IMG/VR virus record: IMGVR_UViG_3300043812_000021
Span: 6,099 to 70,098 of that record
Direction: 5' to 3' (one strand)
Source of the DNA: a virus
DNA length: 64,000 nucleotides
Program-made: the position numbers and the translations under genes
Notes under the pieces: generated by a model
Databases searched by the model: none
Told to the model about the DNA's origin: nothing
The model's input: only the letters and a program-made list of their open reading frames with translations
In this document: one piece after another, positions 1-64,000 of the stretch
Layout of the letters: each line of letters starts with the position of its first letter
Position numbering within the stretch: the stretch's first letter is position 1

Positions 1-200
1 CTTATCCTCAAGTAGTAAATCGTGACGGGGCACAAATTGTAATTGGTAAGCACCAGATTTTTAGGATGCCTCCTACATTACTAATTAGAAGAGAAAATCT
101 TTACTTCTCTAATGTTAACTTGGCAACCTCAGACGGTAAGAATCAGTCTGTAATTAAGAACCCAACATTGAATGAGTTTGACGACTTCCTAGGGGGCTAA
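1..200 (+). CDS. 5'-truncated ORF, probably a conserved head/neck-region virion protein
   Basis: Open frame from nt 3 (YPQVVNRDGAQIVIGKH...FDDFLGG) to TAA 198-200, 3 nt before the next ATG; function from synteny only. Confidence 0.55.
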   Translation, partial: YPQVVNRDGAQIVIGKHQIFRMPPTLLIRRENLYFSNVNLATSDGKNQSVIKNPTLNEFDDFLGG

Positions 201-203
201 GTA

Positions 204-917
204 ATGGCTCAAATATCAGATTTAATTAGTAATGAGTCTATTAGAGGTCTCCATGAGTTCTTTAACAGACAGGTAGATGAGAAACAGATCACTGAATCGT
301 ATACTAAGGGTTTAGCTAATGAATTAAAAAAGGCCTTTGGTAATCTTGCAGTTAGGGATAATGGATCTAGTGTATCTGTTGCCTATCGAATTTTGAATGA
401 CGCTAATAATGAGAATGTTGGCTTTTATGACTTAAAGCAGGCGTTTGCTCGCTCCTCTAAAGCTAAGCCTACTAAAGATGGGGGTTGGTATATTAGAATA
501 CCAATTTCAAATCGTGCAACAGAATATCGTCAAGCTTTTGGGCGTAGACTATGGGACACAATTAGTCATACTGAGTTTGGTACTACTTCTAGTGCAGATG
601 AGAATATAGCTAGATTTCAAAAGATTTTATCTAATGCTGGAGGAGTTAATAGTAGTCCAATTGCTTACCAGTGGAAGTCTACTAGCGTTACTCGTGAACG
701 GTTTGGTAGTTCAGCTACAAGAGGACAGTATATATCATTCCGTACTGTTTCTGATAAGTCAGATCCTAGCTCTTGGGTCACCAATAAATCGGGTATGAAT
801 GCAAAAATTAATCAAGAAACAGAAAATGAACAACAAGCACAAGAAGTGGCTAAAGTTGTACAGCAGGCAATTAGACAAATCATAGATAGATATAATAAGG
901 CAGGTGAAAATAGTTAA
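204..917 (+). CDS. Conserved Herelleviridae neck/tail-completion region protein
   Basis: 237 aa; translationally coupled to next ORF; lies in the block preceding the sheath. Confidence 0.5.
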   Translation: MAQISDLISNESIRGLHEFFNRQVDEKQITESYTKGLANELKKAFGNLAVRDNGSSVSVAYRILNDANNENVGFYDLKQAFARSSKAKPTKDGGWYIRIPISNRATEYRQAFGRRLWDTISHTEFGTTSSADENIARFQKILSNAGGVNSSPIAYQWKSTSVTRERFGSSATRGQYISFRTVSDKSDPSSWVTNKSGMNAKINQETENEQQAQEVAKVVQQAIRQIIDRYNKAGENS

Positions 918-1762
918 TGAGTATTGAATTAGTAGATCAGCATATAGTCGATGAAGTTAATTCCCTCTTAAAAGGTATACTTGCCAATCCCTATATTATA
1001 AAACAGGAAATACTTAGCCAACTTCCCGACAAAATTGTAGATAACTTTATTAATACATACGGAATTGGAAAGGGTAATCATGGGGTTGAAATTCCTCTTT
1101 ATTTTGCTTTTCCTCAAACTCCTCCTAAAACAGCTTTCTTATTAGCACAGTTTAAGGGGTCACAGGAAGATGAGGATAATGCAGTATTAGGTAACTATCA
1201 AGGGGACTTAACTTCTAATGATAGTGGTAAGCTAACTCATGAGAAGCTACCTATAATCGTTGATGGTAAGCAGGCTTATTTACAGCCTAGTCAACCCATT
1301 AAAGATGTTTATTCTCTTCCACAAACTAATGTGTATGAGGTAAAGGATAATAAGGTCTATATTCCTTATTTACCTATCTATAATAAAGATTCTAAGTTTG
1401 ATTTGTTCTATATAATTAAGGAAGAAAATACAGGTCAGTCTTATCCAATAGGTATAAATACCATAGAAGCTGTAACAATAGATTTTATCTCCAATAATAC
1501 AAATACTATTCGTTGTCTTTCTGGAATATTTGTTTATATTGAAACCTATTTGCGAAAGTCATTAGAGGATAATGGCGCTGTCTTTTTACCTAGTATTGAG
1601 TTAAATGGTATGGATATGGTTCAAGACGTAAGTACAGCAGAGAATAGTCTTGGTGGTCAACAATTGTACTATCGCCGATTAACTGTAAACTATCATGTAA
1701 CCCAAACGATTAAACAGAACATGAATCAAACATTAGATAAGATTATTTTAGGTGGTGAATAG
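917..1762 (+). CDS. Putative tail terminator/completion protein
   Basis: 281 aa; size and position match the ~280-aa gene two upstream of the sheath in Twort/K-like phages. Confidence 0.5.
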   Translation: MSIELVDQHIVDEVNSLLKGILANPYIIKQEILSQLPDKIVDNFINTYGIGKGNHGVEIPLYFAFPQTPPKTAFLLAQFKGSQEDEDNAVLGNYQGDLTSNDSGKLTHEKLPIIVDGKQAYLQPSQPIKDVYSLPQTNVYEVKDNKVYIPYLPIYNKDSKFDLFYIIKEENTGQSYPIGINTIEAVTIDFISNNTNTIRCLSGIFVYIETYLRKSLEDNGAVFLPSIELNGMDMVQDVSTAENSLGGQQLYYRRLTVNYHVTQTIKQNMNQTLDKIILGGE

Positions 1763-1961
1763 ATTGGCGAAAAAAGATCAGAAGTTAACCCTTTATTCTT
1801 TAAACGAGTTTCTTGCTACGGTTAAAGGAATGGCTAAGTATCGAAAATTAACTGATATACAGCTTGCTGGATTTAGTAACTTAATGCGTTCAAAAGATAT
1901 GCTTTTTGTATACGATCCGCACGTATATCTTGAAGAATTAGACCATTATATTAATGGTTAA
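1752..1961 (+). CDS. Small conserved protein upstream of tail sheath
   Basis: 69 aa, overlaps upstream stop; K-like phages have a ~68-aa gene here. Confidence 0.55.
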   Translation: MVNRLAKKDQKLTLYSLNEFLATVKGMAKYRKLTDIQLAGFSNLMRSKDMLFVYDPHVYLEELDHYING

Positions 1962-1990
1962 TATTGTTAAGTAGAAAGGAACGGGATAAA

Positions 1991-3934
1991 ATGGCACTAA
2001 TTCCTTCATCTGATACTATGAAGCGAATCTACCCAAAGTTTTATAATTCACGTCCTCATGTAGAAACGAGTTATGACGACTCAGCCTTAACTAATCAATC
2101 TTCCGATTCAGAAAAGAATATCTTTTTGCTAGGTTCAGCAACAGAAGGTAATCCTAATAATGTTTATGAAATTAAGTCATCTGCCAGCGCTCGTAAGATC
2201 TTTGGTTCTGGTGACTTAGTAAAGGCAATGGAATTGATTTGGAATCCAACTGGTGACTACTACCAAAATGGTGGTAAGGTTTATGCTATGCGGGTTGAAA
2301 ATGCTACGCAAGCTTCACTAGAAGAAGGTCCTATCACTATTACTTCTAAAGTTTTTGGTGCTAGTGCTAATAAGATTGGGGTTTCATTTACTCGGGACGC
2401 TTTATCACAGGGTTATACTTTACGGGTAGAATACGAACCACAAATGTATGCTAAGAATTACACTAACATCGGTAATATCTTTGCTATTTACCATGGTGGT
2501 CGTCAAGCTACAGCTAAGTACTATGGTTACAAGGTTGTAGGTAATGTTGCTCGTGCTAATAAGTTTATCTTAGCTATGGGTGATGATCCTAAGAATATGC
2601 AAGTAGTTCGTGAATTAGACCTTACTAAGGACTCATTTAGCGAAGTACAAAAGCTCTTATCCGCTATTAATGCAACACCGGGCTTTCAATCAACAGTTTT
2701 GAAGACTTGCGCTCGCATCAGCACTGCGGACTTAGACTTAACTCCGGGTGACGACTATGTAATGATTGGTACAGAAGATGAACCAACTACTGTTACTAGT
2801 GTTTACGGTGACTTGAAGCTATCTACTCGAATGGATCCTTACATTTCAGTAAGCATTAATTCATTAGGTGCGCCTACAGGAGTTCAGGCTACTCCTACTG
2901 CTGATGGTGCTACTATTACTGCTACACCAGTTAAGAAAGAGATTCAAATTTTTGCTAACGAATACCTTTCGGGTGGCGATGATGGTCAAGTACCTATTTC
3001 ATGGGCTGATAAGTTTAAGAATGTACATGGTAAGAATGTTTACTACATTGTTCCATTAACAGCAGAAGAAAACATTCATGCTGAATTGGCTGAATTCCTT
3101 AGTGAAGAAAATATCTTAGGTTATAACTATATGTCCTTTGTTGGTGGAGGTTATAACGAAGACTTTAACTATGCAATTAATCGTCAATTAGGCTTGCAAT
3201 CAAATCGTGTAGCTTTAGTTGCTAACTCTGGTACCTACACTAACTTGTCGGGTAATGAAGTTCATATTCCTGCTTACTTAATGGCTTCTTATGTTGCTGG
3301 TATTGCTTCTAGTCTACCTATTGGTACTCCAGTTACTCATAAGCACCTTAATTTAGTAAGTTTGGATCAAAACTTCGATGGGGACGAACTTGATCAATTA
3401 GACGCTAATGGTGTTATTGCAATTGAAAACCAAGTACGTAGAAATACGTCTGGTGGATTTACTATTGTAGAAGATGTAACTACTTACAACTCTACTAATG
3501 AACCTACTAAGAATGTTGTTTCATTACAGGAAATTACAGACTTCTTATTTGACGACTTGCGTTACTACCTTGAAGACAACTTCATCGGTATGCCAGTACA
3601 TCAAATTACAAGTGGTTTGATTAATACCTTTATTGAAGCATTCTTGAAACAACGTGTTTCTGATGGTATGTTAGCTAGTTATGACGGTACATCAATTCAA
3701 ACTGTAATTAATGGTAACCAAGCCTATGTATCATTCTCCTGCGCCCCATCACGTGGGTTACGAACTATCTATGTTGCTGGTACTTATACTAACTTTGTAT
3801 CAAGTGCTGGTGGTAATGGTGGTTCTAACTCTGATTATAGTGGAATTGAAGGTAATGGAATTAATCCAGACACGGAGTCCGTGGCTGGGATAGAAAATCA
3901 AAATCGTGTCCATACCAATTATGCGGGTATGTAG
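1991..3934 (+). CDS. Tail sheath protein
   Basis: Likely start ATG 1991 (MALIPSSD); motifs SRPHVETSYDDS, GSGDLVKAMELIW, DQLDANGVI and VEDVTTYN are typical of Herelleviridae sheath. Confidence 0.92.
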   Translation: MALIPSSDTMKRIYPKFYNSRPHVETSYDDSALTNQSSDSEKNIFLLGSATEGNPNNVYEIKSSASARKIFGSGDLVKAMELIWNPTGDYYQNGGKVYAMRVENATQASLEEGPITITSKVFGASANKIGVSFTRDALSQGYTLRVEYEPQMYAKNYTNIGNIFAIYHGGRQATAKYYGYKVVGNVARANKFILAMGDDPKNMQVVRELDLTKDSFSEVQKLLSAINATPGFQSTVLKTCARISTADLDLTPGDDYVMIGTEDEPTTVTSVYGDLKLSTRMDPYISVSINSLGAPTGVQATPTADGATITATPVKKEIQIFANEYLSGGDDGQVPISWADKFKNVHGKNVYYIVPLTAEENIHAELAEFLSEENILGYNYMSFVGGGYNEDFNYAINRQLGLQSNRVALVANSGTYTNLSGNEVHIPAYLMASYVAGIASSLPIGTPVTHKHLNLVSLDQNFDGDELDQLDANGVIAIENQVRRNTSGGFTIVEDVTTYNSTNEPTKNVVSLQEITDFLFDDLRYYLEDNFIGMPVHQITSGLINTFIEAFLKQRVSDGMLASYDGTSIQTVINGNQAYVSFSCAPSRGLRTIYVAGTYTNFVSSAGGNGGSNSDYSGIEGNGINPDTESVAGIENQNRVHTNYAGM

Positions 3935-3962
3935 ACTACAATAAAACAATTAATTAAATTAG

Positions 3963-3995
3963 AACCCTGTATCATTAACTTGATATAGGGTTTTT
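3963..3995 (+). terminator. Rho-independent terminator after sheath
   Basis: AACCCTGTATCA-ttaact-TGATATAGGGTT followed by T-run. Confidence 0.8.
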
Positions 3996-3997
3996 CA

Positions 3998-4004
3998 TAT
4001 ATTA
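3998..4004 (+). promoter_or_regulatory. Putative late promoter core TATATTA
   Basis: Same heptamer recurs just upstream of several virion gene blocks; resembles the TGTTATATTA late consensus of phage K. Confidence 0.55.
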
Positions 4005-4030
4005 AATATAGTTGAAAGCGAGGATATAAA

Positions 4031-4663
4031 ATGGCTAAAACAAAAGAGGAAATCTTAGCTGAAATGAAAAAAGCGCAAGCACAACAACGAGAAGTTCGGG
4101 AACATACAGGAAGGGCACCTCGTGGTGGGGAGGCTCAACCTGTAGAAGAAAAACAGTCTAAAGAAGAAAAGAAACAACAATCAGTCTCTGATGATGTAAG
4201 AATTAAGCAACTAGAGGAGAAGGTTCAAGCCTTAAAACGAGATAAGGCAGATTTAAGAGACCAAGTAGAAAATAAAGAACAGGTAAGTAATTATCAAAAA
4301 GAACAGGAAGCTTTGTCTTCTGTTATTCAAAATAATGACGATTATCACTTTGTTAAGAAGTATACAGTTTCTACTGCTAAAGGACAAAAACGTGAATTTG
4401 TAGTTAAAATGCACGCCCCTAGTGTAATGGAACAAGCTGAAATTCAACAGGAGTTTGTTGATCTTACCTCTGGTCGAGGTGCTGGTTTCTTAGCTGGTTT
4501 ACAAGATTTGTATTTGGCGATTGGTTACTTCCGTGTGGTAGGAGATAACGTACCTAATTGGTTTACTGATGTAGATAAGACTTATCGGGTAGATATTTTA
4601 CTAGACGTATTCCGTGACTATGAGGAATGGTTAGACTTTTTTCTGCAAGACCAGCTCCAGTAG
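4031..4663 (+). CDS. Tail assembly chaperone (G-like)
   Basis: 210 aa, upstream of tape measure; ends at slippery GAC TTT TTT CTG with an open +1 frame. Confidence 0.7.
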   Translation: MAKTKEEILAEMKKAQAQQREVREHTGRAPRGGEAQPVEEKQSKEEKKQQSVSDDVRIKQLEEKVQALKRDKADLRDQVENKEQVSNYQKEQEALSSVIQNNDDYHFVKKYTVSTAKGQKREFVVKMHAPSVMEQAEIQQEFVDLTSGRGAGFLAGLQDLYLAIGYFRVVGDNVPNWFTDVDKTYRVDILLDVFRDYEEWLDFFLQDQLQ

Positions 4664-5204
4664 AAAAGATATAAAAGAACATCCAGATTGGAATATTAAT
4701 CTATCCCCTGCTTTAAATCGTCTTGGAGGTATTCAAACTTTAGTTCGTTCTACCTCTGGTCGTAATATGTGGGCTATTATGAAGTTTTTTAAAGTGCTTC
4801 CTAATGATCCATTATTAAAGTCACTTACTTTTGCTCAACGGGAGTTTATTATTGCGTCTATGAATGAGGACGTAAAAGAGGCGGAGCGCCAAGCTAAAGG
4901 TGAGAAAGAAGTTTCTCATGTTGAAGATAAGAGCTTTGAAAAGAAGTTCTACTCTAACGAAAATGTTGATCTTCTTGAACAGGGAGATAACTTAGACGAT
5001 ATTTATAAGCAGACACTTAAGCTTAAGGCTAAAGAGGACGCTCGACAGGGTGTTAGCGAGAACTATGATGAAGTTCTTGACTTTAAGATTAAGCAGGCTA
5101 TTGAAGAACACGAATTGAAGCAACGGAATGCAGAAGCACAAGTTGACGAAAACTGGAAGAAATTAATTGAAAAGTCTAATAATTATGAATTTGATGATGA
5201 GTAG
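4635..5204 (+). CDS. Tail assembly chaperone C-terminal (T-like) frame, probably reached by +1 frameshift
   Basis: Frame open from 4635 (after TAG 4632-4634) to 5204; first ATG only at 4767 with no clear RBS. Confidence 0.65.
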   Translation, partial: TFFCKTSSSRKDIKEHPDWNINLSPALNRLGGIQTLVRSTSGRNMWAIMKFFKVLPNDPLLKSLTFAQREFIIASMNEDVKEAERQAKGEKEVSHVEDKSFEKKFYSNENVDLLEQGDNLDDIYKQTLKLKAKEDARQGVSENYDEVLDFKIKQAIEEHELKQRNAEAQVDENWKKLIEKSNNYEFDDE

Positions 5205-5212
5205 GTGAAGTA

Positions 5213-8200
5213 ATGTCAGCGTCACAGTATACAGTAAAACTTGATATTGGCGATGGTCGTTTTAAATCTCTTGCTAGTCAGTTAAACAGATTAAATAAAG
5301 AAATTGATCGGGTCTATCAACGAGGTCAAGATAATAACAATACTGTAAGTGACAAAGACTTAACTAACTTACAAAGTCATTTATCTGGTCTTGTACAGGC
5401 AATTGATGATAAAAAGCAACGGACTAATGAACAATTAGATCAAGCAAGGATTGTTAATGATACAGACCAGATTGCTAAATTTTTAGACGAATTAAAAGAG
5501 TTGACAGACGCTGGTAAGGAGTCTAATCAACTCTTTTCTTCTTATAAATTTAATCAAGTAAACAATTATCGAGTTACTTCTTCAAGAGCATTTAGAACTA
5601 ATGACTTCGATAAGATTAATTCTGATTTTCAACATGATTTAACTGATTTAAAAGATAATATTGGTAAGTTAAGTAATCGTAGTAAGATTTTAGAGAGACG
5701 TTGGGATCGTGGCGTTTTTAATGGCGCGGTTACTTATGAACGATGGCAAAAGTATCAAGACCAAAATCAAACCCAAGCCAATGAGTATGATAATTATAAT
5801 AATCAATATCAAGAATTAAAAAAGCAATATGATGATCAGTTACAACAATTAACTAAGGAACGAAATGTTCTAAATAATCGGATTGAGTCTGGTAAAGGTA
5901 GTCAAAATGATATTACTAAACGATCTGCATTAGACGAACAGATCATAAAAATGCGAAAGGTAGATCAGACTTTAAGTGATTTAGCTAATACACTCAATAA
6001 CACTGGAAGTCGGATTAATCTTTCTAATGCTAAGCTACACGATAAGCAGACTGTAGAGACTGTTGTTTTACCTGCTAAGAATTCACTAGAAGGCTTTCTT
6101 AGTACCCATAAGCGAATTCTTACTCGTTCTGCTATTGTAGGTGCAGTTGGAAATACTATACGTGCTTATAATACAGGAAATAGTCTTATTTTAAATAATT
6201 TTGATAATATTAAGTCAACTGTTTATGCTTCTGGTTTAGGGGAAAATAAGGTAGAAAATACTTTAGCAGACGCTGGATTTAGTATGGGCTATGGTTTAGA
6301 CGAGATGAGTAATTATCTTAATAATTATACGTCTGCTACTGGTAATGCTAATCTAAGTCAAAATCAAATTAAAGACGTAACTAGGTCTTGGGCTGGATTA
6401 TCTCGATATTCTGGTGCTAATGATTCCACCACTCAAAACTTGGAATACGTAAGTGCTATGACCTCATTAGCTGGTACTAAAGAATTTAGTAGCTTAGCGA
6501 ATGCAATTCAAAATGAGATTACTAATTCTGGTATGAACGCAAAAGCTAATGAGCAACAACAAGCCTTAGCTAATATGTATCAAACAGCTTTTAATGTTTC
6601 TGGTAGTACTTTATCAACTAGAGACCAAAAAGAAATTGCAGGTTTTCAAGGGGTTATGGCTCAAACCGGTAAGTCTGAATTACAAGGACAACAGGGGGCG
6701 CAAGCCTATGCTGGTTTAGTCTCAGCCTTTCAGCCTAGTAACATAGCTTCTCTTAGGTTATTTACTGGCAATGATCCAGCTTATCAAACAAGAGAAGGTC
6801 ATGCTCAAGCTATTTTTGATATGCAGGACGCTTCTAAACATCCATATAAATACAAAACTGCTATTGATAACCTTTTAAGAAATGCTAAGACACAAGCCCG
6901 TACTAAAAATGGTGATGTTACAATTGCGTCCGGTAACCTTTATCAATTATCAAAAGAGAACGGTGGTAATCTTTCACCTCAACAAGCTAAAGACTTAGTA
7001 GAGCTTTATAAGCATAAGAAGTTTACTAAGAAGAATGTTGATAAGATTGTTAAGGGTAGTGGCAAAGGGAATAAAGATAAGTATGATAAAACTGGCGCTA
7101 AGACCATTCAGCAACAACAAAAGGCTATTCAAGAAAGTGAAGTTAAAGCTTCCCACGCTTTAAATCATTTCACCCATAAGCTTAATTGGATAAATAAGAC
7201 TTTTTGGATTAGTAATATTATGTCTGGAGTAGGAACGTCTATGGGTGTTTCTATGCTAGGTGATCTAGGAGTAGGTCTTATTTATGGGGGTTATGCTAAG
7301 AGAGGTTATCAAAAGATAGCGGGCAGTCTTAAGAATCGAGGATTTAAAGGTACTCTATCTGCTATTAGAGGTAAGGGTAGTAGCTTAAAAGATACTGTAA
7401 TTTCGATTGTAAGCAACGCTAAGAGCAATAAATCTAGTTCTAATGTATCTGGTATTAAAACGGTTAAAAGAGCTAAAACAGGGCTTAAAATTAATCCTAC
7501 GACACTTGTAAAATCTGGATCTAAAGTTCCTGCTAGAAAGATAGGTAAAGCTGGTGCTTTAATTGGTGTTGGTATGGGTGCTTATGCTTTATATGATAGT
7601 TATAAGAATGATAATAAAGCTCATGCTTCTACAGTTAACCCTAAAGAAGATAATTCTCGTTCTAAGAATAAGAAACAGTCTAATAAGAAAGCTTCTAATA
7701 TGACTGTTAGTAAATTGGCTAAGCAGGTTCAGAACAAATATAAGCGACTTCATAAGTCAGAGTGGCGTTTAATTGATTATCTTAATACTTATTGGGATAT
7801 TTTCTTGCGTAAAGCTAAAGAATCTGGTAGTAGCTCTAGCTCTAGTGATGATGTTGGTAGTGACTCAGGAGGAGATTCTGCTAAGTCTCCAGAAGAGTGG
7901 AAGGATGATATTAAAAAAGCCGCCAAAGCTATGGGACAGAATGTATCAGACGAACAAGTCAATATGATTGTTTCCATGATTAAGGCTGAGTCTGGAGGAG
8001 ATCCTACTGTTACTCAGCAGATTAGTGATATTAATTCGGCTAATGGTCATCCAGCCCAAGGTCTTTTACAGTACGTCCCTTCAACTTTTGAACACTACGC
8101 AGTTAAGGGTCACAATAATATTAAATCTGGTTATGACCAATTACTTGCCCTATTTAATGACTCTAACTGGGCTAGAGATATTCATTATGGTGGTGGATGG

Positions 8201-8554
8201 GACCCTACTGGTAACCCTATTAAGACTAATGCTACTGGCGGTATTCGTTATCATGCTACAGGTAACACATATAGTACACGGGTAGCTCAAGCTCCTACTA
8301 GTCAATTTAGTATGAATTTACAGCATCCGTTAGAGTTACAAACGCTTTTTAAACAGAATATTAGAAAGTCTCAAAACTATATTAAAGTTCAGAGAAATCG
8401 TGGAAAAGTTAATGTTAATGTAAACGTTAATCATAATAATATTCTTAAGTTCCAGCAGGTTGTAGACCAAACAATTAATGAGGAATTTAACCTTTGGTTG
8501 CAGTCTAAGAAGGCTGAACAGTATGCAAGTTTTTATAGTAATGAAGTTGGGTAG
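5213..8554 (+). CDS. Tape measure-like protein 1 with C-terminal lytic transglycosylase (SLT-like) domain
   Basis: 1113 aa, coiled-coil then Ala/Gly-rich; C-terminal MIKAESGG...AQGLLQYVPSTF motif. Confidence 0.8.
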   Translation: MSASQYTVKLDIGDGRFKSLASQLNRLNKEIDRVYQRGQDNNNTVSDKDLTNLQSHLSGLVQAIDDKKQRTNEQLDQARIVNDTDQIAKFLDELKELTDAGKESNQLFSSYKFNQVNNYRVTSSRAFRTNDFDKINSDFQHDLTDLKDNIGKLSNRSKILERRWDRGVFNGAVTYERWQKYQDQNQTQANEYDNYNNQYQELKKQYDDQLQQLTKERNVLNNRIESGKGSQNDITKRSALDEQIIKMRKVDQTLSDLANTLNNTGSRINLSNAKLHDKQTVETVVLPAKNSLEGFLSTHKRILTRSAIVGAVGNTIRAYNTGNSLILNNFDNIKSTVYASGLGENKVENTLADAGFSMGYGLDEMSNYLNNYTSATGNANLSQNQIKDVTRSWAGLSRYSGANDSTTQNLEYVSAMTSLAGTKEFSSLANAIQNEITNSGMNAKANEQQQALANMYQTAFNVSGSTLSTRDQKEIAGFQGVMAQTGKSELQGQQGAQAYAGLVSAFQPSNIASLRLFTGNDPAYQTREGHAQAIFDMQDASKHPYKYKTAIDNLLRNAKTQARTKNGDVTIASGNLYQLSKENGGNLSPQQAKDLVELYKHKKFTKKNVDKIVKGSGKGNKDKYDKTGAKTIQQQQKAIQESEVKASHALNHFTHKLNWINKTFWISNIMSGVGTSMGVSMLGDLGVGLIYGGYAKRGYQKIAGSLKNRGFKGTLSAIRGKGSSLKDTVISIVSNAKSNKSSSNVSGIKTVKRAKTGLKINPTTLVKSGSKVPARKIGKAGALIGVGMGAYALYDSYKNDNKAHASTVNPKEDNSRSKNKKQSNKKASNMTVSKLAKQVQNKYKRLHKSEWRLIDYLNTYWDIFLRKAKESGSSSSSSDDVGSDSGGDSAKSPEEWKDDIKKAAKAMGQNVSDEQVNMIVSMIKAESGGDPTVTQQISDINSANGHPAQGLLQYVPSTFEHYAVKGHNNIKSGYDQLLALFNDSNWARDIHYGGGWDPTGNPIKTNATGGIRYHATGNTYSTRVAQAPTSQFSMNLQHPLELQTLFKQNIRKSQNYIKVQRNRGKVNVNVNVNHNNILKFQQVVDQTINEEFNLWLQSKKAEQYASFYSNEVG

Positions 8555-8562
8555 GTGATTAA

Positions 8563-11500
8563 GTGAGCAGGCAAGAAGATACAAATATTAAGGTTACGGC
8601 TGATGTTGACCCCGCCAAAGCGAGTCTTCGAGAAATTGAGGATCTAGTTAGTTCTACCCAACAGAAGATTAATCGGGTATTTAGTACTGTACAAGATAAT
8701 AACGGTCAGATTAGTAATAAGCAGTTAGCTGGGGTTCAAAATGGCTTTGGTCGTTTGGACGAAGTTAAATCTGCTTTAGATAATGCTCTTAACCAAGCTA
8801 AGGCAACTCAAAATGGTTCTAAGCTAGAAGAAAGCATTAATACTTTAGCTCCTAAGTTAGATCTAGTTGTTAGTAGCTTAAGAGAGTTAAGATCTGGTAA
8901 TAATAGTACTAAGCTTGATTCTATCTTTAATGCTCGTACAACTACTTCTCGTGCTTTTATAGACGGGAGTGCTACTATTCGTGGTGAAGAGGGAGACTTT
9001 AGTCAACAAAACTTACATTATGAAAGTTTAGCTAGAGAAAGCCGATCTGATATTCATAATTTAGCTAGTTCGCTTAAACGTGAAATGGGTAACTTAGACG
9101 TTGGTAGGAAGTCTGGTTATATTTCACATAATCGCTATCAGCAGTACAAAGCCTCATCTCAGTCTATTCAAAGTCGTTTGCAAGAACAACGAGATCGGTT
9201 TAATTCTCCTACTGGTGATATTGCTCGTTTTGCTAGTTATTATCAAAATTTACAAACTCAAGCAAAAGAAGCTAATAATGTTGCTTCTGCACCGGGCGCA
9301 ACTACTGAGCAGGTTCGTTATGCTAGAGCTTTAGACGAACAAGTTAAGCACCTAGAAAAGGTTAATGAGCGATTTAAGAAGCAGGAAGAAGAATTACGAA
9401 CTGCCGAAAAGAATTTAGAGTCGTTTAATGATCGCCTTAATGATACTCAAGGGGTAACTATTGGCGATGATCCTAATTCTTTTATGGGTCAGCTTAATAA
9501 GCGTAAATATACTATTTTACGTGGCGCTATCTCTGCTGGGGGCGCTTCTATTGCTAGTGCCTATGCTCAAGGAAATAGTTTAAGACTTTCTAGTTTTGAT
9601 GATATTAAGTCTACTGCATATGCTAATGGTGGTAGAGATGGTGAAGTTCTTAATACTTTAGGCGACTATGGTTATAAATATGGCTATAGTGGCGCAGAGA
9701 TGGGTCAGTTTGCTAATGCTTATACTTCTACTACGGGTAATGTGGGGAGTACTAGAGATGTTGCTGGTGTTGCTCAGACGTGGGCTAGACAGTCTCGTAT
9801 CACAGGAGCTAATGCACAGAGTACCTTAGGGCTAGAACAGACTGTCGGTAATAGTGCTAATTTAAATTCTAGTCAGATGAGTAGTGTCGGTAATGCAATT
9901 ACTAACTCTATCATCAATTCTGGTATGAGTGCTAAGGCAACAGAACAGCAACAAGGATTATCTATGTTAATCCAGAATGCAAGTAATCAAGGTCTTACTG
10001 CTCGTGATGAGAAGAACTTAGCGGGATTCCAAGGTGCAATTGCTAGTGGTGGGGCACAATTCCAAGGTACACAAGGCGCTCAAAATACTATGAATCTTGC
10101 TAATACTTTAGGTAATGTTAATAACCCTAAGATGAGACAAATCTTTGCTCAGTCAGATCCAGATCGTTATGCTGGTGTAGAAGGCTCCGCTAATATGGTT
10201 TTTGATATGCAAGACCTTCAAAAGCACCCTTGGAGAATGGGTGGAGTTCTTAAAAATTATGAAAGTAATTATCAGTCCAGACGTGTAGCGGCCGCTGATT
10301 TAAGTAGAGACTCGGGCTATACTATTTCTGCTGAAACTGCTGAAAAGTGGATGAAATTAAATGATGAGGGCAAGTTAGATAAGAAACATGTAAAGCAATT
10401 AGAAGAAGCTACGGGTGCAAGTAAAGAAGGCGGGAAAGCAGATCAGGATTATGATAAGACAGGAGCTTCACAACTTCAAAAGTATAATTCTGCATTAGCT
10501 GATTCTGCTATGAAAGCTAGTCAAGCTTTAGACGGTTTACGTGGTATTATTGCTAAGGCTTATAAGGCTGGTGGTGGGTTATCTCCATTTGTTTCTGGTA
10601 TCGCTAGTGCATTTGGTGCTGGTGCTGGAAATCTTATGAGTATCTATGCTCTTGATAGGCTAAGAGGTAAAGGTGGTTCTGGGGGTGCTGGAGGGTCTGG
10701 TATCTTAGGGCGTATCTTTAAAGGTGGTAAATCATCTGTAGAAAAGGAAGCTGAAAAAGCAACTGCTAAAGCTGGAGAAGAAGCTGTTAAAACTGGTGCT
10801 AAATCAGTTTCCCGTTCTGGTATCAAAGCTACTGCTTCTAGTGTCTTAAAGTCTAGTAAGTTAAGAGGTTTAGTTCGTGGTGCTAAAGCTGGGTTGCCGG
10901 GTATTGGTGACTTAGTCTTTGGTGGTTTAGACTTAGCCACCTCTGTTGCAACTACTAAGAAAGGTACTAAAGCTCGTAGAAAGGCTGTTGGTTCTAGCTT
11001 AGGCTCATCTGCTGGTAGTGTTGCCGGTGGGGTTGTTGGTGGACTGATAGGTTCAATTTTCCCCGGTGCTGGTACTGCGGTTGGTGCGGTTGCTGGTAGT
11101 GTAGCTGGTGGCTGGTTAGGTGATAAGTTTGGTGGTTTCCTTGGTGGTAAGATAGGTAAGTCTAAGGATAAAGCTATTAATAAAGCTAAAGGACAATCAC
11201 TTAGAGACGCTCGTAAGACTGCAAGTAAGTATAATAAGTCTGGTGGCGTACTAAGAGGTATTCTAAAGAATGGTAAGCGATTCTTACCGGGGGTTGCTCT
11301 TGGTATTGCAGGCTTAGGCTTAATGGACGATTTCTTTGGGGGTAAAGCTAAAGCTTCCTCAAAGAAGGGCAGTGAGAAATCAGAAGCATGGCGTATTTTG
11401 CGTGGCTATGATAAAATGCTTGATCATGCTATGCGAGTAGTTCAATCTGCTAAGTCTATTAAGAACGGTGGAGATTCTAGTTCTAAGAGTGACGACTCAG

Positions 11501-12309
11501 ATATATCCGGTACTTCTGGTGAAGGAGAAAAGGCTATTCGGAGTGTTGCAAAAGCTATTGGTAAGAAACTCGGTGTTGACCCTAAACTAGTTTATGCACA
11601 ATTGATGCACGAAACTAATGGCGGTACTCATATGGCTGGTAAAAACAACTATGGTGGTATTGTTTATGCTGGTCAGAAAGGTGCTAAAGCTGGGTCTCAT
11701 CAGCCAGACGGTAGTGGTAATTATGCAGACTTTGATAGCCTAGACGACTTTGCTAATGCTTATGCTTCTACTCTTCAGAAGATGGGTATTAATAGTAGTA
11801 TTAAGTCTGTTAATGACTGGGCTAATCAGCTTCATAGTAAGGGTTACTTTACTGATTCTCCTGCTAATTATGCTGGGGGAATGGAAAGATTTGCTAAGCA
11901 GTATGCTGTTGGTGGTATTCGTCAATACGCTTCTGGTAGTCCTTTAATCACAGATCATCCAACTACTAATAATGGTAGTGATGTTTATGGTGAGGCTGGG
12001 ACAGAAGCTTATGTACCATTAAATGCTGGTCATTACTTTAGTGGGCTTTCTACTTTAGACGACTTAGCTGGTATCTTTGGTAAAAAGGTAGTTAATCCGG
12101 GAGTTTCTGAGTCAGGTGGAAAATCAACTACTATTAATCCAAGTTATAATATTAACCTTACGATTAATGGTGGTACTGATGATCCAGATACATTAGCCCA
12201 AACAGTGGCTAATAAAGTAAGAGAAATGCTAAGTCAATATGATAGTCAGCAAGCAATGAGTAACCAGCAAACATTCTTTGCTAATGAAACTTCTGGACTT
12301 CTAGTCTAA
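8563..12309 (+). CDS. Tape measure-like protein 2 with C-terminal glucosaminidase-like domain
   Basis: 1248 aa, collinear similarity to TMP1; C-terminal AQLMHETNGG...NNYGGI...DFDSLDD resembles FlgJ/GH73-type hydrolases. Confidence 0.8.
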   Translation: MSRQEDTNIKVTADVDPAKASLREIEDLVSSTQQKINRVFSTVQDNNGQISNKQLAGVQNGFGRLDEVKSALDNALNQAKATQNGSKLEESINTLAPKLDLVVSSLRELRSGNNSTKLDSIFNARTTTSRAFIDGSATIRGEEGDFSQQNLHYESLARESRSDIHNLASSLKREMGNLDVGRKSGYISHNRYQQYKASSQSIQSRLQEQRDRFNSPTGDIARFASYYQNLQTQAKEANNVASAPGATTEQVRYARALDEQVKHLEKVNERFKKQEEELRTAEKNLESFNDRLNDTQGVTIGDDPNSFMGQLNKRKYTILRGAISAGGASIASAYAQGNSLRLSSFDDIKSTAYANGGRDGEVLNTLGDYGYKYGYSGAEMGQFANAYTSTTGNVGSTRDVAGVAQTWARQSRITGANAQSTLGLEQTVGNSANLNSSQMSSVGNAITNSIINSGMSAKATEQQQGLSMLIQNASNQGLTARDEKNLAGFQGAIASGGAQFQGTQGAQNTMNLANTLGNVNNPKMRQIFAQSDPDRYAGVEGSANMVFDMQDLQKHPWRMGGVLKNYESNYQSRRVAAADLSRDSGYTISAETAEKWMKLNDEGKLDKKHVKQLEEATGASKEGGKADQDYDKTGASQLQKYNSALADSAMKASQALDGLRGIIAKAYKAGGGLSPFVSGIASAFGAGAGNLMSIYALDRLRGKGGSGGAGGSGILGRIFKGGKSSVEKEAEKATAKAGEEAVKTGAKSVSRSGIKATASSVLKSSKLRGLVRGAKAGLPGIGDLVFGGLDLATSVATTKKGTKARRKAVGSSLGSSAGSVAGGVVGGLIGSIFPGAGTAVGAVAGSVAGGWLGDKFGGFLGGKIGKSKDKAINKAKGQSLRDARKTASKYNKSGGVLRGILKNGKRFLPGVALGIAGLGLMDDFFGGKAKASSKKGSEKSEAWRILRGYDKMLDHAMRVVQSAKSIKNGGDSSSKSDDSDISGTSGEGEKAIRSVAKAIGKKLGVDPKLVYAQLMHETNGGTHMAGKNNYGGIVYAGQKGAKAGSHQPDGSGNYADFDSLDDFANAYASTLQKMGINSSIKSVNDWANQLHSKGYFTDSPANYAGGMERFAKQYAVGGIRQYASGSPLITDHPTTNNGSDVYGEAGTEAYVPLNAGHYFSGLSTLDDLAGIFGKKVVNPGVSESGGKSTTINPSYNINLTINGGTDDPDTLAQTVANKVREMLSQYDSQQAMSNQQTFFANETSGLLV

Positions 12310-12350
12310 ATGAAGTTATAATTTAGTTGAACATTTGTTAATACACACCC

Positions 12351-12388
12351 AAAAATCCTCTATGTTTCAGACGTACATAGGGGATTTT
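12351..12388 (+). terminator. Rho-independent terminator after TMP2
   Basis: AATCCTCTATGT...ACATAGGGGATT stem followed by TT; TATATTA at 12393-12399. Confidence 0.7.
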
Positions 12389-12414
12389 GATTTATATTAA
12401 AACTAAATAAAGGG

Positions 12415-15400
12415 GTGAAAATTTTGCCAAAAATAGATATTGGTGCTTATCGACAAGTAGCAAGTAAAAAGAAGAAACCTTTTCATGTAGACTCTAAGTC
12501 TGCTGGACAAGCACTAGATCATAAACAAATTAAATCACATATAGATGTAGGTGCTTATGGTGGAGTATCAGACGCTTATAAGAATAAAGGTCATAAGTCT
12601 GGTTCTTCTAAAGGCGGGGACGATAAAGATATTTCAAAGGCTGATGAAAACTATAAACAAATAATGCAGGAGTCTTTGAATTTAATACAAACTCCTACCC
12701 CTCGTTATCCTACTCATATAGACCATAAGCCGGGTGATATAGCTAAATATGGTTCTATTTCAACGTCTGGTTATTTACAGGTAACGGTAGCAACTATTTC
12801 ACGTACTTATCCTTTAGTCCCCCGTTCTGTATCTCATCAAATTCCAGATGACACACAAGATAAATTAATTGCTGATTTAATTTCAGTGCAAGTACAAAAT
12901 GATATGCAAAATGATATTCCAACTTTGACTATGATTTTAGGCAATAGTCATGATTGGTCTTCCCTTTTTGCTGTTAATGATTTAATTCGGGTAGACTATA
13001 TCTTACCAGACAAACAGTATCGTCAATTTGATAAGTGTATTTATACTGGTTTAGTTTCTAATTTAACTCGTAATGCTAATTACAATGGAGCGCAAGAAAC
13101 TTATACGGTTGTAGGTCAAGGTATGGCTAAGATTATGAGTAATATTCAGTTGTCTACTTTTTCTGATTTGCAGTCTAACCTTAATGGTTATCAACTGCTC
13201 CCAGACGATGAAAAGACGGGGATTGGTTTTAAGCAACATACGTCTGCTAATATTATTAAGCAGATTATTAATCGATTTGTTTTACAAAATCAAGGTGGAG
13301 TAAATACCTATGATTACTTAAATGGTCAAGGTGGTCGAGATATTACTGATCGGGCTACTCCAGTTAAAGCAGGTGTAGTTAATGATTTTATGGGTCAACC
13401 AAAGAGCCAAGCTGATTATCAAGCTTATTTAGATTCTTTACCAGATAAGAATGGTAATACCGCCGATGGTTCAGACCAGAATTCAGATACAGACCAGAAT
13501 GGGAAGAATAATGATCCAGAAACTAATAATCAAGTTAGTTGGTTAAATATCCCCATGCAGGTATCGGAAAATGGAGAATTACCTATTCAGAACTTAATTG
13601 AGTTTTATATCTACGAGAATTTAGACGAGTCCTACCCAGACGCAGGCCCAAGCAATCCATTCTTAAATTATAATGGTTCCATTCTCCAGTTTATTAAAGA
13701 CGTTTCTGCTAAGCCTTTTAATGAAATGTATTGGACTCATGATCGTGGGTTAGCTACTTTTAATTACCGCCCTACACCGTTTGATCCCGAAAATTGGATG
13801 GGCTTGCCTGTTAATGAAATTGCTCCCGGTGATATTATGAGTGTTAATATCCAAAACAATGACCAAGAGCAGGCTTCAATTTTTAAGCTTACTCCTACAC
13901 AAGGTATGGGTATTGACCAGTATGATGGTGGTTTTACAGGGAATATGGCACCCTTAACTAATATGGACCTTATTCACCGTTATGGTTATAAGTTAATGAA
14001 TGTACAGGTTGATTACTTTAATGGGAATAAACAAGAGGATCCACTGTCACAAGTAACAGCAGGGACGACTAATGCAGACAGTGAAGCTATGAAAGGGTGG
14101 ACTCAAGAAGAAGCTATGCTTCATGCTCCTTATTACACATCTGTAGTTGATGCTTTTTATTATACTAGTGGACGTAAGGCTAACGGAGAAGATATTTCTA
14201 TTCCTAAAGAAGCTGGTGGATCTGCTCAGTATAATGCTGTAAATGAAGCGATTAAAGCTTCTGGTAATGCTTATGATTTTGCTCGTTCGGTTGCTGGGTT
14301 AGGAATTAGTCAAGAAGACGCTAATACACTATGGACAATGCGTAATCACTTTAATCGCACTAGCTACCTTAGTGTGATGATGCCTAATTACACTCCTACT
14401 AATACAGCTATTTCTAAGAATTCTAAGTATTTAAAGAGTTATGATCGGATGGCTAAAAACCCTGAAAAAGCGGCTGGTGAGTTGATTGACGAAATGGGTT
14501 ATACAATTGGACCAGAACAGGCTTGGGAAATTGTACAGTCTGCTTTAGCTAATGGGGGTAAGCCTAGTGAGGCTGATTATGACCGGATTATGAATTCAGT
14601 TCCTTTTGACCAAGGACATGATGGTATTAATGGATCACCAGATAGTGGTCAGCAATCTGTACCTTTCTTATTCCTTAGATATACCCAGAAATTATTTGAT
14701 TGGTACGCAGATAATGCTAAGTTCTATTCTGGCACGATTACTTTAGGATCGCTTTCTACACCAATGGTAGATTGGATTGGTGAGCGGGTAATGTTTTATG
14801 ATGACCCTTCTGGTGTCTGGTGGGAATTTTACTGTGAGGGTGTAACTACTAGCTGGAGTTATGCTAATGGTTTACAGGTTACATTGAATGTTACTCGTGG
14901 TGTTCCTTTAAGATCTGAAACAGGCGACTTTTACCGTAGATTTACTGAACCTTGGAGTTTTAAGGGTAAATTTACTCGTTTCCTAGGTGGTTACTTTGGT
15001 GAACAAAATCTTGCTACTGCTATTTCTAATGCAAGTAAAGACAGTGGGGGAGATAGTGGCGGAAAAGGTTCTGGAGACCTTATAGAAAAAGCTAAGGATA
15101 TTATGAATAATGAAAATTGGAGTTATTCACAACCTATGCGTACGGACTTTCGCAAGAATGGTCATGCGGATTGTTCAAGTTTTGTCTGGTATGTATGTAA
15201 TGCTTGTGGGTATGATGTAGGTTCATCTGCTTTTACAACTTATACTGAACCTAGTATTTTAGACGAAATTAGTGCTGATGATACTGGTTCGGGGTCTATT
15301 GTTGTTAATGATAATGGTGGTAATTCACACACTGCTTTTCTTGAAGAGAAGTGGAAGGGTGATGATACAGCAATCATTAATATGGGTGGTCGAGACAATC

Positions 15401-15495
15401 ACGGTGGACCTAGTGGAGATGTTAATGAAGACACCTATGGAATGGCTTTTGCTAAAGGTGGGACAATAAAATTTTATAAGCCAAAAAAGAAGTAA
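12415..15495 (+). CDS. Baseplate hub / tail-associated lysin with C-terminal NlpC/P60 domain
   Basis: 1026 aa after TMPs; hub-like N-terminal part; C-terminal DCSSFVWYV plus downstream HTA (NlpC/P60 Cys-His). Confidence 0.75.
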   Translation: MKILPKIDIGAYRQVASKKKKPFHVDSKSAGQALDHKQIKSHIDVGAYGGVSDAYKNKGHKSGSSKGGDDKDISKADENYKQIMQESLNLIQTPTPRYPTHIDHKPGDIAKYGSISTSGYLQVTVATISRTYPLVPRSVSHQIPDDTQDKLIADLISVQVQNDMQNDIPTLTMILGNSHDWSSLFAVNDLIRVDYILPDKQYRQFDKCIYTGLVSNLTRNANYNGAQETYTVVGQGMAKIMSNIQLSTFSDLQSNLNGYQLLPDDEKTGIGFKQHTSANIIKQIINRFVLQNQGGVNTYDYLNGQGGRDITDRATPVKAGVVNDFMGQPKSQADYQAYLDSLPDKNGNTADGSDQNSDTDQNGKNNDPETNNQVSWLNIPMQVSENGELPIQNLIEFYIYENLDESYPDAGPSNPFLNYNGSILQFIKDVSAKPFNEMYWTHDRGLATFNYRPTPFDPENWMGLPVNEIAPGDIMSVNIQNNDQEQASIFKLTPTQGMGIDQYDGGFTGNMAPLTNMDLIHRYGYKLMNVQVDYFNGNKQEDPLSQVTAGTTNADSEAMKGWTQEEAMLHAPYYTSVVDAFYYTSGRKANGEDISIPKEAGGSAQYNAVNEAIKASGNAYDFARSVAGLGISQEDANTLWTMRNHFNRTSYLSVMMPNYTPTNTAISKNSKYLKSYDRMAKNPEKAAGELIDEMGYTIGPEQAWEIVQSALANGGKPSEADYDRIMNSVPFDQGHDGINGSPDSGQQSVPFLFLRYTQKLFDWYADNAKFYSGTITLGSLSTPMVDWIGERVMFYDDPSGVWWEFYCEGVTTSWSYANGLQVTLNVTRGVPLRSETGDFYRRFTEPWSFKGKFTRFLGGYFGEQNLATAISNASKDSGGDSGGKGSGDLIEKAKDIMNNENWSYSQPMRTDFRKNGHADCSSFVWYVCNACGYDVGSSAFTTYTEPSILDEISADDTGSGSIVVNDNGGNSHTAFLEEKWKGDDTAIINMGGRDNHGGPSGDVNEDTYGMAFAKGGTIKFYKPKKK

Positions 15496-15534
15496 GATTG
15501 AATTGAATTGATTTGATTAGGATTCCTTATTAAG

Positions 15535-15566
15535 AAATAGAGAATTTAACTTCTCTATTTTTTTTT
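15535..15566 (+). terminator. Rho-independent terminator
   Basis: AAATAGAGAA-tttaac-TTCTCTATTT plus long T-run. Confidence 0.75.
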
Positions 15567-15620
15567 AAATTTTTGCTATCAAGTTGTGATATAATAATTT
15601 TAGTTTAAAAGTGAAAGAAG

Positions 15621-16382
15621 TTGTTGCTAATTAAAGCTAGGCGGGGAAAGTGGTTGTTAGCTGGATTAGCTACTATCTCATTAGGAGCTTTATCGGTTAC
15701 AGTCCATGCAGATACTCAAAATGTACAAGATAATGCTAATGTGTTATCAGCAAAGACTGAACGTTATATTGATAAGGTTAATAATGATGATATGGCTAAG
15801 ATCAAAGGTCATCCGCAGATTGCTGTAATTACTGAAAAACACGTAAGCAGTAAGTATGATGATATAGAAGATCAAGCACAAGCACTTTTCAATAAATATA
15901 AGTTTGGTCGTTCTGGTTATGATAATGGTGTACTATTTTTGATTGCAACTAAAGATCATAAATTTAGAATGCAAACTGGTTATGGGATTGAAAGCGTGTT
16001 ACCAGACGCTTACTTATATAAGCTATTAACCCCAGACGTTAAGAAAGATTTTAAGCAAAATGATTTTAATGCGGGGGTTACTACTGTAGTTAAGCGTACG
16101 TCTTCTAAGATTGTTAGGGATCAGAATAATTTAAGATCTGCTAATAAGGTTGAACAGCATAATAAGAATGAGATCTGGTTATTTATTATTTTTGGTATCT
16201 TCATTATAGGTTTTGCAGGTATTATTTTCGCAATTATTCTTTCTGATGAAGGTGGCGGATCTGGTTCTGGAGGGTTTTACTCTGGTTCTAGTTCTGATTC
16301 TGGTTCTGGTTTCTCTAGCGGGGGAGATTTTGGTGGTTTCGGCGGATTTTCCGGCGGTGGTGGTGCTACCGGTGGTTGGTAA
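15621..16382 (+). CDS. TPM-domain (YgcG/DUF477-like) membrane protein
   Basis: Signal peptide, DNANVLS...DNGVLFLIA...TGYGIESVLPD motif, TM helix, Gly-rich tail ending GGGGATGGW. Confidence 0.85.
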   Translation: MLLIKARRGKWLLAGLATISLGALSVTVHADTQNVQDNANVLSAKTERYIDKVNNDDMAKIKGHPQIAVITEKHVSSKYDDIEDQAQALFNKYKFGRSGYDNGVLFLIATKDHKFRMQTGYGIESVLPDAYLYKLLTPDVKKDFKQNDFNAGVTTVVKRTSSKIVRDQNNLRSANKVEQHNKNEIWLFIIFGIFIIGFAGIIFAIILSDEGGGSGSGGFYSGSSSDSGSGFSSGGDFGGFGGFSGGGGATGGW

Positions 16383-16399
16383 TAGAAAGGAGTATTGTA

Positions 16400-16765
16400 A
16401 TGACTAATAAGTATGGTTATCCTACAGACAGTACATGGAAGCAAAATTATGTAAATATGTTTTTGATCGAACATCCAGATCTTAGATTACAATTTGTTGC
16501 CTTACCTTTGGATACTCAATATACAATGGCTATGAGTTATCAAGATCACGTAGGTGAATATTCTAATACCTTATTAGACGATGAAGACGATGAATTAACT
16601 CCTCGTGTTAATAAGTCTGGATATTCTAGCTCTTCTTATGATTCTTATAATGATTCATCGGCGGATCTTTATGACGATTTTGGTACTTTTAGCTCAGATT
16701 CATTTGACTCTTTTGGTGGAGATGGGGGTCTCTCTGGTGGTGGCGGAGCAGACGGAAGTTGGTAA
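16400..16765 (+). CDS. Acidic protein with TPM-type Gly-rich C-terminal tail
   Basis: RBS AAAGGAG then ATG 16400; ends GLSGGGGADGSW. Confidence 0.7.
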   Translation: MTNKYGYPTDSTWKQNYVNMFLIEHPDLRLQFVALPLDTQYTMAMSYQDHVGEYSNTLLDDEDDELTPRVNKSGYSSSSYDSYNDSSADLYDDFGTFSSDSFDSFGGDGGLSGGGGADGSW

Positions 16766-16779
16766 AGTGAGGTTTAAAT

Positions 16780-17352
16780 ATGAAGAAGTCTAATATTATT
16801 TTGTGGAGTGTAATTGGTGTAGTTGTTATTATAGGTCTTTGGTTTGTAGGGATTAGCAACCATATTAATAACCAGAAGCAGGATTGTGAACAGCAGTGGA
16901 GTCAAATTGAAAATGTTATGCAAAGACGATATGATCTGATTCCTAATCTTACGGCTAGTGTAAAAGGCTCTATGAGGCAAGAACAAAAAGTCTTTGGTGA
17001 TATTGCTAAGGCACGTGAAGCCTATAACTCTGCTAATACTCCAAAGGAAAAGATGAAAGCTGATAGCCAGCTTAATCAGTCTACTGGAGTATTAATTAAT
17101 GTAATTCATGAACGCTACCCTAAGTTAGAATCTAATAAGAATGTTCAAGTATTAATGACCCAGTTAGAGGGAACAGAAAATCGCATTGCTACTGAACGAC
17201 AAAACTACATTAGCGATGTTCGGGCTTACAATCAATCAATTGTTAATTTCCCATCTTCTATGGTAGCTAATATGAAAGGCGCTAAGCCTATTTCTTATTA
17301 CCAAGCAGATAAGAACGCTCAGACAGCTCCTAAGGTTAACTTGGATAATTAG
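16780..17352 (+). CDS. lemA: LemA family protein
   Basis: N-terminal TM; WSQIENVMQRRYDLIPNL, YPKLESN, LEGTENRIATERQNY and NFPS motifs. Confidence 0.92.
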   Translation: MKKSNIILWSVIGVVVIIGLWFVGISNHINNQKQDCEQQWSQIENVMQRRYDLIPNLTASVKGSMRQEQKVFGDIAKAREAYNSANTPKEKMKADSQLNQSTGVLINVIHERYPKLESNKNVQVLMTQLEGTENRIATERQNYISDVRAYNQSIVNFPSSMVANMKGAKPISYYQADKNAQTAPKVNLDN

Positions 17353-17417
17353 CTATAGAAAAAAGAAAAAAAAACAAACTCTTTATACTGAATAAAAAAG
17401 TATAAGGAGTTTTTATT

Positions 17418-18167
17418 ATGCTCGAATATCATAATCAAAATTTTAATACACCTAAGCAAACTACTATAGGAGGTCAATTAAAATCTCTAGGAGATAAGTT
17501 TCGGAAAGTTGCTAATTTAGATAAGAATAATGCCCTAACTTTAAATGATATGGACGGGTTAATGAACCATGTAACTATTCCTACTAATCCCAATATGTTT
17601 AAGAATACTAAAGACTTTGATAATTTAACTGGTACGTTTAGGGCTAATAATAATAAATGGGGTAATTTTGGTCCCACAGGAGCTATTGTTCCTTTAGGAG
17701 ATAGACTATATAATAATAAGGACATTAAGACTTCTGTTTATCATTTCTATACAACTCCAAATGGTCTCCCTTCGAACGAGGGACTTAGATATGATGGATA
17801 CTTGCCCCTTAAGAAAGGTCATGTATATACAATTAGTTTCTACTTATGTCATCAAGAGTTTACCGGTTTATATGACGGACATCCAGATACATGGAATGAT
17901 GGTTGGATTAATTATCCTTTTTGCTTCTATGGATTGTATACATCTAATAAAAACGATGGACAACCCTTAATCCAAGTGGATAGAATTAATAGAGATTGGA
18001 AACAATATTGCTTAAGTTTTGTTGCTCCAGTAGACTCTGATCCTAATACTGATATATCTTGGTGGTTTCAATCTTATGGTGTTACTCAGAATTATCCCGG
18101 CGGTTCACTATATATTGCTAATATTAAAATGGAAGAGGGAGACTTGGCTACGCTGTGGTGTGAATAA
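17418..18167 (+). CDS. Stand-alone carbohydrate-binding-module-like protein
   Basis: Ends IKMEEGDLATLWCE, matching the K(L/M)ExGxxATxW end motif in the spike (KLEKGSVATPW) and in 40956 (YIEDGNEATEW). Confidence 0.55.
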   Translation: MLEYHNQNFNTPKQTTIGGQLKSLGDKFRKVANLDKNNALTLNDMDGLMNHVTIPTNPNMFKNTKDFDNLTGTFRANNNKWGNFGPTGAIVPLGDRLYNNKDIKTSVYHFYTTPNGLPSNEGLRYDGYLPLKKGHVYTISFYLCHQEFTGLYDGHPDTWNDGWINYPFCFYGLYTSNKNDGQPLIQVDRINRDWKQYCLSFVAPVDSDPNTDISWWFQSYGVTQNYPGGSLYIANIKMEEGDLATLWCE

Positions 18168-18228
18168 GCTTGACTTTTGTTAGCTAAGGTATTAATATAA
18201 GTGTATAGCATATCAATCTTTATTTTTT

Positions 18229-18254
18229 AGCTAGGCTTTGGCTTAGCTTTTTTC
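18229..18254 (+). terminator. Rho-independent terminator
   Basis: AGCTAGGC-tttg-GCTTAGCT plus T-run. Confidence 0.65.
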
Positions 18255-18269
18255 TTTTTGTATTTTTTG

Positions 18270-18308
18270 TACAAAAGTAGTTGAAAATTCAACTAAAAGT
18301 GTTATACT
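18270..18308 (+). promoter_or_regulatory. SigmaA-type promoter with palindromic operator
   Basis: TTGAAA-16-TATACT with extended -10 TG; perfect inverted repeat TAGTTGAA-aa-TTCAACTA at 18278-18295. Confidence 0.7.
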
Positions 18309-18340
18309 TAAAACATGAATTAAGGAAAGGAAGCATAACA

Positions 18341-18853
18341 ATGAAGAAAGGTAGTACATCTGATTTAGTAGAAGATATTAATAAGAAGTATGATCCAGAA
18401 ACGATTAAGAAAACGTTGATTAAGTTTCAGCAATTGCAAGAATTGGGTTGGGAGATTATCATTGATCCTGTAGAGAATGAAGCTTATAGTATTAAAACTG
18501 ATGACGAAACAAAAATTGTTTATCGTCCTTATGTATACCCACCTGAACGACATGGTGAGGATTATGTTTTAGATCTTGATACTCCTTTTGATTCCTACTA
18601 TAGCTATTTGCAATGCTTGGTTGATACTGTTAAGGCTGTTTCTAAGTTAGATAATCATTATAATTGTCCTTATTGCTCTATGATTAATGGAGAAGGTAAA
18701 AAGATAGAAATTGATAAAGATTCTTATATGAGATATAAGACTGATGGTGATATTATAAGGTTGATCGTTTATCGTGGTGATACTATTGAACCCGAAGAGG
18801 TACAGGATATTGACTCTAGTTATTGTATGATTTGTGGGAGGAAATTATCATGA
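18341..18853 (+). CDS. Hypothetical protein with two CxxC motifs (zinc-binding)
   Basis: Likely start ATG 18341 after AAGGAAAGG; CPYC and CMIC motifs. Confidence 0.65.
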   Translation: MKKGSTSDLVEDINKKYDPETIKKTLIKFQQLQELGWEIIIDPVENEAYSIKTDDETKIVYRPYVYPPERHGEDYVLDLDTPFDSYYSYLQCLVDTVKAVSKLDNHYNCPYCSMINGEGKKIEIDKDSYMRYKTDGDIIRLIVYRGDTIEPEEVQDIDSSYCMICGRKLS

Positions 18854-18945
18854 GTAATCAAAAACCAAAAGGTGTTGGGGACGTAAAGATTACCCAAAAA
18901 GACATAAGCGAGCTAAGGATAACAGACTATTACTATATGAGGTGA
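18850..18945 (+). CDS. Small 31-aa hypothetical ORF (not in the supplied track)
   Basis: ATGA overlap with upstream stop; MSNQKPKGVGDVKITQKDISELRITDYYYMR; fills the gap to 18953. Confidence 0.45.
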   Translation: MSNQKPKGVGDVKITQKDISELRITDYYYMR

Positions 18946-18952
18946 AGGGCTA

Positions 18953-19204
18953 ATGCTACACAAGTACAGAAAGACAGCCTTAATTGAAGCTGAACAGTTC
19001 GATGGGTCAATTAAGCGGATAGCTAGGTACAAGATACATATTGTTGGACCAACATCACGAGGTGACACTTCTTATTTCTTGCTTCCAACAAAAGAAGGGA
19101 ATATGAAGCTTAATGCTGGTGATTATATTGCTACCGGTGTTAAGGGTGAGCATTGGGCTATTGATAAGGATATATTTGAGAAAACTTATGAAAGGGTAGA
19201 ATAA
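18953..19204 (+). CDS. Conserved small phage protein
   Basis: 83 aa; IEAEQFDGS...GDYIATGVKGEHWAI...FEKTY pattern common in Firmicutes phages. Confidence 0.7.
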   Translation: MLHKYRKTALIEAEQFDGSIKRIARYKIHIVGPTSRGDTSYFLLPTKEGNMKLNAGDYIATGVKGEHWAIDKDIFEKTYERVE

Positions 19205-19398
19205 TGAAGTTTTTAGAGGGTTTTGGTTTTGGCTGGTGGTCTAGTGGATTGTTATTTTGGGTACTAGTCCTTATGATTGATTCACCGATTAGTTGTAGTT
19301 ATAAAACTTTAGCAATTATACTTTTAACTCTTGAAGCTATAATCTTTTTTGCTGGTCTTGGAGTTTGGGTTTATTCTATGTGGAGGTCTAAGAAATGA
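19204..19398 (+). CDS. Small membrane protein
   Basis: 64 aa, two hydrophobic segments, coupled stop/start. Confidence 0.6.
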   Translation: MKFLEGFGFGWWSSGLLFWVLVLMIDSPISCSYKTLAIILLTLEAIIFFAGLGVWVYSMWRSKK

Positions 19399-19661
19399 CT
19401 AAAGTTAAAGTAAAGAAAACACGCAAGTTTCATTCAGCAGAGGCTTGGATTGTAAAAGATTGTCAAGGTAATTATGTAACGTCTGTAGAGTTCTTACGGG
19501 GTACGCCTAAGAATGTTAAGACTGCTTATTATAACAAGCCTGCATTTGATATTCTTAAATTCGGACAAATTTGTGTGTTTAATAATTATTTAGAAGCTTG
19601 TGCAGTTGCTAATGAATGCGGTGGTAAGGTCTATGAATTAGGATTAATTAAAGTGAGGTAG
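19395..19661 (+). CDS. Hypothetical protein
   Basis: 88 aa, ATGA overlap. Confidence 0.6.
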   Translation: MTKVKVKKTRKFHSAEAWIVKDCQGNYVTSVEFLRGTPKNVKTAYYNKPAFDILKFGQICVFNNYLEACAVANECGGKVYELGLIKVR

Positions 19662-19667
19662 GCTAAA

Positions 19668-20132
19668 ATGGGTATAGAAGATTTTATTAATCATTTAAGA
19701 AGACTTGAAATAAGTGTATGTAGGTTAGATGGTACTCGCTATATCTTACATACTAAGTATACTAAGAGTGCTTTTTTAGTTATCAACTTAGACTTAGATG
19801 AGCTTATAGAGAGTTGTCATTGGAATAATTTAAGTCATGTAGATTATGGATGCTTGTTATTAACTATGAACGAGGTAGAGGACTTTAGAAAGACACCTAT
19901 TAATTTGCGTTCAAAATTAAAAGAGTATACTATCCAAGTAATTGCTGGTAATTCTCAAGGTTATCTTAAATATTATTTACCAGATAGAGAATTTTCTATT
20001 GGTAGCAGTATTAAGTCAGACAATTATCAAATTGCTTTTACTAAAGATGAAATCGAAGGATTTAAAAAACGTAATGATATTGCTGTTGATTGGAATAAAG
20101 CAATAATTAAGAAGGTAGACGAAGATGATTAA
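19668..20132 (+). CDS. Hypothetical protein
   Basis: 154 aa in tightly packed operon. Confidence 0.6.
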   Translation: MGIEDFINHLRRLEISVCRLDGTRYILHTKYTKSAFLVINLDLDELIESCHWNNLSHVDYGCLLLTMNEVEDFRKTPINLRSKLKEYTIQVIAGNSQGYLKYYLPDREFSIGSSIKSDNYQIAFTKDEIEGFKKRNDIAVDWNKAIIKKVDEDD

Positions 20133-20616
20133 ATATAACAGGAAAGATCATATCTTAGAGGTTGATACTCCTACTAATAAGTTTGAATTAGATCAAGCCG
20201 ATTTATCTTCCTTACGACAAGCTTTATCTGATTTACCTGCTCATAATTCAAGTGAATTAATTAACTTAAATTATTTGAAAAACTTGTATAGTAATCATCA
20301 AAAGTATCTTACTTATTTAGCTTATAATATGGTCTATAACTTAATCTTAAAATACATTTATGAGGATTTTAATATATCTAAATGGTACATTCCCTATGAT
20401 TACGAGGGTGTGGCATCTTTTTCAGGTAGTGAATTGATTCCCGGGTATAAAGATACCATTTTATGGGGAGGTATTCCTAATAAGCTTATTTTGGAACAAG
20501 CTGAATTAGTTTTAAAAGACTTAGAATCTCATGGAATTAAGATTAAAAACTCTTATACCGAAGATGGTGAATTGATAGTATATGTAGACGAAAGTATTTT
20601 TAAGGATGGTAAATAA
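20125..20616 (+). CDS. Hypothetical protein
   Basis: 163 aa, overlaps upstream stop. Confidence 0.6.
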   Translation: MIKYNRKDHILEVDTPTNKFELDQADLSSLRQALSDLPAHNSSELINLNYLKNLYSNHQKYLTYLAYNMVYNLILKYIYEDFNISKWYIPYDYEGVASFSGSELIPGYKDTILWGGIPNKLILEQAELVLKDLESHGIKIKNSYTEDGELIVYVDESIFKDGK

Positions 20617-20618
20617 TT

Positions 20619-21152
20619 ATGTATGCACTTTATAATACAAAGACTGGTAATTATGTAAAATCAATTGGTACTTCTGCTTTTGATAATGCGAAGATTTATT
20701 CTGAAACGGCTATGCTGGCTGAAGTTCCTTTTCTTAGTAAAGATCTTTATACAGCAGACCAGTTAAAGAATTTTAACACCCTAGCTAATATGGCTGATAA
20801 CACTTTAGGGAATAAGGCTGTATCAATTGAAGATTCACTTAATTGGGGGTTAAATAAGGTTAGTTCTCTGCTTTATTCTACTACCCGTGATATTTATAAT
20901 AAGGATCTTATTAAGGGTGAAGACTTAGGCTCATTAACAGACACTTTTATTTCAATGATGTCTAGCTATCTTGATTTTGACGTTAATGCTTATCTAAAGG
21001 ATAAAGCTACTTATTTAGCTACTTTTAATGGACCAATTAATGATGAATTGGCTAAGAAAGCACAAGAAGCTCAGAATGCTAAGAAACAAGCACAGGCTGA
21101 GAATGATCAGAAGCAAGCTGAGATTGACGCAAAGAATAAAGTAAAGGATTAA
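20619..21152 (+). CDS. Hypothetical protein (N-terminus similar to 21169 ORF)
   Basis: 177 aa; starts MYALYNTKTGNYVK. Confidence 0.6.
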   Translation: MYALYNTKTGNYVKSIGTSAFDNAKIYSETAMLAEVPFLSKDLYTADQLKNFNTLANMADNTLGNKAVSIEDSLNWGLNKVSSLLYSTTRDIYNKDLIKGEDLGSLTDTFISMMSSYLDFDVNAYLKDKATYLATFNGPINDELAKKAQEAQNAKKQAQAENDQKQAEIDAKNKVKD

Positions 21153-21168
21153 GGTAGGGTGTTAAACT

Positions 21169-21618
21169 ATGAAATATGCTCTTTATAACAATAAGGAAAA
21201 TAAGTTTGTTAAGCTTTTAGCTACTCGAATGCTAAGTCATGAAACTATTTATGAATTAACATCTGATGTGGAAGAAGTTAAAGAATTGACTGATAAGCCA
21301 TATACAGAAGCAGAACTACATCATTTTGAAGAAGTAGCTGGAGTAGAAAAAGGGTCTTTTGAAAATTACAAATTAAGTATGCAAGATGAGGAGGCTTATA
21401 CGGTATATAATGCAGGAGACAAAGCTTTGCAATCTATCCATGATTATTTGTGTATGTTAGATCCTCGTAATGTAGATGGTATTGCCGATTTTGTAGATCG
21501 GATTCAGTTGGCTATTTATAATGTGACTGACTTTGATATGGAAGAATATTTTGAAGATAAAGATTATTATTTAGATGATTTAAGAGGGGAGAATGACTGG
21601 GACAATGAAGATGATTAG
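21169..21618 (+). CDS. Acidic hypothetical protein
   Basis: 149 aa; starts MKYALYNNKENKFVK. Confidence 0.6.
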   Translation: MKYALYNNKENKFVKLLATRMLSHETIYELTSDVEEVKELTDKPYTEAELHHFEEVAGVEKGSFENYKLSMQDEEAYTVYNAGDKALQSIHDYLCMLDPRNVDGIADFVDRIQLAIYNVTDFDMEEYFEDKDYYLDDLRGENDWDNEDD

Positions 21619-21952
21619 CCTAGTAGTTGGGTTATTATGTATTATTCTTATCCTATCTGTTGCTTATCTTATTAAGAGAGTAAATAAGCTAATTGACTAT
21701 GTTTTAGGTAAAGATGATTCACTTATCAATCTTAGTGTTCCTGATACGTCATATATTGAATTACCAGACTATCTTTTCGTGCTATCAGTTTTTAGTAAAC
21801 CTATTAATGACCGTATAATTATTGGGGTCTATAGCAGTAGTGATAAGGCAAAAGAACGACTTAACTATTATAAAAAGTCATTTAGACATCCTGAAAATTA
21901 TACAGATTATCGAATTGACTCTATCCCTAATAATTTAAAGGAGGATAAGTAG
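21593..21952 (+). CDS. Hypothetical membrane-anchored protein
   Basis: N-terminal TM; true start may be ATG 21611. Confidence 0.55.
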   Translation: MTGTMKMISLVVGLLCIILILSVAYLIKRVNKLIDYVLGKDDSLINLSVPDTSYIELPDYLFVLSVFSKPINDRIIIGVYSSSDKAKERLNYYKKSFRHPENYTDYRIDSIPNNLKEDK

Positions 21953-22488
21953 TGGAAGAATTATTTGCTAGTTTTTTCGGTGGAGCACTATTTAGTGTAG
22001 GGTTGTATGCACTAGTTGAGTTTATAATAATCGTATTTAGTAAGGAGAAAGAAAATTCTAAATCTAAGCCTGTTACTTATGATGATAAGATTCTTAAACC
22101 TGTTAATGAATCACCTAGTAACTATCCTCCAGATTATTATTCAGCTAAGGCAGTATATTATCGTGTGGCTAAGGATAAACTTAGACATAATAAGGAAGTC
22201 GTTAGTGTATTCTTTTCATATTTAGACTTTGATATTGATCATAGACTTTATAATGACTCACAAGTTATCTTAGAAACTGGTATTTATGATATTCCACCAT
22301 CTTATAATAGGAGTATATTTTTAGGTAAAAAGGATTTAAGGTTTCTAAGTTTATATTTATCTCTTTATTATGGATTTGATACTAAAGTCGAGGATAAGGA
22401 AAATAACGGTAAGTACTATTCTGTTTTATATGTATCTTGGGAAGACCCTAAAGTACCTTTGACTGTTTTTAATAAAGGAGAAGATTAA
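21952..22488 (+). CDS. Hypothetical membrane-anchored protein
   Basis: 178 aa, N-terminal TM, RBS GGAGG. Confidence 0.6.
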   Translation: MEELFASFFGGALFSVGLYALVEFIIIVFSKEKENSKSKPVTYDDKILKPVNESPSNYPPDYYSAKAVYYRVAKDKLRHNKEVVSVFFSYLDFDIDHRLYNDSQVILETGIYDIPPSYNRSIFLGKKDLRFLSLYLSLYYGFDTKVEDKENNGKYYSVLYVSWEDPKVPLTVFNKGED

Positions 22489-23015
22489 TGGTTATTAATG
22501 GTTATAATTTGGTTATTGGTATTCTTATTGGTATTTCTATTACTGTTATTATAGGCTTGATTGCTATAAATCGAGAACCTAAGGTTGAGTTGGAACCTCA
22601 AAAGGTTAAATTACCTGAGAAACAATCTTCTGATGATATAGCTTCAATAAAAAATGAGATAAGTAAGCTGTGGAACGCTTTTTCAAGTATTGATCGAAAA
22701 AGTGAAAAATTTTTTGATCAGTACAAGGAGAAGGTGAAGAGTTTACAACAGCGCATAGGTACGGATTTAGATAAAGATGATCCTCGTAGACATCTGCGGG
22801 TAAATGGTTTTAATCGTCCGGTTGTTTTCATTGTTGAGTACACCTATAACGATGACTATGGTTCCTATACTAGCTCTGATGTTTTTGCTTATAGAGAAGA
22901 TGCTGAGGGGTTTGTTAGAAAGTTGAAAGACTTACCATCTGGGGTATCTGATATATCAATTAGCCCTAGGATTGTTTATCTTGATAAGGATAAAACTTTA
23001 GATAATGTGGATTAA
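22488..23015 (+). CDS. Hypothetical membrane-anchored protein
   Basis: 175 aa, N-terminal TM then coiled coil. Confidence 0.6.
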   Translation: MVINGYNLVIGILIGISITVIIGLIAINREPKVELEPQKVKLPEKQSSDDIASIKNEISKLWNAFSSIDRKSEKFFDQYKEKVKSLQQRIGTDLDKDDPRRHLRVNGFNRPVVFIVEYTYNDDYGSYTSSDVFAYREDAEGFVRKLKDLPSGVSDISISPRIVYLDKDKTLDNVD

Positions 23016-23028
23016 TTTTTAATAGAGG

Positions 23029-23057
23029 TTGACAACTAGGGTCTTATGTTCTATACT
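23029..23057 (+). promoter_or_regulatory. Near-consensus sigmaA promoter
   Basis: TTGACA (23029-34), 17-bp spacer, TATACT (23052-57); predicted +1 near 23064. Confidence 0.8.
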
Positions 23058-23063
23058 ATGTTT

Positions 23064-23290
23064 ATGGTTAGGGACTAGCCATGGTAAAAGAGTTTAGTTC
23101 TGTAAGTTAGGTATTCAGAATACTGATGTAATATCCTAAATACTACTAGATGTTCCCAGAAACCACCTACTAAAGTGGGTGTGTAGTTCATTAATAATGT
23201 TCCTTATTTCAGTAGGGAAACTGTTTCAAACTTTTATCTGAATTCTTTGTTTGTTTTTCTTTGGCGGGGTTTTCCCTGTTTTTTTTTTAT
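23064..23290 (+). ncRNA. Orphan omegaRNA-like RNA (IS200/IS605 TnpB right-end scaffold plus putative guide)
   Basis: No ORF beyond a few codons; GGGACTAGCCATGGTAAAA...TGTTCCCAGAAAC, hairpin CACCTAC-taaa-GTGGGTG, then TGTAGTTCA (ends 23190), resembling Firmicutes IS605-type right ends as recalled; bounded by promoter and terminator. Confidence 0.62.
23264..23290 (+). terminator. Rho-independent terminator
   Basis: GCGGGG-tttt-CCCTGT followed by a long T-run. Confidence 0.7.
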
Positions 23291-23298
23291 TTTAGCTA

Positions 23299-23326
23299 TT
23301 GTATTTTAATTAAAGTATGTTATACT
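23299..23326 (+). promoter_or_regulatory. SigmaA-type promoter (extended -10)
   Basis: TTGTAT-16-TATACT with TG at 23318-19. Confidence 0.65.
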
Positions 23327-23332
23327 ATAGTC

Positions 23333-23452
23333 ATGGTTATGTTAATGCGACATTTAGTCAGACTGGCAGTGACTCTATGTTTGTTTGCATTACCTCCTTT
23401 ATTAAATTAGTCGATTAGAAGAGTACTTATCCTATGGGTAGGTACTCTTTTT
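23333..23452 (+). ncRNA. ~120-nt small RNA with exposed anti-SD, or leaderless 25-aa peptide mRNA
   Basis: Own promoter; TACCTCCTTT at 23391-23400; strong terminator AAGAGTAC...GTACTCTT plus T-run; ORF 23333-23410 MVMLMRHLVRLAVTLCLFALPPLLN. Confidence 0.5.
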
Positions 23453-23532
23453 GTTTGGGTCTATATTAATTAATGACCACTAAGATATATCTTAATATTA
23501 TTTGTTTCTAATTAGAAAGGAGTTGTCGATAA

Positions 23533-24227
23533 TTGGCAACGGTAGCAGGTCAAACGGTTAGGTATTAGCTGTTTTAAAACTTCTCTTAAACGGGTATAGC
23601 TGAATAAATAGTAGTAATAAAAGAGAATAAGCTAGTAAGAAAGACTAAGCCCTGTAATCTACTAGGGGTAGAGTTGACCAACCGTTCTAAGATAAATGAC
23701 TAACGACTAAACTTATAATGTTTTCATTATATAAAAGCCTTAGGGTGTAATGGGGAAGACTCCTATTAAGGAGTAAGATATAGTCTAATTTTATATTAAA
23801 ATATAAATATAATTTTTGTAATACCTCCAACCGAATTTACATTATGGCTAAGAACCACTTAATTGCACGTGCGCAAAGTTTGACAGCTAATAGAAGTTAT
23901 GGTACCGAAGGTGTCTACGAAATTGGTTCAATCATGCCAAGGGAACATGTATACCTCAAATATACGGGTTCTCTTACACTAGAAAGATTTCGTATGGTAC
24001 GAGACAACCTTGCTTCTCAAACAATGGATATTGCAAAGCTGGGAGAAGACATCTTGCAGGCTGACATTTTAACTATCTCTGTAATGGATAGTGCTACTAA
24101 AATGGTAGTCGAGGCATTTTATGGATGCAGTGCTTCCAGTTACAATACCAGCTATAGAGCAAACCAGATCGTATCTGAGTCTATCGAGTTTTTGTACCTT
24201 AGTTCTGGAACAGGTTCTAATTCCTAA
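23533..24227 (+). CDS. Tail tube protein, spliced: join(23533..23558,23819..24227), 144 aa
   Basis: RBS AAAGGAG plus TTG 23533; spliced product MATVAGQTVNTSNRIYIMAKNHLIARAQS...GVYEIGSIMPREHVYL resembles the phage K tail tube. Confidence 0.9.
23559..23818 (+). mobile_element. Group I self-splicing intron (260 nt, ORF-less, probably subgroup IA)
   Basis: P1 AAACGGU/GCUGUUU with U.G at the 5' splice site; P10 AGGUAUUA/UAAUACCU; P7 GACUA (23705-09)/UAGUC (23781-85) within AAGAUAUAGUC; terminal G 23818; removal restores the reading frame. Confidence 0.92.
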
Positions 24228-24414
24228 AATAGGGTATATTAGTAACTAAATAAATTAGTTTAATAGCGTATATCGTAATCTATCTATTTATGTAACGGTA
24301 TACGTTATTTTGTTTACTTTATACCCCTTTAGCGTTTTATATGATTATTGCAAGATTTAGTATTGACTGTAGGATAACGGTATACTATTATAATATTTAA
24401 AGGAGATGTTACCT

Positions 24415-25353
24415 TTGAAGAGAAAGACTAATGATTGGTGGATTGATAAAGTCCACGAATTAGTAGGTAATTCTTATATATTCTTAACTCCTTACGTTAA
24501 TACTAGAACAAAGCTACTTTACTACCATGTAGACTGTGGTCATTATAGTTATGTTAGGCCTACTAGCTTTTTAGGGTCTAAGAATACCAAGGGTGTTAGG
24601 TGTCCCTATTGTTCAAAGATAAGTAGGAACGTAAAAAATACTAAAACGGATCAAGAATGGTTAGGACAGGTTAAGTCTTTGGGTAGGAATGATTATAAAT
24701 TTTTAGAGCCTTACAAGGGTAATCATACTTCTATTAAATACTTGCATAAAGTTTGTGGTCATATAAGTAGGATTACACCTGCTAATTTTCTAGCAGGTCA
24801 TGGGTGTCCTTACTGTGCTGGCAAGTATCAAGATACTAATTCTTATAAAGATAAGGTTAGGTCCTTGTTTGGTAACGAATATACTTTGACTTCAAGTTAT
24901 CAAGGGGCTAGTAAAAAGGTAAGAGTTAAGCATAATACTTGTGGCTATGTTTGGTCTGTAAATGCTACTAACTTTATTCAAGGTAAGAGTCATTGTCCTA
25001 GGTGTCAAGAATCCTTAGGTGAGAGAAGTATAAGTAAAATTTTAAACTCTTATTCTATTAATTATATTCAACAATACATTTTTGAAGATTGCAGGTATAA
25101 AAGACCTTTACCATTTGATTTTTACTTACCCGACTATAATCTTTGTATAGAGTATGATGGTAGCCAACATTATGTTAAGAATGAGTTTTTTAGTAAACAT
25201 GATCCTTTTGAGGAAAGAAAATTAAAAGATCATATTAAGAATATGTATTGTAAGGAACATGGTATTAATATGCTACGTATTCCCTATAATCATTTTCAAT
25301 CTTTAGAAGACATTGTTCTAAAAAGACTAAGAGGAATTAAGAAAGAGGTATAA
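24415..25353 (+). CDS. Free-standing homing-endonuclease-like protein (zinc-ribbon repeats plus Vsr/DUF559-like nuclease)
   Basis: Likely TTG start 24415; repeated HxxCGH...P..F..G..CPxC units; C-terminal FDFYLP...IEYDGSQH. Confidence 0.75.
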   Translation: MKRKTNDWWIDKVHELVGNSYIFLTPYVNTRTKLLYYHVDCGHYSYVRPTSFLGSKNTKGVRCPYCSKISRNVKNTKTDQEWLGQVKSLGRNDYKFLEPYKGNHTSIKYLHKVCGHISRITPANFLAGHGCPYCAGKYQDTNSYKDKVRSLFGNEYTLTSSYQGASKKVRVKHNTCGYVWSVNATNFIQGKSHCPRCQESLGERSISKILNSYSINYIQQYIFEDCRYKRPLPFDFYLPDYNLCIEYDGSQHYVKNEFFSKHDPFEERKLKDHIKNMYCKEHGINMLRIPYNHFQSLEDIVLKRLRGIKKEV

Positions 25354-25355
25354 TA

Positions 25356-25844
25356 ATGGGATTAGTTTTATCTTTAGCTAAAGGGACAATAGACCTTAGG
25401 ACACAACCAGAAATTTATTTAGGTCTGGATAATGACCAAGAGAAGATCTTTAGTCTTACAGAAGAAGATATTTGGAATATAAGAAAACTAGACTCCGTAG
25501 ATATAGTAGTTTTAGCTTATCATTATCCACCATTTCTTGATGATCTGTTCGATTTTATTCAAAGTAATAATGCTCCTATGGGAAAAGATGTTACTGATAT
25601 TATTAATAACTATCTAGGGCTTACGTCTTATTTAATGGACTTTCTGTATAGTAAACAGGACGAATTAGAAACTATCCTAGATTATAGTGAGGAAAATAGT
25701 GAAACGTATTCAGATGCTATACGAGAATTTAATAATAACAATGGGGCTATTGAAGAGCTAGAAGACTTGAGAAAAGATTGTATAGAATACAATAAACACC
25801 ATAAAGCTAAGAAAATGCTACCAATGTTTTACTTTACGGACTAA
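25356..25844 (+). CDS. Acidic hypothetical protein
   Basis: 162 aa, RBS GAGG. Confidence 0.6.
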   Translation: MGLVLSLAKGTIDLRTQPEIYLGLDNDQEKIFSLTEEDIWNIRKLDSVDIVVLAYHYPPFLDDLFDFIQSNNAPMGKDVTDIINNYLGLTSYLMDFLYSKQDELETILDYSEENSETYSDAIREFNNNNGAIEELEDLRKDCIEYNKHHKAKKMLPMFYFTD

Positions 25845-25884
25845 CAATTAAATAAAAGAAGTTTCTTCTTTTTATAATTAAGTA

Positions 25885-25913
25885 TTGACAACCTGTCTAT
25901 TCTATTGTATTAT
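25885..25913 (+). promoter_or_regulatory. SigmaA-type promoter
   Basis: TTGACA-17-TATTAT after a short hairpin/T-run. Confidence 0.6.
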
Positions 25914-25938
25914 AATAGTTGTAAAGGAGTTGTTAAGT

Positions 25939-26553
25939 ATGCGAAGAAAAACTGATAAAGAATTTAAACAAGAATTGCATGATTTAGTAGGTGACGAGTA
26001 TACAGCTTTAGATCATTATGAGAAAGGAACAGTCAAGATTCATATTAAGCATAACAAATGTGGTCATGTGCTATATGTTTATCCTTTGGCTTTTTTACAA
26101 AGACCTCACTGCCCTTATTGTAGTGGTCGCCCACGTTACACCCCAGCAGAGTATAGGGAGTATGTAAAAGAAATGACTAATGATGCGTACGAGGTTTTAG
26201 ACGATTTTGTAAATAATAGGACACCAATTCGTTATAAGCATAAGAAATGTGATACTGTATTTAAGACTCTTCCTAATACCTTTAGTGTTGGGTCTGCTCG
26301 TTGTCCTGTATGTGCTATTAAGATTCGTTCTAAGAAGCAATCCTTAACTACTGAGGAATTTAAGGAGCGAGTTCGTAACTTACCACATGGAGACGAATTC
26401 GAAGTTCTATCTGAATATAAAGGCTATCACCAACGTGTTACTTTTAAGCATAAGAAGTGTGATACTGTATGGATGACTACTCCAGCTAGTTTTTTCCTTA
26501 GCAAACACAAATGTCCAGTATGTGCAATTAACGCTACCAGAAAGGTTAAGTAA
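25939..26553 (+). CDS. Zinc-ribbon repeat protein without nuclease domain
   Basis: ATG 25939 after AAAGGAG; three H(N/K)KC...CP(Y/V)C repeats and ends immediately after the last. Confidence 0.7.
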   Translation: MRRKTDKEFKQELHDLVGDEYTALDHYEKGTVKIHIKHNKCGHVLYVYPLAFLQRPHCPYCSGRPRYTPAEYREYVKEMTNDAYEVLDDFVNNRTPIRYKHKKCDTVFKTLPNTFSVGSARCPVCAIKIRSKKQSLTTEEFKERVRNLPHGDEFEVLSEYKGYHQRVTFKHKKCDTVWMTTPASFFLSKHKCPVCAINATRKVK

Positions 26554-26555
26554 TT

Positions 26556-27548
26556 ATGGAGAAAGTAATTAAGAACTATTTAGACAATGTAGATAAAGTA
26601 GAAGAGGAATTATCCCGAAAGAAAAAGCTGTTAAATCAGTTTGATAATATTTTTGATCTATTTAATTTCTTATACGTGGGTAATCTTACTAAGGACTTAT
26701 CTTTCTATGACCCTAACCATGACTCTTTAGCATTAGATGATGGTTTGTTTAATGGTAATGAAAAGGCAATGAGAGAGGCTTTGGGGGCTGAATTTAAGAA
26801 AAGGTTAGAAAGTATCGGAATTAAGAATGTAGGAGTAGATGACTATAGTTGGAGATTAGGATTCCATATTCCCTCTCCTTACCCTAATGATATTGTAATT
26901 GAATCCTTAACCCCTAATCATAATGTTAAATTAAACTATTATACAGATGTTAGTTCATTAAGCCGGTTATCCAGAGTAGACGAAATTAATATTGACCTAG
27001 TGTTGAAGTACTTTAATCCAATGGCTAATTATGGACGTTTTAAATGGGATCTAAAAGGTATTATTACTCAATCATTAAATGAGCATGATAATGAGTTTTG
27101 GTATGATGATTTATTAACTGCTTTATCGACAGATCGTGACTATTTAATTCAATGCTTGACCTTATTTAGGGGTATGCAATATGATGATGACTCTATAGAA
27201 TATCCTAATTACTTGTCTGAACGGTTAAAGAGTACTGTTGAAAGATTAGAGTCTATCCATGCTTATACCCAAAAGGGTTTAGCTAAAAAGATTAAAAAGG
27301 AACTTAAAAAGTCATATTTAGAACATCAAATTGATATTATGATTAAGCCTAAGTATTTCTACTACAATCGAAAGCTTAATCAATTTAAGCGGGATATTGA
27401 CCACGCAGAAGTATGGAGCAATACTATTGATCTTCGTAAGTCTACAGAAGATTACTACCGTGGTATATTTACGGGATTATTTAATAAGAAGGTTAATATT
27501 AATTGGTTTGTTAAAAACGCTAATGACGATTATGTAAAACTTAAATAA
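26556..27548 (+). CDS. Hypothetical protein
   Basis: 330 aa, no motif recognised. Confidence 0.6.
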   Translation: MEKVIKNYLDNVDKVEEELSRKKKLLNQFDNIFDLFNFLYVGNLTKDLSFYDPNHDSLALDDGLFNGNEKAMREALGAEFKKRLESIGIKNVGVDDYSWRLGFHIPSPYPNDIVIESLTPNHNVKLNYYTDVSSLSRLSRVDEINIDLVLKYFNPMANYGRFKWDLKGIITQSLNEHDNEFWYDDLLTALSTDRDYLIQCLTLFRGMQYDDDSIEYPNYLSERLKSTVERLESIHAYTQKGLAKKIKKELKKSYLEHQIDIMIKPKYFYYNRKLNQFKRDIDHAEVWSNTIDLRKSTEDYYRGIFTGLFNKKVNINWFVKNANDDYVKLK

Positions 27549-27631
27549 TATAATTCCCTCTTTCAGAACTACATTAAAACTAGAATAGAAACAATTCTGT
27601 TGTACAATGTAGAATAACGAAAGGGGGATTT

Positions 27632-30600
27632 TTGGTGGGTCAAAAGATCAATATACCCTCACAAAATCAACCGTTTAGAAAGCAATCTTCCTTAGGTGGA
27701 GATGTTAGCTTTCGGAATTTAAACGGAACAAATGATAATTCATTTATTACTTTAGCTAAGGTAACAAAAGTTTATTATAAACAAGGTAAATTAGATTTTA
27801 AATTAACTAATACTGTTTCGATTGTGCAAGAACAGGGTGGAGACGGTTCTGGGTCTGCTCCAATTCCTGTTGACTTCTTTGGGCGTAAACCAGACGGTCA
27901 AGTTTTTGGTCATTACCGTCCAGTTAAAGTTGGAGACTTGATTGCAATTGCTTATATCAATGGTCACCGTTCTAATCCAATTGTAATTGGTGTTTATCCT
28001 GACTCTGCACCAGATTATGAATTGATTTCACCATCAATGTTTGAAACTGGTGATGATAATGATTCTGGAATTGCTGAAACTGGATTAGCTGAGCAAAAGG
28101 TTTATCCGTCAATGCAGACTAGCTACCGTTCTGGTTCTGGTACGATTGCAGAAGCATTAAACGGTCACTCGTTTTTAATTTTAGACGATGAAACAGCTAA
28201 TCAGTATGACCAGCTTTGGACTGATTATGAGTCTGTTGGTTTCTTTAATCATAATGGAGAAACAACTAATCCGTTAAAAGAGGAAGCTGGTAGTTGGCTA
28301 TTAGTTCATGAGGATAATCCAGATGGTGATGGCGATGGTCACCGTACTCGTTTTTACGTTAACCCTAAAGGTGAAATTCAAATTGTACTTATGGGTTCTG
28401 ATTCAGAGGGTGATGTAGCTGTACTAGAGGGTTCTCGTAAAGATGGGTTTACTCTTAAGCACTATAATGATCTTTCATCAATTAAAGCTGGTGACAAAGG
28501 ACAGGATGTTTATAATCCAGACTTTGACGTTGCTAAGAAATACGTAGAGCTTAATATTGGTAAAGATCAGTCTATTCTTATGCAGGCTGTAGATCAAGGT
28601 TTTTCTGGTGGCAATACTAGTCTTACAGTTAAGCCAGATGGTGTTTACTTAAACGATAAGCCTTTAAATGCAAGCATTACAGACTCGGTAAGAGAACATA
28701 GTAAAGAAGTAGCGGACGCTATTTCTAAAGATTTAACCACTACTAAAGAGTGGGAGGACTTTGATAAGCGGGTTACTCAAGCCGGTAAGGACGCTAAAGA
28801 CGCTGGTGATAAAGCTAAGCAAGCTGGTGAAGATGCTAAGCAAGCCGGTATTAATGCAGAAAAAGCAGGAGAAGACGCTAAGAAGACTGGTGATGATATT
28901 AAGCGCCATATTGTTTATTATGCTTCTGCTTTCCCCCAAGGGGATCACTACATTCCGGGTAAGTATTTAGCGATTAATACTGAAACTTATATTGCTAATG
29001 GTATTATTAAATCTGCGATGATTGAAGACGGGGCTATTGATAATGCTAAAATTGCATATGAAGCTGTTGGTAGTTCACAAATTGAAGATTTAGCTGTTAC
29101 TCGTGGTAAATTAGCATACATGGCTGTAGGGACTGCTCAAATTGAAGATCTTGCTGTGTCTGATGAAAAAGTAGACCACCTTTCCTTTAATCATATGGAG
29201 GGGGAATTATTAGATGCCCATAAGATTAGAGTTCGTAATCTTGAGGGGGATAGTATTTCTGCTAAAACTCTTACGGCTGATAAATTAATTATTGGTGAGC
29301 TGGGGGATATTACAGATAAGCTAGGAACCATTGCTGACGGTAAGATTATTGTTAAAGGTAATGGTAAAGATTCTGGAGTTACCTTAGACGGGTTAGACGC
29401 AGATAATCCCGATGTCTATACCCCAAGTAAGAAAGCTATTTTAGCTAATATTGTCAAGGCTATTAGGTCTAGTGCTTTGGCTAGTTTAGACTACGCTAAG
29501 CAAGTAGGTTTAAATAATGACCCTATAGCAAAAGACTTACAGAAGAAGTATGACGCAATGGTTGACGGTTTAGCTCCTATCTTTAATGATATGACTGCTA
29601 CTACTAACTTTGACCATAATACAGTTGAGCAATTAACATCTGATTGTAATAATGCAATTGATAAATTCCAAAACCTTGCCAATAGTCAATTAAATCGTAA
29701 GATTGGGCAAACCGCTGATAATAAGAATTCTGTTTATCAAGGCTATGAACAGCCTGCTAATCCACACATTAATGATATATGGTTCCAAGAGAATTCAGAC
29801 GGAACTTATCAAATTAGGGTTTATGATGGCGGATCTTGGATTAGTCCCGGTATGCAGGATATTAAAGAAGTACAAGAATCAGTGTCTACTTTGCCAAGGT
29901 CATACTATAGTTCTATACAGCCAGCTGGGACAGATTATAAAGACGGTGACATCTGGTATAAAACTAGTACCGATACAACTAACAATACCGTAGTATATAC
30001 TGCGTACAAGTGGAATCGTAATACTAATACATGGGATCCTCTGTTAGACGCAACTAGCTCACATAACTATATAGGATCCGCACCAGCTAACCCAATCGAT
30101 GGGGACTTTTGGATGGATAATACCACCCTTAAACAGTATCAAAATGGGGTCTGGAAAACAATTCCAACCCAAGGACCTCAAGGTGTTCCCGGTGTTAGTG
30201 CAAAACAACAATACATTCATACTGCGTATGCAACTAGTGCTGATGGTAATAATAATTTTAGTGTGGATAGCTTTAGTGGGGCTACTTATATTGGTTTGCT
30301 AGTTGATTTTGATGAAGAAGATTCTAAGGATCATACTAAGTACACATGGTCATTAATCAAGGGTAAAGATGGTACAGATGGTAAAGATGGGGTACCGGGT
30401 AAGCCGGGTGTAGACGGTAAGACAAGTTATGTACACTTTGCCTATGCTAATAGTAGTGATGGTAATACTGATTTTAACCTAGAATACTTTGCTAATGCTC
30501 TATATGTTGGTACTTATACTGATTTTACAGAATCGGATTCCTCTGACCATACCAAGTACACATGGTCTAGGTTAAGGGGTGATAAAGGGGACCAAGGTAT

Positions 30601-32878
30601 TCCCGGTGCAGATGGTACAGACGGTAAAACTTACTACACATGGATCAAGTATGCTACTGATAGTAGTGGTAGCAATATTAGTGATTCCCCGACTGGAATG
30701 AGTTATATAGGAATAGCTTATAACAAAGGAAGTCAAACTGAATCAAGTACACCTACTGATTACAAGTGGACTAAAATTAAGGGTGATGACGGTATTCCGG
30801 GCACTCCAGGTGCAGATGGTAAAACTAGTTATTTCCATGTTGCCTATGCTAATAGTGCTGATGGTAGTAACGGATTCACAACTAGTCCAAATATAAGTAG
30901 TAGCTATCGTTATCTAGGAACTTATACAGATTATACAAGTACAAGTAGTAGAAACCCTTCTTCTTACACATGGGCACCAATGTTTGACTCAACTAAGAAA
31001 CGCAACTTTACTTCCCAACCAACCACACCTTATGCTGTGGGTGATACGTGGACACAATCAGGTGCTACTTATTTCTGTACAACTGCACGGGATAGTGGTG
31101 CATTCACAGCTAGTGATTGGACGATGCAACAATTAACCATTCATTCGTTGGATAGTAGCGTTGCTAATAGCTTGCATAACGATAATCTAGTTTCTGGTAC
31201 TGATCAGAAATATACAATGGGTTATGGTATCCCTAATACTGTCTGGCAGGATGACTATGCTTACTTGAAATTACCAACAAATGCCACAGGTTATGAAATC
31301 CTTCCGCAAGACCCACATACCTTTTTCCATGTTATGAATAAAGGGACAACTTATACTCAAACAATCTGGTTTGAAACTGATGCAACTGTCAAAGACTTGA
31401 GTAGGGCTCAAATTACATGGTTTACCAATGTAGGGCACGATCCTCAACCTGCAACCTTGATTAATCTTGGCGAAAATAAATATAAGCTCTACTCGACTTA
31501 TATGTGGACCGGCAAGAGTGATAATAACGTACGATTGTTTGATATTTTCTACTTAAATTTCGCTTTTGATTTAAGCACAGGAACATACTTGAAGTTTGGC
31601 AAGTTGAAGTTGGAAAAAGGAAGTGTAGCTACCCCTTGGTGCTTATCGCAATCTGAACTTACAACGACTACTAGAGACTATAGAGGTGTTACTTTAAATG
31701 ACAGGGGGCTAACTGCTACCGCAGGAAGTACAACGGTTGCTATGAACTCTAACGATGGTTTTCTTATTAATAATGCTAGCGGACAGGTATTCCATGTAGA
31801 TACTAGTGGTAATCTTAATATGAAAGGTAATATTACTGCGGGTAACATTTCTGGAGTTAACTTTATCGGAGATAATTTAACCCTTAATAACTCACTGCAA
31901 GTTATTAATGGTAATATTTCTGCTGATAATGGTAATGTTGTTATTAACTCTAATGGTCTTACCATTAAAGACGGTGGATTGAAAATTGTTAATAGTAAAG
32001 GCGAAACTACTACCGAGATTAGAGATGATGGTACTTTTGCTACTAATAAAGGTTTCTTTAGTGGTTCTATTACTGGTAGTAATATTGTTCTAAATGGTAA
32101 TGATGGTTCTAAAATCTCTGCTAGTGGTGGTGCTTTTAGTGTAGACGGTTTTGGTAATGTTACTGCAAACTCAATTAAAATTACTGGTAACCGTAAGGAT
32201 GACGTATCTAATCAAGCTCTGATAAAGGGGGCTAGTATTACAGACGGTAATATTATTAAAGGTAATTTAATTGAGGGTAATAATATTATTGGTAACCGGA
32301 TTCAATCATCTGAATTTATGACTTCTACTCGTGAGTACTCTAATGGATCCTACTATCCAATTTCTGGGTCTATCTATACGCCATCATTTCTTATTGAAGA
32401 TTCTGGTAATATTAGTGTACATACTGTCTTTCCTCAAGCTTTTTCTACCATTGCTCGAATTGGATCTAATAAAGGGGTTGACGGTCCCTATGTAAACATT
32501 ACCCATGAAGCATTTGACCGTAGTACTTTGTCTGGATCTTTCGGGTATGGTAGAGGTTATGAATATCCAGTTCCATATTTATATGGTCATCAAGGGGGAA
32601 TGGTAGAGTATCCTGTTAATTCTAATGAATTAAGTATTGTCTATATGAATGATATTAGTAGGTCTGAATATAATGGTTATGGATTATATGATGGCTATAA
32701 ATATACTGAGATAGCAACAATTAATGATATTGTACAAAAGTATAAGTCTAAGATAGGGCGAATCAAGTTTAACTTTGGTATTGTTTGTACCTATGGTAGC
32801 TATGATACTTCAGGGGGTACTACAGTGGCTGGAGGATACCATGATTTGTATGTTGTATTAACTACTGGAAGGAATTAA
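27632..32878 (+). CDS. Central tail spike / host-specificity protein
   Basis: N-terminus LAKVTKVYYK...HYRPVKVGDLIAIAY like Herelleviridae spike proteins; heptad A-G-x-D-A-K repeats; collagen-like and YxHxAYANSxDG repeats; CBM-like domain. Confidence 0.75.
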   Translation: MVGQKINIPSQNQPFRKQSSLGGDVSFRNLNGTNDNSFITLAKVTKVYYKQGKLDFKLTNTVSIVQEQGGDGSGSAPIPVDFFGRKPDGQVFGHYRPVKVGDLIAIAYINGHRSNPIVIGVYPDSAPDYELISPSMFETGDDNDSGIAETGLAEQKVYPSMQTSYRSGSGTIAEALNGHSFLILDDETANQYDQLWTDYESVGFFNHNGETTNPLKEEAGSWLLVHEDNPDGDGDGHRTRFYVNPKGEIQIVLMGSDSEGDVAVLEGSRKDGFTLKHYNDLSSIKAGDKGQDVYNPDFDVAKKYVELNIGKDQSILMQAVDQGFSGGNTSLTVKPDGVYLNDKPLNASITDSVREHSKEVADAISKDLTTTKEWEDFDKRVTQAGKDAKDAGDKAKQAGEDAKQAGINAEKAGEDAKKTGDDIKRHIVYYASAFPQGDHYIPGKYLAINTETYIANGIIKSAMIEDGAIDNAKIAYEAVGSSQIEDLAVTRGKLAYMAVGTAQIEDLAVSDEKVDHLSFNHMEGELLDAHKIRVRNLEGDSISAKTLTADKLIIGELGDITDKLGTIADGKIIVKGNGKDSGVTLDGLDADNPDVYTPSKKAILANIVKAIRSSALASLDYAKQVGLNNDPIAKDLQKKYDAMVDGLAPIFNDMTATTNFDHNTVEQLTSDCNNAIDKFQNLANSQLNRKIGQTADNKNSVYQGYEQPANPHINDIWFQENSDGTYQIRVYDGGSWISPGMQDIKEVQESVSTLPRSYYSSIQPAGTDYKDGDIWYKTSTDTTNNTVVYTAYKWNRNTNTWDPLLDATSSHNYIGSAPANPIDGDFWMDNTTLKQYQNGVWKTIPTQGPQGVPGVSAKQQYIHTAYATSADGNNNFSVDSFSGATYIGLLVDFDEEDSKDHTKYTWSLIKGKDGTDGKDGVPGKPGVDGKTSYVHFAYANSSDGNTDFNLEYFANALYVGTYTDFTESDSSDHTKYTWSRLRGDKGDQGIPGADGTDGKTYYTWIKYATDSSGSNISDSPTGMSYIGIAYNKGSQTESSTPTDYKWTKIKGDDGIPGTPGADGKTSYFHVAYANSADGSNGFTTSPNISSSYRYLGTYTDYTSTSSRNPSSYTWAPMFDSTKKRNFTSQPTTPYAVGDTWTQSGATYFCTTARDSGAFTASDWTMQQLTIHSLDSSVANSLHNDNLVSGTDQKYTMGYGIPNTVWQDDYAYLKLPTNATGYEILPQDPHTFFHVMNKGTTYTQTIWFETDATVKDLSRAQITWFTNVGHDPQPATLINLGENKYKLYSTYMWTGKSDNNVRLFDIFYLNFAFDLSTGTYLKFGKLKLEKGSVATPWCLSQSELTTTTRDYRGVTLNDRGLTATAGSTTVAMNSNDGFLINNASGQVFHVDTSGNLNMKGNITAGNISGVNFIGDNLTLNNSLQVINGNISADNGNVVINSNGLTIKDGGLKIVNSKGETTTEIRDDGTFATNKGFFSGSITGSNIVLNGNDGSKISASGGAFSVDGFGNVTANSIKITGNRKDDVSNQALIKGASITDGNIIKGNLIEGNNIIGNRIQSSEFMTSTREYSNGSYYPISGSIYTPSFLIEDSGNISVHTVFPQAFSTIARIGSNKGVDGPYVNITHEAFDRSTLSGSFGYGRGYEYPVPYLYGHQGGMVEYPVNSNELSIVYMNDISRSEYNGYGLYDGYKYTEIATINDIVQKYKSKIGRIKFNFGIVCTYGSYDTSGGTTVAGGYHDLYVVLTTGRN

Positions 32879-33896
32879 TGAAAATGATACTTATCATGTA
32901 GACTTTGATGGAAAAACTTTTAATAATGTAAAAAATAATATTAAGATTAAAATGACATCTAAGAAGGTTTTAACTGGTGTCGGGGGATTGTCTTATTATA
33001 ATTTGTATGCTGAACTATCGACTAAGGATTTAGATTTAGCTAATACCTATTATTTAGGAGTATTGCAAAAAGGATTTATAAAAGACTCCAGAGAGTCCCT
33101 TGCTAACCATACATGGAAGATTCAAATTGATGAGATGGCAATAATTCCAGAGGGCGATATTCTTGATGATCAAGGTTATTATGTTCCTACTGCGGGTGGG
33201 AGTTATCGAGATCTTACAATATCGGCTAACGGATCAATTATTACCCATGAAGACGATATTGGAGTACAAACTACTTCTGAATATAGTAGTAGGTACCTTT
33301 CTTTTGCAGTAAGTACTGATGGGCAGAGTCCAATGCCTTATTGGACGACTATAAGTGCAGATGGTATTGGGTTCTCTATTGGTAATAATAATAGCTCTAC
33401 CGATGGTAATGGTAACCCTAATGGCTTAGCTACCCGACAGTGTATTTATTTCTCTGGAGACTCTAACCAAAATGGGATGTCAATGGATAACTATGGTAAT
33501 GTTCACGGACAGGTATGGTCTGGAGCTTGGAAAGTTTACAATAATCAGGGTGACGAGGTATTTAATGTGCCATTTGATCCTAATGGTGTGTTTAATTTTT
33601 ATGTACCTAGAGTAAATAAAAATCAAGATCCGGGTCATAAATGGGGAGGTCTAAAGATTGGTTGGGTCTACTTTGACCAAGCGCAATATCGTTGGGCTGA
33701 AACAGTTCCTGCTATTTATAATACTGGAGGAAGAGTAAAGGGGATTGCTATGTATGATCAATTTATTGTGACTTTTATGGATGGTTGGTGTTACCAATTA
33801 TCTTCTTGGTGGAATCATGGTGTTCCTAGAGGCATTGATAGTTCAAACGGTGAAGCACAGGGAACAAATACAGATGCTGGTCATAGAGGTGTCTAA
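32862..33896 (+). CDS. Probable C-terminal continuation of the spike protein in the +1 frame
   Basis: Frame open from 32862, overlapping the upstream stop 32876-78; first ATG 32952 lacks an RBS. Confidence 0.55.
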   Translation, partial: LLEGINENDTYHVDFDGKTFNNVKNNIKIKMTSKKVLTGVGGLSYYNLYAELSTKDLDLANTYYLGVLQKGFIKDSRESLANHTWKIQIDEMAIIPEGDILDDQGYYVPTAGGSYRDLTISANGSIITHEDDIGVQTTSEYSSRYLSFAVSTDGQSPMPYWTTISADGIGFSIGNNNSSTDGNGNPNGLATRQCIYFSGDSNQNGMSMDNYGNVHGQVWSGAWKVYNNQGDEVFNVPFDPNGVFNFYVPRVNKNQDPGHKWGGLKIGWVYFDQAQYRWAETVPAIYNTGGRVKGIAMYDQFIVTFMDGWCYQLSSWWNHGVPRGIDSSNGEAQGTNTDAGHRGV

Positions 33897-33951
33897 ATTT
33901 GACTAATTTTGTGCTATAATAAACTTATCTTAGTAATGGAGGATAATATAA

Positions 33952-34326
33952 GTGTCTAAATTATTAATTAATAAGAGTGTAGAAGAACATCAAGAGTTAG
34001 ATAGCAATAATCAAGTAAGAAAGAGGAAAAGTATTACTTTAGATGGAACTGTTGTTGATGAACAAACTGGTAATACTTTAATGAATATGCGTACTACTTT
34101 ATTAGGAGACGGTTCAACTCCACAGACTTTAGTTTATGGAGGAGAGGATAGTATCGTTGGTTTTAATGATGATGGTACTGTTAGACTTGCTTCTGCTACT
34201 AAAGAGGAACGTGATAAGAATTTAGTAAAGTTTCGTGCTAGGGCGATTAAGGAACAAAAAGAATTATCTAAAGAAAATGGAATTGATCCTAGTGTTGTTA
34301 ATAACTATGGAGACGAACTTAAGTAA
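33952..34326 (+). CDS. Hypothetical protein, tail-fiber accessory region
   Basis: 124 aa, RBS GGAGG. Confidence 0.6.
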   Translation: MSKLLINKSVEEHQELDSNNQVRKRKSITLDGTVVDEQTGNTLMNMRTTLLGDGSTPQTLVYGGEDSIVGFNDDGTVRLASATKEERDKNLVKFRARAIKEQKELSKENGIDPSVVNNYGDELK

Positions 34327-34344
34327 GAATAGGAGAGATATAAT

Positions 34345-34581
34345 ATGAATAATAATCAAGCAGGACAACAAAATAATCCGATGAATGTAGATGCTAATGC
34401 ACTTTTAGACGATTATAAGAAACAAGTGGGAGATCTTGATTTAAACGTTAAGATTAAAGATATTCAAATTAAAAACTATCAAAAAGAAAATCAACGTTTG
34501 CGGGAACAGGCTAAGTCTTTACAAGATCAAATTGACTTATTAAAGGGAAAAGAGGAAAAGCATACTAAGGATAAGAAGTAA
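34345..34581 (+). CDS. Small coiled-coil protein
   Basis: 78 aa, RBS AGGAG. Confidence 0.6.
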   Translation: MNNNQAGQQNNPMNVDANALLDDYKKQVGDLDLNVKIKDIQIKNYQKENQRLREQAKSLQDQIDLLKGKEEKHTKDKK

Positions 34582-34769
34582 TGTTAAAAGATAAATTAAA
34601 GGTTGAACAGGAGCAATTAGACGCTAAGGTTAAGAAGCTAGAAGCATTCCTAACCGATAAAGATAAGCTAAAAGATCTTAAGTTCAAACAAATTCAGTTA
34701 TTGCATAAGCAACTTTCTGGAATGAAAACTTATTTAGAAGCGTTAACAGAACGAATTAAGAACTTATAA
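34581..34769 (+). CDS. Small coiled-coil phage protein
   Basis: 62 aa; EQEQLDAKVKKLEAFL...QLSGMKTYLEALTERI pattern common in phages. Confidence 0.6.
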   Translation: MLKDKLKVEQEQLDAKVKKLEAFLTDKDKLKDLKFKQIQLLHKQLSGMKTYLEALTERIKNL

Positions 34770-34773
34770 TATT

Positions 34774-34802
34774 AAGGGCAGGTTAAATACCTGTCCTTTT
34801 TA
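34774..34802 (+). terminator. Rho-independent terminator followed by late-promoter motif
   Basis: AAGGGCAGGT-taaat-ACCTGTCCTT plus T-run, then TATATTA at 34801-07. Confidence 0.75.
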
Positions 34803-34836
34803 TATTAAAACTAGAATTTACTAAGTAGGTGATATA

Positions 34837-35421
34837 ATGGCAATGGCTGATGGTCGTTATTACCTAGATCGGTGTGCTTTTAGAATACTAAATAGTGATG
34901 GTTCACAACAAAATCGGTTTGACTTTTCAATCAACCCACAATCAATTCAAGAACAGACACAAGCCCGTACAGCTTATATGAATACTAAAGACTGGGGAAC
35001 AGTTCAAAACTTTGGTATGGGTCAAAAGTCAATTACTATTTCTGGTACAACTGGTTGGCAACATGGTTTAGGTATAGATCAAGCATGGCAATTAAAATCT
35101 TTTTTAGACACATATTTAAACAACTATCCGACTGGAACCGAGGATAACCACCCTGTTTTAGTCTTTGATAACTATACTGATAACTACTCTTATAAGGTTG
35201 CTATTTCACCATCTGGCTATCAATTTAGTCAAGACGTATCGCAAGCAATCCTTGTTAAGTACACAATTAATATGATTGTAGTTGGTAACACAGACCAAGC
35301 GTCTGCTAGTGATCGTACTAATACATTAATAGGTAGACCCGGTGAGGGTGGGATGACAGATGGTAATATGAGTAATGCTACTAGCTCTGCGATTGCTAGT
35401 TTAAGGAGGGATATAAGATAG
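34837..35421 (+). CDS. Baseplate/tail-tube initiator-like protein
   Basis: FDFSINPQSI...ITISGTTG motif; synteny after the spike gene. Confidence 0.6.
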   Translation: MAMADGRYYLDRCAFRILNSDGSQQNRFDFSINPQSIQEQTQARTAYMNTKDWGTVQNFGMGQKSITISGTTGWQHGLGIDQAWQLKSFLDTYLNNYPTGTEDNHPVLVFDNYTDNYSYKVAISPSGYQFSQDVSQAILVKYTINMIVVGNTDQASASDRTNTLIGRPGEGGMTDGNMSNATSSAIASLRRDIR

Positions 35422-35963
35422 TGACAGGTAAGAATAATTACTTTGACCCAATTACATTAGACGAATACTTTTTATATTCCCTACCTGATATTACGTCTGA
35501 TAATCGTTTAATTATTCCCGAATTGCAATTAAAGACTTTTAATGGGTTAGCTAATCAACCACAACTACAGGTGTCTGAATTAACTAAGATGTTTCAGTAT
35601 TATACCTTATCTTATTTACCAATCTTCTTTGGTAAGACACCAGCAGATAGATCTTTTACTAATAAGTTAGCTCATACCAAAATGTTTTCATATAAGCCGG
35701 GGGCGTATAAGTTATTAAATGCAGTTTATCTTGAAATTAGGTCATTAACTTGGCACTTAGATAATGCACCAGATTTAATTCAGTACATTAGTAAAAAGGA
35801 TATTGTTCGTATTCGTTATAACTTAAGAGTAATGGCTGACTGGTGTGGAGACTATACAGAGTACTTGGATTTTATTCCAAAGCTAAGACAGTTGGAGGTT
35901 GACTTAGGTTTTATTGAAAATAAGCTTAATTATATTGTTAATCATTATGGTTACACTAAGTAA
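35421..35963 (+). CDS. Conserved baseplate-region protein
   Basis: 180 aa; position matches the ~174-aa gene of K-like phages. Confidence 0.5.
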   Translation: MTGKNNYFDPITLDEYFLYSLPDITSDNRLIIPELQLKTFNGLANQPQLQVSELTKMFQYYTLSYLPIFFGKTPADRSFTNKLAHTKMFSYKPGAYKLLNAVYLEIRSLTWHLDNAPDLIQYISKKDIVRIRYNLRVMADWCGDYTEYLDFIPKLRQLEVDLGFIENKLNYIVNHYGYTK

Positions 35964-35975
35964 GGTGGTGAGATT

Positions 35976-36684
35976 TTGAGTGCTTATAAACATTACGTAA
36001 TTCAAGAGGGAGACACAATTCAGACAATTGCCTTTAAGCTTTATCAAGATATGGAGCAATGGCATACGCTAGTTAACCTTAATCATTTAGAATATCCATA
36101 CATTGTTGACACTCCACAAGAAAAGATGGGAAATCCAGAACATCTTTTAACTCGTGGAGATCGAATGCTATTACCTAATGACCAAGATACTTGGCAAAGA
36201 GCAAGTGAGAATAAGATTATTGAGTCGAATACCGCTCATTATCAACCAGCCTATTATGATACTGTTTTAGGTATGGATCTTGCTTTAAATGTTAATACTG
36301 ATGGTCATATGGACGAAGCTTTTGGTATTTTAGACTCAGACGGACACCAACCTAATACTGTGGTAGGAATACAGAACTTAAAGCAGAGTTTAATCTTACG
36401 GATTTTAACACGTAAGGGAACACTTTTATTTCACCCCGAATATGGGTCTCTCTTGCCCTGATATGCTTGGTAAGCAGATGAATAGGCAATTGCTCATGGA
36501 TGCTAAAAATGAGCTTAGGCGTACGCTCACGTCCGATCCACGAGTAAAGAATGCAACAGTAACGTCTGCTAAGATGTCATATACCTCGATGTTCTTAACG
36601 GCAGATATTACACCAATTGGTTCAAGAGAAGCGTTTAATCTTTATCTTTATCAATCAGAAAACGGAGAAATTTCAATCAGATAG
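35976..36684 (+). CDS. Baseplate wedge protein (LysM-like plus gp25-like), split by a +1 break at 36456-36461
   Basis: HYVIQEGDTIQTIA LysM-like start; NLKQSLILRILTRKGTLLFHPEYGS continues as PDMLGK...SDPRV in the +1 frame. Confidence 0.75.
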
Positions 36685-36691
36685 GAAGTGA

Positions 36692-38132
36692 ATGGATTTG
36701 GCAATTGATACTTCAGCAGATACAACTCAAATAGATAAAAATGGTTTTGCTTTTAGAAAAGCCAGTCAAATTATTCAGTCTGAAATTGACCAAGTAAGAA
36801 CACATACTGATTTAATTAATGACTTTAGTACTGGTTCTATTACTCGTACTTTAATTGAAGCCGAAGCTATTGAAATTGAAAAACTTTATTATTACACATT
36901 AGAAAACCTACAGAAGTCGATTGATGACGCAGTAACTTCGGCTTTTGGCTTTACACATAAGAGTGCTACCTATGCTTTTGGTGACGTTTTTGTTCGACTT
37001 AACGGGACTTTACAGCAGGATTTAGTAGTAGACCGAGGTACTCGTTTTTATTCCACTAACCCTAATTATGAACAAGTATATAGGACAATGGTTCCTTATC
37101 GTGTTCCTAAAGGAGCTAAGTCATTTACTATTCCAGTTTATTGTACTGTAATTGGTTCTTATGGTAACATTCCAGATCGGGTAATTGATCGTACAACTGA
37201 TATTGGTGGAATTGCAGAAGTCTATAATCCTGAGGCTTTTAATACAGGTGAAGACGAGGAAAATCCGCAACAGGCTAAAGTTCGATTTAGACAGATGATC
37301 CAGTCTCTAGCTCGTGGTACTAGTCAATCCTTAAAGTATGTCGCAGAAAGTGTTCCGGGAGTTGCTGGTGCTAATGTTTATGAATCTACCTATGGAGCAG
37401 TAGTAGTTTATGCACATGACGCTAACGGTAACTTGAGGTGATGATCTTAAACAGCAGATTGCTGATCGGTTAGTTGATTATAAACCAGCAGGAATTAAAG
37501 TCATGGTTTATCCAACTCATAAATCAGTAGTTGCTCTTGACGTTACAGTAAGAGTAGATAATACAGACTTTTTAACTAATGACTTTCTGGCTTTAATTAA
37601 ACAAAATCTCGCTAATTACATTAACTCGCTTACTGTAGGTGAGCCTCTATATAAGGCAAACATTATTCAAAAAGTAATGGATACTGACGACTTAGGTTTA
37701 CTTGATACGACAGTGGACGTTAAGGTCTATCCAGATAGAAAGATGCTAAATAACCCCGGAATTAGTGATGATACAATTATTAATATTAAAGGTGCAGAAG
37801 TAAGACAACCTTATCTTAGACCTACTGATATTACCCAAGAGGGGACTTATGGTATCTTAGGTCGTAAGTCCAATAAACTTACTGAACAAGACGGGGTAAG
37901 TTGGAAAGATTCTATTGTAAAGGATAAACAACCAGAGCAAGATGAGATTACAGAGGGTTTAGATATAGATGATGTATACCAAACTAATTCAAATGAAATC
38001 TTACGTCTAGCTATTTGTAATATTAAGTTCAAACAAGAAGCTAATGAAGCAGACCCTACAGTTTTAATTAATGACAAAGCACCACAAGATGATTCCTTGC
38101 CTAGTGTACTAGCTAATGGAATTGGTAAATAG
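36692..38132 (+). CDS. Baseplate J-like protein, split by a +1 break at 37436-37441
   Basis: DFSTGSITRTLIEA, SLARGT, YAHDANGNL then DDLKQQIADRLVDYKPAGIKV in the +1 frame. Confidence 0.8.
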
Positions 38133-38144
38133 GAGGTGTAGGTT

Positions 38145-39497
38145 ATGAGTATTGCTAATAACTTACATCCATTATGGAAAGGTGCACTAAGAGGTTATAA
38201 TAAACCTACAGGGGAAGTTAATGATGCTCTGATTAATGCACTCCAATATGAGGTAGATCGGGCAGAAGCTAGTATGTATTCGACTAAAATTGATTCTTAT
38301 TTAGATACTGCTAGAGGTGTTTGGCTTGATTACTGGGGTAGCTGGTTAGGGTTACAGCGTTTAAGCGGTGAGAATGATTATACTTACCGTGAAAAGTTAA
38401 AACACCATGTTTTGCATAGTCGAAGTACTAATAATAGTATTAGAGAGGCTCTTGCTAATTATTTACATACTAATGTAGGTAATATCTATATCTATGAGCC
38501 TTATCGTGATATGTTTATCTGGAATTCTAGCAAGTGGAATACTTACAAATTTTATCCCTCTACTTACTACCGTTATGCAGTAATTGACGTTCAGATTGAT
38601 TCTCCAATTAATACAATTGCTGGTGAAATTATTAATCTATTTAGACCTGCTGGGGTTATCTGGGTTATTACTTCCCTAGTTAATGTATTAAATACTAAAG
38701 CACCAATTATTGACTTTACTGCTTATGATAAATATAACTTTGTAACCGAAGATGTTGATTATATTGGGTTTACTGAAAGAGACGCTAATTATATTCTTCC
38801 TAATTTTGATCGAACTATCCATGTAACTGATCCGTTTATTTATAACGATAGCTTGCTAAATGGAGGAAAGAAATATTATACTCCCGGTGGTTTTCATAAT
38901 ATGATTTGGCTTGGTAAGGTTTTAAAGGATTACGAACCAACTCAAACCTTAGATACAGGACAATCAAAATCATTTGTAGAAATGCTACCATTACAAGATT
39001 ATAATGCAATGTCAAGAATAGATGACTTATCAAAAGACTTTGATTATAACTCTTTAGGTATTGGTGGGGGGATTGACTTCTATACTTTCTTAGGGGGTAA
39101 TTTAACTGGTAATACTCCTAAGCAAGCAGTACTTAATAAATTAGATAAATTCCCAATTAAGACTCTTGCTACCTATATGAAAGTTAAGGGTATAGGCAGT
39201 AAACAAACAATTCACCCCTATGTATATGATTTTATTAATAATATGTGGGTAAAGTTTTCTGATTATGAATTAAGTTCAAAATATAAGCTATATCGGATTA
39301 GCTTTAATACATTGAAACCTTACCTTAATAATAATGGAATTATGTATGTTAAGTTTATGTTCGATACTCAGTCTTCCATTTCTGTAGATTACTTTGGCTT
39401 TGATTATGAAGACGATAGTGTTGGAGTAATGAGAATGGGATCGATTGATGGTCAATTTAAGATGGGTGCATATACACAAGATAGATATGATGATTAA
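38145..39497 (+). CDS. Baseplate wedge protein
   Basis: LDTARGVWLDYWGSWLG...REND..YR and FRPAGV motifs. Confidence 0.7.
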   Translation: MSIANNLHPLWKGALRGYNKPTGEVNDALINALQYEVDRAEASMYSTKIDSYLDTARGVWLDYWGSWLGLQRLSGENDYTYREKLKHHVLHSRSTNNSIREALANYLHTNVGNIYIYEPYRDMFIWNSSKWNTYKFYPSTYYRYAVIDVQIDSPINTIAGEIINLFRPAGVIWVITSLVNVLNTKAPIIDFTAYDKYNFVTEDVDYIGFTERDANYILPNFDRTIHVTDPFIYNDSLLNGGKKYYTPGGFHNMIWLGKVLKDYEPTQTLDTGQSKSFVEMLPLQDYNAMSRIDDLSKDFDYNSLGIGGGIDFYTFLGGNLTGNTPKQAVLNKLDKFPIKTLATYMKVKGIGSKQTIHPYVYDFINNMWVKFSDYELSSKYKLYRISFNTLKPYLNNNGIMYVKFMFDTQSSISVDYFGFDYEDDSVGVMRMGSIDGQFKMGAYTQDRYDD

Positions 39498-39522
39498 GAG
39501 ACAGGTTAATCCCTGTCTTTTT
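39496..39522 (+). terminator. Rho-independent terminator
   Basis: AGACAGG-ttaatc-CCTGTCT plus T-run; TATATTA at 39532-38. Confidence 0.7.
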
Positions 39523-39599
39523 AGATTCAACTATATTAAAGCAAGACAAAAGAGACTTTCTAGTATACTAAGAAAGAATAAATTAAAGGGGCGATTAAA

Positions 39600-40127
39600 A
39601 TGGTTGTTAAATTTACGCAAGCATATATGACAACAGATTATCCAGATGAAAATGGTAACTACTACTATCCTGTATTTGTACCAGAAAATGCTCATGTACA
39701 GTTACCAATCGTTACTTCGATGCCAGACGCTAGTTTAGGAAATCGTGGTATTCGTTATGATTGGAACACTAATAGCTGGACTGTATCAAGTGATGACCCA
39801 CTAATTAAAAAGATTAGTACTCTTGAAGCACAATTGAATGGTTTAGTTTCAGCTTCTAAGGGTAATAACAGTACTTCAGGAAACTCTAGTTCAGTTCAAC
39901 CAACTACCCCAGATAATTCTGCTAGTTCCATTAATAGCTCATCTACTGCGCCTGCAAGTTCTGCTGGCAGTACATTATCTAATATGATGAATATGTTTAA
40001 TGGGGCTAATCAGAGTTCCTCTGGCGCAACTAGTCAAGCTCAACCAGCGGGTTCTGACTCTAGCTCAGCAGATGTTAATTCAGTGAACCCAGACACTTCA
40101 GACTCAACAAAGGACAGTGATAAGTAA
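39600..40127 (+). CDS. Virion-associated hypothetical protein with Ser-rich low-complexity tail
   Basis: 175 aa; second half S/T/N/A-rich. Confidence 0.55.
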   Translation: MVVKFTQAYMTTDYPDENGNYYYPVFVPENAHVQLPIVTSMPDASLGNRGIRYDWNTNSWTVSSDDPLIKKISTLEAQLNGLVSASKGNNSTSGNSSSVQPTTPDNSASSINSSSTAPASSAGSTLSNMMNMFNGANQSSSGATSQAQPAGSDSSSADVNSVNPDTSDSTKDSDK

Positions 40128-40369
40128 TGAGGGCTGAATTTTACGATAATTATTGGTATAATCAGATGTGTGCTGGTTATGAAAGAGGAGTATTTAAGGA
40201 AGAATGGTACATCGATAAGGCTGTAGATTTTGGTTGGATTGATGAAAAAGAAGCACAAGTCCTACATAAGAAATACTTTACAAAACCAGATGATATTATC
40301 ATTCCTAATCCCCCTGCTTCTGTTCAACTTTATGTATCTACTACGAGTGTAGAAGTGAGGGGTGAATAA
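40127..40369 (+). CDS. Small XkdX-like protein
   Basis: 80 aa; AVDFGWIDEKEA resembles the XkdX pattern; coupled to upstream ORF. Confidence 0.4.
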   Translation: MRAEFYDNYWYNQMCAGYERGVFKEEWYIDKAVDFGWIDEKEAQVLHKKYFTKPDDIIIPNPPASVQLYVSTTSVEVRGE

Positions 40370-40371
40370 AA

Positions 40372-40920
40372 TTGGCAATTGAAACTAATATAGGACACGT
40401 ATTACAAGCGATTGATTTTAGTCAGAAGCAAGACTTGTATTTTGTATTAGGTCGAGATAAGGATTGGCCTGATCCTTCTAGTCCTAGTCCAGAAAGTGTA
40501 ACTACTACTATGATTGAGAATCCATTAGCTGTAGTTAAGGTTGATCGGTTAGTACTATGCTATAAGACAGATGAACACGTTCCAGACAGTGCTTCGGATG
40601 GTGACGATTTTGTTATCTATAAGGGTAGCAAGTGGAAGACTATTAGATCAGACCAAGTATTAAGTAATAACCAATTACTTCAACCTGCTAACTATGTCTG
40701 CTTAATTGGTACTTTAGATGTAGCTAAGTTACCAATGTTTAGCTTTACTCAAATCGGTGTAGCAGAAGATGTAGCAATTGCAGATAATGCTCCGTCAAAA
40801 CATGAAGCACAAAAGCAAAATGTTACTAATTGGGGTAATATGTATTTCTATGAAAATAGACCAATGGAAACATATGGTAATACACAACGTAAGATTATGA
40901 AGTACATGATTCAGTTTTAG
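40372..40920 (+). CDS. Baseplate protein
   Basis: 182 aa; YFVLGRDKDWPD..PSPE motif; precedes the large tail protein as in K-like phages. Confidence 0.65.
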   Translation: MAIETNIGHVLQAIDFSQKQDLYFVLGRDKDWPDPSSPSPESVTTTMIENPLAVVKVDRLVLCYKTDEHVPDSASDGDDFVIYKGSKWKTIRSDQVLSNNQLLQPANYVCLIGTLDVAKLPMFSFTQIGVAEDVAIADNAPSKHEAQKQNVTNWGNMYFYENRPMETYGNTQRKIMKYMIQF

Positions 40921-40955
40921 ATTAAAACCTAAGTAGAAAGGAATGATAAAAGTAT

Positions 40956-43900
40956 ATGGCAGGAACAATTGATGATAGCCAACAACCTTATGGAAACCAC
41001 TTTAACCTCTCTAAGAGATTTTCTAAGGTTTTATTCCGCCCCGGAAGACCTGCACTGAGTTCAGAGTTGCTTGAATTGCAAAGTATTCAAAACAATCAAC
41101 TAGAAATGCTAGGCGATTCTCTTTTTCAAGAAGGGGCTATTATTTCTGGGATGGAAATTATCCCAAAACCAGATCGGACAACAGCAGATACTAAGATGCC
41201 AAACTCATTCTCAGTAGCTAGTTTGTTTGCTAATAATTCTAAGTATTCAACGGGTGGCTATGTTCGAGATGGTAGAATTACGGTAACAACGGAGGGTAAC
41301 TTACCTACTGATGTTCCGTCTATTGACTTTACTGGTAATGTTACTCAGGGGTTAGGTGTAGTAGTAAGTTTTACTATTAGTAAGAACTCTGGTAATTTAA
41401 ATAAGATTAATTTAGTGGGTGACGACAGTAAGTTAGAATTAATTAGTTGGACGGTAGATGGGAATACTATTAGTTCTGATATTAATGATTTAACTAATGC
41501 TTCTGCTCTAGTTTTGACTAATGGGAACCAAGTTAATCTTAATGATGGCTCACATAAGTTTGTTGTTAAGTATCGTACTAAGGCTTCTGGTTCTGTTAGT
41601 TTCAAACTTGCTATTAATGCAGGTTATGATCCAACTTCTAATACTGCTGAAGTTAATATTGATAAGCTTTATATTGAAGACGGTAACGAAGCTACTGAGT
41701 GGAAGATTAACTCTAAAGACTCAGGTATTGCTTCTGATACTGAACGGATTAAGAATTATACTGTAAAATCTGGTCGAGTATACTTAAATGGTGCCGTTCG
41801 AGAATTTGATCAACAAGATTTTTCAATTAAGGGAACCGGTCGGGAGGAAATTGGTTTAAGACTCGATGAAAATATTGTTACGGCTAGTGATGACCCATCC
41901 TTACTTGATGATACTCCCGGCGCAGTAACTAAGGGTGAAGCTGGAGCAGATCGACTTCATTATAGTGTTGCTCTTACCTATCAAGATGCCAGTGCTACAC
42001 CTTTTGTAGTATTCCAAGATAACGTTCTTAATCAAAGAGCAATTAAACCAGACTACTCTAACCTAGAACCTATCTTAGCTAAACGTACCTATGACCAATC
42101 TGGTTCTTTCCGTTCTTATGGTTTTGAAGCTCACTTGAGAAAGAATCCAGATCCATCTAAGGGTGCACAAGATCCAACAGACGCAAACAAAATCTTACTT
42201 GATATTGATGCTGGGCAAGCTTATGTACAAGGTTATAGTATCTCTACTTCTGAACCTACTACGCTTAAACTTGGCGTTGCTAATCAATTAGGTACTGCAA
42301 CTAACGAAGGTTTCTACTATCGTGGCGATGGCTCAAATTACCAATTAATTAACCAACCAGTTAGAAATGTTTCTGGGGTTACTTATACGTCACGTGAAAC
42401 CATTAATCATGCACGCGGTGCAGGTAGTGATGTTAAGGATAACTTTACTAATAAGAATGTTACTTATATCCGTAAAGTTTGGAATAATGCAAAAGAATTT
42501 GAAGAAGGAAAACATTTCACGTATGTAGGGAATACTATTTACTGGGGAGTTGATCTTAAGGGTAATCCTCTTCCAAATGCTAATGACCTACCTACTCCCG
42601 GACAAAGTTATAATATTACTTATGACTATGCTACTAATGCTAAAGAGGGTACCGATTATCGAGTAGCTGTACAAGATGGTGTTACCTCTATTGATATTGA
42701 TAGCATGAAAGGTGCTAAACCAGTTGCGGGTTCAACAATTAATGTTACTTACAGTTACTTTACTGCTCGGATTGATATGATTAGAATTACTATGGATCAA
42801 GCAAATCCATTTAAGATTATTAAGGGACAACCCGGACCAATTAATTCAATTACCCCTCCAGTAGTAGATGATCCATTAACGCTTGAACTTGGTTATGTAT
42901 ATATTGAGCCTAATTCGCATAATGCTGTCTTTACTATGCAAACCATTACTCGGATTACTTTTGAATCATTACAACAATGGGGACATCGTTTAGATAATGC
43001 AGAATACAACATGGCTCTTAATTATATGCAATCTGATGTCAAGCGTTCAGAAGACCCAGTAGTATTGAAAGATGCTTTTGCTGATAGTTTTGCTACAATT
43101 GCTAACCGTGACGACAGTAATAGTAATGTTGCCTACGACTTTGAGAATGGTGAAATTTCTATTCCGGCACAAGCTAAGGCTGATTTATCACCTAACATGA
43201 ATAAGGCTCTTTCTAATGTTTCAATACATGGTAAATTAGTTCGTCCACCTTATCATGAAGTTGAAGCGCTTAGTCAATCTATTGCCACTGGTGTTATTAA
43301 TATTAATGAGTTTAATATTTTCTCTGCTAATGGTAATTTAACTATTGATCCTGCTGTTGATAATTGGATTGATAGTAAGACCACTACTGACTTTAAGCGT
43401 GTTGATAAAGGTACGATTAACATGAATAAGTGGTGGAGACACATGAGTGATACTAGCATGGGATGGTATAATGATGGTCGTACTGCACAGGAACACGCCA
43501 TTGACCAAGCAGGACAACAGTTAATGCGTTATGGTGGTCTTAACGGGGTTGTTGATACTGGTTCTGGTAACACCTTAGGTCAAACTGGTTGGATGATTGG
43601 TGACGGTGGTACTTCTACTACGGACTCATTAGTCGAATACATGAGATCTAAGAAGATTACTTTTAAGGCTACTAACTTTAGACCTTTAACAGATGGTTAT
43701 ACAATTACGATTGATGGTACTCCAGTTCAAGAACCTACTCCAGAAAACGACAACTATAAAGGAACTAAAGCTAATACCTTTAAGGCTGATACTAAAGGTG
43801 AAATTCATGGTACCTTTGTAATTCCGGGTGGATCTATTCGTTGTGGAACTAGAGTAGTTAAAATTGTTAATAATAGTGGTGACGTAGCTTCTACTAACTA

Positions 43901-45503
43901 CACTGCTAACGGTACGCTTAGAACAACTACTAATGTTATCGAAAAACAAACTTATACTGTTAACCTTTGGGACCCATTAGCTCAATCATTCTACTTACAA
44001 GAAACGAGACAATTATCATCTATCGACTTGTACTTTATGACTAAGCCCGCTAGTGCTAATAGTAATGAAGCTCATCGTCCTCAATTAATTGTTCAAATTC
44101 GGGAATTAGGAGATACTCAATACCCTAATCGAGTAGTTAGGGCAGAGCAATATCTGGACCCAGAAGAAATTCATACTAGTAATGATGGTAGTGTCGCAAC
44201 TAGAATTACTTTTGATGATCCAGTTACTCTTAAAGCTAACGAAGGTTATGCTGTTGTTCTTATTTCAGATAGTAACGAATATACTGTCTTTAAGGCTACT
44301 AAGGGCGAAACTGTTATGAGTGCTGGTAAGTCTGAAACTGGTTACAACACTAACTACCAAGCTATCTATAATGATGACCCACAAGCAACAGGTCAAAACT
44401 TTACTATTACGTCTACTGTTTCTGCTAATGTTGGTGATGTTTTAGGTAAAGCGCCTAACTCAAATGGTGACTTATTTATTTCTAATAACGGTATGACTTG
44501 GACTGCTGATGGTGCTTCTAGTTTGAAGTTCAGAGTTAACGTAGCTGAGTTCTTAGATAATGGTCAAGTTGTCTTTGATCCAATTATTATGTCTGACTTT
44601 AACCAATCAGCTAATACTGTTTGGGACAAACGCAGTGATATGGGACCTAATATGGATTGGCATGGTACAACTCCTAACACTTATCTATCGTCTATTGATC
44701 GTTTAGCTACTTTGACCAACTTCTTAACTTATCAAAACACTGCTATGCACTGGTATATGAAGCTAGTTCAGCAATCAGATATTAATACCGAGGGTAGCAA
44801 TAATTTAACTACTATATTGGATAAGGCACAATGGAAACCATTAGTTGTTAATAATAACAATAAAGTGGTATCTGTTCCGGGAACTACTACTACGTCCGTA
44901 CCTAAGATTACAACAAGTAATGATCCACAACAGTTGGATGGTGAATTAGCTCTGTTCCAAAACACCTACGCTATTCAATTAATGGCAGAATTTACTACAG
45001 ATAGATATATTGCTCCTATCTTAACTACTGAGTCATTAAGTTTAGCTTCTATTCTTACTGGTACTAAAGCCCATTATGAATCTATTAACTTAGACGAGTC
45101 GGGTGATGCTCATTTTAATAAGGTTAAGATTCAATATGACGCTTATATTCCTAATCCGGGAGCAGAGGAGTCTTATGTATTACCTATGTACTCAGTAGAC
45201 GGTGGGAATACTTGGTATAATTTCCCAGAGGACGGTGGAAAGAGTACAACGTTAAATAAGGACGCTTCTAGCGGTTCTAAACCAACCTCAACTAAGCGAG
45301 TTAGTCCTTACTTTACTCGTTATATCTTCCAAGCTACTATTCCAGATGTTACTTATACTGGTGCAGACGGTAAACCTAAGAAAGGTATGGATCAAAAACA
45401 TTTAGCTACTCAGTTTAAGGTTCGTCTTAACTTGCACGCTTCTAGTAATTTTAGAAGCCCTAAGGTAAGGAAATTGTCTGGTGTCTTCAAGTATGATATT
45501 TAA
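40956..45503 (+). CDS. Large baseplate/adsorption protein (VrlC/DUF4815-like)
   Basis: PYGNHF..RFSKVLFRPGRPALSSELLELQ, LAKRTYDQSGSF, WDPLAQSF and KFRVNVAEF motifs. Confidence 0.75.
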   Translation: MAGTIDDSQQPYGNHFNLSKRFSKVLFRPGRPALSSELLELQSIQNNQLEMLGDSLFQEGAIISGMEIIPKPDRTTADTKMPNSFSVASLFANNSKYSTGGYVRDGRITVTTEGNLPTDVPSIDFTGNVTQGLGVVVSFTISKNSGNLNKINLVGDDSKLELISWTVDGNTISSDINDLTNASALVLTNGNQVNLNDGSHKFVVKYRTKASGSVSFKLAINAGYDPTSNTAEVNIDKLYIEDGNEATEWKINSKDSGIASDTERIKNYTVKSGRVYLNGAVREFDQQDFSIKGTGREEIGLRLDENIVTASDDPSLLDDTPGAVTKGEAGADRLHYSVALTYQDASATPFVVFQDNVLNQRAIKPDYSNLEPILAKRTYDQSGSFRSYGFEAHLRKNPDPSKGAQDPTDANKILLDIDAGQAYVQGYSISTSEPTTLKLGVANQLGTATNEGFYYRGDGSNYQLINQPVRNVSGVTYTSRETINHARGAGSDVKDNFTNKNVTYIRKVWNNAKEFEEGKHFTYVGNTIYWGVDLKGNPLPNANDLPTPGQSYNITYDYATNAKEGTDYRVAVQDGVTSIDIDSMKGAKPVAGSTINVTYSYFTARIDMIRITMDQANPFKIIKGQPGPINSITPPVVDDPLTLELGYVYIEPNSHNAVFTMQTITRITFESLQQWGHRLDNAEYNMALNYMQSDVKRSEDPVVLKDAFADSFATIANRDDSNSNVAYDFENGEISIPAQAKADLSPNMNKALSNVSIHGKLVRPPYHEVEALSQSIATGVININEFNIFSANGNLTIDPAVDNWIDSKTTTDFKRVDKGTINMNKWWRHMSDTSMGWYNDGRTAQEHAIDQAGQQLMRYGGLNGVVDTGSGNTLGQTGWMIGDGGTSTTDSLVEYMRSKKITFKATNFRPLTDGYTITIDGTPVQEPTPENDNYKGTKANTFKADTKGEIHGTFVIPGGSIRCGTRVVKIVNNSGDVASTNYTANGTLRTTTNVIEKQTYTVNLWDPLAQSFYLQETRQLSSIDLYFMTKPASANSNEAHRPQLIVQIRELGDTQYPNRVVRAEQYLDPEEIHTSNDGSVATRITFDDPVTLKANEGYAVVLISDSNEYTVFKATKGETVMSAGKSETGYNTNYQAIYNDDPQATGQNFTITSTVSANVGDVLGKAPNSNGDLFISNNGMTWTADGASSLKFRVNVAEFLDNGQVVFDPIIMSDFNQSANTVWDKRSDMGPNMDWHGTTPNTYLSSIDRLATLTNFLTYQNTAMHWYMKLVQQSDINTEGSNNLTTILDKAQWKPLVVNNNNKVVSVPGTTTTSVPKITTSNDPQQLDGELALFQNTYAIQLMAEFTTDRYIAPILTTESLSLASILTGTKAHYESINLDESGDAHFNKVKIQYDAYIPNPGAEESYVLPMYSVDGGNTWYNFPEDGGKSTTLNKDASSGSKPTSTKRVSPYFTRYIFQATIPDVTYTGADGKPKKGMDQKHLATQFKVRLNLHASSNFRSPKVRKLSGVFKYDI

Positions 45504-45520
45504 TTAATAAATAGAATTAG

Positions 45521-45551
45521 AAAGTACTTAGTTTAGTGACTAGGTACTTTT
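45521..45551 (+). terminator. Rho-independent terminator
   Basis: AAAGTACTTAGT-ttagtg-ACTAGGTACTTT plus T; TATATTA follows near 45570. Confidence 0.75.
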
Positions 45552-45633
45552 TATTTACTCTAAATATCCTATATTAGAACTAGCACAGATTAGATTTACC
45601 TGACTTGACTGATAATCAGAGAGGAAGAATAAA

Positions 45634-46113
45634 ATGCACGATTTACTGATGGCAATTGCGATTGCATTAATTCCAGTTGTAATGGGCTGGATTGGTCAAC
45701 AATTGATTAATAATCATAAGCTAGGGGAACAAGCATACAAGATTGAGAACCTAGTTAGCATGGCAGTGGTAGAAGCTGAAAAGCTTGGTTTAACAAAACA
45801 ACTTACTGGTAATGAGCAATTCCAATATGCTCTTAACTTTGTTAATAGCCAGCTTAAAGCTTTAGGTATTACAGATGTTGATGAAAGCTTAATTAAAGCA
45901 CAAATTGAACGTTCTTGGTTTACCCAAAAAGATCGTTTAGAACAGGTTTATGGAAGCGTGAGCCAACCTACTACACCTACTGATCCTCAGCAACTAAAAA
46001 GTGCTAACACAACAGTGGAAAAGCCATCTTCAGCAGTACCAGAACAAGGAAAAGATAATATCCAAGCAAGTCAACCAGCTACTAACCAAGTATCTGAAAA
46101 TGGTGGAAAGTAG
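45634..46113 (+). CDS. Holin (LL-H-like family)
   Basis: N-terminal TM; AVVEAEKLG...GNEQFQYAL...IKAQIERSW pattern. Confidence 0.7.
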   Translation: MHDLLMAIAIALIPVVMGWIGQQLINNHKLGEQAYKIENLVSMAVVEAEKLGLTKQLTGNEQFQYALNFVNSQLKALGITDVDESLIKAQIERSWFTQKDRLEQVYGSVSQPTTPTDPQQLKSANTTVEKPSSAVPEQGKDNIQASQPATNQVSENGGK

Positions 46114-46138
46114 AGACAATAATCAAGGTAAATCTACT

Positions 46139-46465
46139 ATGCAGGTAGATAACGATACAATCTTTAACTTGTTAATGGAACTGAAATCCTCTAATGCGTC
46201 TATTCAAACTGAAATTAACTCATTAAATGAGAAGATAGATCAATCTAATCGTAAGTTTGATGAGTTAAAGCAAGATTTTAATACTCGTATTGATAATGTG
46301 GAAGAGGATTCCACTAAAGCACGGGATAAGGCACAAGAAGCCCTAGAGAAGAGTAAACAGCTAGAAAAGGATAATCAGCAGAAGAACAATACATGGACTT
46401 TGATCTGGTTACCCATTTTGATTGCCTTTATTCCAACTATTTTAGGGCACATCCACTTACAATAA
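46139..46465 (+). CDS. Coiled-coil protein with C-terminal TM (holin/hemolysin-like)
   Basis: Likely ATG 46139; ends TWTLIWLPILIAFIPTILG. Confidence 0.55.
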   Translation: MQVDNDTIFNLLMELKSSNASIQTEINSLNEKIDQSNRKFDELKQDFNTRIDNVEEDSTKARDKAQEALEKSKQLEKDNQQKNNTWTLIWLPILIAFIPTILGHIHLQ

Positions 46466-46496
46466 AGGAGAGGTAAAATTATTGCCTCTCTTTTTA
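46464..46496 (+). terminator. Rho-independent terminator
   Basis: AAGGAGAGGTAA-aatta-TTGCCTCTCTT plus T-run. Confidence 0.65.
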
Positions 46497-46510
46497 TTTT
46501 TATCTTTTTA

Positions 46511-46549
46511 TACAAAAACAGTTGAATATTTAACTAAAAGTGTTATAGT
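46511..46549 (+). promoter_or_regulatory. SigmaA-type promoter, near copy of 18270-18308
   Basis: TTGAAT-16-TATAGT; 34/39 identical to the 18270 promoter. Confidence 0.7.
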
Positions 46550-46580
46550 AGAATTATCAATAAAACGGGTTGGTGATGTA

Positions 46581-47324
46581 ATGTGTAATTATTTAAAAGA
46601 AGATTATGTCTATCTGCTAGGACAAGCCTATGATTGTTTTAACTACACTTTAGTGGAAGATAAGACAGCTATGGTAAATTATTTTGTTAAGCCTAGTAAG
46701 TTAGATCAGCAGATTATGAATGACTTTTATGATTTAAGTTTAAAATTGCAAGAAAATCCCGTCTGGTTAATGTCTAGCGTTTTTGATTACTATTTATACC
46801 TTAATCGAAAACGTAAAACTATCCCGTTCATGCCTTTGGGTAACTTTAATCAAGAAATGATTCTAAAGGCTTATGACGGAAAAGATAAATACCGAAAATT
46901 AACTAATAAAAACCTATATGTTACCTTAGACAACCTTTACTTAAAGGCTCTTAATATGCTATTTAAAATTCCAATTAAGGAATTATATAGTGAAGAAAAG
47001 ACTTATCTTAAAGAAAGAGTTTTTGACTATCGTAACACTTCTTATATTAATGTTTCAATGGAAAAGGTTAGAAGATTACTTCTAAAACGCTCTAATAAAA
47101 CGTGGGATAATATGTTATTATTAGATGGTGTGGAGTATTTTGAACCAGTAATATTCTTAATTTGTAAGGAACCTCATGAAGCTCTAACCCATCATTTAGG
47201 AGTAACAGAATACAGCTATTACTATTATGGAATTAATAATGAAATAGAACTTCGAGATCCAGATGAATTAAAGTATCTATTCAATGCTTACCATTATCTT
47301 AATCAGAGAGGATTAATAATTTAA
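46581..47324 (+). CDS. Replication-module protein upstream of helicase
   Basis: Likely ATG 46581; occupies the position of the Rep-like gene in K-like phages. Confidence 0.5.
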   Translation: MCNYLKEDYVYLLGQAYDCFNYTLVEDKTAMVNYFVKPSKLDQQIMNDFYDLSLKLQENPVWLMSSVFDYYLYLNRKRKTIPFMPLGNFNQEMILKAYDGKDKYRKLTNKNLYVTLDNLYLKALNMLFKIPIKELYSEEKTYLKERVFDYRNTSYINVSMEKVRRLLLKRSNKTWDNMLLLDGVEYFEPVIFLICKEPHEALTHHLGVTEYSYYYYGINNEIELRDPDELKYLFNAYHYLNQRGLII

Positions 47325-48787
47325 TGGAATTAGATAGCCGTCAAAAAGAAGAGCAATTATTAATAAGATCAATCCATAGTGCTCATACTGCTAAGAATGT
47401 ATTGTCACGTAATGTGGGAGTGCTAATTAAAGATCCTACTTATAAACTAATTGCTGAAACTGTAGTCCAATACTATGCAACTACAGACGAACCCTTAAGC
47501 CTAAATGCTCTTAACTTAAAAGTTGAAGAACGTCTAAAGAGACAAGCGGAGAGAAGTAACACTACTGTTCCAGACAATGTATTAAATGGTTTGTTTCAAA
47601 CTACCTCTAATCTTATTAATGCAAAAGAGGATAATAATACAGTTGTTCTTACTGAGCTGGAAAATTATGTACATACTCAATTAGGTAATCAAGCCATTAT
47701 TGAAGAAGCTACTAAAGGATCCGATCATATTTCAGAGCGAGTAGAAAAGCGAATGGCTAAGATTAATGAAATCAAGCTTACTGGAACAGATTACGAAGTT
47801 ATCGATATTTTTAAAGACCTAGCCCGTAAGGAAGCTATTTATGATGAGTTTGGTAATCGTAAGCTGTATTCTGGTCTAAAACCATTAGATGTTGTTACTG
47901 GTGGGGGATTAGAAACAGGACAAATCGCAGTTATTAATGCTCCTTCTGGACGGGGTAAAAGTAGTTTCTTATCCAATCTTACTTATTACTATTCAATGGT
48001 TGCTCACCATAATGTTTTACATATTACACTAGAAGAGTTAAATACCGATCAGATTTTACGTTTTGACCGGATTATTACTAATTCTGATATACATGATGTA
48101 TTTACTCCCGATGGTGAAATCAGAGAAGACTATAAGGAACGAGTTCATAACTACTACAGTAAAGTAAATGAAAATCAAATGGTAGGAAATGTTTATTATG
48201 CAAAGTCTACCCCATTAACATGGACGGTAGACGATGTAAGACAAGTAATTAATAAAGTAGAACGAGAAAAGCAAACTAAGATTGAAGTAGTTATCTTGGA
48301 CTATGCCGACTTACTTATTAAGAAACAGTATTCTGATAATGAAGCACAAGCGGGAGAATTGCTTTACCAAGATTTAGTTCGTTTAGCTCAAGAAACAGAT
48401 ACTTTAATCTTTACTGCTTCTCAGCTTAATCGTGGTTCAGGGATTGCTGAAATTAAGACCATGGAAAATGTGGAAGGTTCATATCGTAAGAAGAACACAA
48501 TTGCCTTCGGTGCTACTTTGAACTCAACGCCAGAAGAATATAAGAAAGGTTACATTAGACTTTATTTAGATAAGGTTCGTAATAACTTTGGTTTTGATGA
48601 TAACTTTATGTACTTACGGTATGATTTAAAGTCTATGCGTCTGCACCCCGAGTCAAAAGACGAACAGGCAGATCACTTAGCTACTTTAGATGAGTCAAAT
48701 ACAACTCATTCACGTCCTAGTAATAAAATAGATAAAAACGCAGAATTAATTCAAACAATTAATGATGCTATTAGCCCTAATAAATAA
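47324..48787 (+). CDS. DnaB-like replicative helicase
   Basis: Walker A APSGRGKS, VILDYADL, TASQLNR. Confidence 0.88.
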   Translation: MELDSRQKEEQLLIRSIHSAHTAKNVLSRNVGVLIKDPTYKLIAETVVQYYATTDEPLSLNALNLKVEERLKRQAERSNTTVPDNVLNGLFQTTSNLINAKEDNNTVVLTELENYVHTQLGNQAIIEEATKGSDHISERVEKRMAKINEIKLTGTDYEVIDIFKDLARKEAIYDEFGNRKLYSGLKPLDVVTGGGLETGQIAVINAPSGRGKSSFLSNLTYYYSMVAHHNVLHITLEELNTDQILRFDRIITNSDIHDVFTPDGEIREDYKERVHNYYSKVNENQMVGNVYYAKSTPLTWTVDDVRQVINKVEREKQTKIEVVILDYADLLIKKQYSDNEAQAGELLYQDLVRLAQETDTLIFTASQLNRGSGIAEIKTMENVEGSYRKKNTIAFGATLNSTPEEYKKGYIRLYLDKVRNNFGFDDNFMYLRYDLKSMRLHPESKDEQADHLATLDESNTTHSRPSNKIDKNAELIQTINDAISPNK

Positions 48788-48809
48788 ATAAATAAAAGGA
48801 AGTATAATA

Positions 48810-50702
48810 ATGAGGATAAAAACAATTGAAGCTCAAAATTTTCGTAGTTTTAGCCACTTTAAGCTTGAATTAAATGATCTAGGCTTAACCCTGCTTAATG
48901 GTCAAAACACCGGTATTGATAGTGAGAGGACAAATGGATCTGGAAAAAGTTCGATTATCTATGCGATGATTTATGCTCTTTATGGTGAAACTCCAGACGG
49001 TGCTAAAAGTGATGAAGTGATTAAGAATGACGTAGGTAAAGACTGTTTTGCTAAAGTAGTATTTACCCATTTTGGTCATGAATATGAGATTACTCGTTAC
49101 CGTAAGGATAAAGAATTTAAGAATAAGGTAATCATGTATCGAGACGGTAAAGACGTTACTCTATCGACTAATAAGGAAACGGATAAGGAGATTGTAGCTA
49201 CTTTAGGTTTTGGCTTTGATACTTTACTTAACTCTGTTATTTTTAGTCCTGAAAAGCTTAATACATTCATTAGTGCTACAGATAAGCACCGTAAGGAGAT
49301 TTTAGAAGAACTTACTAATACTAATATTTATAAGCAAGCGTTACAGTTGGTTAAAGAAGATAGCAAAGAATCTTCTAGCAAGCTCGTAGAGGACAAAAAA
49401 GAACTAGAACGACTAGATACATTAATGGATAGCCAAACAGCCTTACAACGTCAGTATGAGCAATCTGTGGCTATGCAAAAGCAACAGGCTGATAATCTTG
49501 AAAATCAAATTAGTTTAAGAAAAGCTAAGCTAGATTCGCTTAACTACAATCCAACAATTCATGAGTCTGTTAAAACAGAATATAACACTTATCAACAACA
49601 GGTATCAGCTTTTAACTTTACACATAGTAATGAATATGCTAATAAGCTCCAAACTGCACAGGCTCAACAAAAGAATATTGAATTACAGCAGGAAAATATT
49701 AAGAAACAGCTTACTGACTTATCTGCTCAATATAAGCAATTGCAAAACTCAGAGAATGCAGTATGTAATTGGTGTGGAAATGTATTAGATGCAGAACATA
49801 AGCAATTAGAGCTAAACAATATGAATAAGAAGGCTAATGAGCTTATGGCCTCATATAAGGCTCTATCACCCCGTTTAAGCGCTCTTAGCCAAGATGTAGA
49901 CAATTATACTAGACTTGCTAAAGAAGAACAGGAACAGGCTTCTAAGCAACAAGAGCAGTATCGTAAGCTAACTAATTCTCTTAATGTTGCTCAACGAAAA
50001 CTCAATGAGCAAGAAAATCTAGTAAATGAAATTAATCGTCTTAATAATGACATCAACCAGCTAAAAACTGAACTAGAGCAAGCACAGACACCAATTGAAA
50101 AGCCAAAGCAATTAGATACTGCTGGAATTGAAAAACAGATTAAGGAAACAGAAGTAGACCTATACAAGCAACAATCAGCCCAAGAGGATTTTGAAAAGCT
50201 TACTAAGGTTTATTCAGATCGAGGTGTTAAAGCTCAAGCCTTATCTTTAGTTATTCCGTATCTTAACGATCAATTAGAAAAGATCTTAAAAGTATTGACT
50301 AATAATACAATGACCGTAGCTCTTAATAATAAGACTACTACTAAGTCTGGTAAGGTTAATGAACAAATTAGCCTAGAAGTTGATTCCAGTGTTTCTGGTA
50401 GTAATTATCAAGATTTATCTTCTGGTGAAAAGCGCCGAATTGGGATCGCTCTTAACCTTGCTTTTATGAACTATCTTAAATCACAAATTGGTGGACTTAA
50501 TTTAGTGGTATTTGATGAGGTGTTTGATTCATTAGATAAGGCGGGGATTGATAGCGTTATTAATGTATTAAGTGACTTAAAGCAAAGCGTAGGTAATATT
50601 ATTATTGTTTCTCATAATGATGATATGAAGTTTAATGATAATATTGATAATCAATTATTAGTTAAAAAGGTTGACAACACTTCGAAACTAGTTAATAATT
50701 AA
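48810..50702 (+). CDS. SbcC/Rad50-like ATPase
   Basis: NGSGKSS, CNWC zinc hook, LSSGEK, FDEVFDSLD, VSH. Confidence 0.9.
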   Translation: MRIKTIEAQNFRSFSHFKLELNDLGLTLLNGQNTGIDSERTNGSGKSSIIYAMIYALYGETPDGAKSDEVIKNDVGKDCFAKVVFTHFGHEYEITRYRKDKEFKNKVIMYRDGKDVTLSTNKETDKEIVATLGFGFDTLLNSVIFSPEKLNTFISATDKHRKEILEELTNTNIYKQALQLVKEDSKESSSKLVEDKKELERLDTLMDSQTALQRQYEQSVAMQKQQADNLENQISLRKAKLDSLNYNPTIHESVKTEYNTYQQQVSAFNFTHSNEYANKLQTAQAQQKNIELQQENIKKQLTDLSAQYKQLQNSENAVCNWCGNVLDAEHKQLELNNMNKKANELMASYKALSPRLSALSQDVDNYTRLAKEEQEQASKQQEQYRKLTNSLNVAQRKLNEQENLVNEINRLNNDINQLKTELEQAQTPIEKPKQLDTAGIEKQIKETEVDLYKQQSAQEDFEKLTKVYSDRGVKAQALSLVIPYLNDQLEKILKVLTNNTMTVALNNKTTTKSGKVNEQISLEVDSSVSGSNYQDLSSGEKRRIGIALNLAFMNYLKSQIGGLNLVVFDEVFDSLDKAGIDSVINVLSDLKQSVGNIIIVSHNDDMKFNDNIDNQLLVKKVDNTSKLVNN

Positions 50703-50785
50703 TCTTTTAAAGGTTACTTGACCTCTTGTATCGAATGGGTTTAAAATAGACCTATACTTTGATATAAGGGGTTTTTAGTTTATTA

Positions 50786-51409
50786 ATGCTCGATTTAGTA
50801 AATACTAACGGTCTTAAAATTAAGGCTACTAAAAAAGATGGACGGATTTATATTGTTGCAAAGTGCCAATCAAGCCAAGGCAATCTTGAAGTTGCCTACA
50901 TTCCTGCTGAATATGGTATGTATTGGTATCCGTTGTCTTTTTATTTTGATTATTATTATGTATCGATGTTCCATAATATTATGTTAAAGGTCGATCCAAT
51001 TGCTCCTAAGGATATTCAAGAGCGATTTAAGGACAACCACCATTTCTTACATAATTATTATGAATATAAAAAAGATGAACTAGGTACAGATAAATCTATG
51101 TATATGTTTAACCTAGGAATTACTACTAAGCTAAAGTCAATAGGTCTAAAGACTTGGGATGGTTTCTATACTTTACAAGACGTACAAAGAAATTACTTAT
51201 TATTAAGCCAAACTTTAGACAATATTGAACAAAAGATTATTAAACGAGAACATGATGAGGGAGTTAACCCAAACGCCCTTGAGTCCAACCCAACAAAGTT
51301 TGCAACCAAAGAAGAAATGACAATGTTAAGTGATCTTGGAATGGGATTTAGAATGAATCAATATATGCGAAAAGTTGCTAAAATTATATATGAGGATAAC
51401 GTAAGATAG
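50786..51409 (+). CDS. Conserved protein between SbcC and primase
   Basis: 207 aa; synteny with K/A511. Confidence 0.55.
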   Translation: MLDLVNTNGLKIKATKKDGRIYIVAKCQSSQGNLEVAYIPAEYGMYWYPLSFYFDYYYVSMFHNIMLKVDPIAPKDIQERFKDNHHFLHNYYEYKKDELGTDKSMYMFNLGITTKLKSIGLKTWDGFYTLQDVQRNYLLLSQTLDNIEQKIIKREHDEGVNPNALESNPTKFATKEEMTMLSDLGMGFRMNQYMRKVAKIIYEDNVR

Positions 51410-51417
51410 GTGAAATT

Positions 51418-52461
51418 ATGACTCGGGAACAACAAATTATTGTTAACTGTGTTAATGAGGATTACCAAGAAACTGCAACTGGTGAAGTTCATTTAGATTG
51501 TCCTTTTTGTGGAGAGCATGATAAAAAACTCTATATTTCTCCTAAAGGGCAATTTATCTGTTTTAAGTGCGAGTCTCGTGGTAACAGCCCAATTAGCTTT
51601 TTTATGCAGTATTATGATGTTTCCTATAAAGAAGCTAGTGATATGTTAAAAGATGAAGACTTTGCTAGTCCTAAAGTAGAGCCAGTTGATAATGAAACGC
51701 TTTTAAGTCGCTTAGTTGCTCTTAACACTAAAGTAGAAAAGCAAAAACAAGCAGGAAAAAAGTGTCCTCCCTTTCCTACTAATACTAAGCTATTAAGGGA
51801 TAATCTTAATAATCCCGAGTCTTATCCCTATTTATGGTATCTTAAAAATCGTGGAATTACACTACAACAAATATATAAATATAATCTAGGCTATCTTACC
51901 TCTGGTACTATCAAAACCCAAGATAAGGATATGACTATTAGTAATAGTATTATCTTCCCAACTTATGGTCTTAATAATGATGTTATTTATTGGAGTACTA
52001 GAAGTATTGAACCTAATCCATTTATTAAATCTTTTAATGCACTGGCTAAGGACAATGAATACTCTAGGAAAGATGTTGTTTTTAACCTTAATCATGTAAA
52101 AGACAAAATGGTTATCTGCGAAGGTATTTTTAATGCAATTAGTTCGACTGTAGCGGATTATGTAGGGGTTGCTACTTTAGGTAAGGCAATTACAGATGAT
52201 CAGATTAATCTCATGCTTAAAGCTAACCCTAAGTACTTTTATGTATTTTTAGATAATGACGCTATGAAAGAAGAAATTAAGTTAATAGATCGACTAAAGC
52301 AAAGAATTAGCCTAGACCGGATATATTTAGTTGTAAATCCCTATAAAGATAAAGATGCTAATGATTTAGGTAGTACAATAGTTAAAGAATTGTTAGACAA
52401 GGCTCAACCTGTTAATCTACAATCATTACTGTATCTAGTAAGAGGTGAGAAAAGAAAATGA
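51418..52461 (+). CDS. DNA primase
   Basis: CPFC...CFKC zinc finger; TOPRIM ICEGIFNA and FLDNDA. Confidence 0.9.
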   Translation: MTREQQIIVNCVNEDYQETATGEVHLDCPFCGEHDKKLYISPKGQFICFKCESRGNSPISFFMQYYDVSYKEASDMLKDEDFASPKVEPVDNETLLSRLVALNTKVEKQKQAGKKCPPFPTNTKLLRDNLNNPESYPYLWYLKNRGITLQQIYKYNLGYLTSGTIKTQDKDMTISNSIIFPTYGLNNDVIYWSTRSIEPNPFIKSFNALAKDNEYSRKDVVFNLNHVKDKMVICEGIFNAISSTVADYVGVATLGKAITDDQINLMLKANPKYFYVFLDNDAMKEEIKLIDRLKQRISLDRIYLVVNPYKDKDANDLGSTIVKELLDKAQPVNLQSLLYLVRGEKRK

Positions 52462-52808
52462 AAAGAGACTTACCAGATGTAAGAAATTTAAGCACTTTAA
52501 GCTTTCAAGATTATATCCGGTTAATGGAATTAGTTAAACAAGATGGTAAGCTACCAACAGAAACGGTTACTCAGCATAATAATGACCCTGTTTCCTATAA
52601 GGAAGCCTATGAAGCATTAAAAGATTTAGCTAATAAAGTAACGGGTGAAGCCCAGCAAGCTAATAACTATACTGCGGACTTGTTTTCTAGTCTAGCTACC
52701 CTATTAGTTAAAAAACATATTATTAGTGAAAAAGAATTAAATGAAGTAAGCAGAATTGCTCAACAGATTTGGGAGGAAGAAAATAATGGTAAAATCAGCT
52801 CTAAGTAA
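52458..52808 (+). CDS. Hypothetical protein
   Basis: 116 aa, ATGA overlap. Confidence 0.6.
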   Translation: MKRDLPDVRNLSTLSFQDYIRLMELVKQDGKLPTETVTQHNNDPVSYKEAYEALKDLANKVTGEAQQANNYTADLFSSLATLLVKKHIISEKELNEVSRIAQQIWEEENNGKISSK

Positions 52809-53166
52809 AGTACAAATTTTAAATGCAATTAAGGTTCATAAACAACTACCAATGCCAATGACTAAGTTAGAACAGACTAGCGCTGAAACCTTGCTCAAGA
52901 AGCGCTTAACAATGGAAGAAGTATTAGATGTAATTGATCTTGTTAATTCACCACTTAGTCAACAATTATCTGCAATTAATCAACGGGCTAGTTTAACTGC
53001 AATTGCGTTAGATAAGTCAATGCAAAAGAATGGCTTAGATGAAAAGACAATTGATAAGATCTGGGCGGATGCTCATAAGGAATTGGATAAGGCTAACCGT
53101 AAAGCTAGTGAAAAGATGCAGGAATCATTCAAGCAACAAGTAGCAGACTTAAAGGAAGGTAAGTAA
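52786..53166 (+). CDS. Hypothetical protein
   Basis: Likely ATG 52786 after GGAGG. Confidence 0.6.
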   Translation: MVKSALSKVQILNAIKVHKQLPMPMTKLEQTSAETLLKKRLTMEEVLDVIDLVNSPLSQQLSAINQRASLTAIALDKSMQKNGLDEKTIDKIWADAHKELDKANRKASEKMQESFKQQVADLKEGK

Positions 53167-53855
53167 TGAGTGTAGCAGACCTTAAAAAGGCTTTAGGTGA
53201 AGTTGGCTTTACTCAATTAAAGAAAGCTGTTAATACTGGGAACGTAACTGTATATACGGTAAAGACTTTAAATAAAGAGTTTGGCTTAGCTCCTTTAGCT
53301 GGAATTTCAGAAAGTGACGTAGCAGATAATCAAGCTGAATTAGTTAACGTTTTTGAAGAATCTTTTGTTAATATTCAAGATCAGAAGATTAGTGTTGTTA
53401 TGTATGATAAGGAATTAAATTCAGCCCTATTTAAGAGTGTTGTTCGATCTTTTGTATTAGGTCTTGAGGGACTAGAAAGTGTAAGCAATAACTTAAAAGA
53501 TGAAATTGATTATGACTCTTACATGGCTAAATTAGTAAAAGAGGACAAATTAGGTATTTTAGTTGTTAAAGACGAAGACGAGGATCATCTTTATATGTTT
53601 AAGAAAGAACCAGCTTTAATTAAATTAAAGGTTATTAAGCAATTAAGAGACCTAGCAGAGTCCGAAGATATTGATACTAATAAGGATAAGCAAGACCAAT
53701 TTATGAAGTTAAATAAACTAGCTAAAAAGTCCTATAAGGAAAACAAGACTTACATTAGTCATCTTGACCCACTTATTACTCAGCGGGCAATCTATGATCC
53801 AGACGTAAGAGAAAAAGTCAAGCTATTTAATAACTTAAAAATGATGTATGATTAA
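53166..53855 (+). CDS. Hypothetical protein
   Basis: 229 aa, coupled start. Confidence 0.6.
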   Translation: MSVADLKKALGEVGFTQLKKAVNTGNVTVYTVKTLNKEFGLAPLAGISESDVADNQAELVNVFEESFVNIQDQKISVVMYDKELNSALFKSVVRSFVLGLEGLESVSNNLKDEIDYDSYMAKLVKEDKLGILVVKDEDEDHLYMFKKEPALIKLKVIKQLRDLAESEDIDTNKDKQDQFMKLNKLAKKSYKENKTYISHLDPLITQRAIYDPDVREKVKLFNNLKMMYD

Positions 53856-53932
53856 TGTTATTAGGCTAACAATTATGTTAGTCTTTTTTATTAATAAACA
53901 AAACTATATTATAATAAACAAGGTGATAATAA

Positions 53933-54580
53933 ATGGACGGGTCGGGAAGGCAATCTAAAGGCAAGAATTTTGAAAGAAAGATAGCCAAGGAGTTTTCATT
54001 ACACTATAAGACTAATGTAAGCCGTACTGCTTATTCTGGGGCGACAAGAGGAATTGAAACTCAGTACAATCATTCTGATCAAACAGGTAATATGGGATTT
54101 GTTGGTGATTTATTCTTTCCGGCAGATCACCCAATGAGTATCTTTAATTATGAACTAAAGAATCATGACTCTGTTAAGTTTACTCAATTCTTTAATTCTA
54201 ATGGTGAAATTCCTAGTTTTATGGAACAGGTAACTACAGACTCTAGCAGATTAGGTGGGGTTGGTCATACAGTACCATGTTTAATTATTCATATTAAGCG
54301 AGAAAATAACTATGCTCTATTTCCTTTCAAAGCAAGCGTATATCAAGTTTTAGCTAAAGACCATGATAATGTATTGGCTACAATGATTAGCTATACACAA
54401 GAGCGTACAGAGACCGTTAATCGGTATAATATGATTGTTACCACTTTAGATAACTTTATGAGCCTAGACCCAGATTTTATGTATCAACAATATAAAAGTT
54501 TTAACTGGGATAGCCTAAATACTCATGAGGTAAAGCATAAAGAAGTGGACTTAAATAAATTAATTGACGAGGTTAATTAA
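53933..54580 (+). CDS. Holliday junction resolvase (PD-(D/E)xK)
   Basis: KGKNFERKIAKEF...RTAYSGA...GDL...ELKNH. Confidence 0.8.
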   Translation: MDGSGRQSKGKNFERKIAKEFSLHYKTNVSRTAYSGATRGIETQYNHSDQTGNMGFVGDLFFPADHPMSIFNYELKNHDSVKFTQFFNSNGEIPSFMEQVTTDSSRLGGVGHTVPCLIIHIKRENNYALFPFKASVYQVLAKDHDNVLATMISYTQERTETVNRYNMIVTTLDNFMSLDPDFMYQQYKSFNWDSLNTHEVKHKEVDLNKLIDEVN

Positions 54581-55193
54581 ATTGCGTTTACAAAAACAAT
54601 TAAATATTGACAATACTTTTCGAGTATTAAACCTAAATTTTTATGATAAGAAACGTGACTATGTAAGAGTTAATGCTAAAAATAGAGAAAAAGTTCTAGC
54701 TTGTCTAAATGACAATCAAGAACATTATTACGTAATTGATGGTACAAGTGACGACTTATTACTTAACCATAAAGTATATAAGAGTCAAGACCATATCATT
54801 TATGCTACTAATGACTTAATTCCAATGAGCGTCTTTTTAGCTATTGGATCTAATCGAAAAGTTATTTATATGTATCGACTTCATAACTTTAGCCAAGCAG
54901 AATTAGATAATATGAACACTGCTTCTGAGGTTGGGACTACCGCTATTTATGTACCAAACATTACAGAAGATACAAGGATTACTCCTTTGCTATTTGATAT
55001 AGAAGATGCTAGATTTATTGCAGATCGGGTTTATCTTGAATTTAACGATGACGCTACCCAAGACTTAAAAGAGGCTTATTTTGATACTCTACATGAAATT
55101 CTAGCCCGCTGGACTATTCAGCTATATCTTAGCTACTCTAGTGAAGCAGAACACCAAAAACTAAGTAAGTATTTAATTAAGAAATATAAATAG
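54564..55193 (+). CDS. Conserved protein upstream of HU-like gene
   Basis: About 200 aa, start uncertain; synteny with K-like phages. Confidence 0.5.
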   Translation: MTRLIKLRLQKQLNIDNTFRVLNLNFYDKKRDYVRVNAKNREKVLACLNDNQEHYYVIDGTSDDLLLNHKVYKSQDHIIYATNDLIPMSVFLAIGSNRKVIYMYRLHNFSQAELDNMNTASEVGTTAIYVPNITEDTRITPLLFDIEDARFIADRVYLEFNDDATQDLKEAYFDTLHEILARWTIQLYLSYSSEAEHQKLSKYLIKKYK

Positions 55194-55238
55194 ACCTTAT
55201 ATCATTCGTTGTCTAATATGTTATAAGGACGAACTAAA

Positions 55239-55553
55239 ATGAAAAAAGACGTGGAAACACTTAATACAACAGATTTAGCTAGGCTAATTAAATTCAGAGA
55301 TCCTAGCTTAAAATTAAAAGACATACAAAAGGTATTAAATCTTCAATCAGAAGTAATTGCCTATGGTTTAGACACAGAACAACGAATTAAAATTGGTAAG
55401 TTGTTTATTATTGAGCCTACCATTCGCCCTAGTCATAAGCACTACCGAGGAATGGGTAAAGGTTCTAAGTATGTAACAGTACCAAAAAGACTTCGGTTTA
55501 AGTTTAAAGCTCTTAAGCAATTAAAAGAAATAGAAGATAGCCACCAATACTAG
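55239..55553 (+). CDS. HU/IHF-like DNA-binding protein
   Basis: IKIGKLFIIEP..RP...VTVPKRLRFKFKA pattern, basic, 104 aa. Confidence 0.7.
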   Translation: MKKDVETLNTTDLARLIKFRDPSLKLKDIQKVLNLQSEVIAYGLDTEQRIKIGKLFIIEPTIRPSHKHYRGMGKGSKYVTVPKRLRFKFKALKQLKEIEDSHQY

Positions 55554-55583
55554 ACGGGTTAATTTAGCCTGTCTTTTTTTTTT
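55551..55583 (+). terminator. Rho-independent terminator
   Basis: AGACGGGTT-aattt-AGCCTGTCT plus long T-run. Confidence 0.75.
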
Positions 55584-55626
55584 ATTTTCCTATTGCAATC
55601 CTTACACTTTTAGTTCATAATAAGAG

Positions 55627-55977
55627 GTGCGCAAGATTAGATGCGCAGAAATGCGTAAACCTTTGGGCAGAAAGGAAGACAGGCACATGAATGAGTGCGC
55701 AGTAATGCAAGAATTCAAGATTGCTCAATCTAAATTAGATAAAGTAATGGAATGGGTTAAAGCACAAACTGCCCCTATTCCATATGGTGAAAAGAACAAC
55801 CCTAAGAAAGTTAAGGTAACGTTTCAAGGACAAGACTTCTATTATCCTAGTATTCGAGAAACTGCTCGTTATATTAACGTTCCAGAATCTAGCATTCGTT
55901 ATGCTTTAAGTAAACAGAATACTTATTATCGTAATGGTTGCTTAATTAGCTATGCGGATGAAGGAGAGGAAGTGTAA
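55627..55977 (+). CDS. Small protein with NUMOD1-like HTH
   Basis: YYPSIRETARYINVPESSIRYAL; start may be ATG 55688. Confidence 0.55.
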   Translation: MRKIRCAEMRKPLGRKEDRHMNECAVMQEFKIAQSKLDKVMEWVKAQTAPIPYGEKNNPKKVKVTFQGQDFYYPSIRETARYINVPESSIRYALSKQNTYYRNGCLISYADEGEEV

Positions 55978-55979
55978 AT

Positions 55980-56471
55980 ATGACAGCGGATATTATCAAG
56001 GATGCCCTGCGTCCTCTACAATATGTAGACATGAATGGGGAACTTAAAACTTTAGTACCAGAACAAATTCTTAATTTTGATACTAATAAATTAGTTGAAG
56101 AAATGCAAAACAACCCCAATACCTATTACTTAGTGGCTAGACTTGCAGAGCGTAAACGATTAGAGGCTAAAGACTTAGATACACAATTAGATGCTCTAAA
56201 GGGAACTCTATATATCCAATACGTGCAAGACGAAAACTTAAAAAAGTTTAATGGTGGACGTAAACCACCCGAGTCTATGCTTGCTACGGCAATTCAATCT
56301 GATCCTAAATACGTTGAATTGAGTAAGCAACGGAATCTAGCTGACTATCAATTTAGATGTCTTAACTGGTTAACCAAGGCAATTGAAAATAAAGCTGATA
56401 TGATGCAAAGCATTAGTGCTAACCAACGACAACAGCAAAAAATGATCCCACAAGGAGGATTTAATGGCTAA
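55980..56471 (+). CDS. Recombination-mediator (UvsY-like) protein
   Basis: Helical; AIENKADMMQSISANQR end and position upstream of SSB/RecA. Confidence 0.5.
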   Translation: MTADIIKDALRPLQYVDMNGELKTLVPEQILNFDTNKLVEEMQNNPNTYYLVARLAERKRLEAKDLDTQLDALKGTLYIQYVQDENLKKFNGGRKPPESMLATAIQSDPKYVELSKQRNLADYQFRCLNWLTKAIENKADMMQSISANQRQQQKMIPQGGFNG

Positions 56472-57021
56472 TAATTTTGAAACTAAAGTAAAAGATATTT
56501 GTAATAATATCTATAATTTAACCCTAGATTTAAAAGACTCTGAACAGTTAGTGCTTAATCGTCATGTAGGAAATGTTGATAATCTAGTTGCTAAGTTAAT
56601 AAGTGAAGAAGGTAAAACCCTAGTGCGAGATCTTCAACAAGATACTTTTAAAGAATATCAACAGGTTGAAATGATTAAAGATTATTGTTCCCGAGGCTTT
56701 ATTTATGCCCTAGCTTACAAAGGAATTTTACCAGATAGTGATAACTCCACCTTTGTAAAGGCTTTAAGCGCTATTACTACTGCTACTAAAAAGTTACTAA
56801 TTAAGAAGAACCATGATTATGGTTCTAGCTATCAAAAGGTGGCAGATATTCTAGGTGCTATTCCAGCGTTTTCAGTGCGAATTTTAGACAAGTGTAATCG
56901 ACTAGATAATCTAATTAATAGTAACAAAACAGTCAAAGTAAAAGATGAATCACTCGCAGATACTATACAAGACTTGTTAGGCTACTATGTATTGTTTATA
57001 ATTAGTATTGAAAATAAATAA
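56464..57021 (+). CDS. DUF1599-like (nucleotide-modification-associated) protein
   Basis: KKNHDYGSS...RILDKCNRL...ESLADTIQDLLGY. Confidence 0.65.
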   Translation: MANNFETKVKDICNNIYNLTLDLKDSEQLVLNRHVGNVDNLVAKLISEEGKTLVRDLQQDTFKEYQQVEMIKDYCSRGFIYALAYKGILPDSDNSTFVKALSAITTATKKLLIKKNHDYGSSYQKVADILGAIPAFSVRILDKCNRLDNLINSNKTVKVKDESLADTIQDLLGYYVLFIISIENK

Positions 57022-57057
57022 CAGGTAATATCTTGTATTAGAAACAGGGAGTGGATT

Positions 57058-57771
57058 TTAATTATTTATATTAACGCACCGATCGGTATCGGTAAGACAA
57101 GTTTAGCTAAGATTTTGTCTAAGGATTTAGGAACACCTGCATTTTTAGAAGAACCAGAAAAAATCCCATTATTAAATAGCTTTTATGAAGACGGTAAGAT
57201 TTCAAGAGAACTTAAATCATTTGTAGTTCAGATTGAATTTCTGGATTACCGATATGAGCAACTTATGGAAGGTGTTCATTTAGGACTAGAAGGTATTACA
57301 AATACTGTCTATGATTCTTCGCTTATTAGTGATGGGATCATGAGTCATAACCTTTATAATCGTGGTGAATTCCCAGAGATTCTTTATAAGGACTACTTAC
57401 GTCTTAATAATATTATGCAACGTAACGTAGCAGGTCATCCTTTCATGGGTCCAGACTTAATTATTTATCTGGAAGCACCATTTGAACAAATGCTGAGTAA
57501 TATTGCTAAACGTGGGCGTGAAATGGAAACTACAGACCCTAAGCTAACAGAGTATTATAAGTCTGTATGGAACATCTATCGAGACTGGTATAACTCTTAT
57601 GGTAATACTCCAGTTCTTAAATTAGATTTAGATAATGTAGATTTTGTTAATAATGTAGATGATAAAAACATGGTCTTAGATAAGATTGAAAATGAGCTTG
57701 TTAACCTAGGAAAATTAAGTCTTAATGAGTTTAACCGACTGCATGATAAACGAGTGAAAGGGGTAGCTTAA
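57058..57771 (+). CDS. Deoxynucleoside kinase
   Basis: P-loop APIGIGKTS lies upstream of the track's TTG 57115; PDLIIYLEAPFE..IAKRGREME; start non-canonical near 57055-57061. Confidence 0.85.
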   Translation, partial: LIIYINAPIGIGKTSLAKILSKDLGTPAFLEEPEKIPLLNSFYEDGKISRELKSFVVQIEFLDYRYEQLMEGVHLGLEGITNTVYDSSLISDGIMSHNLYNRGEFPEILYKDYLRLNNIMQRNVAGHPFMGPDLIIYLEAPFEQMLSNIAKRGREMETTDPKLTEYYKSVWNIYRDWYNSYGNTPVLKLDLDNVDFVNNVDDKNMVLDKIENELVNLGKLSLNEFNRLHDKRVKGVA

Positions 57772-58028
57772 TGGAAAAAGAACGCAGAATTGTCGTTGTT
57801 AGTAAAGACGACAATAAGGGCAATCTTTTAACTAATGTTTTGTTTGAAGATTATCCTAAACAGGGTAAAAATGCTAGTGATATGCTAAGTGACTTTACAG
57901 TAGGCTTTGTAAACACTATGCAACGTTATGGTCTTTCTAAAAAAGGACTACTAGAAACTATTGGTGCTATGTATGACACCTTAAATGAAGATGATACAGA
58001 AGAAAAGAACAACGGAGGAAACAACTAA
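57771..58028 (+). CDS. Hypothetical protein
   Basis: 85 aa, coupled. Confidence 0.6.
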   Translation: MEKERRIVVVSKDDNKGNLLTNVLFEDYPKQGKNASDMLSDFTVGFVNTMQRYGLSKKGLLETIGAMYDTLNEDDTEEKNNGGNN

Positions 58029-59377
58029 TGGCAATGAATTTCGCAGACGCAATTAATCAACTTAACTCAAACAGCAACGAAAACAACTTTCGTCCTACTA
58101 CCCTTGGCAAAAAGCAAGCCTTTTTTGGTCGGATCTTACCATTAGAAAATGGCGGATTTCCTTTTGTTCAATTCCGTGAAGCATGGGTTAGTTTTACTAA
58201 GAAAGATGGCAGTGTTACAGCCTTACCAGTAATTATTGATCCTAGCAATCAAAATGATCAATTAGCTAAACTTCTTAATACGGTTATTCAATTCAATAAA
58301 GACAAAGGTGCTAAAGATGAAAAAGGTTATGCAGTAGATACTATTAAATTAGCTTCTGGACGTTTCCCACTATCTGTTCGTACACGTGCTTACTTCCTTG
58401 GTGTTCCCGTTACTAACCAAAATGGTACTTATGCCCAAGCGGTAGATGATCAAGGTCGCCCTGCTGTAGAATCCTACCAGATTAGCTACTCTGGTATGTA
58501 TGCTATTTCTTCTTTACTTACTCCAGAAATGCCTTACACGAATGCACGGACTGGTCAACCAATGTTTACTGATCAAGCACAATTCATGACTGCTAAAGAA
58601 ACAATGCCTGTTAGCGCTAAGTTTGTTGACGCTCCTAATGGTGGTGTAGGTAGTTGGAATGCTAGTGTTAACCAAGCTATGATCTTACCTGCTATGAACT
58701 TTAACTACCTAGAACGTGATGCTCAAGGTAATATGAAGTATGTAGATGATATTGAAAAGGAAGCTAAGCCTTTAATCGAGTCTGATCCTAACTTCTACCA
58801 AATCGTCCTTAAGCAACTTACCCAATCCTACAACACACAAATGGCTCAAGTAAGTTCTAACCCATATGCTACGGGCGCTAGCTTTAACTCAACCCCACAA
58901 GTAGGTGCAAACGATTTACCATTCCCTAACCAAAATCAAACTTCTTCTGCTCCTACTAATAACCAAGCACCTACGAATGGTCAACCAGCCCCACAAGCTC
59001 CTATGAATAATCAACCCCAACCACAAAAGGTAGATGTTGTTGCTAACATGACTGGTCAACCTGCTTCTAACTTTACTCAACCTACAGCCCCAGCGCAACT
59101 AGCACCACAATCAACACAAGCTCCTGTAAGCTCTTCTGCACCAGACCAAGGGGATTTCACTAATCCGTTCTCACAACCTACTACAGACACCTCAGAAGGC
59201 GATTTGAGTATGCCTTTCCCTAGCCCTGCTGATATGCAAGAACCCACACCAGCTAGTCAAGCTCCAGTACAACCAACTACCCCTGCTCAACAACCACAAA
59301 TGAATACAACACCAGATCCATTAGCTAACTTAAATGCTAGTTCTGATGTTGACTCATTCTTAGCTAACTTAAAGTAA
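58028..59377 (+). CDS. Putative ssDNA-binding protein with long Q/P-rich tail
   Basis: Directly upstream of recA as in K-like phages; disordered tail ending DVDSFLANLK. Confidence 0.6.
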   Translation: MAMNFADAINQLNSNSNENNFRPTTLGKKQAFFGRILPLENGGFPFVQFREAWVSFTKKDGSVTALPVIIDPSNQNDQLAKLLNTVIQFNKDKGAKDEKGYAVDTIKLASGRFPLSVRTRAYFLGVPVTNQNGTYAQAVDDQGRPAVESYQISYSGMYAISSLLTPEMPYTNARTGQPMFTDQAQFMTAKETMPVSAKFVDAPNGGVGSWNASVNQAMILPAMNFNYLERDAQGNMKYVDDIEKEAKPLIESDPNFYQIVLKQLTQSYNTQMAQVSSNPYATGASFNSTPQVGANDLPFPNQNQTSSAPTNNQAPTNGQPAPQAPMNNQPQPQKVDVVANMTGQPASNFTQPTAPAQLAPQSTQAPVSSSAPDQGDFTNPFSQPTTDTSEGDLSMPFPSPADMQEPTPASQAPVQPTTPAQQPQMNTTPDPLANLNASSDVDSFLANLK

Positions 59378-59392
59378 TAAGGAGAGATTGCC

Positions 59393-60643
59393 TTGTCTAA
59401 AATTAATGATATTATTGGAGAACTTAATAAAGATCCTAAGCTCACTACCTTTAATCAAACAGACAGTGGTGAAATTATGGACTGGTACCCAACTTTAATC
59501 CCTGTCTTTGATTATAATATGGTAGGTGGTGTTCCAGCTTCCGGTAGAGTTTCTCAAGCTTTCGGGAAACCCTCGTCTGGTAAAAGTACCTTCTCTGGCA
59601 ATGTTATGAAAAATGCAATTAAGATGGGAGCCATTGTAGTTTACTTTGACTTAGAAGGTACACAAAATAATTCTCGTCTTGAAGCTCTTGGTGTCGATAC
59701 TTCTAAAGTTCTTACATATACCACTACTCGTAAAAAAGATGGGACCATGCAAGAATTATCTATTGAAGAAATTGGTAAGACTATTATTGATACACTAGCT
59801 AAGGTTTATGAAGCTGATCCTAACCAACAAGTATTGTTTATCTGGGATAGTGTCGCTATCTCAGACTCTGAAATGCAAACTAATACCGAATTAGGTAATC
59901 AAGTAGTAGGACAACAAGCTAAGGCTCTTGCGACTGTAGGACGTAAGCTACAGGTTAACCTTATTCATAACAATGGTACTTTACTTGCAATTAACCAAGC
60001 TCGTGATGATTTCAATGCTATGAATCCCCGTTATGCGTCTGTTAAAACTGTAGGGGGTAAAGGCTGGGAACACCTTTTATCTACTAATATTAGTCTTGCC
60101 CAATCTGGTAAGCTTAAAGCTAAATCTACAGATACGGAGCCAATTGGTACTACTACTAGAGTTAAGGTTGTTAAGTCCAAAGTCGGTGATAACTGGGGTT
60201 CTGACTTTACCATGTGTATTATTGGTGAATCTGGTTATGACTTTGAATATAACTTAGTAAACTCTGCCCAAGAAAATGGCCTTATTACTACGGGACGTTC
60301 TCCTAAGTATGTTAACGATAATGGAGACGAAATTAAGGGTAGTAATGTATATAACTTAGTACAAAAGTTAAAGAAACCAGAAAATCAAGCCATTAGAGAT
60401 GAAATCTGGCAACGTTTATTACTAATGTATTTCCCTAAGTGCTACCCACCTTTATTTAACACAAGCCTATTCATGCACGAACAAGACTTCCCTATGATTA
60501 AAGGCTTACGTGCTTACTATGTACAACAACAAGAACAATTACCCGAAGAACAGCAACACTATAATTACAAGCACTTTAAAGAAGAACTACAAGCAGGTAA
60601 TATTCCAGATGATATTGCTAATGAAGTTAAGGACTTAATTTAA
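59393..60643 (+). CDS. recA: RecA-like recombinase
   Basis: GKPSSGKST, IWDSVA, INQARD, GGKGWEH, KVVKSKV. Confidence 0.9.
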   Translation: MSKINDIIGELNKDPKLTTFNQTDSGEIMDWYPTLIPVFDYNMVGGVPASGRVSQAFGKPSSGKSTFSGNVMKNAIKMGAIVVYFDLEGTQNNSRLEALGVDTSKVLTYTTTRKKDGTMQELSIEEIGKTIIDTLAKVYEADPNQQVLFIWDSVAISDSEMQTNTELGNQVVGQQAKALATVGRKLQVNLIHNNGTLLAINQARDDFNAMNPRYASVKTVGGKGWEHLLSTNISLAQSGKLKAKSTDTEPIGTTTRVKVVKSKVGDNWGSDFTMCIIGESGYDFEYNLVNSAQENGLITTGRSPKYVNDNGDEIKGSNVYNLVQKLKKPENQAIRDEIWQRLLLMYFPKCYPPLFNTSLFMHEQDFPMIKGLRAYYVQQQEQLPEEQQHYNYKHFKEELQAGNIPDDIANEVKDLI

Positions 60644-60692
60644 TAGAAAGGAAATAGTCGCACTAAGCTGTGGCTATATTTGTATTAACACC

Positions 60693-61850
60693 ATGAGTAA
60701 AAGGCTAACTACGGCAGAATTTAAACAAAAAATATATAATTTAGTAGGTAACGATTATAGTCTTATTGGTGAATATATTAATCGAACTACTAAAGTGACA
60801 TTAAAGCACAATAAGTGTGGATACGTATATCAAGTACTCCCGTCTAATTTTTATAATGGTACTCGTTGCCCAAAGTGTGCGCCAAAAAGGATTTCAAAGA
60901 CTAAAACAAAAAGTGCTGACGAATATGCTAAAGAATTCTACCAAGAAGTAGGCAATGAATATACCATTATTACTCCTTATAAAAATGCTCGCACTAAAAT
61001 TAAGATTAAACATAATAAATGTGGGTATGTATATTGGGTTAATCCTCAATCATTCTTAGCGGGTAGTAGATGTTCAAAGTGTGCAAGAGCTGATAGAACC
61101 CATACAACTGCTTGGTTTAAGGAAAAAGTAAAGGATCTTACTGGGGACGAATATAGTGTATTAGGAATCTATGTAAATTCGGGTACAAAAATTAAGATTA
61201 AACATAATAAATGTGGATATGTATATTGGGTGCGCCCTAGGGACTTTATTAGAGGTAATAGATGTCCTATACAACATAAAGCATATAAAAAAACTACAGC
61301 AGACTTTCAAAAAGATTTAGACTTAAAATATGGGTCCGGGATATATCTAGTATTAGGGACTTATATTAATAGATTTACTAAGTTAGAAATTAAGCACTTA
61401 AAATGTGGTCATATATGGGAAACAACTCCTAATAATCTATTAAGTGGTTATGGATGTGATAGATGTGGAACGGCTAGTCGTACTAATTCGGAACCTATTG
61501 TAAGACACTTGTTGGATCAATTAAAGGTTAATTATAAATACCATCAACATTTTTGGTGGCTTCGATATAAAGGCCCCCAACATTTAGACTTCTATTTCCC
61601 AGACAAAAAAATTGCCATAGAGATAGACGGTTTACAACACTCTAAAAACATCAACTATTTTAATAATAACCTTATAAAAAATAAATTAAGAGATAAAAAT
61701 AAAGATATTCTTTGTAAGAAACATGGTGTACAATTAATACGTATACCATATAAGGGAAGCCACTACACTGAAGATCTAAAGAGAGAAGTACTTAAGGTAC
61801 TGAAACAATATAATTTGCTAAAGGACGGTGCTAATGACAAATTTAAGTAA
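60693..61850 (+). CDS. Free-standing homing-endonuclease-like protein (zinc-ribbon repeats plus Vsr/DUF559-like nuclease)
   Basis: Four KH(N/L)KCG...G.(R/G)C repeats; LDFYFP...IEIDGLQH. Confidence 0.75.
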   Translation: MSKRLTTAEFKQKIYNLVGNDYSLIGEYINRTTKVTLKHNKCGYVYQVLPSNFYNGTRCPKCAPKRISKTKTKSADEYAKEFYQEVGNEYTIITPYKNARTKIKIKHNKCGYVYWVNPQSFLAGSRCSKCARADRTHTTAWFKEKVKDLTGDEYSVLGIYVNSGTKIKIKHNKCGYVYWVRPRDFIRGNRCPIQHKAYKKTTADFQKDLDLKYGSGIYLVLGTYINRFTKLEIKHLKCGHIWETTPNNLLSGYGCDRCGTASRTNSEPIVRHLLDQLKVNYKYHQHFWWLRYKGPQHLDFYFPDKKIAIEIDGLQHSKNINYFNNNLIKNKLRDKNKDILCKKHGVQLIRIPYKGSHYTEDLKREVLKVLKQYNLLKDGANDKFK

Positions 61851-62124
61851 TGGCTTGATTGATCAAGTTAGTGTTATTAAAGAAAAGTTACGTAAGCATA
61901 TTGAAAACGGTGAACAAGCTTTGATTGTTGAACATAATATCTATGTTCCAGACTCTGCAACTAAAGTTACTTTCACTAAACTTTATCCTCACTTTGTTTA
62001 TGGATATGTATTAAACAAAGCAACAGGTGAGAAAATGCCTTATACAATTACTTACAATTCTTTAATTTGTCATGACTTTGATGATAGGTCTTGTTGGGAA
62101 GATGGGTCATCATTATATGACTAA
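61834..62124 (+). CDS. Conserved protein between recA and sigma factor
   Basis: About 96 aa; synteny with K-like phages. Confidence 0.55.
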   Translation: MTNLSNGLIDQVSVIKEKLRKHIENGEQALIVEHNIYVPDSATKVTFTKLYPHFVYGYVLNKATGEKMPYTITYNSLICHDFDDRSCWEDGSSLYD

Positions 62125-62130
62125 GAGAAG

Positions 62131-62160
62131 AGACAGTTACATTTGTAGCTGTCTTTTTTC
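62131..62160 (+). terminator. Rho-independent terminator
   Basis: AGACAGTTAC-attt-GTAGCTGTCT plus T-run. Confidence 0.75.
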
Positions 62161-62228
62161 TATACATAAATTTATTTATTCTCCTCTTACTTTAAAATAA
62201 TTAATAGAGAGGAGAATTTTTACATTTA

Positions 62229-62987
62229 ATGGCAAGAAAAAAGATTAATAAAAAAGATCGGATTACTGGATATAATACTGATAACAAAAACGTATTTAAT
62301 AGCTTAAACGGTGTTTATATTGGTAACAGCAACCATAACATTACTTTTGTAAGGGACTACGAACAATTAATTAAACAATATTCTAACTTAATTCATAACA
62401 TGGGACGTAGGTTCGGTAACATTAATATGACCTACGCTGAAAGACAAGATTTATATGCTTACATTACTGAGGTATTTATTGACCTTGTAAGAGAATTTGA
62501 TATGAGCAACGGAATGGACTTTCCGGGCTATATAGCTAAAATGCTTCCTACAAGAATTAGAGGAAGCTACTTAGACTCTATTCAAGACTATAAGTCCCAT
62601 ATTACGCCTCTAAAGGATGGTAACAAGAGTGTTGAAGAAATAGCAGATTTGCAATATGGAAAAGCTCCCGTTACTTTTAGTTATTCACGTAAGAGTAAGT
62701 ACAATCGAGTTCAGCGTAAGGATGGTAAAGTACGAGGAATTGTTTCAGAAGCTATTGATACTCCTAATACTAATGAAATGGATAACAGCTTAGCTGAAAT
62801 TCACTCTGCTTTTAAACTCCAAGGGTATAGTGACCCCGAATTACATTCTTTAGTAGATTATATCGCTAAAGACGGATTAACTGCTAAAGAAGCTAAAGAC
62901 AGAGTGAAAGAACAATACCACTTAAATAAGAGTGAATTAGAAAAAGAATATGGTACTTTAGTTAAATTAATGAAAGCTTATCTTTAA
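62229..62987 (+). CDS. Phage sigma-like transcription factor
   Basis: LIKQYSNLIH..RQDLYAYITEVFIDLVREFD...FPGYI region-2-like pattern; synteny after recA. Confidence 0.7.
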   Translation: MARKKINKKDRITGYNTDNKNVFNSLNGVYIGNSNHNITFVRDYEQLIKQYSNLIHNMGRRFGNINMTYAERQDLYAYITEVFIDLVREFDMSNGMDFPGYIAKMLPTRIRGSYLDSIQDYKSHITPLKDGNKSVEEIADLQYGKAPVTFSYSRKSKYNRVQRKDGKVRGIVSEAIDTPNTNEMDNSLAEIHSAFKLQGYSDPELHSLVDYIAKDGLTAKEAKDRVKEQYHLNKSELEKEYGTLVKLMKAYL

Positions 62988-63056
62988 TCAAATTCTAATA
63001 ATACAAGCTAAAGTAACTATATTAGAAAAAGATAACAAAAGAGAGGATGAAATAAC

Positions 63057-63635
63057 ATGGAATTACATTCCGCAGAAAAGGCAGAAAAGGCTCGTAATGA
63101 CGCTTTAAGAGATTTAATTGTAAAGGCAAGTAAGGTAAAGGCCAGTGACTTAAATAAGAAGTTTATCGTTATTAAAGATGTTACTGACTTTGGGAACTTA
63201 TTTGACCTACGTGGTGCAGATGTATTAATCTTTGGAATTGTTGGTACAGACATCTACCGTCTCAAAAAGCTAGAACAAGCTAGTGACCCAACTAAGGGTG
63301 AATTAGTTGTTACAACTGATGCAGATAAGAAAGAAATTATCTGGAAACAAGATCATAAAGAACAACAACCATTTGAGGCTTACCACGTATTACGCAAATC
63401 TAAGTACTATGGTACAGACGCTGGTCAACCTATGTTAGAAGCCCTAGAAGCTCATATTCATGGTACTTACAATATTGCTGGCTATGACTCACGCTTAGTA
63501 ACCTTTGCTGAATTAGTAGCTGACTTAAAAGAAAATGGCGAATCTGCCCCAGTCCAACCAGCTAAACTATCAGCCCCACAAAGCCCAACCGTAGATCCAA
63601 AGGCTAAATCAGTAACAGTAAGTACAGATAAATAA
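63057..63635 (+). CDS. Probable virion-associated protein
   Basis: TATATTA at 63018-24 upstream; C-terminal APQSPTVDPKAKSVTVS motif. Confidence 0.5.
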   Translation: MELHSAEKAEKARNDALRDLIVKASKVKASDLNKKFIVIKDVTDFGNLFDLRGADVLIFGIVGTDIYRLKKLEQASDPTKGELVVTTDADKKEIIWKQDHKEQQPFEAYHVLRKSKYYGTDAGQPMLEALEAHIHGTYNIAGYDSRLVTFAELVADLKENGESAPVQPAKLSAPQSPTVDPKAKSVTVSTDK

Positions 63636-63661
63636 AAGTAATAAAATGAAAGGAAAATTCG

Positions 63662-64000
63662 ATGCTACCTTTTCAGTATGAACCAAAATTTATCATGTCT
63701 GGGGATCGAACCAAACAGCGTATGGTCGCTTTTAAGGGCTTAGAGTCTCCTGACAAAATTGGTATTGGTAAAGCTGGTGAAAACAAAGTTGTAATCACTG
63801 GTCTTCAGCCTGACACGTTTTATCCAGCAGGATCTTATAGTGTTGCTTACTACAGTGAACAAGGTAATGGTAGCGGGCGGATGCAACTACCAGCTTTTAG
63901 AACTAAACCCGTCATTATGGAAAGTTTTGATATTGACGTAGGTAAAGAGATTAGTGGTGTAGAAGGCGAAGTTAAGTCTGTTCTTCCGGGTAACTACAAG
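63662..64000 (+). CDS. 3'-truncated ORF, probable Ig/FN3-like tail decoration protein
   Basis: RBS AAAGGA plus ATG 63662, open to window end; VVITGLQPDTFYPAGSYSVAY is FN3-like. Confidence 0.6.
   Translation, partial: MLPFQYEPKFIMSGDRTKQRMVAFKGLESPDKIGIGKAGENKVVITGLQPDTFYPAGSYSVAYYSEQGNGSGRMQLPAFRTKPVIMESFDIDVGKEISGVEGEVKSVLPGNYK

Follow-up and report, generated by a model that had tools for sequence, protein, structure and literature searches.

On the evidence of covariation and of homology to transposon right ends, positions 23066-23191 of the window (here, the whole 64,000-nt stretch of viral DNA that was analysed) are a full-length, intact omegaRNA scaffold of an IS1341-type TnpB family, and members of this scaffold family occur both in Lactobacillaceae chromosomes and in the Herelleviridae-like phages of these bacteria. 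The block that holds the scaffold is, with a probability of roughly 0.55, a working, trans-dependent and selfish omegaRNA gene. It would be a tnpB-less derivative of an IS200/IS605 element (IS1341-type, tnpB-only), reduced to a 9-nt left end and the complete 125-nt scaffold at 23057-23191, and the insert is placed where the -10 and the +1 of a strong, resident sigma-70 promoter meet. From this placement, host RNA polymerase is expected to start about 2 nt before the scaffold. The predicted product consists of the scaffold, a 16-nt guide taken from the flank and a tail, and would need no 5' processing from a tnpB mRNA. Such an RNA would act only with TnpB supplied in trans, either by the phage's own copy (RuvC-intact, frameshifted here) or, likelier, by Limosilactobacillus-type host copies. 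Its likeliest role would be to guide TnpB to alleles that lack the element, the element itself being kept or copied by recombination between co-infecting phages.

Source phage and layout of the locus

The window corresponds to C1:6099-70098 of a 96.7-kb IMG/VR virus record (G000; 74% complete), and all of its large ORFs lie on one strand. Protein similarity, at 48% or below, points to Lactobacillus and Limosilactobacillus Herelleviridae phages, and the best DNA matches to the window come from bioreactor-sludge, pig-gut, canine-gut and faecal metagenomes. The features of the locus are as follows.

23029-23057, + strand: sigma-70-type promoter TTGACA-17-TATACT, 11/12 consensus matches; resident, outside the insert
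23057-23191, + strand: presence/absence block of 135 nt, short left end plus scaffold; boundaries ambiguous by 2 nt
23057-23065, + strand: short left end TATGTTTAT, homologous to the class B (TATACTTAT) and L012-type (TATATTTAT) left ends of related phages
23066-23191, + strand: omegaRNA scaffold, equivalent to a transposon right end with TTCAT terminus; matched by covariance model R1 with 27/27 canonical pairs
23192-23207, + strand: predicted 16-nt guide TAATAATGTTCCTTAT, the first 16 nt of the flank and the 5' end of the resident transcript
23192-23262, + strand: body of the resident short transcript, which the same promoter precedes in empty alleles
23263-23290, + strand: intrinsic terminator-like hairpin (23263-23280) with a T run to 23288; resident, outside the insert

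The near-consensus promoter, the sequence motifs, the terminator and the ORF-less unit of about 225 nt described in the initial annotation were all recovered in place. The promoter is the top promoter-like site within 22000-25000, and a start near 23064 gives about 225 nt up to the T run. Within the scaffold, a 5' hairpin, nested stems, a hairpin with a GAATAC loop and a terminal hairpin can be distinguished; GGGACTAGCCATGGTAAAA lies at 23071-23089, TGTTCCCAGAAAC at 23151-23163 and the hairpin CACCTAC-TAAA-GTGGGTG at 23164-23181, while TGTAGTTCA ends at 23190 and is followed by TTAATAATGTTCCTTATTTC at 23191-23210. The scaffold had also been placed at the predicted +1, and it begins about 2 nt after it. 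The unit contains no + strand ORF of at least 30 aa, and is overlapped only by a 38-aa ORF on the - strand and by a TTG ORF of 49 aa whose start lies in the terminator. The ORF upstream of the unit (22488-23015) has no PHROG match. Beyond the scaffold, folding places a hairpin at about 23199-23221 within the resident transcript body, and the terminator is conserved in the sibling phages L004 and L018 with a compensatory-looking change. The left end is short: the left-end hairpin of the full-length element (GGCAAGG...TTGCC) is absent from 23057-23065, there being only 9 nt between the -10 hexamer and the scaffold, and the left end of the class C mini-elements described below is likewise absent from the block.

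Identity of the scaffold

In a BLASTN search of 22900-23900 against cultured phages, Lactobacillus phage LP65 was the sole match. Positions 23066-23161 are 88.5% identical to the last 13 nt of LP65 gp060 plus 83 nt downstream of it (E 1e-25), and gp060 is a TnpB by its Pfam domains (HTH_OrfB_IS605, OrfB_IS605 and Cas12f1-like_TNB). The unit is likewise 91% identical over 79 nt to the 3' flank of the phage's own tnpB. A pattern scan of viral contigs found 22 further scaffold stretches, and a consensus structure derived from 21 distinct copies has 27 pairs, of which 7 show double compensatory changes; variation of the terminal hairpin among the copies is compensatory by eye. The covariance model R1, built from 21 scaffold copies, matches the window copy (G000:C1:29164-29289) over model positions 1-125 with 140.2 bits (E 2.5e-33), and the copy pairs canonically at every consensus pair. 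Exactly two R1 copies occur in the phage genome, the window unit and the tnpB-linked copy (137.2 bits), and in 37 of the 42 Lactobacillaceae host loci the R1 match begins directly at the 3' end of tnpB. Given the LP65 and tnpB-flank identities and the R1 score, the likeness to TnpB right ends that the initial annotation had proposed is genuine and well beyond chance.

The structural assignment rests on covariation, since the single-sequence fold of the 229-nt RNA is unexceptional (z -1.7). Scanning the whole window against Rfam gave no match that passed the gathering threshold; under permissive settings (E up to 10), 22900-23950 returned, on the unit, only a chance-level miRNA match overlapping the promoter, and otherwise just a group I intron downstream.

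For ISDra2 TnpB, the last ~116 nt of the scaffold and a 16-nt guide suffice, with a 12-nt seed (PMC10097598). Homology among at least 16 copies stops after TTCA(C/T/A) and the flanks beyond are unrelated, so that the guide of the window unit is assigned to 23192-23207. The right edge of the 135-nt indel coincides with this homology boundary. Upstream of the unit, 1.3-1.4 kb contain no TnpB similarity, which bears out the earlier remark that no tnpB 3' remnant precedes it. Since no tnpB adjoins or overlaps the unit, it is filed as a standalone omegaRNA.

Insertion into a resident transcription unit

The near-identical sibling L098 (G002) shares the promoter, the 70 nt after the insert and the terminator with the window, and 23057-23191 is precisely missing from it. 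The more diverged G407 and G003, as well as L063, are also empty, and L004 (G001) is filled. The promoter is identical in L098 and near-identical in G407, G003 and L063, and in the sibling phages it precedes a predicted terminated RNA unit of about 90 nt. The joint 23056->23192, which skips the 135 nt, was also found in contigs from two independent metagenomes, one of sludge and one of pig gut. Hence, the view that the unit has its 'own' promoter and terminator has to be revised, as the same signals occur without the scaffold in all these siblings and metagenome contigs; judged from these alleles, both signals are borrowed from a resident unit of early-type promoter, short transcript and terminator. 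In the empty architecture the -10 is directly followed by AATAATGT, as it is at about 20 paralogous promoters of the early type elsewhere in this genome, and emptiness is probably the ancestral state.

The block is 100% identical to the L004 copy. The upstream flank of L004 differs at about 11 of 130 nt, and the window allele is a mosaic: upstream it equals L098 (0/130 differences), and the insert with the next 70 nt equals L004. From this mosaic, the allele comparison shows that a short tract, comprising the block and about 70 nt downstream of it, has passed from one flank background to another. The identity with L004 also means that the window copy gives no test of purifying selection.

The motif preceding the insertion is TATAC, with CTAT 2 nt further 5'. 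Canonical insertion after CTAT should have left an additional AC at the right junction, which is missing. Three candidate origins of the block were weighed: a canonical insertion after CTAT with later loss of 2 nt, an insertion at the non-canonical position after TATAC, and recombination with a class B-like cassette. No Y1 TnpA transposase was found in the phages.

A group I intron lies 370 nt downstream, and the block and the intron could conceivably form an IStron composite, with the Rfam match at 23644-23807 (25 bits, E 4e-4) as its group I intron-like part. This is very improbable. A terminator and a second transcription unit separate the two, and their order is reversed relative to an IStron. 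The composite was rejected because intron and scaffold are gained and lost separately: L098 has the intron without the scaffold, and in metagenome contigs the intron (23558->23819) and the block (23056->23192) are lost independently.

The partner nuclease

The trans-dependent reading needs a TnpB from elsewhere, and the initial annotation had supposed that a phage or a host could supply it. Both sources exist. The sole tnpB of the phage (G000:C1:92128-93450; L002, L226) lies on the other strand, 63 kb away and outside the window. Its GIDLG, IEDL and HDRD motifs are intact and its product aligns to ISDra2 TnpB (E 2e-42); in this assembly it carries a +1 frameshift, an extra G in a G6 run (QGG|YPKFK), that leaves ORFs of 107 and 208 aa. 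Lactobacillaceae chromosomes encode many TnpBs that are 42-71% identical to that of the phage, and the host copies of 60-71% are multi-copy. The complete sibling G003 has two solo units and no cognate tnpB, its only TnpB being a distant one (24% identity) with a different RNA.

Scaffold similarity favours the hosts. The nearest full-length scaffolds to the window copy (86-87%) are those of L006 and of chromosomal copies in Limosilactobacillus reuteri, L. agrestimuris and L. fastidiosus; the scaffold linked to the phage's own tnpB is 76% identical to it overall and 42% in the 3' terminal part. For this reason, a Limosilactobacillus-type host TnpB is more likely to be the partner than the phage's own copy.

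All nine phage TnpBs examined keep GIDxG, IEDL and HDRD (RuvC D-E-D) and the zinc-finger CxxC pairs. A nuclease-dead repressor of the TldR type, as raised in the initial annotation, was rejected on these grounds.

Guide, insertion motif and targets

The insertion motif of the family, taken from empty sites and left-end flanks (TTTAT, GTTAT, ATTAT, CCTAT and GCTAT), is YTAT, and it is present at 5 of the 7 family elements with known empty sites. In the empty alleles of the window unit, the guide match is always preceded by TATAC (or TATAA) and never by YTAT. Cleavage of the known empty alleles is therefore doubtful, if the motif is strict. The phage's own tnpB element presents a similar case: in four siblings, the guide match at its empty site is preceded by TTTTT instead of TTTAT.

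Searches with the guide of the window unit returned little beyond chance. No second match with at most 2 mismatches occurs in the 96.7-kb genome. At C1 80-84 kb there are five 11-mer matches; these begin at an offset of 7 nt within the guide region and fall in the repeated leaders of early promoters, so they were discarded as TnpB targets. A 15-mer scan of viral contigs gave at least 119 matches, nearly all of them due to chance, and only those in L098 and in the divergent alleles L063 and L018 are meaningful. In five host genomes (at most 2 mismatches), matches stayed at the level of a reversed-pattern control; likewise, 401 Lactobacillaceae genomes (at most 1 mismatch) gave 1 exact and about 90 one-mismatch matches, similar to the control. 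The idea that the guide addresses host, competitor or own DNA was thus not borne out, no TAM-adjacent match being found in the phage, its siblings or the 401 genomes.

The picture differs for the relatives. For five other elements, sibling phages contain exact guide matches flanked by YTAT, and shuffled guides have 0. Two of these sites lie in the window. At 12312-12335, GAAGTTAT is followed by AATTTAGTTGAACATT; this is the GTTAT empty site for a 171-nt solo mini-element of the complete sibling G407 (C1:75410-75536), the guide of which matches the window's phage exactly. At 53869-53892, ATTAT is followed by GTTAGTCTTTTTTATT, the empty site of a full tnpB element in contig 3300045988_140928 (L013). 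A further example is found in L003 (6130-6230, - strand; G408), where a solo omegaRNA has a self-target in cis: an exact copy of its 16-nt guide TATCTAAGAAGAACAA follows 43 nt downstream, behind TTTAT, where a LysM/signal-peptide gene begins; the adjacent tnpB has no ATG start.

These observations bear on the proposal that the unit is a domesticated guide which benefits the phage by arming TnpB against competitors or the host, by repressing a target or by acting as a decoy for host TnpB. Its predicted expression from an early-type host-polymerase promoter would suit such a role, as would the solo guides of siblings that match YTAT-flanked sites in same-sample phages (two of them in the window's phage) and the exact cis target in L003. 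However, the guide of the window unit is only its insertion flank, its matches in the 401 genomes do not exceed chance, its empty alleles have no YTAT motif, and TnpBs that are nuclease-competent by motif leave a TldR-like repressor role unsupported. The unit is also missing from close siblings, which indicates that it is dispensable. Domestication in this sense, as suggested for the window unit in the initial annotation, is improbable.

Solo scaffolds in related phages and hosts

Ten sibling records hold 16 scaffolds, of which 7 stand behind tnpB and 9 are solo. The solo scaffolds mostly lie directly behind a sigma-70-like promoter, and at least five junction types can be told apart.

Class A: the window and L004
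Class B: found in four records; its promoter is likewise of the TTGACA-17-TATACT kind
Class C: mini-element of 171 nt, 44 nt of which form a hairpin-bearing left end, inserted canonically after YTAT
L023: promoter fused to the last 30 nt of tnpB
L012/L017: promoter between an intact tnpB and the scaffold

When an empty site of class B was sought, the flanks of the class B unit had no counterpart in G000, G001 or G002. In class C, the TAT of the insertion site and the AAT of the element together form a TATAAT box. In L012 (604-800) and L017 (6690-6886), TTGACA-17-CATAAT separates the scaffold from tnpB, the stop codon of which overlaps the -35 box; this omegaRNA promoter is thus inside the tnpB element, and its placement suggests selection for separate omegaRNA expression. 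RNA-library contigs that match the scaffold (assembled contigs only) are other copies of the family.

The main rival to a working gene is an inert hitch-hiker, that is, a dead IS right-end fragment behind a promoter, recent, harmless and accidentally transcribed, the spread of which between flank backgrounds is ordinary homologous recombination. We consider this rather unlikely, though several observations agree with it: the phage, its siblings and the 401 Lactobacillaceae genomes yielded no TAM-adjacent target, the own tnpB is frameshifted in this assembly, the solo units of G003 have no cognate tnpB, and neither the left-end hairpin nor TnpA is present. Given the identity of the window copy with that of L004, the intact structure can be put down to recency alone. 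Against it, solo scaffolds with a clean 5' boundary stand behind sigma-70-like promoters in at least five independent junction types and outnumber the linked copies in phages, whereas the host solo copies resemble ordinary truncations; the two clear ones, both in one Lentilactobacillus genome, lack a promoter and still carry 70-130 nt of the tnpB coding region. Moreover, degradation is seen in none of the seven distinct solo scaffolds (24-27 canonical pairs out of 27; 129-144 bits for those scored with R1), and the promoter within the L012/L017 elements suggests selection for separate expression of the omegaRNA. Plain decay was rejected as the solo copies score like the tnpB-linked ones under R1 and recur next to promoters. 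This recurrent, clean and promoter-proximal layout is the main argument for selected expression in phages.

A bolder and more speculative version, which we regard as unlikely, holds that these units are promoter-capturing guide genes. Their first bases would rebuild the -10 (TAT|AAT and TATAC|T), and the guides, expressed early by host polymerase, would arm TnpB of host or phage origin against siblings that lack the element, as an RNA-guided homing drive and a weapon of competition among co-infecting viruses. The motif-less empty alleles, both here and at the phage's tnpB locus, might then be drive-resistant alleles.

Comparison with known systems

Standalone omegaRNAs that act in trans are documented (PMC10691335; PMC10055086), and the biological role of the standalone form is stated to be unknown in the former. 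The OMEGA standalone omegaRNAs (Altae-Tran et al. 2021, as described in PMC10691335) resemble the window unit in that the locus has neither effector nor transposase and effector loci lie elsewhere in the genome. The window locus differs in being situated in a lytic-type Herelleviridae-like phage, in being fused to the +1 of a strong resident promoter and in being polymorphic among co-occurring phages, and its nearest cognate effectors may be those of the host.

PATE-like minimal IS200/IS605 elements encode no protein and comprise a right end and an omegaRNA, with TnpB (and TnpA) supplied in trans (Meers et al. 2023, PMC10055086). The class C units, with 171 nt, a hairpin-containing 44-nt left end and a position after YTAT, fit this description well. 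The window unit shares the precise presence/absence polymorphism between related genomes, but its left end has 9 nt and no hairpin, and its site, TATAC, is off the family motif.

The sotRNAs are also non-coding RNAs from the 3' end region of IS1341-type tnpB, but in the accessible part of PMC4615843 they overlap an intact tnpB, whereas the window unit is gene-less and has an external promoter. TldR guide RNAs (PMC10705468) likewise involve a TnpB-family guide in a phage context and the use of guides beyond transposon upkeep; unlike them, the present case has retained RuvC residues, no promoter target found and a guide RNA away from the protein gene. With the homing endonucleases and mobile introns that take part in phage-phage competition (PMC11620839), the block has in common a selfish character, presence/absence polymorphism and a short co-conversion tract; here, however, the specificity would come from a predicted RNA guide and the nuclease would act in trans.

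Standalone omegaRNAs and omegaRNA-bearing PATEs are known from earlier work. In the literature searched, no description of promoter-fused solo omegaRNAs in phages was found.

Such a natural phage population offers a direct handle on the role of standalone omegaRNAs: related phages of the same samples differ in whether they carry tnpB elements and gene-less guide units, several guides match motif-flanked sites in one another's genomes, and the gene-less units sit behind strong promoters as opposed to being excised from a tnpB mRNA. If the units work, they would provide RNA-guided homing or interference between viruses, with a nuclease in trans that is possibly supplied by the host, and would show a simple route from a transposon end to a free-standing guide gene. 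This step is the one usually invoked for the origins of CRISPR-type systems. If they are inert, they are a clean example of a stranded, transcribed IS right end.

Neighbouring elements

Several other features lie close to the block. A second small unit at 23299-23452 has an extended -10 (TGtTATACT) and a strong terminator, and ATGGTTA stands 6 nt after TATACT both in this unit and in the omegaRNA unit. It contains a leaderless, hydrophobic ORF of 25 aa (23333-23410; MVMLMRHLVRLAVTLCLFALPPLLN), in which a CGA codon is replaced by AAG (Arg to Lys) in L098 and L004. This codon replacement favours a coding reading of 23333-23410.

Further downstream, a virion structural gene at 23533-24227 (tail-tube-like, phrog_985) is split by the weakly matched group I intron. 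The intron is polymorphic, as the intron-less joint 23558->23819 occurs in sludge metagenome contigs, and L098 has two such group I introns in a row. Directly after the intron-bearing gene follows a free-standing HNH/homing endonuclease gene at 24406-25353 (phrog_559, E 3e-83). With the omegaRNA block, the group I intron and the HNH gene, the 2.3 kb of 23029-25353 thus hold three kinds of selfish element.

Elsewhere in the genome, at G000:C1:80278-88765, about 20 near-identical strong promoters (TTGACAAT...AATGTTATTAT, then AATAATGTAATAAGGAA) precede small ORFs and make up an early-gene cluster. The resident RNA (23192-23262) contains an 11-nt stretch, TGTTCCTTATT, that is antisense to the leaders of five of these early units, a match which could be due to chance.
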